Virus genome (UHGV): UHGV-1367882
DNA: 38,869 bases
Origin: a virus
Strand: one strand, 5' to 3'
Shown: positions 1-38,869 of the stretch, piece by piece
Position numbering within the stretch: the stretch's first letter is position 1
How the letters are laid out: every line of letters begins with the position of its first letter
The notes under the pieces: generated by a model
Seen by the model: only the letters and a program-made list of their open reading frames with translations
The model's database searches: none
What the model was told of the DNA's origin: nothing
Translations under genes and position numbers: made by a program

Positions 1-150
1 CAGAAAATCGGCCTGCCGCTGTTCCGCGCCCTTGGGCTGGTACGTGCGGTCCACCGCAATCCGGAAGCTGGTAACCGGGATCTGGCTCTGGGTGTGACGG
101 AGCTCCGGGTCAGCCACCATCCGTCCCATCAAACAAACTGCATTAAGCAT
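1..150 (-). CDS. ssb: Single-stranded DNA-binding protein, N-terminal 50 codons; continues in-frame at 38869..38561
   Basis: Minus-strand ATG at 150..148 with RBS AAGGAAG. Translation MLNAVCLMGRMVADPELRHTQSQIPVTSFRIAVDRTYQPKGAEQRQADFL is an OB-fold SSB N-terminus. 150 nt is exactly 50 codons and has no stop before position 1. Confidence 0.8.
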   Translation of the reverse strand, partial: MLNAVCLMGRMVADPELRHTQSQIPVTSFRIAVDRTYQPKGAEQRQADFL

Positions 151-340
151 GTCGCACTTCCTTTCTTTTTCCTATAGCCAGCGTCTTCGTTAGATACTGC
201 TGGTATGGCGTGTATTGGTAATACATCCCGCATTTGTCCGGCGAGTTCTGACAGACAAGCGTGCATCTTTCCCGCTGTTTGCATTTATAGCAGCAGATTT
301 CCGGCTTGCACGTTGCTACCAGGCATTCATGATCCTTCAT
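143..340 (-). CDS. Small Cys-rich (zinc-ribbon-like) protein, ~65 aa
   Basis: ATG at 340 sits behind RBS GGAGAGGAG. The protein has several CxxC-like Cys pairs (CKPEICCYKCK...CTLVC...C). It lies between the replisome organizer and ssb. Confidence 0.4.
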   Translation of the reverse strand: MKDHECLVATCKPEICCYKCKQRERCTLVCQNSPDKCGMYYQYTPYQQYLTKTLAIGKRKEVRHA

Positions 341-1175
341 TGTTCTCCTCTCCATGTACCGGCCTGTATACCGGCACAAAAGCGTTTAAGGCTTCGTCAT
401 AATCGGATAGGTCAAACGACGTTTCCCGCTTCCGTTTGGCTTTGAGCTTCCCGCTTGCTGCGTCCTGTGCCATCCATTTTGCCGCCGCAATTAGGGCCTC
501 CTGCCCCTGCTTGCGGTACTTTGCCGCCTTAGTTAGATATGCCTTGACCGTTGCGCTCCCGTAGGTGTTTTCCAATTCTTCACGAGTGAGATGCGGGGAG
601 GCGGCAGGAGGCGGAGCCTCCTCTCCTCTACTCTCCTTTACTTTACTTTCCTCTACTTTACTTTGTGAATTATCACAGGAAGAAACCGGGGTTTTCTTTA
701 AATTAACGGGGGTTTTCTTTAAATTTACCGATTTAAACTCAAGTTTCTTAAGGGCATTGGCCGGAACGTCTTTTCGATCATCCTTGTTCAACAACCAATA
801 CTCTTGATAGATAGGTATTTGATCGCGGGTACTTACGGCTCTTATGTACCTGCGCTGGATACCCGCTGATGTCAGAATGCCAAACACCTGAAATACCCCA
901 CTGTCAAAAATGGAACGTCTCAGGCACCCATGCACCACCTGCGTTATGTTCTCGGGGGTTATCCCACAACCGACAGCATCCGCCATCAGGAAGCAGGCAT
1001 CTTCACCCCACACTTTGTAGTATCCAGTCCCTCGGTAAATTTCACACAGAATCGCCAGCAGAATGACGATCCCTTTCGCGCCGAACTCTCCTTTTATGAG
1101 CCGGACTTTATCGTCCTGGAAGAAATCTGTGTCCAGCGGAAAATAGTCAACCCCGTCCTTGATCGGCCGGGCCAA
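327..1175 (-). CDS. Phage replisome organizer (DUF4373 / Lin1244-like N-terminal domain)
   Basis: Motif DYFPLDTDFFQDDKVRLIKGEFGAKGIVILLAILCEIYRGTGYY is present. The probable start is TTG at 1175, behind GGGAGGAGG. The ORF-track extension to 1316 has no RBS. Confidence 0.65.
   Translation of the reverse strand: MARPIKDGVDYFPLDTDFFQDDKVRLIKGEFGAKGIVILLAILCEIYRGTGYYKVWGEDACFLMADAVGCGITPENITQVVHGCLRRSIFDSGVFQVFGILTSAGIQRRYIRAVSTRDQIPIYQEYWLLNKDDRKDVPANALKKLEFKSVNLKKTPVNLKKTPVSSCDNSQSKVEESKVKESRGEEAPPPAASPHLTREELENTYGSATVKAYLTKAAKYRKQGQEALIAAAKWMAQDAASGKLKAKRKRETSFDLSDYDEALNAFVPVYRPVHGEENNEGS
686..727. repeat. 21-bp tandem direct repeat (x2) inside the replisome-organizer gene; candidate origin iterons
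   Basis: ccggggttttctttaaattaa / cgggggttttctttaaattta are adjacent. They encode the duplicated peptide KKTPVNL. Confidence 0.5.
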
Positions 1176-1351
1176 TATATCGCCTCCTCCCGCCGTGAGG
1201 GTAGCTGCACCAATCGGCGCTGATGTCGTACCGGTGATACTTGCAGCTATCCTTGGTGCAATGGTCCATGTGTACCAGCCCGTATACCGGGCAGTGTATG
1301 TAGGACCGGCTCTCAATCACCCTGCCCAGCCTACGGCAAATTCCGCACCCC

Positions 1352-1392
1352 CCTGGGGCCGGAAGAGGGTTTACATCTCTTCCGGCCCCAGG
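1352..1392. promoter_or_regulatory. Near-perfect 16-bp-stem inverted repeat between recT and the replisome-organizer gene
   Basis: cctggggccggaagag-ggtttacat-ctcttccggccccagg. There is no flanking T/A tract, so it is not a canonical intrinsic terminator. Confidence 0.5.
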
Positions 1393-1408
1393 TTCACTCC
1401 TTGCGCTC

Positions 1409-2212
1409 TCACTCAATCTTTTCGGCTTCCCCGGTGGTTTCATCAACAACATATCCTTCCACTTCGATAACCGTCTCGTCAGGTTCTCCAAACATATCAT
1501 TGGAAATCTCCGACTTAATGGTTTCATCGGTGGATATGGCCCGGTTAAAATCAGTTTTAAGAGGAGCATACTTCAATACTTTCTTTAGTACTGTTTTCTT
1601 TGCCATTTCTTCAAAATTCGATTGCCACGGGCCATTGTTGTAGGCTTTGCTGAATTTTTGTGCATGGGCTCTAATATCCTCTACGCTCATAACCTCAAAC
1701 CCATATCCACCATCTTTTGTCCGAAACACTGCATAAAAATATGAGGGATTCCCACGGTTTGATTTCGCGGGGACATGATGCAGCTTTGGTTCCAGACCAA
1801 GCTCATATTCAAAATCATCGTTTTCATACACGGTATGAGCCTGAATAGTGGATACCTCTCCGGATCGGTATGCGAGATCGATCAGGCCTTTGTATCCCAG
1901 CTGAAATTGGCACTCCATTTTTCCGTGGTTTCTGAATGGAACCAAATATGCCTGGCCAAGCGGTGTATTGGGCTCCATACCCAATTGGGCCGCCGTCATC
2001 ATAGCGCCAAGAAAACTTTGTGGTGTGCATTGTTGCAAGGCTTGGTTACTGCTTAGAGCAGATAGCGTAATGCGTGTAAACCGTTCCGGAGTAATTACGG
2101 ACGGCAGGGCCTTGGCAATCTCCCCTTGCATACGCTTGATATAGTCCTGCATGGTATGGGGTTTTCCTTTCGACATTTGAGCAACCTGTGCTTTTTGAAT
2201 GGCATCTTCCAT
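1409..2212 (-). CDS. recT: RecT-family single-strand annealing protein
   Basis: The motif TPQSFLGAMMTAAQLGMEPNTPLGQAYLVPF and the overall RecT signature are present. It is paired with the YqaJ exonuclease gene upstream. Confidence 0.85.
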   Translation of the reverse strand: MEDAIQKAQVAQMSKGKPHTMQDYIKRMQGEIAKALPSVITPERFTRITLSALSSNQALQQCTPQSFLGAMMTAAQLGMEPNTPLGQAYLVPFRNHGKMECQFQLGYKGLIDLAYRSGEVSTIQAHTVYENDDFEYELGLEPKLHHVPAKSNRGNPSYFYAVFRTKDGGYGFEVMSVEDIRAHAQKFSKAYNNGPWQSNFEEMAKKTVLKKVLKYAPLKTDFNRAISTDETIKSEISNDMFGEPDETVIEVEGYVVDETTGEAEKIE

Positions 2213-2213
2213 T

Positions 2214-3185
2214 TCACTTTTCCTCCCGTTTTTCTTTATTCTGATTAATACGCATAACCCGACTAATGCTGGACTTATAGTATGGCGATAAATCCATATC
2301 CGCGTGATCGGCTGCGAAGCCCTTGGTATCGAATGTGCGTCTTTCCTGCGCCTTCCATGTCACTTTATATCCGGTGCAGGTCCCTGTAGACGCCTCGCCC
2401 ATATCTTGCTGAAGGGTCTGTTTGATTTTTTCCATTTGTCGTTCAATACCTTTTTTATCATCGGATAATGTAAAATAATCCGTCAATAACTGCTCGCGTC
2501 CAAACAGCTCTACACACCCATCGTTTTGTCCCGCATATATGGTCTGTAAGGCATCCCCGGTAGGCATAGTTCCGTCAGCAGGAGGCTGAGTATCTGTGAT
2601 GATGTACGTTTCCCAAAAATCTGAGGCAATATGTTTCAGCGTTTCGATCTCTTCCGGGCTAACATATACACTGCTTTCGCACCATTCAGGCTTTATGTCA
2701 TCCTTAATGGTGGTCAGCTGATAAATGTGAAAAGCGCGGTTTAGAATCAACGCTGCCAAGTACCATCGGCTCCATCCAGTAACCGCCAGATATGCTACGC
2801 ACTGTGCGTAATAACTCTCTGGGAACTCTCCGTTCTGGTAAGCACCCATATTCAAAGCGCTTGCCGTCTTGCACTCAAGGCCGGAATCTTCACCGATAAT
2901 TCGCCGGTCAATATTGGCGTGCAGATATGGGCATCCATCGTTTCGCAGAATGAAATTCATTCGCTGAACACTTTTTCCTGCTTTCTCACAGAATCTTTCT
3001 GCAACATAATTTTCCAGATCACGTCCCTGCCGCATGGCTTCATTGTCTTCCTTTGGCGGCAGTCTACCCGTTTTCTCCGCCCAGACCGAATAAGGTGACC
3101 GGTAAGGATTCATTCCCAATACAGCCCCCACATCGGAACCACCAAGGCTTTTCTTTCGCTCTTCCAGCCATTCATCTTCACTCAT
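2214..3185 (-). CDS. YqaJ-like viral recombinase exonuclease (lambda-exonuclease fold)
   Basis: KKSLGGSDVGAVLGMNPYRSPYSVW motif. ATG at 3185 sits 1 nt after the upstream stop. The track start at 3239 would overlap the upstream ORF by 53 nt. Confidence 0.8.
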   Translation of the reverse strand: MSEDEWLEERKKSLGGSDVGAVLGMNPYRSPYSVWAEKTGRLPPKEDNEAMRQGRDLENYVAERFCEKAGKSVQRMNFILRNDGCPYLHANIDRRIIGEDSGLECKTASALNMGAYQNGEFPESYYAQCVAYLAVTGWSRWYLAALILNRAFHIYQLTTIKDDIKPEWCESSVYVSPEEIETLKHIASDFWETYIITDTQPPADGTMPTGDALQTIYAGQNDGCVELFGREQLLTDYFTLSDDKKGIERQMEKIKQTLQQDMGEASTGTCTGYKVTWKAQERRTFDTKGFAADHADMDLSPYYKSSISRVMRINQNKEKREEK

Positions 3186-3186
3186 A

Positions 3187-3684
3187 TCAAGAGTGGATAT
3201 TTTTGTAACCATCCTTAATTCCCCTTTCTTCCGCGACATACTCCCGCAGCATCTGGGTGAGCATGTCCACCTGTGCGTTTCGTGCGGCGGCCTCTACGGC
3301 ATCCTGCGCGGAGGTCCGTGCGACCCATGCGGCGTCCTCTGCGGCGGCCAGCTCCTCATCTGTAGCCTCTCCGGCTATCCACCGGCGCTTAACAACTATT
3401 GCGTTGATGGATCTGGGGTCAGGGTTATCTATCCGTGATAAGGCATCTTCCGCGCAGCGGCAGGCACATGCATGGAGCATGGGGGCTGGGATAAACTCTT
3501 CTCGCAGTACCGCCCATAATCTGTGCTCGGCAGGTATCCTGCGCAATGCCAATATCTCCAGTGCATTCGCCGATCCGCCCAGCTTGCGGGCGTAATATCT
3601 CAGTCGACGGCGGCCTTGCTCGCTATTCCGCCAGCACGGATTGAAGCTCAGAAATTCATCGAGCGTTACCCGCGGTAATTTCAT
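3187..3684 (-). CDS. Hypothetical early phage protein (165 aa)
   Basis: Long ORF sitting in the operon with recT and yqaJ. No motif recognised. Confidence 0.5.
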   Translation of the reverse strand: MKLPRVTLDEFLSFNPCWRNSEQGRRRLRYYARKLGGSANALEILALRRIPAEHRLWAVLREEFIPAPMLHACACRCAEDALSRIDNPDPRSINAIVVKRRWIAGEATDEELAAAEDAAWVARTSAQDAVEAAARNAQVDMLTQMLREYVAEERGIKDGYKNIHS

Positions 3685-3717
3685 TTGACATCTCCCCTTT
3701 CTTCCGCTACAATGAGG

Positions 3718-3936
3718 TTAAGAGATTTTCCTTTGCGTCCGTCTCGACTGTTGCCGCAGTCGGGGCGTTCTTTTTTTGCGCTGGACCGCTCTCGCCGCCT
3801 TAGGCCATATGTACCCTCCCACCATCAGCGCCACGCCTGTCCCGCCCACCAGGGCGATCACCGACAGCGGCGCGTCTACCAGGCAGGTCGATATCCACGC
3901 TAGGATTAGGCCGGTTACAATTAACACTCCTGACAT
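3718..3936 (-). CDS. Small membrane protein (~72 aa)
   Basis: Internal Met start. Hydrophobic segments VLIVTGLILAWISTCLV and ALVGGTGVALMVGGYIW are followed by a basic tail. Confidence 0.4.
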   Translation of the reverse strand: MSGVLIVTGLILAWISTCLVDAPLSVIALVGGTGVALMVGGYIWPKAARAVQRKKRTPRLRQQSRRTQRKIS

Positions 3937-3947
3937 GGTTTCACTTC

Positions 3948-4157
3948 CTATTCTTTCGGAACTCGTCCGGTTCGTGCAAATTCTTCGAAAGGGGCACGTG
4001 GGACATCGTAGACCCATTTGTCGCTGCTGGTTTGATATGCCATACCGATAGGGTATGTCCCCCGCCGTAAGGCGCTCCTGATCGATTCAGGATTCGTCTT
4101 GCCCAATATCCTTGCCATTTCCTCCGGCGTAATAAGCGCCGGGTTTTTCTTTTTCAT
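3948..4157 (-). CDS. HTH DNA-binding protein (excisionase / MerR-like HTH_17 type)
   Basis: ITPEEMARILGKTNPESIRSALRRGTYPIGMAY...KWVYDV. RBS GGGAGG lies 8 nt before the ATG at 4157. Confidence 0.55.
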   Translation of the reverse strand: MKKKNPALITPEEMARILGKTNPESIRSALRRGTYPIGMAYQTSSDKWVYDVPRAPFEEFARTGRVPKE

Positions 4158-4167
4158 GTGTTTCACC

Positions 4168-4332
4168 TCCCTGCTAATAACTCAAAAAGTAATGATAGGC
4201 AAAGGCATCCAGAAGCTGTCATCCAAAGCAGCAACGTCTTTTTTGCTCCCGGCACATCTCCTATACATACATCCAGAAACGCCGCCAGAAAAAGGATGGG
4301 GATTAAGAGCAACAATATAATAACCTCACCCA
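4168..4332 (-). CDS. Small hydrophobic protein, 54 aa (below the ORF-track cutoff)
   Basis: ATG at 4332 follows the stop of the RHH gene. Product MGEVIILLLLIPILFLAAFLDVC... Its stop overlaps the RBS of the next gene. Confidence 0.3.
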
Positions 4333-4347
4333 TGAGCTTCACCCGCC

Positions 4348-4504
4348 CTCATTTCTTTTCGCCCTTTCTTTTGTTCTGCTGGTTTAACCAGTCATGCAAG
4401 ATTTTTAATACAAGAGCGTTTCTGGTATATCCAAGTTTTTGTGCGTACTCTTTGAGTTCTTTTTGAAAGTTATCCGGCGCTCGTATGGTCATTATGTTCT
4501 CCAT
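4348..4504 (-). CDS. Ribbon-helix-helix (Arc/CopG-like) DNA-binding protein, 52 aa
   Basis: Hand translation gives MENIMTIRAPDNFQKELKEYAQKLGYTRNALVLKILHDWLNQQNKRKGEKK. This is the first gene of the minus-strand early operon. It is not in the ORF track. Confidence 0.55.
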
Positions 4505-4522
4505 TGCTTTTCCTCCTATTTG

Positions 4523-4616
4523 TTTTCAGTGATATCACTATGACAATATCATTTATTTTCAGTGATGTCAATATGAAAGTAGATTTTTTTTTCAAAATGA
4601 TTTATAGTGATGTCAT
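4523..4616. promoter_or_regulatory. Divergent promoter/operator region with three AGTGAT(A/G)TCA repeats
   Basis: agtgatatca (4529), agtgatgtca (4561), agtgatgtca (4606). One overlaps a TTGACA on the minus strand. One overlaps a TATAGT -10 for the plus-strand RHH gene. Confidence 0.5.
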
Positions 4617-4640
4617 TAAGACATCTAGGAGGGAGAAACC

Positions 4641-4829
4641 GTGGCGACTGATAAGCGCCCTACCATGCTTCGATTACCGGAACACTTATACGAAAAAGTT
4701 CGATATTTGGCTTATGTAGAGCACCGATCTGTAAATATGCAGATTGAGCACGCCCTCGAGTTGTACATTGCCGATTACGAATTCAAGCACGGGCCTATTT
4801 CAATTCCAGCGCCTTCCGAAGAAGAATGA
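4641..4829 (+). CDS. Ribbon-helix-helix protein, 62 aa (GTG start)
   Basis: RBS GGAGGGAG 5 nt before the GTG. PTMLRLPEHLYEKVRYLAYVEHRSVNMQIEHALELYI is a classic Arc-type RHH. Confidence 0.55.
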   Translation: MATDKRPTMLRLPEHLYEKVRYLAYVEHRSVNMQIEHALELYIADYEFKHGPISIPAPSEEE

Positions 4830-4929
4830 TGACTTCTGTGTTAAAGCTCTGTCCTTCATCCTCCGCCTGCCGCTGTATCTGCTCTTTAAGATCAGCCGGT
4901 AGGCGGATTGTCGTTTGCTCTCGATCCAT
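4795..4929 (-). CDS. Ribbon-helix-helix protein, 44 aa
   Basis: AGGAGG RBS then ATG at 4929. Product MDREQTTIRLPADLKEQIQRQAEDEGQSFNTEVIILLRKALELK. Its 3' end overlaps the convergent RHH gene by ~35 nt. Not in the ORF track. Confidence 0.45.
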   Translation of the reverse strand: MDREQTTIRLPADLKEQIQRQAEDEGQSFNTEVIILLRKALELK

Positions 4930-4965
4930 TTTTATTGCCTCCTGTAAGAAAATGTGTGAAAAGTG

Positions 4966-4994
4966 TTGACTTTTCTCGCTCCGTGTAGGATACT
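4966..4994 (+). promoter_or_regulatory. Sigma-70-type promoter for the lipoprotein/YHYH cassette
   Basis: TTGACT, 17-nt spacer, GATACT. Sits 20 nt upstream of the GAGGAGGG RBS. Confidence 0.5.
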
Positions 4995-5013
4995 CTCCTT
5001 GAGGAGGGAGAAT

Positions 5014-5307
5014 ATGAAAAAGTCTGTATTTTGTGCGGTTATTTGCCTTGCAATGGTTTTTTCTTTCTGCGCTTGCTCCGCTTCTTCTGAACCATCTTCC
5101 GAATCGTCTTCTGATGATATTCAGTGGGAGCTACTTGAAAGCACTAACATGAACGACAAAGAGAAACTCGCGTTCATGATCGCCAAAGAAATAACTGTGG
5201 CAAAAATGTCTGGTTCCACAGATTTGACCGCGTATAGCGGGGAAAACGCCGCGACCTTTTTTAATCAGGTGTATTCCGAAGTGCTTGGAATACTACTTAC
5301 GAAATGA
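5014..5307 (+). CDS. Small secreted / lipoprotein-like protein
   Basis: MKKSVFCAVICLAMVFSFCACSASS is a signal peptide with Cys near the cleavage region. The RBS is strong. The track ORF starts upstream at an alternative codon. Confidence 0.6.
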   Translation: MKKSVFCAVICLAMVFSFCACSASSEPSSESSSDDIQWELLESTNMNDKEKLAFMIAKEITVAKMSGSTDLTAYSGENAATFFNQVYSEVLGILLTK

Positions 5308-5753
5308 AAAAACAACTCAGGTTGTTCCGTTTAGGAGCTGTTATTGCCATCATTTTAATGATGATGATTTCGATTTCCACATCTGCTCATAGCGGTGGAA
5401 CGGACAGCAAAGGTGGCCATTATAACCACTACACAGGAGAATATCATTATCATCATGGTCATCCTGCTCACCAGCATCCCGATGGGGTTTGTCCGTATGG
5501 GGATTACGGGACATCAAGTAACGCAACACCGGAAAATAATCTAAAATCATTTAAAGATCGGCATCCGATTATTAATTTTTTTCTTGGGCTATCGTTTGTT
5601 TTTCTTTGCGTTTGCGCAATTTTTTTATTTGTTGAATTTATTTTTACGCTTCTTACTGGCAACGGATTTGAAGATAAACAGGCGCGAATTATGATTGGGA
5701 TTATTTCATCTACGTCATTTTTTGTATATGTTGTATCGTTTTTCTTCTTTTAG
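5304..5753 (+). CDS. YHYH-motif, His-rich membrane protein (predicted metal-binding)
   Basis: N-terminal signal/TM, then GGHYNHYTGEYHYHHGHPAHQHPDGVCPYGDYG, then two C-terminal TM helices. Overlaps the upstream gene by ATGA. Confidence 0.6.
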   Translation: MKKQLRLFRLGAVIAIILMMMISISTSAHSGGTDSKGGHYNHYTGEYHYHHGHPAHQHPDGVCPYGDYGTSSNATPENNLKSFKDRHPIINFFLGLSFVFLCVCAIFLFVEFIFTLLTGNGFEDKQARIMIGIISSTSFFVYVVSFFFF

Positions 5754-5754
5754 T

Positions 5755-5780
5755 CCCCTGCTTCGGCAGGGGATTTTTTA
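5755..5780 (+). terminator. Rho-independent terminator after the YHYH gene
   Basis: cccctgc-ttcg-gcagggg followed by atttttta. Confidence 0.75.
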
Positions 5781-6581
5781 TGCCGTCGCCTGATCGTGCT
5801 GTGTCCCAAGCAAAGATTCAATATGCCGGGCAATAGCTGCGTTTTCTGCCTCAATGGAACTTATCAATTCCTTTGCATCTGCTATTTTCAAAGCGTTTTT
5901 ATTGAGTTTGCGCTTGAGCCTATCGGCTTCTTTCTTGGTTTGGGCATTTGGCTTTGTCTCGCGGGAATATCTGGCTTCAGCTTTTTTTACAGCTTCGTTC
6001 ACACACTGCCGGGACACTCCAAGCGCTTCGCCGATTCCCTTAAATGTCATTCCCCGCTTGCGGAGTTCTATATACAATGCGGTTTTATCGGATACGTTAT
6101 CAATGTCTATGTCCGCGACCGAATCCCGAATCTTCGCTATTCTATTCAGCCTGGCGGCAGCTCTCTTTAATTCGTGCTTACACACAGCGCAAAGGCCGTC
6201 TTTTGCGGTTGTAGGATAATTGCATCTCTTACACGGCACGGCGTTGGCATACGGATTTATAAGGCCCGTTCGATAAGCGTGGCTGGCGTTTTCCGACCTT
6301 GTTACCCACTCCAAATTTTCAACCCGGTTGTTTGCGGGGTTCCCGTCGATGTGATTGACTTCGGGCTTATCATCCGGATTTGGTATAAACGCCTCGGCGA
6401 TAAGACGATGCACATAGAAATTCCTTTGTTTTCCATCTATCATGGCAGATACGACCCGATACCTTCCGTTGCGTCCCGTTTTAGCCTGTACGGCCAGCTC
6501 CTTTTTTCCGTCATTGATTCGGTATACTTCGCCGATGTCGTTTACCTCGAACAGGCCGTTTTCAATGATGGCGGTTTTCAT
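5778..6581 (-). CDS. HNH homing-type endonuclease (NUMOD4 / HNH_3) with C-terminal sigma-70 region-4-like HTH
   Basis: NHIDGNPANNRVENLEWVTRSEN (HNH_3). CKRCNYP...CAVCK is a zinc-ribbon-like segment. TALYIELRKRGMTFKGIGEALGVSRQCV is an HTH. Confidence 0.75.
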   Translation of the reverse strand: MKTAIIENGLFEVNDIGEVYRINDGKKELAVQAKTGRNGRYRVVSAMIDGKQRNFYVHRLIAEAFIPNPDDKPEVNHIDGNPANNRVENLEWVTRSENASHAYRTGLINPYANAVPCKRCNYPTTAKDGLCAVCKHELKRAAARLNRIAKIRDSVADIDIDNVSDKTALYIELRKRGMTFKGIGEALGVSRQCVNEAVKKAEARYSRETKPNAQTKKEADRLKRKLNKNALKIADAKELISSIEAENAAIARHIESLLGTQHDQATA

Positions 6582-6763
6582 GATGCGTTGTCCTCCTCCG
6601 CGTTGTGGCTTTGATCTTTTTTTCGCTCCAAAAGGATGCCTTGCATAACGCCGGAAATAAACATCTTTTGAGGATCATCCATTTTCTTAAATTGTTCTAT
6701 CACACGTTTTATAGTAACTTTCTTATTCAACGTATCACCTCCCGGTTGAGCTGTTGTGCTCAT
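6578..6763 (-). CDS. Small early protein at the cro position, divergent from the repressor
   Basis: First minus-strand gene after the cI/operator region. ATGA-coupled to the HNH gene. No clear HTH seen. Confidence 0.4.
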   Translation of the reverse strand: MSTTAQPGGDTLNKKVTIKRVIEQFKKMDDPQKMFISGVMQGILLERKKDQSHNAEEDNAS

Positions 6764-6783
6764 TATAAGCGTTTAAACCGAGC

Positions 6784-6829
6784 TTGTCAACCCATTTTTG
6801 TAAAATAATTTTGCAAAAATGGGTTGTAA
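6784..6829. promoter_or_regulatory. ~46-bp imperfect palindrome in the cI/cro intergenic region (operator)
   Basis: ttgtcaacccatttttgtaaaa-taa-ttttgcaaaaatgggttgtaa. It overlaps TTGCAA and TGTTATACT promoter-like hexamers. Confidence 0.5.
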
Positions 6830-6878
6830 TGCTCAAATCTATTTGTTATACTAATAATCAATGATTGGAGGGATTAAC

Positions 6879-7241
6879 ATGACCATTTCAGAACGGATAA
6901 AAAAGGTTAGAACATCCTTGGGGATGTCTCAAGAAAAATTCGGCGCTCAGTTGGGGACTAGCCGAGACGCCATAAATAATGCAGAAAACGGTAGAGCTGA
7001 AATAAAAGAAACTCTTATCAAATTGATCTGCAAAGAATTTAATGTGGAATACGAATGGATTAAAACCGGCAACGGATCCATGTTCCATCAAAGTTCTGAC
7101 GACGATATCCCCGCCATGGTTGATGAATTGATGGCAAGTGAAAACGAAACAGCCAAAGCGGTTTTCCGCGCTTTTACACAGTTAGATGAGGATGATTGGA
7201 AAGTAGTCGCAAAGATTATTGATTTATTAGGCAAAAAATAA
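6879..7241 (+). CDS. XRE-family HTH transcriptional repressor (CI-like)
   Basis: MTISERIKKVRTSLGMSQEKFGAQLGTSRDAINNAENG is an HTH_3. RBS GGAGGG. The track start is slightly upstream. Confidence 0.8.
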   Translation: MTISERIKKVRTSLGMSQEKFGAQLGTSRDAINNAENGRAEIKETLIKLICKEFNVEYEWIKTGNGSMFHQSSDDDIPAMVDELMASENETAKAVFRAFTQLDEDDWKVVAKIIDLLGKK

Positions 7242-7270
7242 GGAGGGCAAAACGCCCTCCTTCGGTTTTC
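7242..7270 (+). terminator. Rho-independent terminator after the repressor gene
   Basis: ggagggc-aaaac-gccctcc followed by ttcggttttc. Confidence 0.6.
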
Positions 7271-7704
7271 TGGTATTTAGTGGTGTCTATGTAGATAAGC
7301 GATAAAGTTGTAAATACGCCTTAGAATATCTTCGTCTGCAATCTCACTGAGCATGTCCATAATTAACTTAGCGTATCCTGTCACCCTAATACCCTCCTAC
7401 TTGTTATATGTAATGTTTAAAACCCGCACATTTCAGAACATTTGTTTGATTTTGTCTTATTATACTCTCACCGCATCGAAAAATCAACCGTAATATATTA
7501 CGCGCCGCTCGGAGGATTGTCGCGATCTGATATGGTCATTTGCTAAGCGCACACTCAATATCACATTTGCATATCTTATATATCAATTATAGAGCATTAG
7601 GTATAAATTTGACAAGGAAAAATATTCCATCGAGTAAAATTTTCACATTTAAATTTGTGGAAAATGCTGGATTTCGTTGATTTTTACATAGATCAAGGAT
7701 TAAA

Positions 7705-8832
7705 ATGATAAAGAAACAAGGAAAGGACGGTCTGCTTATGTCCAGAAACGCTAATGGAGACGGAAGCCTAAGAAAAAAGCGAGAAGGTCTATGGGAATAT
7801 CGTGTCACGGCGGGATATGATGCGGACCAGCACGCCATCCGCAAGTCCTTTTATGGCAAAACCAAAACGGAAGCAAAGAATAAATACAAGGACTGGCTGA
7901 AGCAATCCGGCACTCCTCAAATTGAAAAAACAAAAACCATCGGGGAATGGGCTACCCAATGGCTTGAAATATATAAAAAGGGGAAAGTGGAGGATGGCAC
8001 ATACCGCAATTATGAGCAGTATGTAAAAAACCATATTATCCCCGGCCTCGGGAATCTCAAATTTGAAAGCGTCCGTCCGGCTCATATTGAGCGATTTATG
8101 AAAGAGCGGAGCAATCTGTCAAAGTCCGCCCAGCAGCACATCAAAATAACCTTGAATGGCATTTTTGAGACCGCAATAGACAACGGCTTCTGCCTTACAA
8201 ATCCTTGCCGTAAGATCAGCATAAAAAAAGATAAGGATCAAACACCAAAGGTATTCGGAAAATCCGATATAGCTGCGTTATTAGAGCTTGCTCCATCCGT
8301 AGAGCACGGAGAAATTATAGAGTTGCTCTTGTATACGGGTCTGCGCATTGGCGAAGCGGCGGCGCTGCAATGGAGAGATATTAACCGGGAAGACGGTATA
8401 ATTGTCGTCCGCCATTCCGTGGCCGTAAAAAACGGCGGCGGGTATTATTTGAAATCCACCAAAAGCGGGAAAGAGCGGTATATTGGTATCACGGACGATC
8501 TAGGGGCATTACTAGACAGGATCCCGATGAAGGGGCTGTATGTCCTTGCCAATACAGAATTTAATTATTGGGATACTTTCCAGCTCAGGAAGCAATATAC
8601 GGCTGCTTTTACCGCAATAAACGCAATCCTGGTGGACCAGGGCCGTCCTGCCGTGCCGTATTTATCCCCGCACAAATGCCGTCATACATACGCTACATAT
8701 TTAATAAAGGGCGGAGCCGGGCTAAGGGAAGTGCAAGAACTGTTGGGGCACAGTTCCACATCAGTCACAGAAGTCTATACCCATATAGACATAGAGGATA
8801 TACGGAATAGCTCGTCTAAACTAGCATATTGA
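7705..8832 (+). CDS. int: Tyrosine-type site-specific integrase
   Basis: LLYTGLRIGEAAALQWRDI (Arg). HKCRHTYATYLIKGGAGLREVQELLGHSSTSVTEVYTHI (H-x-x-R ... Y). It is adjacent to the att core. Confidence 0.85.
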   Translation: MIKKQGKDGLLMSRNANGDGSLRKKREGLWEYRVTAGYDADQHAIRKSFYGKTKTEAKNKYKDWLKQSGTPQIEKTKTIGEWATQWLEIYKKGKVEDGTYRNYEQYVKNHIIPGLGNLKFESVRPAHIERFMKERSNLSKSAQQHIKITLNGIFETAIDNGFCLTNPCRKISIKKDKDQTPKVFGKSDIAALLELAPSVEHGEIIELLLYTGLRIGEAAALQWRDINREDGIIVVRHSVAVKNGGGYYLKSTKSGKERYIGITDDLGALLDRIPMKGLYVLANTEFNYWDTFQLRKQYTAAFTAINAILVDQGRPAVPYLSPHKCRHTYATYLIKGGAGLREVQELLGHSSTSVTEVYTHIDIEDIRNSSSKLAY

Positions 8833-8839
8833 AAGTTTA

Positions 8840-8859
8840 TTGGGGTACTGTTGGGGTAC
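8840..8859. repeat. Two direct TTGGGGTAC repeats (candidate integrase arm-type sites, left arm)
   Basis: Copies at 8840-8848 and 8851-8859. Confidence 0.5.
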
Positions 8860-8937
8860 GGCTTAATTTATGATTGAGCAATAAAAAAATAAAGACCGCT
8901 CAAACCCGCATGATTGCTAGGTTCTTGCGATCTTCAT

Positions 8938-8984
8938 TTGGTTGGGATGGCTGGAATCGAACCAGCACGCGCAGAGTCAAAGTG
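8938..8984 (-). other. attP core: 3' portion (anticodon loop to CCA) of a tRNA-Gln(TTG)-like sequence with no 5' half
   Basis: Minus strand reads ACTTTGACTCTGCGCGTGCTGGTTCGATTCCAGCCATCCCAACCA. It has a CTTTGAC anticodon loop, a T-arm GCTGG-TTCGATT-CCAGC, an acceptor 3' strand and CCA. It closely resembles the Firmicutes tRNA-Gln 3' end. Confidence 0.6.
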
Positions 8985-9021
8985 TAATAAAACCCGCTAT
9001 TTATGCGGCTTTATAGGCTAT

Positions 9022-9097
9022 TTACCCCAATTTATGCCGTTTTTAGATACGTCTGAACACCTCTAAAATCACTCGCGTTGGGGCATAATTGGGGTAC
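9022..9097. repeat. Right-arm copies of the TTGGGGTAC motif (one inverted, two direct)
   Basis: ttaccccaa (9022-9030, inverted). ttggggcat (9078-9086). ttggggtac (9089-9097). Confidence 0.5.
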
Positions 9098-9115
9098 AAA
9101 ACAATTGTAGTGATA

Positions 9116-9144
9116 TTGACTATTTGAGCCAATCTGAGTATAAT
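9116..9144 (+). promoter_or_regulatory. Consensus sigma-70 promoter (TTGACT-17-TATAAT)
   Basis: All three elements are canonical. There is no ORF directly downstream. Confidence 0.6.
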
Positions 9145-9150
9145 AAACAA

Positions 9151-9226
9151 TGTAGAACAAAAACGAACACCGACTAAATCGGTGCCAGTTTTTATTGGGC
9201 CGGTGCCTGCACAGGCCCTCTTTTTT
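9151..9226 (+). ncRNA. Candidate small RNA (~75 nt) ending in two intrinsic-terminator hairpins
   Basis: Starts from the consensus promoter. Hairpin caccga-ctaaa-tcggtg plus ccagttttt, then gggcc-N12-ggccc plus tctttttt. No coding potential. Confidence 0.3.
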
Positions 9227-9323
9227 AATAACAATGCCGGAGCACCCGTTAGGATGCCCCGATCTTCATTCTATTTTTGCATTGTGTTGCTAATGCTGTT
9301 GACAATGAAGGGAAAATATGTTA

Positions 9324-9352
9324 TTGACAAAATCTTAAATTTTGCATACAAT
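9324..9352 (+). promoter_or_regulatory. Sigma-70 promoter (TTGACA-17-TACAAT) for the Panacea/MazF-like operon
   Basis: Canonical hexamers ~120 nt upstream of the AAGGAGG RBS of the 9471 gene. A second TTGACA lies 25 nt upstream. Confidence 0.55.
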
Positions 9353-9470
9353 ATGAGTGCGGGGGATGGTTATTTAACCTGCCCCTCGCTAGACGATGAA
9401 TGAAGGGGATCACTAGTATTTTAAGTGGTTCCCTTTTAGTCAATTAAAAGCAACGAAGGAGGTTAGGGCA

Positions 9471-10025
9471 ATGGCTAATATTTTTGATTTTGCTAATTTC
9501 TTTATTGATTTGTCTTTGCACAACGAAGAAGATCCTATGACAAATCTGCGCCTTAACAAACTTCTTTATTTTGCTCAAGGGTGCAGCTTTGCCAAAAGAG
9601 GCGTTCCGCTTTTTTGTGAGGATTTCCGGGCGTGGAAATTTGGCCCCGTTGTGCCTGTCGTCTATCATGAGTTTAAAAAATACGAGGCAAATCCTATTGA
9701 CAAAGTTGTCGGCACATATAGCCCGTCTGTTTTTTCTGAAGATGAATTCGATATATTGCTGAATGTCGCAAATGAATATGGCAAATACACCTCTCCAACG
9801 CTAGTCGATATATCTCATATCCCCCAGGGGCCGTGGGATATTGCATATCGTCATTGCGTTGAAAGCGTAATACCAAAAAGTGACATAAAGGAGTATTTTC
9901 AGACTAATTCGTGCAGTTCACGTTTTAATTCACATAGAGATTCTATTCAAACAATTTATGGAAGGCGAGATAAAGACGGTTATCTTGTGCTTCCTAAAGA
10001 GTTAGGCAGTGACTGGGCCCTGTAA
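9471..10025 (+). CDS. Panacea-domain (DUF4065; SocA/GepA-like) antitoxin
   Basis: FANFFIDLS...MTNLRLNKLLYFAQGCSFAKRGVPLFCEDFRAWKFGPVVPVVYHEFKKY is the DUF4065 signature. Confidence 0.75.
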   Translation: MANIFDFANFFIDLSLHNEEDPMTNLRLNKLLYFAQGCSFAKRGVPLFCEDFRAWKFGPVVPVVYHEFKKYEANPIDKVVGTYSPSVFSEDEFDILLNVANEYGKYTSPTLVDISHIPQGPWDIAYRHCVESVIPKSDIKEYFQTNSCSSRFNSHRDSIQTIYGRRDKDGYLVLPKELGSDWAL

Positions 10026-10323
10026 AAAGTGGGAAGTGTGGCTGGCTAACCTAAGGGTTGAAGATTCAGATGAAGTTAAACAACGCCCTGTGGTTATATT
10101 AGAACACAATATAGTCGCTGTATTAGCTTTGAAAGTAACCAGTCATGAACCTCGCCACAATTTTGCTGGTGAATATAGCCTAAAATACTGGAAAGAAGCC
10201 GGGTTGCACAGACCGTCAACTGTTAGAACTTCTCAAAGGCTTCACTTGTTAGAAAACGACCTAAATAGAAAATTAGGTTGTTTACACGCATCGGACATTC
10301 TTCAAATACTTAAATATTTATAG
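10009..10323 (+). CDS. MazF/PemK-fold toxin (PanT-like partner of the Panacea antitoxin)
   Basis: WEVWLANLRVEDSDEVKQRPVVILEHN...IVAVLALKVTSH matches the MazF pattern GxIWxVxL...RPVLVI...VVPxTS. It overlaps the upstream gene by 17 nt. GTG start. Confidence 0.6.
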   Translation: MTGPCKKWEVWLANLRVEDSDEVKQRPVVILEHNIVAVLALKVTSHEPRHNFAGEYSLKYWKEAGLHRPSTVRTSQRLHLLENDLNRKLGCLHASDILQILKYL

Positions 10324-10332
10324 ATGAAAAAC

Positions 10333-10370
10333 GCCGGGGCATCCATAACGGGTGCCCCGGCTTTCTCTTT
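10333..10370. terminator. Bidirectional rho-independent terminator (end of the TA operon and end of the lysis operon)
   Basis: gccggggca-N10-tgccccggc with aaaaa upstream and tttctcttt downstream. Confidence 0.7.
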
Positions 10371-10372
10371 GC

Positions 10373-10537
10373 CTATTTGGCGTCGAATAGCGCCTTGATC
10401 TCATCCCCTGCTATCTCGTGTGCATCCACGGATGCAATACGCAATGGAGTAGGACCAGCCTCCAACACTTGGAGCAGCTTTTCAGCGGTTGCCTCGTCAC
10501 GGATAATCACCGGTTTGCTGATGCTTTTACTCGCCAC
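10373..10537 (-). CDS. Small ORF (54 aa, GTG start) downstream of the holin; uncertain
   Basis: GTG overlaps the holin stop. The product has no recognised motif. Confidence 0.25.
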
Positions 10538-10745
10538 CGGTCGCCTCTCCTACGCTCACTTCGGGCAGACCCGCAATGGACGTGAGCAGGGACAAGATGC
10601 CAGCAAGGGCGGACGCGCTGGCTACCATAACCCAGTTTACGTCTCCTATCACGGCGGACGTGCCGATGGTTGCTACCGCTGTCTGCGCCACCGTCTTGAT
10701 TGCGCGGATACCCGCAGCCTTGATCCAGCTTTTCATGTTTTTCAT
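10527..10745 (-). CDS. Holin (phage_holin_4_1-like), 72 aa
   Basis: AAGGAGG RBS then ATG at 10745. [63 protein letters not shown] has two TM segments. Confidence 0.65.
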
Positions 10746-10758
10746 TTTCGATCCTCCT

Positions 10759-11082
10759 TTAATCTTCATAAATGATTTCCAGGCCATAGGCTTTTGCCGC
10801 CTCATGTTCGATGCGGCACCCCCGCGCCTGCTCCCAGCCCTTGCAGAAATAGGCTACATGACACAGGCTCATGTTTTCCAATGATTTTGCCAGGAAGCAT
10901 AACGGGCGATTGACAACGCCTCTCTTCTCAAAATTGTTTTCGCTGTACCATTCATCGGTAAATAGCGTGTTGACGATTTCATAGCCCTTCTCTTTGAGCA
11001 CTTTGATAGCTCTATCCCTTGTGGCTACGATTTCTTTATCCGTCTTGCCGCCCATAGGCTGTGAAAGCATTGCTTTTTTCAT
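10759..11082 (-). CDS. DUF4406-like small protein in the lysis cassette
   Basis: [22 protein letters not shown] motif. The family call is from memory. Confidence 0.35.
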
Positions 11083-11333
11083 TTCCGATCCTCCAATCTG
11101 GTAATACGTCCCTCATGGTTGGCCAGTATTTTATCCTGTTCGTCATTCTTTTCCCAGATGCGTTCATGAGCCTTCTGGCTGTGCTCCTCCTGCCTTTCCA
11201 GCCGCTTTTCCACGTTGCTGAGAGTGGTGTTCAGCTTGGCTATAGAGGAGTTGAGCTTCAGCACCGGGGCCAACACCGTCCCCAGCAATCCCACCAGCAC
11301 CACAATCACCTGGACAATATCCCATCCATTCAT
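11079..11333 (-). CDS. Lysis-associated membrane protein (N-terminal TM plus coiled coil), holin-like
   Basis: MNGWDIVQVIVVLVGLLGTVLAPVL TM followed by a charged coiled coil. Lies immediately downstream of the lysin. Confidence 0.4.
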   Translation of the reverse strand: MNGWDIVQVIVVLVGLLGTVLAPVLKLNSSIAKLNTTLSNVEKRLERQEEHSQKAHERIWEKNDEQDKILANHEGRITRLEDRK

Positions 11334-11345
11334 ATTCCTTCCCCT

Positions 11346-12422
11346 TTACGCTTTCACCAGATCCTCGGTGCGGATCCACCCGGTGGCCGCTCCTCCCGGA
11401 GCCGTGCTCACCAGCACTTTGCCGCTGCCCACCTGGAGGACATACAGCACGCCCTGCCGGACGAAGGAAGCCATGTGCTGCCCCGTGGCGAAGTACTCCG
11501 CGCCATCTCGTACCTTTACCGCATCCCCCACAGCAAAGCCGGAGGGATCAGGCTGAGGCGTGGGCTCCGGCTGGGACGGTTCAGGCTCGGAAGGCGCAAC
11601 AGAACCTCCCCTTTCCGCCACCAGATCACCCGTCTTGATCCAGCCCGTTGCTGCGCCGCCGGGAGCGGTGGAAACCAGAACCTTACCATTCCCCACCTGG
11701 ATAACGTACAGCACACTTTCGCGCACCCAGGATGCCATGTGCTGCCCCGTGGCAAAGTACTCCGCGCCAGCCCGTACCCGGACGGCGTCCCCTACAGCGA
11801 ACCCGGAAGGAGAAGGAGCTGGTTCAGGCTCGTCCTCCGATTCAGTATTTTCGGTATACGTCACTCCCAGATGTGCACAGATCACTTTCGCCTGAGCCTC
11901 CGCCATCTCCCGGAGCTTACCATCCTGCTTGAGCACCGCCTCATCATGGGTATTGTCGTGGAACCCGTTCTCGCAGATAAACACCTTTGGACACCCGGTA
12001 GCCACGGCGTAACCGATGACGGTATAGTAATCGTAGCTGGGATCGTTGGTGGACCGCTTCGTCTTCGCGCCCCGGCTGGGAGACCCCAGTACCGTTGATG
12101 CCGCTTCTGCCAGCTCCGCAGCCATCCCCTGGTTTTCCGGCTGCCGCACGGAGTAATACGCCTCTGCACCGCGCCCGCCTCCGGCGTTGCTGTGCTCACT
12201 GATCATCAGGTCATACCCTGCCGCCTTGTTCCCGCGCTCCGTCAATTCAGGACGTTCGCTCTCCGCGCGTGTCAGTGCCGCCTCACATCCACACCGTTCC
12301 AGCGCCGTTTTCAGATATCCAGACAGCTTCCACATGCCTTCATGTTCAAGGTACCCCGTAGGTCCCCCGTTGACACATCCCGGACCGTGTCCTGGATCGA
12401 TCATGATTTTTGCTTTACTCAT
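11346..12422 (-). CDS. N-acetylmuramoyl-L-alanine amidase (Amidase_3) endolysin with two C-terminal SH3-like cell-wall-binding repeats
   Basis: IMIDPGHGPG...EHSNAGGGRGAEAYY is the catalytic domain. GFAVGDAV(R/K)VR(A/D)GAEYFATGQHMAS...GWI(K/R)T(G/E)DLV appears twice. Confidence 0.8.
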   Translation of the reverse strand: MSKAKIMIDPGHGPGCVNGGPTGYLEHEGMWKLSGYLKTALERCGCEAALTRAESERPELTERGNKAAGYDLMISEHSNAGGGRGAEAYYSVRQPENQGMAAELAEAASTVLGSPSRGAKTKRSTNDPSYDYYTVIGYAVATGCPKVFICENGFHDNTHDEAVLKQDGKLREMAEAQAKVICAHLGVTYTENTESEDEPEPAPSPSGFAVGDAVRVRAGAEYFATGQHMASWVRESVLYVIQVGNGKVLVSTAPGGAATGWIKTGDLVAERGGSVAPSEPEPSQPEPTPQPDPSGFAVGDAVKVRDGAEYFATGQHMASFVRQGVLYVLQVGSGKVLVSTAPGGAATGWIRTEDLVKA

Positions 12423-12437
12423 TTTCTTTTCCTCCTT

Positions 12438-12968
12438 TTATTCTGCCGCAATATAGGTCAGTGTAAAATTGCCTTTAAACCCTACCGTTGAGTGCACATC
12501 TCCGGCAGCGAGTGTTTTCCATGAATATACCGGAGCGCCGCTTATCTCCTGCGCACCAACAAAAACAATCTGATTGCTTCCCGTCTTTATACAGGCAAGC
12601 ACAGGAGACGTATCGTGGCTTGTCCCATCGGCCGCCAATGCAGCATAAGCATCATATTTTGCCGTAAAAGGCAGCCCTGTGATGGCGAGCGTCCCCGTCA
12701 ACGTTGTGGCAGTTTCTACGCTGAATGCAACGCCAACCGTTACCATATCCCCGCAACGGACATAACTCCCGCTCACCGACTTGGATATCCCATCTGCGCA
12801 GCTCACCGGCATCGCCAGCGTAAGGGACTGCGTGGAGCCGGATACCGGGAGGTTCCCGGAGCTGCTTCCGATGTACACCTCCCCCGTGTCCGTGCACAGG
12901 GCGGGCTCCCCCACCGCCAAAGTCGGTAAATTGGCCTTAGTCCCTCGTCTTAGTCTTATACTGGCCAT
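12438..12968 (-). CDS. Tail fiber-like protein (176 aa)
   Basis: N-terminus RLRRGTKANLPTLAVGEPALCTDTGEVYIGSSSG is the conserved phage tail-fiber N-terminal motif. Confidence 0.5.
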   Translation of the reverse strand: MASIRLRRGTKANLPTLAVGEPALCTDTGEVYIGSSSGNLPVSGSTQSLTLAMPVSCADGISKSVSGSYVRCGDMVTVGVAFSVETATTLTGTLAITGLPFTAKYDAYAALAADGTSHDTSPVLACIKTGSNQIVFVGAQEISGAPVYSWKTLAAGDVHSTVGFKGNFTLTYIAAE

Positions 12969-12985
12969 GTCCCTGCCCCCCTATG

Positions 12986-13597
12986 TCAAAACGTGCCCCC
13001 GTCGATTGTCCCTGACAGCTTGGAAGCATCCAGACTGGTCACATTGAGTGCGATAGCCGCGGTACCATCAAAATTTTTGGCCGCTGCTGTCGCGCCGCCG
13101 GTGATAGAGATTCCCCGTGGTGTCGTTAGCTGATCTGCCGCTCCTGCCGTGATCGCTGAATCCGCTCGTCCTGCTGTTTCCGCTCCATCCGCTGATACCG
13201 CTGCAGGGACTTTACCAGACACTTTGGCACCATCAATACTGGTCACAGGGATGGTAATGTTGGCTGTACCGTTAAAAGAGGTTGCTGTGCCGGTTGCGGC
13301 CCCAGAAAGGGCTATGGTGCGTGCGGTAGTCAACTTTGCAGCGCTGGAAACAGCTTTGGCACTGTCCGCCGTATTGTCCACATTGCCCAGCCCCACATCG
13401 GTTTTCGTCAGGGTTACCGCGCCTGTTTTTCCTGCCACCGAAATCACTGCATTTTCTGTATCAGGATTAAGCAGCAACTTTCCATTACCGGTACCCACAT
13501 ACAGTTTACCGGTATCCAAAGTAACGGCCAGCTCTCTCTCCTGTAGGCTCTCCGGTAAATTTGTGCTTTGTCCACCCTTAATCTTAATTGTTGCCAT
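12986..13597 (-). CDS. Tail fiber-like protein (203 aa)
   Basis: IKIKGGQSTNLPESLQERELAVTLDTGKLYVGTGNGK matches the same N-terminal motif. Ser/Thr/Ala/Gly-rich repeats follow. Confidence 0.5.
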   Translation of the reverse strand: MATIKIKGGQSTNLPESLQERELAVTLDTGKLYVGTGNGKLLLNPDTENAVISVAGKTGAVTLTKTDVGLGNVDNTADSAKAVSSAAKLTTARTIALSGAATGTATSFNGTANITIPVTSIDGAKVSGKVPAAVSADGAETAGRADSAITAGAADQLTTPRGISITGGATAAAKNFDGTAAIALNVTSLDASKLSGTIDGGTF

Positions 13598-13621
13598 GTG
13601 TTTTCGCCTTCCTTTTCTTCG

Positions 13622-16522
13622 TTAATGGGTGTTCCCGTCAATGACCAGGTTGGTATGAGCATTTTCGCTGGCGTTATGAGCCGCTAACTCAACCGACCCC
13701 ACCTCCCCCCCTTGGGATATGAGGTTTTCCAGCGCCGCCAGACGGCTCAGGACATCGTCCCAATTCGGCCGGTAAGTATAGAGAGCCTCCGTGTCCACGG
13801 CTTCCGCCGTCTCTCCCCTGTTCCCCAGCGCTGAGATCACCATCTCCCCTTCCGGCTGCGCAAGGGAGTGGGTCCCGCCGGACACCACCTCCGGTTGTAT
13901 ACTCGATTTTGCTATTTTATACAACACGGTCACCGGTGTCCCGGCTTCTTTCTGGCTCGCCAGCCATGTTTTAAATTCCTCCAGCGTTGTGTATGTATCT
14001 CGGATAAAAAGTGTATCGGACCCGGACGGGAGATATATCCCTGCTTCCTGTGCGTTTTCAGCTTCTACCGCTTTTTCTGCGTAATGTGTGCAATATACCT
14101 TTACCGGCCAGCTTGCTTTCCCTGCATTCATCCATAGCCGGAAATTGTTGATCCCATGCTCATTGACTCCGGATGCCGTCCACGCTTCCGTGCCGTCCAG
14201 TTCCAGCCGCTTCCACCGGCGGACTACCTCTCCTGTCGCCAGGTCCAGGCTGTCCCCATCCTCCAGTGCTGTGGTCATTCCCTGGTAGGGTTCGTACGCC
14301 GTCGCCTCGCTACCCGCCTCCAACTGCGGATAGATGGTAAGATTGGACAGCGTTGTGCCAGATGCCACCGCTATGTATGCCTGTGCAGCGCCAGAATAAG
14401 AGATTGCCTCAGATTTGCTTTTTGACCCTGCCTGTATGTTGATTAACCATACGTTATTGCTCCGGGTACGCAGCACAAAAGATGTGCCGCCAGCGAGATT
14501 TGCGCTTGTAGACAGCGTGTAGGTCCCTGCCTTTATCATTATGTCCGGAAAATAGAAATACGCATTGGCCGTTGCCGTGCCGCCCAGCGTGATGCTGCCA
14601 TCCGCGTTGCTGGTTACAGATATTCCATTCACAGGCAGTTTTTCTTCAAAAGTCGGGAGTAGGTTCTTCCCCACGGTATGTGCATCCCCGTATAGCTCCA
14701 CCTCGTCAGGTGTGATCGTTTGCCCGTGATACGGCTCATATGCCGTTGCCTCGCTGCCCACCTCCAGTTGTATGCGGACGGTGAAGTTGGTTAAGGTCGT
14801 ACCGGATGACACGGCTATATAAGCATACACCTCTCCTTTGCTTCCAATCTGTTTAGTTCGGGACGGCGACGAGGCATTTGTAAAAAGGAGTTGTTTGGTG
14901 GTATTTCTCATCCGCAAAATGGCTGTGACGCCATTGGTAAGTCCCGGACTTGCCGACAAGGTATATACACCTGGAATTATATTTATAAAGGGGAAATTGA
15001 AATATGTGCCGGCCGTCGCCGTACCGTTGAGAGTTAAGCTCCCATCAGCATTGACGGTGCACGTCACTCCGTTGATGGTTTCCGAAGCCACCCTGGGTGG
15101 AATCAAATTTTTCCCCGTCACAGCCACTGTCTGAGGCTTCACCCCGGTAATGGTGACGGGTGCATCGGGGGAAGGCGTACCGGACACCATTGTCCGGCCC
15201 TTGAGCACCAAGCTGGACAGGTCGGCCCCTTCCGCCGCATCCGCAACAGACAACGGACAGCCTCCGGCAGTGCGCTTCCACGCGGGCTGATACGTCCGCC
15301 GCACCTGCGCTGCGTGAGCCTCTGCAGCCTTGTCAGCTGCCTCATCCGCCGTCTCCTGTACCCGCTCCATGCTTGCCTGAGCCTGCCACGCCTCACCGTC
15401 ATACATCAGGATGTAGACCCCGGCAGGATATGTTCCCGCCGGTTTGATCGGCACGATCCCCCCGAAACACCATATCGGCACAGACGCATCCCATTCTTCT
15501 TCCCACACCGCGCGGATTGCCATTCCGGTATATGGCCCGGTATCCGGCACGGCAATTCCAGGCGTCGGCTGCCAGCAATCGGTGGGATCGCTGCTCCGCG
15601 CCATCGCGTACACTGGCAGTGCATCCACTGTGTCTACTTTATCGGCGATGCTCTCCGCTGCTTCGTTGGCCGCGTCTGCCGCTTCATTTGCCGCCTCGGC
15701 GGCTGCGTTGGCTGCGGATGCGGCCGCGTTCGCAGTCCCGGCAGCAGTATTTGCCGTTCCCGCCGCCGTATTGGCTGCGGATGCAGCGGACTGCGCCGCC
15801 GAAGCTGCATTTTGGGCAGCGGTCGCCGCGATATCTGCTTTCCCTGCCGCTGCCTGGGCTGCCAAAGTAATCTGATGGGCCGCCTCCGCTTCCTCTTCTG
15901 CCGTTGCCGCCGCTTCTTTCGCCTCCTGAGCCGCCAGATTCGCCGCATCCCGCGCTGCATTGGCCCCGTCGATGGCTTCCGCCGTATTGGACAGTGCTTC
16001 ATTAACCGATCCTGCCGCTTCATTTGCGGCGTCCGCTGCTTCGTTGGCGTCTTCGGTCGCCTGTTTCGTTTCGTCCACTGCGTTGTGCATATCGGCGACA
16101 AGAGAGGATAATCCGTGATACAGCACCCTCATATCGCTGTCTGGGCCAGATGACCGGGAAGCGAAATACACTCTCCCCACAGCAGAAAATACCGTGTGCA
16201 TCTCATTGTTCAGTGCGTCCAATTCGGATATAACTAGCCTGACTTCTCCCGCTCCTCCCGCCTGTGTCCACTCGCGAGGGATAGGGACATTCACCATTTT
16301 CACTTCTGTCCCCGTCAGCGAAAGAAAGTCGCTGGTTAGGAAAGCCCCCATGCCGTCTATAAATTCCACCCGGTATTTGTAGTTCTCAGACGCCAGTTTT
16401 TCGCTTAAATCAAAGGAGATAAGCGTAGAGTTGTTATCCCCCTGCACACCGGCATATTGCGGATCACAGGGATTGACCGCGTTTTCCGTGACGGTGAAAT
16501 GTACAGTCCTTTCATACGCCAT
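13622..16522 (-). CDS. Large tail fiber / receptor-binding protein (966 aa)
   Basis: Central Ala-rich A-A-N-E/T-A coiled-coil repeats. Two homologous ~130-aa C-proximal domains each end EVGSEATAYEPY(H/Q)G. Confidence 0.6.
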   Translation of the reverse strand: MAYERTVHFTVTENAVNPCDPQYAGVQGDNNSTLISFDLSEKLASENYKYRVEFIDGMGAFLTSDFLSLTGTEVKMVNVPIPREWTQAGGAGEVRLVISELDALNNEMHTVFSAVGRVYFASRSSGPDSDMRVLYHGLSSLVADMHNAVDETKQATEDANEAADAANEAAGSVNEALSNTAEAIDGANAARDAANLAAQEAKEAAATAEEEAEAAHQITLAAQAAAGKADIAATAAQNAASAAQSAASAANTAAGTANTAAGTANAAASAANAAAEAANEAADAANEAAESIADKVDTVDALPVYAMARSSDPTDCWQPTPGIAVPDTGPYTGMAIRAVWEEEWDASVPIWCFGGIVPIKPAGTYPAGVYILMYDGEAWQAQASMERVQETADEAADKAAEAHAAQVRRTYQPAWKRTAGGCPLSVADAAEGADLSSLVLKGRTMVSGTPSPDAPVTITGVKPQTVAVTGKNLIPPRVASETINGVTCTVNADGSLTLNGTATAGTYFNFPFINIIPGVYTLSASPGLTNGVTAILRMRNTTKQLLFTNASSPSRTKQIGSKGEVYAYIAVSSGTTLTNFTVRIQLEVGSEATAYEPYHGQTITPDEVELYGDAHTVGKNLLPTFEEKLPVNGISVTSNADGSITLGGTATANAYFYFPDIMIKAGTYTLSTSANLAGGTSFVLRTRSNNVWLINIQAGSKSKSEAISYSGAAQAYIAVASGTTLSNLTIYPQLEAGSEATAYEPYQGMTTALEDGDSLDLATGEVVRRWKRLELDGTEAWTASGVNEHGINNFRLWMNAGKASWPVKVYCTHYAEKAVEAENAQEAGIYLPSGSDTLFIRDTYTTLEEFKTWLASQKEAGTPVTVLYKIAKSSIQPEVVSGGTHSLAQPEGEMVISALGNRGETAEAVDTEALYTYRPNWDDVLSRLAALENLISQGGEVGSVELAAHNASENAHTNLVIDGNTH

Positions 16523-16523
16523 T

Positions 16524-19500
16524 TCAATTCACCCCTTTCATCAGATCGTCAATGTATTTGTCCGGGTCCTGTTTGGCATCCGCGAAGATTCGTGCAAGCA
16601 CCTTCACCTTCTCCTCATCCGTCATTTCATTCCAGTATTTTAGATAGGTTCGCTGTTTCTCCTTGCCGTAGGCGTTTGTGTAGTTCTCCGTCAGCTTGAT
16701 TCTGCGCTCGTTGTTCATCAGCTCGTCCAGCGCAGCCTTCGAGGCGGCCCCTACTCGCTTCTGTTCCTCCGTGATTTCCCGTACAGTTAAGGGCTTTTCC
16801 TCCGTGCTTTCAACAATGGACGGAAGCGCCCTTGTGTCGTCCGTCGCCTGAAACACACGCATCATTTCCTGTACGGCGTCGTCATCCGTGTACAGGGCAT
16901 GAGATACATTGGACGGGTTCACAAATTGGTTAAAGGCGTTTTCGATCCAACTTTCTGCGTTGCTTCTCCTCACCTCCTGGCCGAATGCGTCAAGCTGAGG
17001 TTCCAGCATTGTACTGGCCCCTGGAAGTCTTGAGGCCACTTGGTTAAGAAAAGTTTGCGTTATGTCATTGCCGGTAGTTTTGCGTTGGATAGGATCTACC
17101 GTCCGGGCCAGCTGTCCCACAGCGGTCGGGATAGATTGTGTAGCAGCGGACGACGCCAGCGTAGATATCACATTTTCAATCGTTTGATCCTCGTCCCCGT
17201 AGCTGGCGAAAAGATCGCTGATCGACTGGAGGAAAGACTGCTCGAAGACCGCATTCAGTCCACCTGTAATAACGCTTGCGAAATTGGACGCGCCCTCTGT
17301 GATCTTGTCAAACGTGGTTTTTTCCTTGAACTCTTTGGAATCGACGCCCTCCGCCAGTTCATACAACCGCGCTCCTACAATTAGCGGAGTGGAGGCCGGT
17401 TGGAGCCAGTCGAAAGATATGGATGTGTTGCCAATATGCAGTGCGTTTTCCTGGTTCCCTTCAATTTGCCCAGCTTTCCCCCGTTTGCCGGAATGGGAAA
17501 ACTTTGTGGTGATAATTCCGGAAGCAGCTCCATAAATGCCAGCTGCCAACAATAATGTGCCCGACATTGATTTTGCCGCTTTGTCAATGATTTCTGCGGT
17601 TTCGATGCCAGATTTCCCCAACCCCTTTTTAACAATGTCGGCCAAAACTACTCCAGCCTCAACCGGGGAATGCTGAATAGAAGAGATCAGGATATTGGCA
17701 GGCGTGTCTGTAAATGGAATAACCGTATCCAATAAGGTGCGCCCAAGCCCTCCCGCATTGTTCTTCAGCTGCGATATGGCGGTGCTTATGGCATTTTTCC
17801 CTCGGAATACGGCTTCACCGGCCCGGCGGAATGCTAGGTCGTATACCTCATCCGTTACCTCGGTCAATCCCCGCGCTGTCATGATCTGCCCCAGATTGTC
17901 CCGGAAAGCCGGAACGAAAAACAGCATGTCCTCCGCTTCCATCAGTCGGCTGTTTGCCTTTGACAACTTATTAAACCACTGCATGTGTTTGCTGCTGAAA
18001 GTATCCCGTGCCCGGAGTATGGCATTGTTGGACGTGTTGTATTTTCCAATGTTCTGAATTTCCATACGAGCGCGGTCCGTTGCGCTATCAACTATGTTGC
18101 GAATTTTTCTGCCGTGCTCCGATTGCCTCCAAAAAACGCTTCTGGTTCTTTTAGCCGCGTCGTCTCCTCTCATGATTATCCGTTCGAGGATATTGGCAAG
18201 CCCAGCGTCTATTTTGCGAATGGGATACATAAAGGCGTTGGCCCCTATATTTTTCAAATGGGTTTTTATATTGGAAAGCATCCCGGTCTTTCTCCAGGAT
18301 TCCCACTTTTCGAGTGCGGTCATGGGAACCTTTTTCGCCAGGGTTTCATAGATTTCCTCAAAGATATCCGCCTGCTCTTGAGAATAGTCAACCGCCTCTC
18401 CCGCTCGCTTGGCCAGTTCCACCAGCTTACTGACGGTATCCTCGTCCAACGAAGGAAGCCCGAGGGATTCTGCGAAAGTCGATTTCAAGGTTTCATTATT
18501 GAAAGCGCCCTGATCTATAGCCTCCACGATTCGTTCGGCCATTGACCGGGTATTCCCCTTTTTCTTAAACAGCTTTCTGAGCCGGTTATCCGTTATCTCG
18601 TCAATGCTGTCCTGAATCGCCCCTTCCACGCTTGCCACGCGGTCCGCCGTTCCTGTCGCCTGTTTTCCTGCGCCGGATTCCACCTTCCCGCGCACCTTGT
18701 CCGCGAAGTCGTCCAGGGCGTCCGACGCGCCTTTAAATGCCTTGTTGTCTATGCCCTGCCTCACTGCATCGTCAGCTGCACGGATAACCCCCTCGGGGCT
18801 TGTCAGGTCCTTAAATCCGTAGCTCCGCAGCGCCCGTCCCGCTTCGGTACCGGTGCGGGATAGCCCAATGATGAGGTTGGCGCTCTTCTGGGTATCCCCT
18901 TGCTTCAGATACTCTTCCGCCAGCTTCTTGACCGCCTCAACCTCTTCGTCATTGAGCAGCAGGGTTCCCGGCTTTGCGGACACCACCCGGTTATACAGAT
19001 CAACCTTTTTCCGATCAGTGTCAATCAGCCTGTCAGCGTTGGCAAATTTTACGGCATCCGCTTTCACGGTGTAGGTTTCGGGGTTCTGTCTCAGGTATTC
19101 CAGGATTTCATCTGTGCTGAGAGGGGTGTTCTTTTGAAGGATGGATTGCACAAAGCCGCGCGGCACCACACCTTCCTCCCCTTGCGCCAATTCCAGATAG
19201 GTCAGTTTGCGCTTTGCCGCGTATAACTGAGCGTCTATCTCAAGGGCTTGGGACGCTCCTCTTGACCGGTATCTTTGCGATACATTTTCTTCTGCAAATA
19301 ACTGAATATTGACGGGCAATGTTTGGCTTCCAGTTGATTTTGTTTGATGCGCGGCGTTCCTGGACCCATGGACGCCGTTTCTTGCCTCGCCTCCCCTGCC
19401 GGAAATACGGCGTTTTATTCGTTCCAGATTCGATATCCGGCTTTCAAGTTCGGGTTTTGTGTCCGGCAAATTTGTATCCACCATGTCCGCGTATTCCGCA

Positions 19501-20978
19501 ACAGACATGGTTTTCCCGCCGAAGTTAATTTTCCCCTTGGGGATATCCCTGGCCATGCTGTTATAACTGTTATAGAATTCCTCTTTGCTCATGGGGGCAG
19601 CATCTACAGAAGTATCCGCGTTGACATTGCCAACGGATTTTGCTGATTTTGATGCGGTGTTTTCCGCCGCCTCCATATAGGCTTTTTTCATTCTGGCCGC
19701 ATATAAACGCGCTTCCAGTTGTTTCTTGTACGACGTAGCTCCTCCCGCCACATCGTCCGCGTCGTCTGCAACTTCCAGCATGGCTTCCATTTCACCGATT
19801 TTGTCATCAAGATCAAGCACATTATCTGGCAGCTCTTTCTCCATGGCATCAATAAAATCGCTGGCAGACGCACCGTTTATTTTTCCATCCGGCATGGGAT
19901 TTTCTGATTTATATTTGCTATAAAAAGTTGTTTTGGGGGACACTTCCCCTGCGGTCGTCTGTTGCGACGTTTTATTTATCCGAAGGGCATCATCAAAAGG
20001 TAGGTTGCTTTCAGGGTCTACCGACACAGTCCGTCCGATTTCAACCCCGTCGGTAGAAGCCATTGCCTTCTTAGGATTGTCCTGTATCCATTTTTCAACA
20101 TCCGCGTCAGTCGGAATCACTTCTGCACCGTTGTAATAGCGGTACGGATTTTTACTGAGGGCAGAAGGCAGACCGCTCAGAAGTACACTACCAATAAGAT
20201 TGGCAACCGCGTCATTTTTCAGCTGATCCACGATCTCATTGGCATCTTGCCCCTTAGATATTCCGGTTAGAACAGTGTTAGGGGCGTCAAATATTTCGTT
20301 GTCAATAAATGTACCTGTTGCCCTCGATGTGCCTTTTGCCACACGGTCCCACAGGCGTGCCGCCTTTCCCGCGTTCGCTGCGGTATCCGCTGCCTTTCCA
20401 CCTTTCATGGCGTTATACACTGTATCGCTTACCTTGCCAGCTGCCGCAGACCCTCCCCCGGTCGCCAGTCCAAGCGTAACCTGCTTGCCGATATCGCCTA
20501 ATATCGTTCCCGCTCCTTCAGCCGCATTGTCCCAAAAATCGTCCGATTGGGGCAGTGCGAAAGTGGGCATCAGTTTGGCGTTGTTCCTTTGTTTCGCAGC
20601 CTGCTTCGCCGATTCCGGCATGTCAGATGCGTCAATAATCATATTTTTTATACGATAGGGGAGATTCGCATTAGATCCGTAGCTTTGAATGAGGGCGTTT
20701 GAAAACCGTGTTATTTTGCTGTTGAGAGGGCTGCTTTCCGATACTGTGATTGTCGGCCCGTTTTCAGCATCAGCCCCGCGCAGTATTGTTCCATTTTGGA
20801 AATTGGCTTTTATGTCCCCTTTTGGCCTGTTATCCGAAAAGCGTACAGGCTGCATTTCACGCAACCGCTCGATTCTGGCAGCTTGTTCATTCTCTTCCGC
20901 ATCATCCGAAGAGTTTTCATCAAAACGGATCGGCTGCATTTCTCTCAATTTTTTTATGCGGTCCAGATTGCTGCTCAT
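16524..20978 (-). CDS. Very large virion protein (1484 aa); tape-measure, ejection or internal-protein-like, family not recognised
   Basis: It is in the structural operon. The N-terminus has duplicated RLREMQP(I/V)RF motifs. It is mostly alpha-helical with Gly/Ala-rich hydrophobic segments (LLAAGIYGAASGIITT). Confidence 0.45.
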   Translation of the reverse strand: MSSNLDRIKKLREMQPIRFDENSSDDAEENEQAARIERLREMQPVRFSDNRPKGDIKANFQNGTILRGADAENGPTITVSESSPLNSKITRFSNALIQSYGSNANLPYRIKNMIIDASDMPESAKQAAKQRNNAKLMPTFALPQSDDFWDNAAEGAGTILGDIGKQVTLGLATGGGSAAAGKVSDTVYNAMKGGKAADTAANAGKAARLWDRVAKGTSRATGTFIDNEIFDAPNTVLTGISKGQDANEIVDQLKNDAVANLIGSVLLSGLPSALSKNPYRYYNGAEVIPTDADVEKWIQDNPKKAMASTDGVEIGRTVSVDPESNLPFDDALRINKTSQQTTAGEVSPKTTFYSKYKSENPMPDGKINGASASDFIDAMEKELPDNVLDLDDKIGEMEAMLEVADDADDVAGGATSYKKQLEARLYAARMKKAYMEAAENTASKSAKSVGNVNADTSVDAAPMSKEEFYNSYNSMARDIPKGKINFGGKTMSVAEYADMVDTNLPDTKPELESRISNLERIKRRISGRGGEARNGVHGSRNAAHQTKSTGSQTLPVNIQLFAEENVSQRYRSRGASQALEIDAQLYAAKRKLTYLELAQGEEGVVPRGFVQSILQKNTPLSTDEILEYLRQNPETYTVKADAVKFANADRLIDTDRKKVDLYNRVVSAKPGTLLLNDEEVEAVKKLAEEYLKQGDTQKSANLIIGLSRTGTEAGRALRSYGFKDLTSPEGVIRAADDAVRQGIDNKAFKGASDALDDFADKVRGKVESGAGKQATGTADRVASVEGAIQDSIDEITDNRLRKLFKKKGNTRSMAERIVEAIDQGAFNNETLKSTFAESLGLPSLDEDTVSKLVELAKRAGEAVDYSQEQADIFEEIYETLAKKVPMTALEKWESWRKTGMLSNIKTHLKNIGANAFMYPIRKIDAGLANILERIIMRGDDAAKRTRSVFWRQSEHGRKIRNIVDSATDRARMEIQNIGKYNTSNNAILRARDTFSSKHMQWFNKLSKANSRLMEAEDMLFFVPAFRDNLGQIMTARGLTEVTDEVYDLAFRRAGEAVFRGKNAISTAISQLKNNAGGLGRTLLDTVIPFTDTPANILISSIQHSPVEAGVVLADIVKKGLGKSGIETAEIIDKAAKSMSGTLLLAAGIYGAASGIITTKFSHSGKRGKAGQIEGNQENALHIGNTSISFDWLQPASTPLIVGARLYELAEGVDSKEFKEKTTFDKITEGASNFASVITGGLNAVFEQSFLQSISDLFASYGDEDQTIENVISTLASSAATQSIPTAVGQLARTVDPIQRKTTGNDITQTFLNQVASRLPGASTMLEPQLDAFGQEVRRSNAESWIENAFNQFVNPSNVSHALYTDDDAVQEMMRVFQATDDTRALPSIVESTEEKPLTVREITEEQKRVGAASKAALDELMNNERRIKLTENYTNAYGKEKQRTYLKYWNEMTDEEKVKVLARIFADAKQDPDKYIDDLMKGVN

Positions 20979-20992
20979 ACTAACCCCTCACT

Positions 20993-22288
20993 TTATGAGT
21001 TGAACACGCTATCCCACTTAAGCCCTGCGGACGCCTGATAGCTCTGTATGGCACTATCGGGAATTCCTATGGCCTTTGCAATACTAAGAGCGTTATTCAT
21101 TGCTGTGAACGAATTTCCACCGGAAAGCGCCTGTTCTTCGTAAGCATGCCCGAATATGCTGTCAAGGGCGTCCTGATCATTAACACGGCCGCCTTGATAT
21201 AAAATCCTCATTTGCGTTGTGTAGTCATTTCCGGACAGCCCTGCCGCTTCCATCAACGTTTGGTTATTTGACCATGAGCCTCCGGGGATTGTGCTCACGC
21301 TTTGTCCGCTGCCTTCGCTTGAGCTACCGGAACTGCCCGTACTGCTTCCACTTCCAGCGCTCGATCCAGAAGAGGTACCACTTCCAAACAGCCTATCAAC
21401 AATGCTATCCGCTTGAGCCATGGCTTCTTCGGATGAAGCTCCTTGGCTGAGAAGTGCTTTATAAGCATTCATCCAATAGGATTGGACAACATCCGATTCC
21501 CCGGACGAACTAGACCCGCTATGCGTGGCGATCCATTTATTCATAGCCCGGTCAAGGGTGTTTTGTCCTCTCTCGTGTTCCAGCTGCTCTTTCTGTAGTT
21601 GCTGCTGCAATTCCCTTTCCGCCTGAGCAATGGCGGCTTCCTGCTGGAGCTTCTGGGCTTGCAGCCGTTCCTGCAATTCGCGTTCCGCCTGGGCAATGGC
21701 GGCTTCCTGCGCCATTTGCTCCTGAGCGGTGTTTGCCGACACATTTGTGCCGTAAAGGTTAGTCGCGGTATCACGCGCCGAATTGTACAGGGAGGTCAGG
21801 TTATTGGCCGTGTCCACATCCGCCTGCTGATAGATATTTCCGGCATTCTGGAGCTTGTTGGCCGATTGCTGCGCCCTGTATTCGTTAAGCGCCCGCGTCA
21901 GCTCGTCGATGGCGTTTTGCTGCTGTTCCCGCAGCCTGGCATCCGCGTTGCCGCGCTGTAAGGTCAAGGCCGTCTGCTGCGTGCGGTTGAGGCCGGAATC
22001 CGTCATACCCATGTTGGCCATGCGCTCCGCCACATTTTTCGCGTTGATGCGTTCTTGTACCGCATTGGCGTTGAATCCGGCCGCATATTGCTGGGGAACC
22101 TTGGCAATGTCCTGCTCATATCCCTCGATCACGGGCTTGGAGGCAATGTCAGCGGCCTGGTTGTACCGGTTGATGTAGTCCTCCGCCGCCTGTTTCCGCT
22201 TTGCCTCATATTCCGCCTGCTGCTGTTTGGTTTTCTCGTTGATCTTGGATTGGATACTGTCATAATCGATATCATAGGTTTTCGCCAT
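20993..22288 (-). CDS. Gln-rich coiled-coil virion protein (431 aa) with internal tandem duplication
   Basis: QEAAIAQAERELQ(E/Q)RLQ occurs twice, 23 aa apart. The C-terminus is a Ser/Gly-rich linker. Confidence 0.4.
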   Translation of the reverse strand: MAKTYDIDYDSIQSKINEKTKQQQAEYEAKRKQAAEDYINRYNQAADIASKPVIEGYEQDIAKVPQQYAAGFNANAVQERINAKNVAERMANMGMTDSGLNRTQQTALTLQRGNADARLREQQQNAIDELTRALNEYRAQQSANKLQNAGNIYQQADVDTANNLTSLYNSARDTATNLYGTNVSANTAQEQMAQEAAIAQAERELQERLQAQKLQQEAAIAQAERELQQQLQKEQLEHERGQNTLDRAMNKWIATHSGSSSSGESDVVQSYWMNAYKALLSQGASSEEAMAQADSIVDRLFGSGTSSGSSAGSGSSTGSSGSSSEGSGQSVSTIPGGSWSNNQTLMEAAGLSGNDYTTQMRILYQGGRVNDQDALDSIFGHAYEEQALSGGNSFTAMNNALSIAKAIGIPDSAIQSYQASAGLKWDSVFNS

Positions 22289-24456
22289 TATCGCGTTCCT
22301 CCCAGCGGTTTGTATTTTAAAATCAAATTGCTAAGGGCAAAAGCGCCGCGCCCGCAAATCTTCATGCCGAAGCATTTGATTCTCACCATGTTCGGGGTCA
22401 GCCGGTATTCGGACAGATAGCGGTTGCGGTTTTCGTTTTCCTCCCCGAATTTGATTATTTGATACGGGTCTTTTTGCTCCCCGTGTTCCGTCAAATACCA
22501 GAAGGAGACTTCGCTTTGAGCCTTTCCGGAAAGCCCCACATATACCTGCAATACGTTTTTCAAAACCTCCGGCGAATCAAAATCCAGCACCTTTGTTTGC
22601 GCATAGCTGGATATTGGGAGATAGTCAAACACCACCACGCCTTCGTCGTCCTCCCGGAGCTTGGTGTCCTCGTCCCCCTGCATCACATAATAGGCATGCA
22701 CCTGGCGCGATTCGGTCAGCTGTGTAACCCCGGCAAGCAGTACGCCTTCACGGCCTCCCAATATCCTTGTGCATTCCAGATGGTCGATGTCCCATGTATA
22801 CCATTTGATTTTGCTGGTGTCTGTTTTGTACGTACCGTTTAAAGCCACATAAGTATAGGCGCTGTCGTTGTAATCCATCAGATATAACCGGTTTTGGATC
22901 AGCAGATAATAATACCCGTCGTAGATGCCCGCCGACGCGCCGGTCATATCGGTATAGGACAGCCCAGACAGCAGCGGCTCAATGTTGGCCGAAATCTCCT
23001 GCACGTTGGAATCGCTGTACTGATTGCGGCTGGTCAGCACATACGCCATTTTCCGGGAAGTAACCCATACCAGATGGTTGTTGCACAGGCAGATGGTATC
23101 GGGGCAATCGCATCCAATATCCGCCGACAGGGGCGTCACCGGGAAATAGGCGGCATTTACCTCGGTATCGAGTACGGAACCATTAACAAAGTCCTCCGCG
23201 TCCAATGTGCTGGCCACATATTCGGAATAGTAAATCTCTCTCTCCTTGAAGATGATCAAAGTATTCCCCTGTTGAGCCAGCGCCGTTACCGCCTGGGTGC
23301 TGTCTCCGATCCTGGCATAATTGTTTTCCGGCCAGTACAGGGGGTTGTTTAGGGCGCTCCACATGATGCAGTTGCTGTAATCTGGGTCGGTGTTGGCCGC
23401 CGCGAATAGCCGCGTACCGCGATTTAGGCCGCTCCGGTCCCCGCCGAACCACCGAAAGGTTGTCATCCTGGTAATTATGTGGCTGTTGGTGTGGTTGTCT
23501 GCCAGTTCTGCCGTTACTTCCAGATTATCCGTTTGTCCCGTATAGATGGGGACATACGATCCGCCCTCCTGCGTATCGCTCTGGTCAAAGCGGATAAACC
23601 CTTTTTCCCGGTCTACATAGATATAGAATCGATCATTCACCTTCACCTTATCGCTGCCCATTGGGATCACATACTCTTCCGTGTTGCCGGTGCGGTAAGT
23701 AATGGAAACCTTGACATCGGAACGGGTGCTTAAATTCGGATAGGGCAGATAAAACAGATCCACTTCATCCCCTGTGGTGAACTGCACGCGGAACCACCGG
23801 GAAAGCAAATTGATGGGCTCGTTCATGGTGCCGCTGAAAGTTGTCAGATGATCGGCGTCGGAGTTGGAAACCCCTTCCCCCCCAGCCGCCACCAAAGGAA
23901 TATACGCCTCCCCATTCAACGATACCCATTCGCTGCCGCTTTCCGGCAGCCCATACATCTGCCCTTGATCCCACACGATTACGCCATCCCCGCGATATGT
24001 TTCTCCGCCTCTTTCGTACTCAACCGTCCCATACGGTATCAGTTGTACATATTGGGCCATGCCGGGGGCATACCCCATCAGGGATTGACCGTCCTTGCTG
24101 CGAAACGGACGGACTTCTCCGTCGTATCCCACAGTCTGAACCTCCTGCGCCGTGGAACCGCGCTGAGTATAAAACTGCCTCCCATAGACCGGGGCATCGA
24201 CAGGGGACGGGCACAGCACCTCGTGATCGCCATAAAACACGCTTTTTTGAAGGGTCAGTGCCTCCGATACGGAATTCTTTTTCGCCTGAAATCCGGGCCG
24301 TGTGCACAGAACCCCATCGTGCCACCACATGTTTGATGTGTCTGTCGGCTGGTTGTCCTCCACCGCCGAAGGAGAAGCCACCCGATTGACGGCACCGTCC
24401 ATCTGCGGCACCGTTATCCGGTATTGCCTGGCTGTCCCAATCGTTGGATATTTCAT
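22288..24456 (-). CDS. Large structural protein (722 aa), tail or distal-structure candidate
   Basis: Lies in the operon between head genes and large virion proteins. No motif recognised. Confidence 0.4.
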   Translation of the reverse strand: MKYPTIGTARQYRITVPQMDGAVNRVASPSAVEDNQPTDTSNMWWHDGVLCTRPGFQAKKNSVSEALTLQKSVFYGDHEVLCPSPVDAPVYGRQFYTQRGSTAQEVQTVGYDGEVRPFRSKDGQSLMGYAPGMAQYVQLIPYGTVEYERGGETYRGDGVIVWDQGQMYGLPESGSEWVSLNGEAYIPLVAAGGEGVSNSDADHLTTFSGTMNEPINLLSRWFRVQFTTGDEVDLFYLPYPNLSTRSDVKVSITYRTGNTEEYVIPMGSDKVKVNDRFYIYVDREKGFIRFDQSDTQEGGSYVPIYTGQTDNLEVTAELADNHTNSHIITRMTTFRWFGGDRSGLNRGTRLFAAANTDPDYSNCIMWSALNNPLYWPENNYARIGDSTQAVTALAQQGNTLIIFKEREIYYSEYVASTLDAEDFVNGSVLDTEVNAAYFPVTPLSADIGCDCPDTICLCNNHLVWVTSRKMAYVLTSRNQYSDSNVQEISANIEPLLSGLSYTDMTGASAGIYDGYYYLLIQNRLYLMDYNDSAYTYVALNGTYKTDTSKIKWYTWDIDHLECTRILGGREGVLLAGVTQLTESRQVHAYYVMQGDEDTKLREDDEGVVVFDYLPISSYAQTKVLDFDSPEVLKNVLQVYVGLSGKAQSEVSFWYLTEHGEQKDPYQIIKFGEENENRNRYLSEYRLTPNMVRIKCFGMKICGRGAFALSNLILKYKPLGGTR

Positions 24457-24863
24457 CCGTCAATCCCCCTCGGCAATACGTCCAACCGCCAATTCGGTCC
24501 GTGTGGTACCGACATCCGTTTCTGGTTGTAAAGGGCGGCCATCAGCGATTGATTGTCGCTGTCGCTCTCACTTTGCGCCAAAAACATAGCCACGCCGTAT
24601 GGCATAACCTCCTGAACGGTTCGGGGAGACAGACGGACCGGCTCCGCCATGTTGCACAGCTCCTTCCAGCACAGGGGCTTTTTCCCCCGCTTGGAATGCG
24701 TCTCGCTGTGTTCAATGTGCCACAGATCGGAATATACCTGGTTGAGGATCGCCAGGCCGCGCTTGTACAGTTCTCCGGACTGTTGTCCGTCTACCTCGCC
24801 GAAACGGTTGGTGTAGTTCAGCAGCACCAGCGCCCGATCCATCACGTCTCTCCCTGTCACCAT
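24453..24863 (-). CDS. Head-tail joining candidate (136 aa)
   Basis: The call is by position downstream of the capsid gene. Confidence 0.3.
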   Translation of the reverse strand: MVTGRDVMDRALVLLNYTNRFGEVDGQQSGELYKRGLAILNQVYSDLWHIEHSETHSKRGKKPLCWKELCNMAEPVRLSPRTVQEVMPYGVAMFLAQSESDSDNQSLMAALYNQKRMSVPHGPNWRLDVLPRGIDG

Positions 24864-24918
24864 TCGATTCCCTCCGTATCCCTGCGGGGGAATGTTCCCC
24901 CGCAGGGTGCTTCACGGT

Positions 24919-25137
24919 TTACTTCCGTCGCCTTACCGGCTCCGGCTTCTTCTCTTCCCCTTCCGGGGCCGCGCTCTCCTCCGGCTGCTCCTTGGAAATG
25001 TTCTCTTCCCCTTCCGGGACGGAAGGCACTTTCGACGGTTCATCCTCCACAAGATGGAACCCGTCCCCCAGCAGCTGATCGCGCCGCGACACCGTGGCCG
25101 CGTACTTGTGGACATTCTCCTTTACCAGATGGTACAT
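24919..25137 (-). CDS. Small acidic protein (72 aa)
   Basis: ORF immediately downstream of the capsid gene. Pro/Glu-rich C-terminus. Confidence 0.3.
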   Translation of the reverse strand: MYHLVKENVHKYAATVSRRDQLLGDGFHLVEDEPSKVPSVPEGEENISKEQPEESAAPEGEEKKPEPVRRRK

Positions 25138-25151
25138 GCTCTATCCTCCTA

Positions 25152-26075
25152 TCAGGCCCCCACCGTGTAGGAATACGCAAACACGGTGCCCTCCATGCTC
25201 TTCTTAATGAAAGCATCATAGTATAGGCGGTAGTCCAGTTTGTAGGCATCCATGCTTTGGTTTTTATTCGGCTCAAAAATACGGATTTTCTCCGTTTTCT
25301 TCACCAGCGACGTGGCCCGCTTCGGCAGGATAATCAGTCCCACATTTTTTGCAGAAGCCGCCGGGGCAAAACCGCCCGCCTCCTGATCTTCTGTGGTACC
25401 GTCATTGAAAGTGAACGCCGTCTTCATGCGGGCGTCCGCCACCGGGATGATCGCCACGTCGTTGAGCTTTTTCACTTTCGTCGAAATCTCACCCTTTTTG
25501 AAATCGCTGATCACGATCTGGCGGGACACTTCGGCGCTGGTCTGAAGAGCGCTCCACATGGCGCTGTCCACAAACGCCACCAGCTCTTCATCATAGCCGG
25601 TCACATTCTGGACCTTTCCCACCCCTTCGACAAACATCTTGTACGCCTGAGATGCCGGGGTGCCCGTAATGGTCTGCTTCTTGGTTTCCGCCAGGGTCGC
25701 CAGTTTGGACAAAATATAGGCGTCCATTTCCGGAGCCACCTGCGTGCGGACGAATTCGCCCATTACCTGACCGGCCAGGTTCGCAATGCCGGTTTCATCC
25801 TCGTCCTCACTATCCAGATGGAATGTGCGGGCACGGTCCTGGGAGAGGGTATATGCGTTGTGGGTCAAGGTCAAGGCGCCGGTTACAAAACCTTTGTCCC
25901 GGTCATAGTCGCCCAGGCCGGACATCTCCAGGGTGGGGATCAGCACCGTTTTCGCACCCACGAATTTGCTGCGGAACACGTTGTCGGCCATAAAGCCCGT
26001 AACCGATTTCTGTACCAGGGCTTTATCCAGCTCCTGAGACAGTTTCTCCACAAAAGTCAACGTATTGATTGCCAT
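25152..26075 (-). CDS. Major capsid protein (HK97-fold candidate)
   Basis: 307 aa. It follows the scaffold gene. Start context is good. Confidence 0.6.
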   Translation of the reverse strand: MAINTLTFVEKLSQELDKALVQKSVTGFMADNVFRSKFVGAKTVLIPTLEMSGLGDYDRDKGFVTGALTLTHNAYTLSQDRARTFHLDSEDEDETGIANLAGQVMGEFVRTQVAPEMDAYILSKLATLAETKKQTITGTPASQAYKMFVEGVGKVQNVTGYDEELVAFVDSAMWSALQTSAEVSRQIVISDFKKGEISTKVKKLNDVAIIPVADARMKTAFTFNDGTTEDQEAGGFAPAASAKNVGLIILPKRATSLVKKTEKIRIFEPNKNQSMDAYKLDYRLYYDAFIKKSMEGTVFAYSYTVGA

Positions 26076-26105
26076 GTTGTTTCCTCTCTTTCTTTCTCCT
26101 GTTTG

Positions 26106-26963
26106 TTAATTTAAGGCGCGGGACAGCCCCGCCATCAAGGCTTCCATAACCTCGTTGGGGGCGTCTATGTTGGACGCCATCGACCCGGCGGTATTCTTCG
26201 CCGCGGCTGCCGCGCTTCCCTCTTCCGCCTGCCGCCGTCGCGCTTCGGACCGCTCAAACCTCAGATACGCATCGTACAGCGATATGCCCTTCCCGACAGC
26301 AGTATCCACAACCGTCTGCGGCACATCCTTGAATTCCTTGAAGTCCGGCACTTCCTTGGACAGCTCCACGAATTCGCTGGCCAGCCGTTCCGTAAGCGCT
26401 TCCTTCTTCTGGGATACCGCCTGTTCCCGCTTCTGCGACGCAGCCGACACCTGTTCGCTGTATTTCCGATCCGCTTCTGCCTTACGGTAAGCGTGCACCT
26501 GTTTGGCCAATGCTTCGTCCTGGTGGCACTCCGCCAAAATGCGGTTGTATTCTGCTTTTTCATTGCTCTCCACCAGGGCGTCAATCAGACCGGATACATC
26601 CTTATCACAGCTGGCCGCCAGGCGCTGGAGCTTCGCATAGCTATCTCCGAAGCTGTCCCACATCAACCCTTTTTCCACATAGGGGGCAGCCTCTTCTGCG
26701 GGGATTTCCCTCTCTTCGCCGTCGGGGTCGATGACGCGCAATACTGCCTTCTCCCCCCCTCCGCTTCCCTTCTCATCCTCTTTCTCCTCCGGCTCGGCGG
26801 AAGGCGCTGCCGGTCCTGCCTCCTGTCCTTCTCCCTCTGCCGTCTTCTCCTCCGGTTCCTGACCTTCGGTATCTTTCGGCGCAGCGGCATCCTCCGGTGT
26901 TTCCGGCGCTTCTACCGTTTCTTCTACGGCAGATTCCACTTTTGTTTCCTCCATTGTTTTCAT
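26106..26963 (-). CDS. Scaffolding protein
   Basis: Highly acidic Glu/Ala-rich helical protein (EETVEAPETPEDAAAPKDTEGQEPEEK...). It sits between the portal and capsid genes. ATG at 26963 has RBS AGGAAAGG. Confidence 0.55.
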   Translation of the reverse strand: MKTMEETKVESAVEETVEAPETPEDAAAPKDTEGQEPEEKTAEGEGQEAGPAAPSAEPEEKEDEKGSGGGEKAVLRVIDPDGEEREIPAEEAAPYVEKGLMWDSFGDSYAKLQRLAASCDKDVSGLIDALVESNEKAEYNRILAECHQDEALAKQVHAYRKAEADRKYSEQVSAASQKREQAVSQKKEALTERLASEFVELSKEVPDFKEFKDVPQTVVDTAVGKGISLYDAYLRFERSEARRRQAEEGSAAAAAKNTAGSMASNIDAPNEVMEALMAGLSRALN

Positions 26964-26976
26964 CCTTTCCTGTAAC

Positions 26977-28896
26977 CTATAGTGTGGTGCCTGTCGGCAT
27001 GGTTTCCGGCGTCCTCGCCGTATGAGATAGGACATTCTTAATCAAGGCCGTCTTTGCCTGCTGCGGCATGGAGTTATAGACCTCCTGCAAATCCGGGGAC
27101 AATGCCGCCACAATGTCCTGTTCACTGGGCATGGCCGCGTCTGGCGCTCCTGGTTGTCCTCCCGCCCCTGCCGCAGCGGCCGCCTCCGGTGCTGGTGCTG
27201 CCGCCTGCTGCATTTCCCGGATCAGCCCGGCCACATTGGGCACCGTCCCTTTGGGCAGCCTGCTCAGGTACTGCACGGCGTCAATGACCTGCCGGTCAAA
27301 CAGATTGTCCAGTGTGCGGATGGACTGGCTCTCGCTCCACAGGGTGGAGGCTCCCACGTCGATGCGGGCGTTGATTACCAGGTCGCGGTACCGTTTGGCT
27401 TCAAAGGGCATGTACCAGGTCCCGCTTTCATCCTGTACCTTCAAGCTCCGGTTGCCGTACATCATCACCCAGAATTCAGCCCAAATGCGGGCAACATCCT
27501 CACAGAAGCTGTAAAAGCGGTTCTGTACCATTTGCAGCGGCATGGTGGCCGCTTCCCGGACGGCGATAATGGCGGAGGTGTTGTCCGGCCTCATGTTTCC
27601 CAAAGCCGCATCGTTGGCCCCCGCCTGGGTCATGGTCTGGGAAATCATGCTCTCGATATTCTCGTCAAATTTCGGGGAGAAGTTGGGCGGGTTAACGTAT
27701 CGCACGGCCCCCGCCACATCCGATTCACCGCCGAACACTTTGATGACCTGCCCGGGATCGTTGGTGATGTCTCCGGTCACGATATCCCCGTTGGCTATCA
27801 TGATCGGCATGCCCATGGTCATCACCGCCCACACCGAGGCGGTGATCATCCGGTTTATGGCAATCTGGTTGGGGATCAGATAGGTGATCTCACTGTCACC
27901 ATACACGCAGCTGTGACGCCGCTCCCACGAAAACTTTGCCACCGGATACAGGCGGATGCCCATGTCCCATTCCTTGCGGATGGTCGCCCCCCGGCACACC
28001 TGCACCGCTTTAATCGTGTAGCCGGACCCGTCCTCATTCCACTCCTTCCACATCTTGGTTAGGACGGTTGCTTTCCTGGATTCCTGCGGCTCGTCTTCCC
28101 CCCGCTGTCCTGCCATATACTCAGTGTCCCTATCCTCCGCTATCCTTTCGATCTCTTCCCGGGGCCGCTTGTTCCTCCGGGCCTCCCTCCGCAGCTCCTT
28201 GATGCTTTTTCGCTGGGCGATGAGGATATACGGCTGCCCCTGCACATCGTCCAGATTGGGATCGCCGAAATAGACATTTTCAATGTCCAGCACCTCACAG
28301 GCAATGTCTCCCTTAATGGGCGTCCTCCGCGAAATGTCGGCGTACAGGCCGGTTCGGATGCGGTCGTCCCACCAGGTGTACAGTATGCCGGTTCCGGTGC
28401 AATAAGCGTTGCGCAGCGCGGTCTCTTTCAAGTCGTCGAATTTCAGCCGTTCCGCCGTGGTGCGGAAGTAATCGGACATGGCCGACATGATCACGTTGAT
28501 TTCGCTGTCCGTCGTCGGGCCTTCGCCAAACGGGGTGTTCACGCCGATTCCGTTTATCCCCTGCTCACCGATTACACGGTCTTTGAGCTCCCGTGTGCGC
28601 TCCTGAAGCTCCAGGGTATTGGGGATGCCGTCGGCGGTATAGTTGACCGTGATGGGGCTTGCCCCCACAACCGCCATTTTGTAATCGCCGATCCGCTTGA
28701 TGACGTTGTACCGCACCAGTGGCCGGTCATCTCCACAGTTCACGCCATACCACTGATCGCCCACATACATACGTTCATTGGCCTTGTTCTGTTCATACAG
28801 CCCCTTTTTCCCCAGCTGGGCCTTGAACTGAGCTCCGGCTTTATATTCCGCCCAAACGCGGGACGGATCGCTTTGTTTGCGTTCCTCCACGGTCAA
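26977..28896 (-). CDS. Portal protein candidate (639 aa)
   Basis: Large ORF downstream of terL and upstream of the scaffold and capsid genes. The family is not confirmed by motif. Confidence 0.5.
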   Translation of the reverse strand: MTVEERKQSDPSRVWAEYKAGAQFKAQLGKKGLYEQNKANERMYVGDQWYGVNCGDDRPLVRYNVIKRIGDYKMAVVGASPITVNYTADGIPNTLELQERTRELKDRVIGEQGINGIGVNTPFGEGPTTDSEINVIMSAMSDYFRTTAERLKFDDLKETALRNAYCTGTGILYTWWDDRIRTGLYADISRRTPIKGDIACEVLDIENVYFGDPNLDDVQGQPYILIAQRKSIKELRREARRNKRPREEIERIAEDRDTEYMAGQRGEDEPQESRKATVLTKMWKEWNEDGSGYTIKAVQVCRGATIRKEWDMGIRLYPVAKFSWERRHSCVYGDSEITYLIPNQIAINRMITASVWAVMTMGMPIMIANGDIVTGDITNDPGQVIKVFGGESDVAGAVRYVNPPNFSPKFDENIESMISQTMTQAGANDAALGNMRPDNTSAIIAVREAATMPLQMVQNRFYSFCEDVARIWAEFWVMMYGNRSLKVQDESGTWYMPFEAKRYRDLVINARIDVGASTLWSESQSIRTLDNLFDRQVIDAVQYLSRLPKGTVPNVAGLIREMQQAAAPAPEAAAAAGAGGQPGAPDAAMPSEQDIVAALSPDLQEVYNSMPQQAKTALIKNVLSHTARTPETMPTGTTL

Positions 28897-29123
28897 TCAC
28901 CCTCTTTTGGGTCAGGCCTTTCAAAGCCATCATAATTCATGAAGTTTTCCATCTGTTTGCGCTGGATGCGCTCCTCTTCGCTTTCACCGGATCTTTTTGA
29001 TTTTACCGGACGCAGCCGGTTCCGGGCGGCTGGCGCCTGGTCCTTCTGCCCTGCGCTCCGCTTGCCCAATTCATAAGCGATCAGCACCGCCAGCATGCCA
29101 ACAGCTGAACACACGAACTCCAT
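28893..29123 (-). CDS. Small protein (76 aa) between terL and the portal gene
   Basis: ATG shares one nucleotide with the terL stop (TGATG). ATGA overlap with the portal start. N-terminal hydrophobic helix. Confidence 0.35.
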   Translation of the reverse strand: MEFVCSAVGMLAVLIAYELGKRSAGQKDQAPAARNRLRPVKSKRSGESEEERIQRKQMENFMNYDGFERPDPKEGD

Positions 29124-30481
29124 CAACCGCCCCAACCTCCTCGGAAATCATCTGCGCGGATCCCCGGCGACATCGACCGTACACCGTGCCGTTTTACCTG
29201 TTCCGGAACGCCTGTCTTGGGGTTAATGCCAGGGTCCGGGTGGAAATACTTGATGTCCAGCATAGCGTACCGCAAAGCGTCCATCAGGTGATTGTCCGCG
29301 TCTACGGGACGATTGATCACGCCATCCCCCTTGTCCTGCTCCCAGACGTAGGAGGACAGTTCGGCAATGGTGTTTTTGCATCGGGGATGTACGATCATCT
29401 GGTATTCCTGCAGCCGGGAGATCCCGTGAATCACGCTGTCCGGCCCTTTCTCGGCAGGCAGCAGCCGGGAGATCCCCATGCGCCGGATATCTTCGTTGGA
29501 TTTTGGCTCCGCCGAATCCGACCGGATGCGCTCTTTGGCGTACCCCTTGCGCTTGATCATTTCGGCAATATCGCTGTTGAGCATCCGTTTTTGATAATGC
29601 TCGTCATAGATGTACAGCAATTTATCTATAGGGTTCACTGCTACGGCTATAAACGCCGTGGGATCGTTGGTATAGCCGTAGTCCAGCCCGAACAGGTGCT
29701 TGTATTTCCACTGCTCCGGCAGCTTCTCCGGATCAAACTCTTCCACGCGCCACCGGTCATAGATCAGCCCTTCCGATATGCCCCATTCGCCCAAACCGGC
29801 GACAGCGTATTTCCGGGGATGGTTGATCCGCATATCCTCGTATGCTGCCCGATCCACCTCATCCAGCCATTCGTTGCACAGGTAATTGGTGGTCATGGCC
29901 AGGACGTTGTCGCTTGGATTATCGAAAAAGCGCTTTTTCAACCAGCTTTTTTCACTCCAAGGATTGAAGGTCAGGGTGGTCTGCTTGAACAGCGGCTCCG
30001 GCACATTGCCCCGGGGAGCGGACAAGTCCAATTTGTCAAAATCCGCTTCGGACTGGATTTCAAACGCTTCTTCGATCCAGACCCAGCAAAGATACCCGGA
30101 AGAAACGGTGGTGGACGCCAGCTTGTCAACGTCGTCAAATCCCCGGAACAATATCCGGTTGCCGTTGGGGGTGTATTGCATCTCTAATGGGTTTTCGATA
30201 CACCGCCAGTATTTGTCTACCTGGAACCGCTTCACCGCCCATTTGAGCTGCGAGTATGTCGAATCACGGTGTGTATTGAATACGTTGCGCACCACCAGCA
30301 GATTGGCCCCGGGATATTTCATCAGATGGTAGATGAACCACAGCGCCGCCGTGCTGGATTTCTTGGAGGCTTTCCCTCCCTTGACCACACGGTAACGTTT
30401 CCGGCAGTTCCAGAACTGCTTATAACCTCCCCCGACTATTTCCGGGAGATTGATGGTGATTCTTTCGCCCATATCGCCCAC
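29123..30481 (-). CDS. terL: Terminase large subunit (PBSX XtmB / Terminase_3-like)
   Basis: GGGYKQFWNCRKRYRVVKGGKASKKS is a Walker A-like segment. The C-terminal nuclease region has conserved acidic residues. 452 aa. Confidence 0.85.
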   Translation of the reverse strand: MGDMGERITINLPEIVGGGYKQFWNCRKRYRVVKGGKASKKSSTAALWFIYHLMKYPGANLLVVRNVFNTHRDSTYSQLKWAVKRFQVDKYWRCIENPLEMQYTPNGNRILFRGFDDVDKLASTTVSSGYLCWVWIEEAFEIQSEADFDKLDLSAPRGNVPEPLFKQTTLTFNPWSEKSWLKKRFFDNPSDNVLAMTTNYLCNEWLDEVDRAAYEDMRINHPRKYAVAGLGEWGISEGLIYDRWRVEEFDPEKLPEQWKYKHLFGLDYGYTNDPTAFIAVAVNPIDKLLYIYDEHYQKRMLNSDIAEMIKRKGYAKERIRSDSAEPKSNEDIRRMGISRLLPAEKGPDSVIHGISRLQEYQMIVHPRCKNTIAELSSYVWEQDKGDGVINRPVDADNHLMDALRYAMLDIKYFHPDPGINPKTGVPEQVKRHGVRSMSPGIRADDFRGGWGG

Positions 30482-30984
30482 TCCGTATCTTCAAACAACC
30501 CCAGCAGCGTCGCATTGGCCTGCGTCCCTCGCTGATAGATATAGGGGTTTGCTACCAGCAGCGCCTTTCCTCCGACGCGGCATTTCGCCAGCACGCCTTT
30601 TTCCACCAACCCCGCGATCCCGCGGTAGATGGACCGGTCGCTCATTTCCTTCCGGTACATCTCACACAGCCCGGCAGTGGTTACCTTTTTTCCGTTACGG
30701 TATTCCAATATCCCGGAATTGGTGGCAATCAGCGGCACCACCGCCATAGCCACCCACATTTCCACCGGAGATAACGCTTTGCACAACGGCTCAAAAATAT
30801 CACGGAAGCATTTGACAAATTCCCGCCGCCCGTTGAGCGGGACATATTTTTCGGATAAGCGGCGGAAGCTCTCCACGCTCTCCCGGCGGACAATCCGATC
30901 CCCTTCCCGGATGGTGAGCTCGGAGACTTCCCCTGTCTCCAGCACGAAAGTTCCCAGTTCCCCCATTCTGTTGACAATACCCAT
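30436..30984 (-). CDS. Winged-helix DNA-binding protein translationally coupled to terL
   Basis: IYRGIAGLVEKGVLAKCRVGGK is wHTH-like. It overlaps the terL start by 46 nt. RBS GGAGGC. Confidence 0.45.
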   Translation of the reverse strand: MGIVNRMGELGTFVLETGEVSELTIREGDRIVRRESVESFRRLSEKYVPLNGRREFVKCFRDIFEPLCKALSPVEMWVAMAVVPLIATNSGILEYRNGKKVTTAGLCEMYRKEMSDRSIYRGIAGLVEKGVLAKCRVGGKALLVANPYIYQRGTQANATLLGLFEDTEWAIWAKESPSISRK

Positions 30985-30985
30985 C

Positions 30986-31198
30986 TCATGCCTCCGCGTA
31001 TTTCAGTACAGCGGCGGCGGCTTCTGCCAGCTCCTTGATTTCCTGATCCAGGATCAAACACCGCTTTATGTAATCGTCATTGACCAAAACTCCCGGAGAC
31101 GTTTTCGCCTCGCGGATCAGCTTATCCCGCCTGGCCGCCAACACCGCAGCCTGTTCCCGGTATTCCTCCGCCATGCGCCTGTATTCATCCCGGTTCAT
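30986..31198 (-). CDS. Small coiled-coil protein (70 aa)
   Basis: RBS AGGAGA. ATGA-coupled to the upstream gene. Product MNRDEYRRMAEEYREQAAVLAARRDKLIREAK... Confidence 0.4.
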   Translation of the reverse strand: MNRDEYRRMAEEYREQAAVLAARRDKLIREAKTSPGVLVNDDYIKRCLILDQEIKELAEAAAAVLKYAEA

Positions 31199-31536
31199 GG
31201 CTTTCTCCTTTGAAACACAATGGTTTCCGGAGGAAGGTACGCATCCCATATCTCTCCCTGTTCAAAGGACAGACAGCGAATCTCTCTTTTCAGAACCTCG
31301 CTGGCATCCATCGCTTTTCTGGTAAGCATCAGATCATCCATGATGTCTATGCCCTCCACAATGACCCAGCAATCTATTCCGTCTTCCGCCTCGGTAACAT
31401 AGAACTTTTCAAAGTCGCCCATGGACGTGATAGCTAAAACAGCTTTCAGCGCCGTTTTATCCAGCCTCTCGACAGAACCACGAGAAACACACAGCCGTTT
31501 GTTTATCTGCTTTCTGAGCGTTTTCTTCATAGGCAT
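31195..31536 (-). CDS. Hypothetical protein (113 aa), first gene after the 650-bp spacer
   Basis: RBS GGAGGGG 8 nt before ATG at 31536 (MPMKKTLRK...). Confidence 0.45.
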   Translation of the reverse strand: MPMKKTLRKQINKRLCVSRGSVERLDKTALKAVLAITSMGDFEKFYVTEAEDGIDCWVIVEGIDIMDDLMLTRKAMDASEVLKREIRCLSFEQGEIWDAYLPPETIVFQRRKP

Positions 31537-31579
31537 GGCGCTTACCCCTCCGCTCACTTTATCGCATTAAATCGCTACG

Positions 31580-31628
31580 TTTTTGCCACCGGTGGCAAAA
31601 ATCGGCCTTTTTTCTGCCATATATGGCA
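31580..31628. promoter_or_regulatory. Two adjacent palindromes with shared architecture TTTTTGCCA-N4-TGGCAAAAA
   Basis: tttttgccaccggtggcaaaaa is a 22-bp perfect palindrome. tgccatatatggca is a 14-bp perfect palindrome in A/T flanks. They lie 45-90 bp upstream of the 31536 start codon on the minus strand. Confidence 0.5.
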
Positions 31629-32207
31629 AAAACAAAAATGCCCTCAAACCCTTGCGGCTCTAAGGCTTCACCCCATTTTTTCGGGGTTCTGGCCCTTCTT
31701 TCTCTAATTCGTAGCCCATACTGCTTCGACCTGGCCCTCCCCCACCGCCAAAAACCGCATGATTCTGCAGGTTTGAGCCTCTTCCGCTCCTAACAACAAC
31801 CTATAGCGCCAGCGCCGCCCTTTCACATGGATATGACGGCTCTTTCGGCTCAATCGCTTTACTCAACTAAAGCGGCCTAGAAATCGAAAAAATATTGTGA
31901 GGGGTATCTCGTAGCACGCCCCCCCGGGGCCGCGGGAGCCTCCCCACCCGCCAGCCAACTGCCGCAGCTGGTGGAAGCCACATGGATACACCACTATCGC
32001 TACCCGTACACGCCCCCAGGTATCCCCGCCGCGCCTCGGCATAATGCACAAGGCTAGGCGCTGTATATGCTGTATCCGTGCAATAATCCGCGCTCAACTG
32101 TAACTGTCATAATGCACACACAATATATAGATCAATCCAAAATCCGCATACTACATATTGTGCTGTAAACTATACTCAACAAACATTTAGTATAGTTGAG
32201 CGGCGAA

Positions 32208-32603
32208 TCAATCGGGAAGCTGATCCTCTCCCTTGATGACGACCGGGAGAGCGCCGGTCAACTCCGCCTCGATCCTATCCCTGTATTTGTGGTTGTTTTT
32301 CAGCAGAAATTGCACCATGTGGAAGTCGTTTGTCATGCCATATTCAGCTTGTGAAGCGGCAATTTCGTCATACGCGCGCGAGATCATCCCACATATTGTA
32401 TGTGTATTCTCCCGCATCTCCTCGTCACAGTCTCCGCCATTCGGCTCGCCTCTGGCGTATCTTATAACCGTTTCACGATCCACGCCCAGCGCAACGGCCA
32501 AACGCTCTACGGTCATTGCAACCTTGTGATCCTGTGCCCATTGCCTCGCCTGGCTAATAGCTTCCTCTACTGCAACCGGGTCTGTTAGCTTAGGTCTTGC
32601 CAT
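32208..32603 (-). CDS. terS: Terminase small subunit (YqaS / Terminase_2-like)
   Basis: N-terminal HTH AMTVERLAVALGVDRETVIRYARGE. C-terminal FLLKNNHKYRDRIEAE resembles the conserved FWLKNRxPDKWRD tail of this family. ATG at 32603 (MARPKL). Confidence 0.55.
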   Translation of the reverse strand: MARPKLTDPVAVEEAISQARQWAQDHKVAMTVERLAVALGVDRETVIRYARGEPNGGDCDEEMRENTHTICGMISRAYDEIAASQAEYGMTNDFHMVQFLLKNNHKYRDRIEAELTGALPVVIKGEDQLPD

Positions 32604-32735
32604 ATAATCACCCCTGCATACAGCATAACACACTATATATAGTCTACTTCAAGTCAACCATCACCGATTTTATACAATATTTTGTGATGCAAAAAAATAA
32701 GCCCCAAACGGGGCAAAAAAATTTGAAAATGGGGG

Positions 32736-32764
32736 TTGACATAACGCTACCGTCATGTTATAGT
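32736..32764 (+). promoter_or_regulatory. Near-consensus sigma-70 promoter with extended -10 (TTGACA-17-TGtTATAGT)
   Basis: Read directly from the sequence. It is divergent from terS and drives the plus-strand accessory island. Confidence 0.7.
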
Positions 32765-32819
32765 ATAAGCGTAGCAAGGGGCAGCGCCACCATCCTGACA
32801 AGGATTGGAGGTGGTGCCG

Positions 32820-32903
32820 ATGGGTAAGCAAATAGTGCGATACATAATATGCGTGCTTACATTGCTTGTCCTCGCTGTACTGTTTTGCTTTCGGGCAAAA
32901 TAA
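32820..32903 (+). CDS. Candidate 27-aa hydrophobic leader peptide
   Basis: RBS GGAGGTGG then ATG. Product MGKQIVRYIICVLTLLVLAVLFCFRAK. It is immediately followed by a hairpin. Confidence 0.3.
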   Translation: MGKQIVRYIICVLTLLVLAVLFCFRAK

Positions 32904-32905
32904 AA

Positions 32906-32936
32906 GATCGCTAGCCTATTGCGCAGGCTAACGATC
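32906..32936 (+). promoter_or_regulatory. 12-bp-stem hairpin / imperfect palindrome (gatcgctagcct-attgcgc-aggctaacgatc)
   Basis: 11 of 12 positions pair. There is no U-tract. It lies between the leader peptide and the RHH gene. Confidence 0.4.
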
Positions 32937-33001
32937 AAGCAGCAAGCAACACTCACAGCAGGTGCTGCCTCTTGTCTACACTATAACAGATTAAGGAGGC
33001 G

Positions 33002-33193
33002 ATGTCAACGGGGAAAGTGTCGTACACAGTCAGGAAAAGGTATGAGGATAAAACGTATAAACAGATCGCCTTCCGAGTGCCTATTGACCTGGCGAAAAGA
33101 TTCCGCGAAGTTACCCACATGCGCGGAGACAGTCAAGCGCAGATCTTAAAAGAGGCAATCGAAGAGTATCTGCAAAAGGCTAAAAGAGAATGA
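33002..33193 (+). CDS. Ribbon-helix-helix (CopG/Arc-like) protein, 63 aa
   Basis: RBS AAGGAGG. IAFRVPIDLAKRFREVTHMRGDSQAQILKEAIEEYL is an RHH fold signature. Confidence 0.55.
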   Translation: MSTGKVSYTVRKRYEDKTYKQIAFRVPIDLAKRFREVTHMRGDSQAQILKEAIEEYLQKAKRE

Positions 33194-33432
33194 GCTGTCA
33201 TATCGGCTATACGGGGAGAAAGGGGCTATTATGAAAAGAATAAGCGTGGATAATGGAATGCACTGGGTATCGCCTGAAACGGCGCTAGAAACAATAGATA
33301 TAGACACTATGGCCGTATACATGGACGATGACACCCGCGAAGCAGTTCACCACGATATTGCCCCGTGCACAGATGCGGAATTTGTCGCCGAATATCTGCG
33401 CCGGGCTCCAGATGATCTGATTATCGGATAAA
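33194..33432 (+). repeat. 239-bp direct repeat, copy A (~96% identical to 34229..34467)
   Basis: Alignment by eye shows ~10 mismatches over 239 bp, including the RBS and the whole 66-aa ORF. Confidence 0.8.
33231..33431 (+). CDS. Small acidic protein, 66 aa (paralog A)
   Basis: MKRISVDNGMHWVSPETALETIDIDTMAVYMDDDTREAVHHDIAPCTDAEFVAEYLRRAPDDLIIG. No recognised domain. Confidence 0.5.
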   Translation: MKRISVDNGMHWVSPETALETIDIDTMAVYMDDDTREAVHHDIAPCTDAEFVAEYLRRAPDDLIIG

Positions 33433-33620
33433 GTGGAAGAGCTTATCCGGAAAGGCATCCAAAAAAACAACCCCTGAACGCTGCTCTAGTTTGGAGACCG
33501 GACAGCGCACAGGGGCGACCACCAACAATCAAAGACTGTCGGGGCGTCATTATTATAAACCATTCACGCCCTGGCTGTCAATGCCGGGGCGTTTTTGCGC
33601 CCCAAGAAAGGGGCAAGATT

Positions 33621-34193
33621 ATGATAAACGATAAAATGAAGCAAAGTGCGTTGAAGGACGAATACAGGAAACTACTGGCTTCCGATGTTTGGCCAACATC
33701 TCAAAAAATGGTTGACTATTGTATCAAAAACGCCGCCCGCATCGTGGAACTTGAAGGCGGCGGGTTAGTGGCCATTGAAAAGCCGCGTATGCAAAAGCGC
33801 TTTTGTTTCGGATATTCATTGAATGGCCATGATAGCGACGACTTTGACCGCGCTAACGAAATGGCGGCTTACGCCGAGAAGAGCACAGACTATTTTATTA
33901 AGACCAACATGAAACAAATAGTTGATGCAATCAAAGATTTGCACGGTGATCACGTCTATGTCGGTGTGAAATATTATACTAGCCCGGAGGATTCGCGAGT
34001 TCAAAATGTTGTGTACTTAAACTATTGGGATACCCCACGGCAAGGTTTAAAGCCTATATCTGACAATGACCGCCGCGCGATGATTGAAGCATGGAAGATT
34101 GTCGGGCGTGACTTCCGTCGTAAAATTGATACCTATCTCAAGCGATATGGATTGTCAAAGGTACAGACATGGAGTTATTGGCAGGATGAATGA
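33621..34193 (+). CDS. Unrecognised 190-aa protein flanked by the duplicated 66-aa genes
   Basis: RBS AAAGGGG. No motif recognised. Trp/Tyr-rich C-terminal half. Confidence 0.5.
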   Translation: MINDKMKQSALKDEYRKLLASDVWPTSQKMVDYCIKNAARIVELEGGGLVAIEKPRMQKRFCFGYSLNGHDSDDFDRANEMAAYAEKSTDYFIKTNMKQIVDAIKDLHGDHVYVGVKYYTSPEDSRVQNVVYLNYWDTPRQGLKPISDNDRRAMIEAWKIVGRDFRRKIDTYLKRYGLSKVQTWSYWQDE

Positions 34194-34228
34194 ATAGGTT
34201 GACTTAAACCGGAATTCGAATAATATCG

Positions 34229-34467
34229 GCTGTCCTATCGGCTATACGGGGAGAAAGGGGCTATTATGAAAAGAATAAGCGTGGATAATGGAATGCACTG
34301 GGTATCGCCCGAAACGGCACTAGGAACAATAGATATAGACACCATGGCTGTATACATGGACGATGACACCCGCGAAGCGGTACACCATGATATTGCCCCG
34401 TGCACAGATGCGGAATTTGTCGCCGAATATCTGCACCGGGCTCCAGATGATCTAATTATCGGATAAA
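34229..34467 (+). repeat. 239-bp direct repeat, copy B
   Basis: See copy A. The differences include two amino-acid changes (E20G, R57H). The rest are silent. Confidence 0.8.
34266..34466 (+). CDS. Small acidic protein, 66 aa (paralog B)
   Basis: 64 of 66 residues identical to paralog A. Confidence 0.5.
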   Translation: MKRISVDNGMHWVSPETALGTIDIDTMAVYMDDDTREAVHHDIAPCTDAEFVAEYLHRAPDDLIIG

Positions 34468-34481
34468 TCGAAATAGCAAAA

Positions 34482-34515
34482 GGGAGGGGATAACCCCTCC
34501 CTTACTGCATTTTTT
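34482..34515. terminator. Bidirectional terminator hairpin (gggagggg-ataa-cccctccc plus T-run)
   Basis: 8-bp GC stem. ttactgcatttttt on the plus side. T-rich sequence on the minus side after the arpU-like stop. Confidence 0.6.
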
Positions 34516-34843
34516 CGGTTAGTGCATCCAGCGCCATGTTATGGAGCTTATAGGCCCATTGCCGTGATTTGCCTATTGTACGGATGATCACCGGCCATTT
34601 GAGGCACCGCAAGTATCTCTGTGTAAGGACGGAGGCCAAACGCGGCGGAAGATCAGCCGATTTTAACCGCTCGTATACCTCAATACGCGCCGCTGCTTCA
34701 GCGGCCTGTAGCTCTTTCAAACGCTGCTCATACATGCCTGCGTTTTCCGGCCCACTGTCCTTCCGTGCCTGTGTGAGCTCTTCTACTTGCCTATGATATT
34801 CCAGGGGACGGCTAATCCACGTTTTCACTTCTTGTCGGGTCAT
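34502..34843 (-). CDS. Late-gene transcriptional activator candidate (ArpU / RinA / DUF1492-like, sigma-70 region-4-like)
   Basis: LPPRLASVLTQRYLRCLKWPVIIRTIGKSRQWAYKLHNMALDALTEKM. RBS GGAGGG 6 nt before ATG at 34843. It lies upstream of the packaging genes. Confidence 0.5.
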   Translation of the reverse strand: MTRQEVKTWISRPLEYHRQVEELTQARKDSGPENAGMYEQRLKELQAAEAAARIEVYERLKSADLPPRLASVLTQRYLRCLKWPVIIRTIGKSRQWAYKLHNMALDALTEKMQ

Positions 34844-35186
34844 GTCTGTCCCTCCATCCGATAATTCCCACGGATACGGCAAGGCAGCGGTCTAGTGTTA
34901 TCATTTCTTTTTCGGCTAGGCTTCCCAATAGGCAGCCTAGTTCTTTTTTTTCGATCGTCTCCATCCTGTCACATAATGCACGAATCTTTTGCCCGCGCAA
35001 GGATATATCAAATTGCATGGGATACTTAACTTTAATTGATGGGATTATAAGAGGGACAACGATGACACGGGGAAAGTATGTATTGCTCGTATTGTTTTGG
35101 ATGATCAACGCTTTTTTGGGGCACGGAATTGGATCATCTTCCGGCCATTCCGCCCAAGGGTAAGCATAGATTTCGCCCTTTTTCAT
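34812..35186 (-). CDS. MazF/PemK-family toxin-fold protein (124 aa)
   Basis: KGEIYAYPW...KKALIIQNNTSNTYFPRVIVVPLI...DISLRGQKIRALCDRMETIEKKELGCLLGSLAEKEMITLDRCLAVSVG aligns by eye along the whole MazF/EndoA length. Confidence 0.6.
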   Translation of the reverse strand: MKKGEIYAYPWAEWPEDDPIPCPKKALIIQNNTSNTYFPRVIVVPLIIPSIKVKYPMQFDISLRGQKIRALCDRMETIEKKELGCLLGSLAEKEMITLDRCLAVSVGIIGWRDRHDPTRSENVD

Positions 35187-35548
35187 ACTGCTCCTTTCTG
35201 CTGCGCGCGCGGCGTATAGATGCGGTTGTCTGTACGTTTTTCGGCTTTTCTGACCTCACCCAGCAGCTTTTCAAGCCCGCGGATTACCGCCCTGTTGGAT
35301 TCTATCCAGGTCAATATAGGGAGTGTTTCGCTCAACGTGTCTTTTGCTGCCCGGCGTTGCTGACGTACCTTTTTCAGCTCTTTCGACAACTTGGCGTATT
35401 CGTGGTAGTTATGTTCTTGTAGTTCAAGGCTGTGCAGGATATCTTGCGTCATATCGTTAGCTTCCTGTTCGGAAGCTTCTGCTATATAGTATTGTTGTTC
35501 TGTTCCCCGGAGAAAAGCCAGGAATGTATCAATTCCTTCGCTTACCAT
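35183..35548 (-). CDS. Hypothetical protein (~121 aa), ATGA-coupled upstream partner of the MazF-like gene
   Basis: RBS GGAGG then ATG at 35548. It is helical and charged. It has no MazE/AbrB or RHH motif. Confidence 0.45.
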   Translation of the reverse strand: MVSEGIDTFLAFLRGTEQQYYIAEASEQEANDMTQDILHSLELQEHNYHEYAKLSKELKKVRQQRRAAKDTLSETLPILTWIESNRAVIRGLEKLLGEVRKAEKRTDNRIYTPRAQQKGAV

Positions 35549-35705
35549 TTGGTATGCCTCCATTCCCCTTTGCAAGGCCCTGATTTCCCTTGCGCTTGTC
35601 CGAGGCGACTTGTATCAGGCACCCGATCATCAGCCCCAAGCAGGCCGACAGGGACGCCGTGGCGGCCAGCATCAGTGCAACAGCTCCAAAGGTGATGGTA
35701 ATCAT
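35529..35705 (-). CDS. Small membrane protein (58 aa)
   Basis: AAGGAGGAGGG RBS. Product MITITFGAVALMLAATASLSACLGLMIGCLIQVASDKRKG... Confidence 0.3.
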   Translation of the reverse strand: MITITFGAVALMLAATASLSACLGLMIGCLIQVASDKRKGNQGLAKGNGGIPNGKRRN

Positions 35706-35863
35706 ATGTCGCCCTCCTCCTTGGCCACCGGCATACATCTATCCGCTATTTCCGCCGCACAAGCAGCATACCCGGCTAGGTCGATATAGTTGTCGGCTTT
35801 GTAGCGTCCTGGCCTAACGCGGGCCTTCCTAAGTCGCTTAATCAGATCATCGTTATTCATCAT
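35702..35863 (-). CDS. Small basic protein (53 aa)
   Basis: AGGAGGG RBS then ATGATG at 35863. The longer track ORF overlaps Lar in another frame. Confidence 0.3.
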   Translation of the reverse strand: MMNNDDLIKRLRKARVRPGRYKADNYIDLAGYAACAAEIADRCMPVAKEEGDI

Positions 35864-36041
35864 CCGCCCTCCTGTTCCAGGCTTCGATTGCTTTCGCCAG
35901 GTTATAATAACTGTCACTTGAGAATCCGCATCCATGGCACCAAATAAAACCAGTTTCTGTATTTTCCATTTGTTGCTCATAGTCTAGGGTAAATGCAACA
36001 TTCTCACTCCCGCAAAACGGGCACGGTTTCAGTTCATTCAC
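35853..36041 (-). CDS. Lar-family restriction alleviation protein (zinc finger)
   Basis: CPFCGSENV...WCHGCGFSS. 62 aa. Confidence 0.6.
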   Translation of the reverse strand: MNELKPCPFCGSENVAFTLDYEQQMENTETGFIWCHGCGFSSDSYYNLAKAIEAWNRRADDE

Positions 36042-36252
36042 GATTAGTCCTCCTCACGAACCGGAAGCGCCACGCCTCGTCGTATAATGCCGTAACATTG
36101 GTGTCACTGTCAATGCACATTACATATAACATCTTGGGCTCTCTAGCTCCAACCGATCCGTCGTCGACAAAGTCAGGTCCCCACTCGGGCTGAAGATCAA
36201 TGCAATGGTATACCCGCTCGTTATAGACCACGTCGTATCCAGTGATGTTCAT
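36034..36252 (-). CDS. Hypothetical protein (72 aa)
   Basis: ORF in the operon between the ASCH and Lar genes. Confidence 0.4.
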   Translation of the reverse strand: MNITGYDVVYNERVYHCIDLQPEWGPDFVDDGSVGAREPKMLYVMCIDSDTNVTALYDEAWRFRFVRRTNRE

Positions 36253-36866
36253 TTTGATTCCTCCTTTAGCGCCTCGTCTCGGCTCATCCTCTCAAAATCG
36301 ATAACCCATACCCAGGGATTAGCATCCCAGCCATAGAGGGCGCGATCGGAAGGCTTGACGGTACTATCCCATAGATCGGCGAATTGCCCTACTGTAAACG
36401 CCTCGCCTACCTCCTTTAGCGATTCTTGCGGTATGCCCTCCCGGACGCATTCCGCGCCGGTTATCTCTTGCACTCGCTCCACATGTACGTCCTGCACCCT
36501 CAGAAATATCCGCGCCGCCTCCTTGGGCATATGTATGGATGGATGCCAGCCGTTGTCTCGAAAACGATCAGGCCTCATGTCACCATCTGCTTTGTAGTAA
36601 TACACCCCGCTCGGGCGGAAATTGTCGCCAGGAGTGACGGGCAGTATCGTCCATGTCTCCCGCACATACAGGATGTCAGCCATGCGGTACGGAGCTCCGC
36701 AAAGACGTTCAATGATTTTATCGTCGGGGATTTCTATATTTTTTCTCCTGTCCGGGCAAGAGAGCGCATTATCCGCTTTGTCCCACCGGATTACTCTTCT
36801 GGTAACAGTCTTTCGCCCGTCCAAAATCGCCCGGACCATCTCGGTGTTAAACAGTATCGGTTTCAT
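36249..36866 (-). CDS. ASCH-domain protein
   Basis: N-terminus MKPILFNTEMVRAILDGRKTVTRRV is characteristic of the ASCH / PUA-like fold. Confidence 0.5.
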   Translation of the reverse strand: MKPILFNTEMVRAILDGRKTVTRRVIRWDKADNALSCPDRRKNIEIPDDKIIERLCGAPYRMADILYVRETWTILPVTPGDNFRPSGVYYYKADGDMRPDRFRDNGWHPSIHMPKEAARIFLRVQDVHVERVQEITGAECVREGIPQESLKEVGEAFTVGQFADLWDSTVKPSDRALYGWDANPWVWVIDFERMSRDEALKEESK

Positions 36867-36900
36867 TCAGCTTTTCTCTCCCTTTTCCATCTGTATCAAT

Positions 36901-37077
36901 TCATCGGTTTTCGTGTATTTTCATAATAGATTCCCTAAATGATTTATTGTTTGATGATACGGTGTCCAGCGCCTCTCGCGCCAGCTGCAACGCCTGGATA
37001 TACTCTCGCGGCGCCCCTCCCGCTCTCGCGGCGTCGATGATCTCCGCCAGGTAGGACAGGGCTTCTGTGTCGTTCAT
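36901..37077 (-). CDS. Small protein (58 aa), ATGA-coupled to the methyltransferase gene
   Basis: RBS GGAGGCG 5 nt before the ATG. Not in the ORF track. Confidence 0.35.
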   Translation of the reverse strand: MNDTEALSYLAEIIDAARAGGAPREYIQALQLAREALDTVSSNNKSFRESIMKIHENR

Positions 37078-37877
37078 GGTTTCGCCTCCTTTATTGCCTT
37101 AAAGATTGGATAAAATTGTGCCGGCACTACAGCGTTGCCTAAACATCTAACTCGGTCCACCCGATGGGAAATCCCATGAGCCACTCTATCCACATTGGGT
37201 TCAGTTGGCCACCAACATCCGTGCGCAAAGAGCGGGAATTCCCGCCGCCCGTCGTCCCTTGGCTGTCTGACGCTGTCGGCGTTGTCCATAATCTGGCTGC
37301 CTGTATTAATCTCATTGCATGTTTTGTCCCTGTAAACTCCTTGCTCTCCAAGTCCCCGCACGTTGCGTCGAACGCTGTCACGGTAGGCCACAATCGCACA
37401 TCTGTCCCGCCTATGCGGGGCATCGACGGCACAAGCCGGTATAATAAACGCTTGGCAGGCGTAGCCGATACCTTCCAGGTCAGATAGCACCTGGTCGAGC
37501 GCCATACTGACGATCCCAGCAACATTCTCACCAACGACCCAAGCGGGCCTGAGATCTTGCACAACTCTAAGCATTTCAGGCCACAGGTAACGGTCATCTG
37601 CCTTGCCTCGTCGCTTCCCGGCGACGGAAAACGGCTGGCAGGGGAATCCTCCGGATATAACGTCAACTGTTCGTAGTCCTGTCCGCTCATAAAAAACCTC
37701 CTTTGTCAGCGTCCGTATATCCCTCCATCGCGGTACATCTGGCCAATGCTTTTCCAGCACCTTTGTGGGGTAATCCGCCCACTCACATTGACCGACAGTG
37801 TGGAACCCCGCACTTTCCGCGGCGAGATCCAGTCCTCCTATCCCTGTAAACAGGGATAGGTGAGTTAATATATCCAT
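37074..37877 (-). CDS. dcm: DNA (cytosine-5)-methyltransferase, orphan (no partner endonuclease)
   Basis: Motif I LSLFTGIGGLDLA. Motif IV GGFPCQPFSVAGK. Motif VI VGENVAGI. Motif X RCLGNAVVP. The short (267 aa) length implies a compact target-recognition domain. Confidence 0.85.
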   Translation of the reverse strand: MDILTHLSLFTGIGGLDLAAESAGFHTVGQCEWADYPTKVLEKHWPDVPRWRDIRTLTKEVFYERTGLRTVDVISGGFPCQPFSVAGKRRGKADDRYLWPEMLRVVQDLRPAWVVGENVAGIVSMALDQVLSDLEGIGYACQAFIIPACAVDAPHRRDRCAIVAYRDSVRRNVRGLGEQGVYRDKTCNEINTGSQIMDNADSVRQPRDDGRREFPLFAHGCWWPTEPNVDRVAHGISHRVDRVRCLGNAVVPAQFYPIFKAIKEAKP

Positions 37878-37920
37878 CGTTTACCTCCAGCGGTGCACCT
37901 TTAAACGCGTACCTCGGGTG

Positions 37921-38253
37921 TTACCCCATCAAAGCCTTACCCGCGTCGTATTCGCGGAACATGGTCATAAAATCCTCAAACCTCATGGTTACCATCCACG
38001 GCTCCCGGCTCATGCGGTGTACCACAATCGGGATATCTCCCTTTGCATCCCGGATGGACTGCTCCATAGCCGCATGGAGGTTCAGCCGCTCTACCCGCTT
38101 AACTTCGATATGTACTCCGGGGAGGCCGACCACATCATCCTCGCCTCGCCCGCTGTACTGCTGGCCCCGCTTGGTATCGTAGCCATATTCCCGGCATAGC
38201 CGGGCTACCTCACGCTCCCCGGCCTTTCCTTTGTTTCGGCTGGCTTTCCCCAC
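37921..38253 (-). CDS. Holliday-junction resolvase, Hjc-like PD-(D/E)XK nuclease
   Basis: KAGEREVARLCREYGY...YSGRGEDDVVGLPGVHIEVKRV fits the Hjc pattern GxxxE...SG...D...E-V-K. GTG start with GGAGGGG RBS. Confidence 0.5.
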   Translation of the reverse strand: MGKASRNKGKAGEREVARLCREYGYDTKRGQQYSGRGEDDVVGLPGVHIEVKRVERLNLHAAMEQSIRDAKGDIPIVVHRMSREPWMVTMRFEDFMTMFREYDAGKALMG

Positions 38254-38265
38254 ACTGTCCCCTCC

Positions 38266-38547
38266 TTAAAATGGAACATCCGGAACATAACACGCCATCT
38301 CTTTGCGGGTTACCGTTATCTCACGCGCAATAACCTCAGCTGGAGGATAATATGACCCGCACTTCATAGCGATAATATTAGCCGTGCCGTCTGTTGTTTC
38401 AAAGCTATCCCCCGATACAATGGCCTCAGCGTCCCCGCGCCTCGTTCTGACTATAATTTTTTGCCCATGTTTTAGCGTTTCACCATCACATACACGAAAT
38501 AGTCTTACGCGCTCATCGTTGCTATGCCGTGCAAACACAAGATTCAT
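38266..38547 (-). CDS. Hypothetical protein (94 aa)
   Basis: GGAGGGG RBS 6 nt before the ATG at 38547. The longer track ORF would overlap ssb. Confidence 0.45.
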   Translation of the reverse strand: MNLVFARHSNDERVRLFRVCDGETLKHGQKIIVRTRRGDAEAIVSGDSFETTDGTANIIAMKCGSYYPPAEVIAREITVTRKEMACYVPDVPF

Positions 38548-38560
38548 TATTTTCCCCTCC

Positions 38561-38869
38561 TTAAAAAGGATACATATCAGAATCATCGGTAATCTCCTCA
38601 AAATCTCCCGCATTGGCGGTGGAGAAGGCAGCTGCCGATTCCGTGGGCTGCGGGGGAACCTGTGAGCCGTAGCCCTGTCCAGAAGATGCACCGTCCCTCT
38701 TCGGTTCCGCAAAGAAAACATTGTCGGCCACAATCTCAAAAGCCGTCCGGTTGTTGCCGTCCTTGTCGGTGTATTTCCGCGTCTGGATGGACCCCTGAAC
38801 AGCTATCAGCTGTCCCTTGCGGAAATACCGGCAGACAAATTCCGCCGTGCCGCGCCAAGCGACAATATC
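38561..38869 (-). CDS. ssb: Single-stranded DNA-binding protein, C-terminal 102 codons (continues from 150..1)
   Basis: Translation from 38869 down is DIVAWRGTAEFVCRYFRKGQLIAVQGSIQTRKYTDKDGNNRTAFEIVADNVFFAEP...DDSDMYPF*. This is the OB-fold core plus the acidic SSB tail. It has no start codon and is in-frame with the fragment at 1..150. Confidence 0.85.
   Translation of the reverse strand, partial: DIVAWRGTAEFVCRYFRKGQLIAVQGSIQTRKYTDKDGNNRTAFEIVADNVFFAEPKRDGASSGQGYGSQVPPQPTESAAAFSTANAGDFEEITDDSDMYPF

Follow-up and report, generated by a model that had tools for sequence, protein, structure and literature searches.

The closest described relatives of the locus reported here are the PanAT toxin-antitoxin (TA) pairs, in which PemK/MazF toxins occur among the partners of PanA antitoxins (Kurata 2022, PMC8832971; PNAS 119:e2102212119). 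Two MazF-fold PanTs were validated in that study, MazF-fold PanTs were found to block translation, and the five PanAT pairs tested, one of them with a MazF-fold PanT, formed stable complexes in the manner of type II systems. Cluster T25 of its Dataset S1 holds the validated PanT of Bifidobacterium ruminantium together with WP_006941388.1 and WP_006790999.1, which are the toxins of Megasphaera micronuciformis and Anaeroglobus geminatus, both Veillonellaceae (Kurata 2022, PMC8832971). The B. ruminantium pair, marked 'NotPhage', was toxic, neutralised and inhibited translation. Four comparable PanTs appear in the table of untested-positive pairs of the same study: those of Listeria phage B025, Salmonella phage Emek and Flavobacterium xanthum, of the PemK/mRNase type, were non-toxic in E. 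coli, and for that of Chryseobacterium bovis the entry is 'toxic | toxic', which we take to mean toxic and not neutralised (Kurata 2022, PMC8832971).

In several PanAs, neutralisation was found to be linear, that is, a neutralising element specific for the toxin is attached to the Panacea core, as in C. doosanense PanA(Phd-C)::Doc, B. subtilis PanA(PAD1)::toxSAS and B. fungorum PanA(ZBD)::MqsR; the appended element also occurs without Panacea, as in the PAD1-only D27 antitoxins (Ernits 2023). A defence role for the Panacea/PemK class is not shown in Kurata 2022 or Ernits 2023, the main texts of both do not describe a role for a C-terminal tail, the supplements of Ernits 2023 contain nothing on a Panacea-PemK interface, and the literature from 2023 on gave nothing on Panacea newer than these two papers.

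Here, we describe a two-gene cassette in the window, that is, the whole stretch of 38,869 nucleotides analysed. The pairing of Panacea with PemK was already published in 2022, and the window pair is a phage-borne addition to the PanAT class. In our assessment, this temperate phage carries, as a moron, what is very probably a bicistronic PanAT-type (type II) TA module, working in the way proposed further below. The features are as follows (positions in the window, strand, description and basis).

7705-8832, plus strand, tyrosine integrase (context; phrog_1 integrase, E 3.7e-68)
8939-8984, minus strand, tRNA-like 3' fragment (T arm GGTTCGATTCC, ending in CCAACCA), candidate attP core, read from the sequence
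9237-9262, no strand assigned, left copy of a GC-rich hairpin and left boundary of the cassette (terminator scan, inverted-repeat pair)
9263-10332, plus strand, cassette body with promoter, leader, panA and panT (absent from the related phage L154)
9324-9352, plus strand, sigma-70-type promoter TTGACA-17-TACAAT within the inserted segment (promoter scan)
9359-9436, plus strand, 5' leader with two predicted hairpins at 9359-9389 and 9402-9436 (RNA fold)
9456-9462, plus strand, ribosome-binding site AAGGAGG, 8 nt 5' of the panA ATG (sequence)
9471-10025, plus strand, panA, antitoxin gene with ATG start, 184 aa (ORF and PF13274)
10009-10323, plus strand, panT, MazF/PemK-fold toxin gene with GTG start, 104 aa (ORF and PF02452)
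10333-10371, no strand assigned, right copy of the hairpin with T-tract (terminator scan)
10527-10805, minus strand, holin (context)
11346-12422, minus strand, endolysin (context)

PanA matches PF13274 (SocA_Panacea) over residues 28-122 (E 4.8e-23, 82.7 bits against a cut-off of 25.7) and carries the Panacea/DUF4065 domain expected of a PanAT antitoxin, as an initial annotation made from the sequence had proposed. Two regions can be distinguished in the protein, a Panacea core (about residues 1-145) and a low-confidence C-terminal tail (about 146-184) that ends in YGRRDKDGYLVLPKELGSDWAL, the pLDDT of the AF2 model being above 90 for residues 1-140 and 44-70 for residues 151-184. Neither Pfam nor the AF2 model gave a second Pfam domain, a DNA-binding domain or an extra folded domain. 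Since PanA is without an AbrB/SpoVT or RHH domain, the operon is not a canonical MazEF, though its toxin is a member of that family. A Foldseek search of the PanA model against PDB returned no significant neighbour (best E 0.09, TM 0.26), phmmer with the single sequence against PDB gave chance matches only, and there is no solved structure of a Panacea protein. PADLOC-DB 2.0 gave no match to PanA, and an exact look-up of the window PanA found no contig on record.

The only NCBIfam match of PanA is the SocA_antitoxin model NF047745 (E 2.7e-26, 92.3 bits). Together with the naming of the Pfam family after SocA, this match would fit a system like SocAB of Caulobacter crescentus, a type VI TA that shares the Panacea/DUF4065 domain of the antitoxin with the window pair, and the Panacea protein would then be a proteolytic adaptor passing the toxin to ClpXP. 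However, the score lies well under the equivalog cut-off of 190 bits, the partner is MazF-fold and unrelated to SocB, and the stable complexes of the five tested pairs are type II-like (Kurata 2022, PMC8832971). We consider an adaptor role very improbable; binding of PanT by PanA would be expected here, in contrast to the ClpXP delivery of SocAB.

The second gene overlaps the first by 17 nt (10009-10025), as annotated initially, and for a 96%-identical homologue of PanT (P0001) an independent gene caller chose the same start. PanT matches PF02452 (PemK_toxin) over residues 6-103 and profile positions 1-104 of 109 (E 5.9e-9, 36.5 bits, cut-off 23.1). It also matches phrog_1936, 'MazF-like growth inhibitor' (E 2.6e-16). 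The PHROG category of this family is 'moron, auxiliary metabolic gene and host takeover'. As a single sequence, PanT is too diverged from the MazF proteins in PDB for phmmer, which gave chance matches only, and a profile of homologues was therefore needed; built from 15 homologues, it matched only MazF/PemK/EndoA chains, over the full length, including MazF-mt3/6 and S. aureus MazF (E 2.5e-5 to 6e-5) as well as MoxT and EndoA. The AF2 model (pLDDT 82.7, pTM 0.75) has the SH3-like barrel of MazF/Kid/CcdB, and the 50 matches listed by Foldseek against PDB were all MazF/PemK/EndoA chains with a probability of 1.00, the TM among the matches listed being 0.72-0.81 (0.73-0.81 for MazF, EndoA and MoxT). 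The 104-aa protein had initially been aligned to MazF/PemK by eye; the profile search confirms the family, no other fold appears among the structural matches listed, and the motifs picked out by eye (KWEVWLANL, RPVVIL and LALKVTSH) fall on the corresponding MazF motifs when the profile is aligned with solved MazF structures. A PADLOC search with PanT gave one non-significant match (E 0.045), and no defence-system model was matched.

Residues R26, P27 and S45 of PanT are invariant in a 15-sequence alignment, and T44 is invariant in a 33-row alignment and at least 90% conserved in the smaller one. In the profile alignment with S. aureus MazF, the RPV-motif Arg lies opposite R26 and the IT-motif Thr opposite T44. 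We take these two to be the catalytic residues after Arg25 and Thr48 of B. subtilis MazF, and the alignments strongly support that PanT keeps the catalytic Arg and Thr of MazF endoribonucleases. In toxin fold and size, in the catalytic Arg/Thr motifs and in the overlapping operon with the antitoxin first, the window pair resembles canonical MazEF, PemIK and EndoA-EndoAI. It differs in that PanT is of a separate subfamily in which W61, part of a conserved 'WKEAGL' motif, is invariant, and in that the Panacea core replaces the AbrB/SpoVT or RHH DNA-binding domain of the antitoxin, so that no autoregulatory DNA binding is evident.

Comparison with cluster T25 places the pair among the published systems. 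The T25 toxins WP_006941388.1 and WP_006790999.1 are the toxins of two loci in our set (L025 and L023, respectively). The window PanT is 44% identical to WP_006941388.1 (E 2e-32), and the window PanA is 46% identical over its full length, tail included, to the PanA partner of that toxin (E 7e-48). Homology to a validated PanAT cluster is thus given via the M. micronuciformis pair, and by homology to two listed members other than B. ruminantium the window pair would fall in the T25 class, in keeping with the PanAT-type module suggested at the outset. Shared features are a stand-alone Panacea antitoxin without an N-terminal domain, a PemK/MazF toxin and an antitoxin-first order with a small overlap, whereas the window copy is a mobile cassette on a phage and the validated member is 'NotPhage'. 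As an annotation this is useful but ordinary, as the PanAT class already has an experimentally validated representative.

Phage morons, as described for lambdoid phages, are autonomous promoter-gene-terminator insertions between conserved genes. The cassette is a demonstrable moron of a temperate phage: L154, a related phage with an integrase 98% identical and flanks 94% identical at the DNA level, is without exactly this cassette of ~1.1 kb, and is collinear with the window over 7392-9261 and 10317-10536. Its empty site has one terminator hairpin, compared with the two copies that flank the cassette here, and it is from this difference that the moron status follows. In addition, the GC content is 39.0% in the cassette, compared with 55.7% in the late region next to it and 51.3% over the entire window. 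Like described morons, the cassette has its own promoter and terminator and a deviant composition, is missing from a near-identical relative, and sits where integrase/attP and lysis genes meet. Megablast of 7600-12500 against 50,697 GenBank phages gave no match. With a cassette-plus and a cassette-minus phage available, what the cassette costs or brings (lysogen stability, phage exclusion) can be tested directly.

In one respect the insertion differs from described morons, namely that the insertion point is itself a terminator hairpin, of which a copy stands on each side of the insert, apparently in inverted orientation. The left hairpin has the form of a terminator when read on the minus strand, and the inverted-repeat search pairs it with 10346-10364; the right hairpin matches the left copy best when inverted. 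We know of no described mechanism for an insertion that leaves an inverted terminator hairpin on each side. The right hairpin has 12 pairs, 10 of them GC, and is followed by TTTCTCTTTG, its minus-strand reading leading to GTTTTTC; at 10333-10361, the 12-bp GC-rich hairpin and the subsequent TTTCTCTTT end the panAT operon, and the same hairpin probably also ends the convergent lysis operon.

The promoter of the cassette, noted at the outset, was located at 9324-9352 and agrees with the consensus at 11 of 12 positions, in a 2.2-kb region that contains 10 promoter-like sites compared with 4.1 +/- 2.0 in shuffles. Translational coupling of panT to panA, and expression of the pair from its own sigma-70-type promoter up to its own terminator, are strongly supported. 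The leader folds at -38.5 kcal/mol (z = -2.26, with an equally good fold in 5 of 200 shuffles), and its second hairpin is followed by UUUU, as in a terminator. The closest related cassette (L074) does not share these hairpins, and a regulatory RNA is therefore not claimed.

The initial annotation placed the pair between the integrase and the lysis genes and next to attP. The former holds at the positions listed above. For the latter, the tRNA-like fragment, which lies between TTGGGGTAC repeats (8840-8859 and 9078-9097), makes it plausible that the cassette adjoins attP, but ARAGORN and Rfam gave no call on the fragment (8939-8984), nor did they find an RNA family over 8700-10500. The fragment lies outside the cassette and is part of its context.

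The two genes are found together well beyond this phage. In the seven homologue look-ups with contigs, a PanA-like gene stands directly 5' of a gene of ~105-122 aa in every case (7/7); this partner gene is PemK-annotated in six, and at the seventh locus (L013/L014) it has no recorded Pfam match but is matched by the toxin HMM at 6.6e-42. A toxin-first search, built on an 8-sequence subset of the toxin alignment, found a PanA gene upstream in 26 of 29 viral loci. By the two-gene neighbourhood approach (FlaGs, Kurata 2022), the pair is conserved in all contexts retrieved, and relatives occur as an intact pair across many phages and bacterial chromosomes.

This conservation bears on whether the cassette is a working TA in its host at all. 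It might instead be a non-toxic or decayed remnant, or PanT might be a host-takeover RNase with PanA as its timing inhibitor. Three comparable PanTs, two of them phage-borne, were non-toxic in E. coli (Kurata 2022, PMC8832971), the PHROG category includes host takeover, and orphan PanAs with truncated toxins are present in Megasphaera and Veillonella. However, both ORFs are intact in the window and the catalytic residues are retained, the pair and its overlap are kept in a 96%-identical copy and in many copies of 35-70% identity, and the promoter is a near-consensus vegetative one in a cassette that is separate from the lytic operons and encoded on the other strand. Decay or a takeover function thus appears improbable, and a functional TA module is retained as our reading.

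The C-terminal region of PanA is an acidic, Trp-containing tail of ~40 aa, whose motif is conserved across PanA homologues of 34-63% identity. The core of the motif reads LP-x-[DE]-[WYF]-[DY]-[DE], often with a second Trp. Acidic residues make up 29% of the last 20 positions and basic ones 7.6%, and the toxins are net basic. Among non-redundant PanAs, a PemK partner accompanies 46 of the 56 that have a tail of at least 25 aa and 0 of the 26 tail-less ones, an association confounded by shared ancestry, since the tail-bearing PanAs form one clade. A single lineage offers a tail-only example: in L185, an 84-aa protein with two tail motifs and no Panacea domain stands in the overlapping position before a toxin of the subfamily, recovered by the tail HMM among 9,616 ORFs with a modest E of 0.021, the next match being at E ~9. 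Based on the partner counts and this tail-only protein, the tail is probably the neutralising element. It is too short for database-wide detection, and a profile of 29 tails run against 5.8 billion proteins gave only two short C-terminal fragments of PanA (E 1-4). A 53-aa ORF before the toxin in L183/L184 was considered as a further tail and rejected, as the likeness was by eye only and the tail HMM gave no match.

The main competitor for the neutralising role is the Panacea core itself, which could act by way of a three-dimensional epitope (the 'conformational neutralisation' of B. choladocola PanA); the tail would then serve as a degron, in dimerisation or in trigger sensing. Stand-alone Panacea can neutralise directly, an activity abolished by Y56A and H120E (Ernits 2023), and the window PanA has no extra folded domain. 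In a partial Mantel test, toxin divergence correlates more strongly with that of the core (r 0.52) than with that of the tail (r 0.21, p 0.003), in an analysis that does not separate co-evolution from co-inheritance. On the other hand, tail-less PanAs have equally good Panacea cores but not one PemK partner in 26, the tail-only protein of L185 precedes a toxin of the same subfamily without any Panacea, and an acidic and aromatic tail is what would be expected of an RNA mimic in the MazF groove. Neutralisation by the core is possible, though we regard it as rather unlikely.

Neutralisation by the tail would have parallels on two sides. In canonical MazEF, the C-terminus of MazE occupies the groove of MazF, and an acidic, aromatic C-terminal tail as the likely inhibitor would be a feature that the window antitoxin shares with MazEF and PemIK. 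With the linear cases of Ernits 2023 it would share the combination of a Panacea core and an appended toxin-specific element, the tail-only ORF in L185 being the parallel to elements found without Panacea; the window element would differ in being a short and probably disordered tail directed at a MazF-fold toxin. The respective parts of tail and core in handling a MazF-fold toxin bear on a question left open in Ernits 2023, namely the purpose of Panacea when it is not the neutraliser. The tail is also a short candidate for a MazF-inhibiting peptide motif. Carried further, a tentative proposal, to which we give somewhat less than an even chance, would be that Panacea is not the neutraliser in this PemK-partnered PanA lineage, that a portable, intrinsically disordered acidic tail of ~40 aa inhibits MazF with or without it, as the L185 protein suggests, that the core is a sensor of the trigger, and that the cassette moves from phage to phage by recombination at terminator hairpins.

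In the proposed mechanism, both PanA and PanT would be made constitutively in the lysogen, and PanA would bind PanT and block its RNase activity. The most likely blocking element would be the acidic, Trp-containing tail of ~40 residues, which, disordered on its own, would lie in the basic groove where the PanT dimer binds RNA (a 'linear neutralisation' in the terms of Ernits 2023), the Panacea core being a scaffold or sensor. Should PanA be lost or inactivated, be it through a shut-off of host transcription by an infecting phage, through proteolysis or through loss of the prophage, free PanT would cleave RNA and translation would be arrested. The outcome, as the initial annotation also proposed, would be either protection of the lysogen population by abortive infection or stabilisation of the prophage.

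That the role is mainly prophage stabilisation (post-segregational killing or addiction), and not defence against other phages, is a possibility to be taken seriously, if not the one we would lean to. Type II modules on mobile elements classically behave in this way, and the cassette adjoins the integrase and the candidate attP. However, related pairs also occur in a chromosomal, non-prophage context (L009/L010), and the junction between integrase and lysis genes recurs as the position of the cassette across different phage backbones, a location typical of lysogenic-conversion or defence morons.

The two overlapping genes that the initial annotation had described were found in the window at exactly those positions, with the overlap of 17 nt, and the dedicated promoter ascribed to them was likewise located. 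The surrounding genes also match the proposed position between integrase and lysis genes, with the tail genes coming after the lysis cassette. The features are as follows:

6861-7241, HTH repressor-like gene
7705-8832, tyrosine integrase
8939-8984, minus strand, tRNA-like 3' fragment of 46 nt, read from the sequence, between integrase and panAT
9324-9352, promoter TTGACA-17-TACAAT, 11/12 positions matching
8 nt 5' of the panA ATG, ribosome-binding site AAGGAGG
9471-10025, plus strand, panA (Panacea antitoxin), ATG start, 184 aa
10009-10323, plus strand, panT (MazF/PemK-type toxin), GTG start, 104 aa
10333-10371, 12-bp GC-rich hairpin and T-tract, end of the panAT unit
10527-10805, strand opposite to panAT, holin, lysis cassette
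11346-12422, minus strand, endolysin, lysis cassette

Two hairpins are predicted in the panA leader (9359-9436; z = -2.26), the second of them terminator-like (13 bp + UUUU); the closest related cassette, L074, does not conserve them.

The Panacea/DUF4065 signature noticed in the first gene corresponds to a PF13274 (SocA_Panacea) match of 82.7 bits (cut-off 25.7). The sole NCBIfam match of PanA, the SocA equivalog, reaches 92 bits and thus falls under its cut-off of 190, so that PanA is not a SocA equivalog. PanT matches PF02452 (PemK_toxin) with 36.5 bits (cut-off 23.1) over nearly the whole profile, as well as PHROG 1936, "MazF-like growth inhibitor". As a single sequence, PanT found no match in the PDB; a profile of 15 PanT homologues retrieved solely MazF/PemK/EndoA chains, at full length, with E-values from 2.5e-5. 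The AlphaFold2 model of PanT (pLDDT 82.7, pTM 0.75) superposes on MazF of M. tuberculosis, S. aureus and B. subtilis and on MoxT of B. anthracis with TM scores of 0.72-0.81, and among the 50 Foldseek matches listed, all belong to the MazF family. In the homologue alignments R26 and P27 are invariant and T44 and S45 invariant or nearly so; these residues fall on the RPV and (I)T motifs of S. aureus MazF, motifs that in B. subtilis MazF contain the catalytic Arg25 and Thr48. Since profile, model superposition and conserved motif residues all point to MazF, the fold proposed for the 104-aa protein is borne out, and no other fold was indicated.

In the seven homologue look-ups with contigs, a gene of ~105-122 aa lies directly downstream of the PanA-like one, mostly overlapping it. 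Six of the seven partners carry a precomputed PemK annotation, and the seventh (L013/L014), with no Pfam match on record, is matched by the toxin HMM built here (6.6e-42). The contexts include prophages adjoining an integrase (L001/L002), the head module of a phage (L003), a site beside an amidase (L005) and chromosomal sites (Megasphaera, a contig with TonB-receptor neighbours and one with a Globicatella-annotated protein). P0017, a homologue of 61% identity, lies between integrase and holin in several distinct phage backbones. When the search started from the toxin, PanA was found upstream in 26 of 29 viral loci. PemK is among the toxin domains known to adjoin PanA, and the two MazF-fold PanTs of P. 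moraviensis and B. ruminantium were validated as toxic, neutralised and translation-inhibiting (Kurata et al. 2022). Dataset S1 of that study groups WP_006941388.1 (M. micronuciformis) and WP_006790999.1 (A. geminatus) with the validated B. ruminantium toxin (cluster pT27/T25); by exact-sequence look-up, these are the toxins of our loci L025 and L023, respectively. The window PanT is 44% identical to WP_006941388.1 (E 2e-32), and PanA is 46% identical over its full length to the corresponding partner (E 7e-48). Given this homology to a pair whose toxin is listed in T25, the window pair is a new, phage-borne addition to a known class in which one representative has been validated, the Panacea/MazF pairing itself being already published. 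The initial observation is thereby confirmed and its first interpretation supported. Apparent orphan PanAs also occur (L030 and L032 in Megasphaera, L038 and L039 in Veillonella); they bear a tail, the toxin gene after them is shortened (55-86 aa) or replaced, and they seem to be leftovers of toxin-gene decay.

Past the Panacea core, 37 aligned PanA homologues share the C-terminal motif G-[YR]-R-D-x-D-G-x-L-V-L-P-K-E-x-D-D. The AF2 prediction for PanA gives pLDDT above 90 to the core (1-140) but only 44-70 to positions 151-184. Genomes and viral contigs supplied another 139 loci holding relatives of PanA; HMMs built for this purpose were used to score the neighbouring genes, and the counts refer to 90 non-redundant PanAs. 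A downstream PemK-like gene accompanies 46 of the 56 PanAs with a tail of at least 25 residues, the exceptions being mostly truncated toxins or orphan PanAs, and none of the 26 tail-less PanAs, which end directly after the core and are followed instead by unrelated proteins of ~290-350 aa. The tail occurs in two variants, ...GYRDxDGxLVLPKEWDD and ...ALPxDWYDPxEDxEWEAYL, with the common element LP-x-[DE]-[WYF]-[DY]-[DE]; acidic residues make up 29% and basic ones 7.6% of its last 20 positions, and the toxins are net basic. Linear neutralisation has been demonstrated for Panacea fusions with Phd-C, PAD1 or ZBD (Ernits et al. 2023), and in line with this scheme the tail probably acts as the neutraliser of PanT. 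A PemK-specific tail was not found described in Kurata et al. 2022 or Ernits et al. 2023, nor was a Panacea structure found in the PDB. Since the tail-bearing PanAs form one clade, the association may instead be inherited and not functional; in a partial Mantel test the core-toxin correlation (0.52) exceeded the tail-toxin correlation (0.21).

As regards the tail as neutraliser, the 118-kb contig L185 (IMGVR_UViG_3300045988_162567) encodes at 1747-2001, upstream of a toxin of the PanT subfamily and overlapping it by 19 nt, a very acidic 84-aa protein without Panacea domain that consists of two tail-like motifs, ATILSASWDDDNDEDWDLL and IPILPVSWDDHDDDVWEAYL. Searched with the tail HMM, 9,616 ORFs gave this one match outside PanA (E 0.021; next E ~9), and the protein is a candidate tail-only antitoxin.

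Two further observations concern these loci. In L183 and L184 (1836-1997), a 53-aa ORF ending in ...DDEWREEDSWDELYKELSK, with its own near-consensus promoters and a TAAATG junction to the same-subfamily toxin immediately downstream, is tail-like by eye only, the tail HMM not detecting it. In the many IMG/VR contigs L119-L150, phage tail-less PanAs of ~144-170 aa are consistently followed by unrelated non-PemK proteins of ~290-350 aa, apparently a distinct and abundant phage PanAT class.

The IMG/VR contig L154 (IMGVR_UViG_3300045988_142732), whose integrase is 98% identical to that of the window, is collinear with window 7392-9261 (94%) and 10317-10536 (94.5%) and lacks everything in between. 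Comparing L154 6490-6600 with window 9194-9300 and 10289-10400, the empty site holds one copy of a ~28-nt GC-rich terminator hairpin, and the window has a copy on either side of the 1.1-kb insert (9237-9262 and 10333-10361). The right copy differs from the left at ~3 positions when inverted and ~5 when direct, a small margin that weakly suggests an inverted duplicate; no mechanism known to us would leave an insert between two inverted copies of its target hairpin. The insert carries its own promoter and, at 39.0% GC, is poorer in G+C than the window (51.3%) and the adjacent late genes (55.7%). This composition makes insertion likelier than deletion, with the direction not proven; the cassette is a demonstrable moron. 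Window 10537-11089 is not common to L154 either, and therefore constitutes a second mosaic difference.

The cassette lies outside the late operon and convergent to it, its vegetative promoter is near-consensus, and panAT relatives turn up repeatedly between the integrase and lysis genes of different temperate phages, all of which is compatible with expression from the prophage. The module may defend the lysogen by abortive infection or stabilise the prophage, neither role being favoured; PADLOC has no model for the panAT system. Caution in assuming activity is advised, since the E. coli screen found no toxicity for three comparable PanTs and recorded one annotated MazF as "toxic | toxic", which we read as toxic and not neutralised (Kurata et al. 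2022). Experimental follow-up would be worthwhile for the comparison with the empty site and for the tail hypothesis.

The pair had also been placed next to attP. The tRNA-like fragment has an anticodon-loop-like CTTTGAC, a T arm GGTTCGATTCC and the end ...CCAACCA, and is bracketed by direct repeats of TTGGGGTAC at 8840-8859 and 9078-9097; it is probably the attP core and the repeats integrase arm sites. As neither ARAGORN nor Rfam calls the fragment, the adjacency is plausible rather than proven. A second near-consensus promoter, TTGACT-17-TATAAT (9116-9144), precedes three consecutive hairpins (9166-9186, 9198-9228 and 9237-9262); the stretch 9116-9262, entirely common to the cassette-less L154, could represent stacked terminators or a tiny transcript. 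Within the lysis cassette, a nucleoside 2-deoxyribosyltransferase-like gene (10759-11082, minus strand; phrog_355, E 4.7e-21) overlaps the holin gene. At the C-terminus of the endolysin lie two tandem repeats of ~75 aa each (SGFAVGDAV[RK]VR.GAEYFATGQHMAS.VR..VLYV.QVG.GKVLVSTAPGGAATGWI), which presumably bind the cell wall; the region encoding them has 60-65% GC.

Follow-up and report, generated by a model that had tools for sequence, protein, structure and literature searches.

A probable RHH-controlled anti-CRISPR locus with two AcrIC5-family proteins next to terS in a temperate phage

Judging from its sequence, the island that separates terS from a convergent regulator gene in virus genome UHGV-1367882 probably serves a temperate phage as an anti-CRISPR/anti-defence locus under the control of an RHH protein. 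The window, by which we mean all 38,869 nt of this genome, is a phage genome with an integrase, an endolysin, a terminase and RecT; the phage is temperate and probably infects Candidatus Avimonas narfia, which is known as a MAG of gut Clostridia. The island carries two small acidic proteins with a Pfam match to the anti-CRISPR AcrIC5, a small DNA-binding protein, a hydrophobic peptide gene, two predicted antisense RNAs and a 190-aa protein whose large phage family is still uncharacterised (Table 1).

Table 1. Features of the island and its borders (positions within the window)
Feature	Position	Strand	Basis or remark
terS	32208-32633	-	flanks island
Short GC hairpin followed by T-run	32701-32714	-	terminator scan; kept in L001
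Promoter P1, TTGACA-17-TG-TATAGT	32736-32764	+	11/12, extended -10
18-bp dyad CATAACGCT/ACCGTCATG in P1 spacer	32740-32757		putative RHH operator
Hydrophobic peptide gene, 27 aa (MGKQIVRYIICVLTLLVLAVLFCFRAK)	32820-32903	+	ORF; GGAGG SD 8 nt upstream
Antisense sRNA1 (predicted), ~78 nt	32896-32973	-	terminator scan, fold z = -3.5
Hairpin, 12-13 bp, minus-strand terminator	32906-32936	-	T-run TTTTATTTTG on minus strand only
Promoter P2, TTGACA-17-TG-TATAGT	32980-33008	-	promoter scan
RHH (CopG-type) DNA-binding protein, 63 aa, basic	33002-33193	+	Pfam RHH_1
AcrIC5-family copy A, 66 aa, pI 4.3	33231-33431	+	PF22147, 29.9 bits (cut-off 27)
85-nt segment unique to the window's mosaic	33433-33517		holds sRNA2 terminator hairpin
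Antisense sRNA2 (predicted), ~90 nt	33455-33545	-	fold z = -4.6
Cargo-slot leader, four segments	33539-33604	+	fold, attenuator-like
Promoter P3, TTGACA-18-TATAAT	33552-33581	-	12/12
190-aa cargo protein	33621-34193	+	ORF; large uncharacterised phage family
AcrIC5-family copy B, 66 aa, E20G and R57H versus copy A	34266-34466	+	PF22147, 29.4 bits (cut-off 27)
Bidirectional terminator, 10-bp GC-rich hairpin	34480-34503	both	terminator scan scores both strands
Regulator gene	34502-34882	-	flanks island, convergent

Borders of the island and its AcrIC5-family proteins

Every feature listed in a preliminary description of the island was found again where it had been placed, including the 190-aa ORF between the two 66-aa genes. 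The island genes are read against both flanking genes, as both lie on the minus strand, and the description as a self-contained block agrees with its insulation by terminators on either side. The one next to terS is predicted to shield this gene from antisense transcription exiting the island, and the expected bidirectional terminator at the other end was confirmed as a hairpin that, according to the terminator scan, closes the island as well as the regulator gene running towards it. Homologues of the 190-aa and 66-aa genes lie in or near a terS-proximal slot in other phages too, in agreement with the proposed accessory slot; this slot is a known site for moron-like cargo. Promoters with at least 11 of 12 consensus positions occur three times, once on the plus strand and twice on the minus strand, against about 0.05 expected for 3.6 kb on both strands. 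The proposed plus-strand unit therefore stands with regard to P1 and the plus-strand genes, but not as one simple operon, because two strong minus-strand promoters lie within it. PADLOC assigned none of the island proteins to a defence system, its sole match being a Cas2 at chance level (E = 0.025), and a DNA search gave no match to the island in cultured phages.

The two 66-aa proteins had been described as near-identical, acidic and without a known domain. The former holds, with 64 of 66 residues identical, 10 nt different within the ORF, a pI of 4.3 and a net charge of -10, the copies being contained in a direct repeat of 249 nt (33194-33442 and 34229-34477; 94% identity). The latter had to be corrected, as both proteins score above the cut-off that Pfam sets for PF22147 (AcrIC5, an inhibitor of type I-C CRISPR), which is also carried by 61 of 64 homologues. 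A profile of the family matches AcrIC5 of PDB 7yhr (E = 9e-4), and the AF2 model (pLDDT 93.9, four helices) has the same entry as its best PDB match in Foldseek (TM 0.50/0.55), with an E-value of 0.35 that is not significant alone. From these profile matches, both proteins belong to the AcrIC5 family, and the earlier guess of an Acr/Aca-like, DNA-mimic locus was correct for them and for the RHH protein. AcrIC5 and a homologue from a Bifidobacterium prophage block type I-C systems in vivo (PMC7913775, PMC10651486), and a mechanism based on an acidic surface and the DNA site has been described (PMC10478522; bioRxiv 10.1101/2025.06.06.658234). As the island proteins resemble the Pseudomonas AcrIC5 used in such tests only remotely (21% identity), the CRISPR subtype targeted in this host could differ from I-C. 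A solitary repeat unit of an RNA anti-CRISPR (Racr) adjoining the Acr genes was also considered and is not supported: no type I-C-like repeat follows copy A or B, and the only CRISPR-repeat match in Rfam was RF01370, which scored 16.2 bits (E = 4.6) where the cut-off is 39.

The RHH regulator and the hydrophobic peptide module

The near-consensus promoter noted earlier at the island start was recovered as P1, a strong promoter of the sigma-70 type, and its position and strength are alike in the relatives L001, L154, L162, L165, L171 and L175. Its spacer holds a dyad that is perfect in the last five of these, with a different central sequence in each. Complementarity was observed in 82% of cells versus 17-51% when the dyad was slid, five of nine pairs are altered on both sides, and the co-variation extends over seven loci, among relatives down to 42% identity. 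No second convincing operator-like dyad was detected in the window, the sole other match carrying three mismatches. The predicted RHH regulator was borne out by a Pfam RHH_1 score of 22.9 bits (cut-off 20.5), by PHROG matches to CopG/Arc-like repressors and by a pI of 9.9. Its gene stays constant in sister phages where the cargo varies. It precedes Acr copy A by 38 nt and has the same orientation, an arrangement of RHH and Acr genes that recurs in three sister variants (L103, L001 and L146). Since the spacer dyad co-varies across relatives, the RHH protein is a putative Aca-like autorepressor; Aca proteins of the RHH type do exist (Aca14; PMC13551039). In relatives at 42-51% identity the peptide gene and the RHH gene form a module alone, free of any cargo, and the RHH protein may therefore primarily serve this module rather than the acr genes.

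The peptide gene of this module has its SD sequestered in a 5' hairpin of the predicted fold, and a long-range stem (32775-32788 pairing with 32961-32974) encloses the ORF. A homologue in L154 also has 27 codons at 56% nucleotide and 46% amino acid identity, and the differences between both are distributed as 15/7/15 over the codon positions, the second positions changing least, while the other frames are closed by stops, a pattern indicating purifying selection on the ORF. Other short hydrophobic ORFs occupy the same place in L162, L153, L165, L171 and L172. The preliminary description had combined the peptide with the hairpin behind it, and both are present; they are better read, however, as a peptide gene with a convergent antisense RNA. 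A plus-strand leader-peptide attenuator was rejected for this hairpin, as the plus strand has no U-run and shows C-A mismatches there, each of which is a G-U pair on the minus strand. Because the T-run and the full pairing occur on the minus strand only, the hairpin is assigned as a terminator of that strand. It shows five compensatory pairs between window and L154, and an exact-pattern scan matched the sister contig alone. P2 lies across the RHH start codon and points towards P1. From it, sRNA1 would extend over the RHH 5' UTR and the last part of the peptide ORF, with a predicted fold of a 5' stem-loop, the terminator hairpin (32936-32906) and a U-run. This two-hairpin fold recurs in L154, and P2 has counterparts in L001 (11/12), L153 (12/12), L154 (10/12), L162 (12/12) and L165 (10/12).

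Together, the peptide gene and the predicted convergent antisense RNA form a conserved module whose architecture, by analogy, is like that of type I toxin-antitoxin systems. Such systems occur in clostridial prophages (PMC7699646). Those of Firmicutes prophages (txpA/RatA and bsrG/SR4 of Bacillus, the modules of C. difficile phiCD630) combine a hydrophobic ORF of less than 35 aa and a sequestered SD with a structured mRNA and a convergent antisense RNA over the 3' end, as predicted for the island, which also lies in a prophage-forming phage. The island core could accordingly be an addiction or stabilisation module, in which the peptide acts as membrane toxin, sRNA1 as antitoxin and the RHH protein as repressor of the toxin promoter, with the Acr and 190-aa genes as passengers on this promoter. 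We regard this as a serious competitor, although not the favoured explanation: length and hydrophobicity of the peptide are kept while the DNA diverges, the convergent promoter and the terminator with its compensatory changes are conserved, the predicted fold sequesters the SD and closes around the ORF, and L165, L167, L169 and L171 hold the module without cargo. On the other hand, the island has no family-level similarity to these systems; no type I toxin or antitoxin RNA family came near its gathering score in an Rfam E-value search of 32500-34700, and Pfam and NCBIfam gave no coverage. No plus-strand terminator follows the peptide ORF, and the "toxin" mRNA would thus continue into the RHH gene, which is atypical, and a protein repressor is not a partner in known type I systems. 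Such a module would moreover not exclude an acr locus but is compatible with it.

The variable cargo slot

Sister phages with one common scaffold differ in what lies between their RHH gene and the last Acr gene. This stretch is a cargo slot, which is empty or holds either the 190-aa gene or two unrelated small genes; sisters that are 95-99% identical lack the 190-aa gene or carry unrelated genes instead. A fixed trio, as assumed before, is contradicted by the distribution of the genes: none of about 98 other 190-family loci and none of 39 AcrIC5-like loci carries the other gene, and both occur together only in close relatives of the window's phage. A fixed three-gene system was thus rejected, the 39 AcrIC5-like loci having neither a 190-family gene nor a second copy. 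A single-Acr phage matches the left arm at 99.3% identity, whereas the right arm agrees to about 97% with the type that has the 190-aa gene and Acr; by this comparison the window is a mosaic of both variants, and the two Acr alleles are present because the window joins them. The bracketing copies consequently stem from the mosaic junction of two phage lineages and do not mark a functional unit. A recent tandem duplication in situ was rejected as well, since the copies differ as much as between lineages.

The 190-aa protein was described earlier as unrecognised, and this still applies, as a Pfam search gave no match (no ArdA domain either) and a confident model (pLDDT 95.7) found no fold match. 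It is basic (pI 8.7) and well conserved, with a C-terminal motif YLKRYGLSKVxxWSYW in its family, which comprises at least 1,137 clusters when grouped at 50% identity and occurs solely in gut bacterial phages and prophages; no plasmid match was obtained. Genes of the family stand first in operons of early type, with an RHH gene facing the other way, and their neighbours are variable, mostly unknown small genes with an AP2-domain protein among them. An HUH Rep (YxxxY motif, CopG/antisense layout) was rejected, as the protein shows no conserved His motif, Rep fold or Pfam match and is dispensable. The family is large, restricted to gut phages and prophages and without fold relatives, and here it occupies the cargo slot of an acr locus; by guilt by association, this makes the 190-aa protein a strong candidate for a new anti-defence effector. 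Two homologues, P0301 and P0319, are fused to an N-terminal ArdA (P0301 confirmed as a single ORF), a domain arrangement shared with ArdA-containing polyvalent or fusion anti-restriction proteins and typical of multi-domain counter-defence proteins; the window protein differs in having neither ArdA nor similarity to any described anti-defence fold. Against this candidate role stand its size, basic character and strong conservation, which are unlike most Acrs, as well as the lack of a conserved partner gene and of a tie to any particular defence.

Two other roles were weighed for this protein. A prophage defence or superinfection-exclusion factor of the lysogen seems unlikely: the gene is moron-like and lies behind sigma-70 promoters in the window's phage and several relatives, the phage is temperate with an integrase and its slot is generally known for such cargo, but PADLOC found no match, the operon is shared with anti-CRISPR genes, the gene heads early-type operons and two homologues are fused to an anti-restriction domain. 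Even less probable is a housekeeping early protein, i.e. a DNA/RNA-binding or replication accessory factor present by chance. The Arg, Lys, Tyr and Trp residues of the conserved motif in a basic protein would suit it, as would the long forms of the family, whose N-terminal domain also occurs in a PHROG annotated as primase; the gene is nevertheless dispensable, being absent or replaced in the nearly identical sister phages, and no HUH/Rep, primase or other enzymatic fold was found.

The slot is preceded by a leader with alternative predicted folds: a 1:2 antiterminator (-20.8 kcal/mol), a 2:3 hairpin followed by UUUUU (-21 kcal/mol) and a 3:4 pairing. Blocking segment 1 forced the leader into the 2:3 hairpin during folding, and the 5' end of the predicted sRNA2 is complementary to just this segment. 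The predicted fold of sRNA2 consists of a conserved 5' stem-loop, a terminator and a U-run; in L001 the 5' part is alike and the terminator hairpin different (z = -4.35), and the 85-nt segment with the hairpin of the window is missing from L103 and L001. P3 matches 12/12 in L001 with a 17-nt spacer, and its sequence is present in L146 too; the leader is kept upstream of differing cargo in both. These folds suggest a possible terminator/antiterminator attenuator under countertranscript control, with a short U tract (5 U) and a leader conserved among near-identical sequences, which show no covariation.

Control by a repressor together with a countertranscript is established for pMV158 (CopG and RNAII) and pIP501 (CopR and RNAIII). 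These Gram-positive plasmids and the prgQ/prgX region of pCF10 with Anti-Q pair a small repressor with a short antisense RNA, whose promoter lies within the leader that it controls, and this type of control also employs alternative terminator/antiterminator hairpins and convergent promoters, as predicted for the island. It acts there on replication or conjugation genes, whereas the island would control anti-defence cargo, and no sequence similarity was found (a CopA-like Rfam match reached 17.7 bits against a cut-off of 60). That the hydrophobic ORF is a signal-peptide-like pro-peptide and the layout a bistable switch of the pCF10 type, gating the cargo by a secreted peptide, is very improbable, since the island has no RRNPP-type peptide receptor, peptide binding by RHH proteins is not known, the peptide C-terminus as site of a mature pheromone is not conserved and processing or export genes are absent nearby, even though the ORFs of 20-31 aa are signal-peptide-like (e.g. 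MKTLIKVSILVSFLLASVAAN) and pCF10 employs exactly the convergent promoters, short antisense RNA and terminator/antiterminator leader that are predicted here (PMC3181467).

Proposed working of the locus and its relation to other acr loci

For the favoured anti-CRISPR/anti-defence locus, P1 would fire upon entry and also weakly in the lysogen. The AcrIC5-like proteins, as acidic DNA mimics, would bind a type I Cascade at the PAM-recognition/DNA-binding surface of Cas8c and block target binding, and an RHH dimer on the dyad would throttle P1 in the way of Aca proteins. P2-driven sRNA1 would pair with the peptide/RHH mRNA, and P3-driven sRNA2 with segment 1 of the cargo leader, favouring the 2:3 terminator hairpin, so that fewer transcripts would read through to the 190-aa gene and on to Acr copy B; these two genes would be controlled by countertranscript-driven attenuation. 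Acr copy A, set upstream of the leader by the mosaic junction, would escape it. The 190-aa protein would most likely be a second anti-defence effector, directed against some non-CRISPR system. A further reading, which we offer tentatively and with some doubt, sees something new in the locus: the peptide, antisense RNA and RHH/operator module as a hybrid RNA/protein-controlled toxin module or a timing switch for anti-defence, with a countertranscript attenuator gating a swappable slot, and the 190-aa protein as founder of a gut-phage anti-defence family of new fold, sometimes fused to ArdA.

The acr-aca operons, such as that of AcrIC5 (PF22147; Pseudomonas delhiensis, PDB 7yhr), likewise contain a small acidic Acr and a small DNA-binding autoregulator, a strong promoter with an inverted repeat, variable cargo around a constant regulator and a location in prophages. 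The island differs from them in its order, with the regulator first and the Acr last, and its Acr is only remotely like the tested one. Its RHH protein is likened to Aca14 by RHH type, operon position and the inverted repeat in the promoter, not by sequence. To these elements the island adds the two predicted antisense RNAs and the attenuator-like leader; a literature search retrieved no report of antisense RNA or attenuator layers at acr loci.

Gut Clostridia commonly carry CRISPR systems of types I-B and I-C, and to our knowledge few Acrs against them are known. If the 66-aa proteins work, they would place an inhibitor of the AcrIC5 family with an RHH regulator in a phage of gut Clostridia. 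As acr control known so far involves Aca proteins with an HTH or, in the case of Aca14 reported in 2026, an RHH fold, control by antisense RNA and attenuation would add a new regulatory layer to acr loci, and the head module of peptide and RHH gene with its recognisable promoter dyad could serve to find more such loci.

The island and its AcrIC5-type proteins

Taken whole, the window is the genome of a temperate phage, encoding an integrase, an amidase endolysin, RecT/YqaJ and a C5 methylase; a sister contig has annotated terminase and portal genes, and in a Candidatus Avimonas narfia MAG (CAJFNR01) the 190-aa gene of the island recurs at 97% identity. Every island feature listed in the preliminary description was found in the window (see table). 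A PADLOC search of the island proteins for defence-system signatures and an Rfam search of the island for a Racr-like repeat found none.

Features of the island and its flanking genes
Feature	Position	Strand	Basis
terS, gp3-type (flanking)	32208-32633	-	
P1, near-consensus promoter TTGACA-17-TG-TATAGT	32736-32764	+	promoter scan
Hydrophobic 27-codon ORF with good Shine-Dalgarno sequence (SD)	32820-32903	+	ORF calling
Hairpin, 12-13 bp	32906-32936		folding/terminator scan
P2, near-consensus promoter	33008-32980	-	
RHH protein, 63 aa	33002-33193	+	Pfam RHH_1 above cut-off; PHROG CopG/Arc-like repressors
Acidic 66-aa ORF, copy A	33231-33431	+	within 249-nt direct repeat
P3, perfect promoter	33581-33552	-	
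190-aa ORF	33621-34193	+	
Acidic 66-aa ORF, copy B	34266-34466	+	within 249-nt direct repeat
Hairpin, terminator score in both directions	34480-34503		terminator scan
PHROG "transcriptional regulator" (flanking)	34502-34882	-	
MazF/PemK-like gene (flanking)	34812-35186	-	

The guess that the 66-aa proteins are DNA-mimic anti-CRISPRs (Acr) proved right, but their family was already known, as both copies passed the Pfam gathering score for PF22147 (AcrIC5), 61 of 64 database homologues carry a precomputed PF22147 domain, and the family profile matched the AcrIC5 crystal structure (PDB 7yhr) with E = 9e-4. The best Foldseek match of an AF2 model (pLDDT 93.9) was again 7yhr, a weak match (E = 0.35, TM ~0.5). 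AcrIC5 is described as acidic and binding the DNA site (PMC10478522); it prevents the type I-C complex from binding DNA, and orthologues are found in Firmicutes and Actinobacteria (PMC7913775). A homologue from a Bifidobacterium prophage is active (PMC10651486), and an AlphaFold 3 prediction positions AcrIC5 at the PAM site of Cas8c (bioRxiv 10.1101/2025.06.06.658234). In the present host, the 66-aa proteins would presumably also function as Acrs. An unannotated AcrIC5-like gene, gp12 (45% identical; L159, KU665491.1 5566-5766), was observed in Bacillus phage Mgbh1, ~1.7 kb upstream of the terminase genes gp13 and gp14; this cultured phage might offer a convenient test of an AcrIC5-like gene.

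Regulator, hydrophobic peptide and predicted convergent antisense RNA

Within the P1 spacer lies a dyad of 18 bp (CATA-N10-TATG). In relatives of the RHH protein with 42-94% identity, the promoter position was kept and the dyad was a perfect or near-perfect palindrome with altered central bases (ACGTT/AACGT in locus L154, CCGTT/AACGG in L162, CTGC/GCAG in L165, CCG/CGG in L171 and CTACA/TGTAG in L175). Complementary cells made up 82% of the dyad alignment, compared to 17-51% with the partner column slid, and five of the nine pairs were altered on both sides. Co-variation of this kind typifies a repressor site and marks the dyad as putative operator of the RHH protein, which would be an autoregulator co-evolving with its site. 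This pattern matches the control of acr promoters by Aca proteins, the RHH-type Aca14 among them (PMC13551039).

The peptide ORF and the hairpin behind it had been taken for a leader peptide with hairpin; both elements are present, but P2 and the strand-specific pairing led us to read them as a gene for a peptide and, converging on it, a predicted antisense RNA. P2 overlaps the RHH start codon and is directed toward the peptide ORF, and on the minus strand the hairpin (32936-32906) is followed by TTTTATTTTG, so that an RNA of ~78 nt with two stem-loops (sRNA1) is predicted, with its start near 32973 and its end near 32896; its fold gave z = -3.5. The same layout with a different sequence was found in L154 (RHH 71% identical), with a P1-equivalent promoter of 12/12, a peptide ORF of 27 codons (46% aa and 56% nt identity, second codon positions least changed), a 12-bp hairpin followed by a T-run identical to that of the window, and a minus-strand promoter over the RHH start. 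As all mismatches of the plus-strand hairpin are C-A, corresponding to G-U on the minus strand, and five compensatory pairs distinguish the window from L154, the hairpin appears to work in the minus-strand RNA. In the predicted fold of the peptide mRNA the SD is sequestered and the molecule is closed by a 5'-3' stem of ~18 bp. The first transcribed bases of P1 (32775-32788, CAAGGGGCAGCGCC) and P2 (32961-32974, CAAGAGGCAGCACC) are near-identical, so the antisense 5' end mimics that of the mRNA, and both would compete to pair with one and the same 3' segment; the 5'-3' pairing of the two segments is kept in L154.

This predicted architecture is like that of type I toxin-antitoxin systems, which occur in clostridial prophages (PMC7699646); unlike these, the island adds a putative protein repressor, RHH. 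Other relatives have different short hydrophobic ORFs in the same position. No cargo follows RHH in L165, L167, L169 and L171, and since a promoter and a peptide ORF also lie upstream of RHH in L165 and L171, the head module (peptide ORF, predicted convergent antisense RNA and RHH gene) stands alone there. In these two loci (L165 255-275, L171 2791-2811) a 5-codon mini-ORF (MKKEG) just upstream of a 21-aa hydrophobic ORF overlaps its ribosome-binding site, which suggests that the translation of the two ORFs is coupled or controlled where the module is more distantly related. Head modules are in effect arrayed in contig L153 (1-1481), where a unit of minus-strand terminator hairpin, minus-strand promoter over a gene start and small RHH-type gene occurs three times in tandem; a 20-aa hydrophobic ORF (MEYIIIILAIMLMMIVVIKN) is present in at least one of the units.

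Leader and cargo of the variable slot

Approximately 90 nt downstream of P3 lies a strong hairpin with a U-run (fold z = -4.6), predicting a second antisense RNA, sRNA2, that would start near 33545 and end near 33455. Sister contig L001 kept P3 and the first ~28 nt, whereas its terminator hairpin differs from that of the window (z = -4.35). The plus-strand leader, divided into segments 1-4, can fold into two states. In one, 1:2 (33539-33548 with 33567-33576; -20.8 kcal/mol) and 3:4 both pair; in the other, 2:3 pairs (-21 kcal/mol) and is followed by UUUUU. Folding with segment 1 blocked led to the 2:3 hairpin; the 5' end of sRNA2 would impose such a block. Countertranscript-driven attenuation is known from Gram-positive plasmids. 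The island leader and sRNA2 seem to share this logic, for which pCF10 is the comparison system (PMC3181467); the U-tract of the leader is short, and the sequences compared are near-identical. The attenuator-like leader stands before the cargo slot, with Acr copy A upstream and copy B downstream of it.

Comparison of the window with sister contigs (95-99% identical) revealed four island states: RHH and one Acr (L103, L160); RHH, 190-aa protein and Acr (L001, L083, L143-L145); RHH, 100-aa protein, 72-aa protein and Acr (L146, L147); and RHH, Acr, 190-aa protein and Acr (window). The swap points are precise, directly 3' of the SD (aaaggggca) and at ccggaattcgaataatat. The left arm of the window, which runs through Acr copy A, shares 99.3% identity with CECA01070263.1, a contig of the single-Acr state, and the right arm matches the 190+Acr type with ~97%, and the copies differ by 10 nt and 2 aa, a between-lineage distance. 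The bracketing of the 190-aa gene by the two 66-aa copies, noted previously, therefore reflects a mosaic junction rather than a functional trio. The alternative cargo (L146 1684-2197) consists of two proteins that gave no Pfam match in L146 or L147, one Cys-rich and of 100 aa (MMKLNCMCKDCLCLGKSC...), the other of 72 aa; by position, both are further anti-defence candidates.

The 190-aa protein of the window had no match in Pfam, PHROG, NCBIfam, PADLOC and PDB searches. A profile search led to a family of at least 1,137 clusters (50% identity), whose members occur in phages and prophages of gut Clostridia, Treponema, Prevotellaceae, Bacteroidales and Akkermansia, with the conserved motifs IEKPxIxxxFCFGY and YLKRYGLSKVxxWSYWxD; Corynebacterium phage PSonyx was the sole match among cultured phages, and a plasmid search gave zero matches. 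About one third of the family carries an N-terminal extension of ~75 aa, weakly DUF5710-like, through which the long members matched a PHROG with a primase annotation. An N-terminal ArdA domain (E ~8e-11) is present in two members, P0301 and P0319; P0301 was confirmed as a single ORF, its C-terminus being 36% identical to the window protein. Neighbouring genes are variable, small and mostly without assigned function, with divergent RHH/HTH regulators, opposite-strand gp3-type terS and an AP2-domain protein recurring; in the P0009 loci the family gene is the first of a long early-type operon, divergent from an RHH gene. The likeliest role of the 190-aa protein would be that of an anti-defence effector; the main points against this are its basic charge, large size and good conservation, which set it apart from most Acrs.

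Further loci and assessment of the island

Adjoining the integrase (9471-10323, plus strand), a few codons are common to two overlapping genes, one for a SocA/Panacea-domain protein (184 aa, Pfam E = 5e-23) and one for a PemK/MazF-like toxin (104 aa, E = 6e-9); the two look like a PanA-type antitoxin with a MazF toxin. Next to the island (34812-35575, minus strand), there is another PemK/MazF-like gene (124 aa, Pfam E = 7e-10). The gene before it, which overlaps it, encodes a 130-aa protein of PHROG 2717 (function unassigned) that could be its antitoxin; both genes are kept in all sister contigs. In the lysogeny region, an HNH endonuclease gene (5778-6581; HNH_3, E = 2e-14) is on the minus strand, with neighbours that are on the plus strand. 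At 35702-36041 (minus strand), two ORFs overlap in different frames, one for the restriction-alleviation protein Lar (62 aa, E = 5e-13) and one with DUF6378; as L001 has one Lar gene of 89 aa, the split may be a frameshift. Lar and the nearby C5 cytosine methylase (37074-37877, minus strand) are further anti-restriction functions near the island.

Taken together, we assign the island with good confidence to a known kind, an acr-aca-type locus with a known Acr family; a specific function of the 27-aa peptide or the 190-aa protein can be given with low to moderate confidence. New are the 190-aa family as cargo and the control architecture, in which the peptide/antisense/RHH head module is joined by a countertranscript and an attenuator-like leader, the RNA layers being proposed with moderate confidence.
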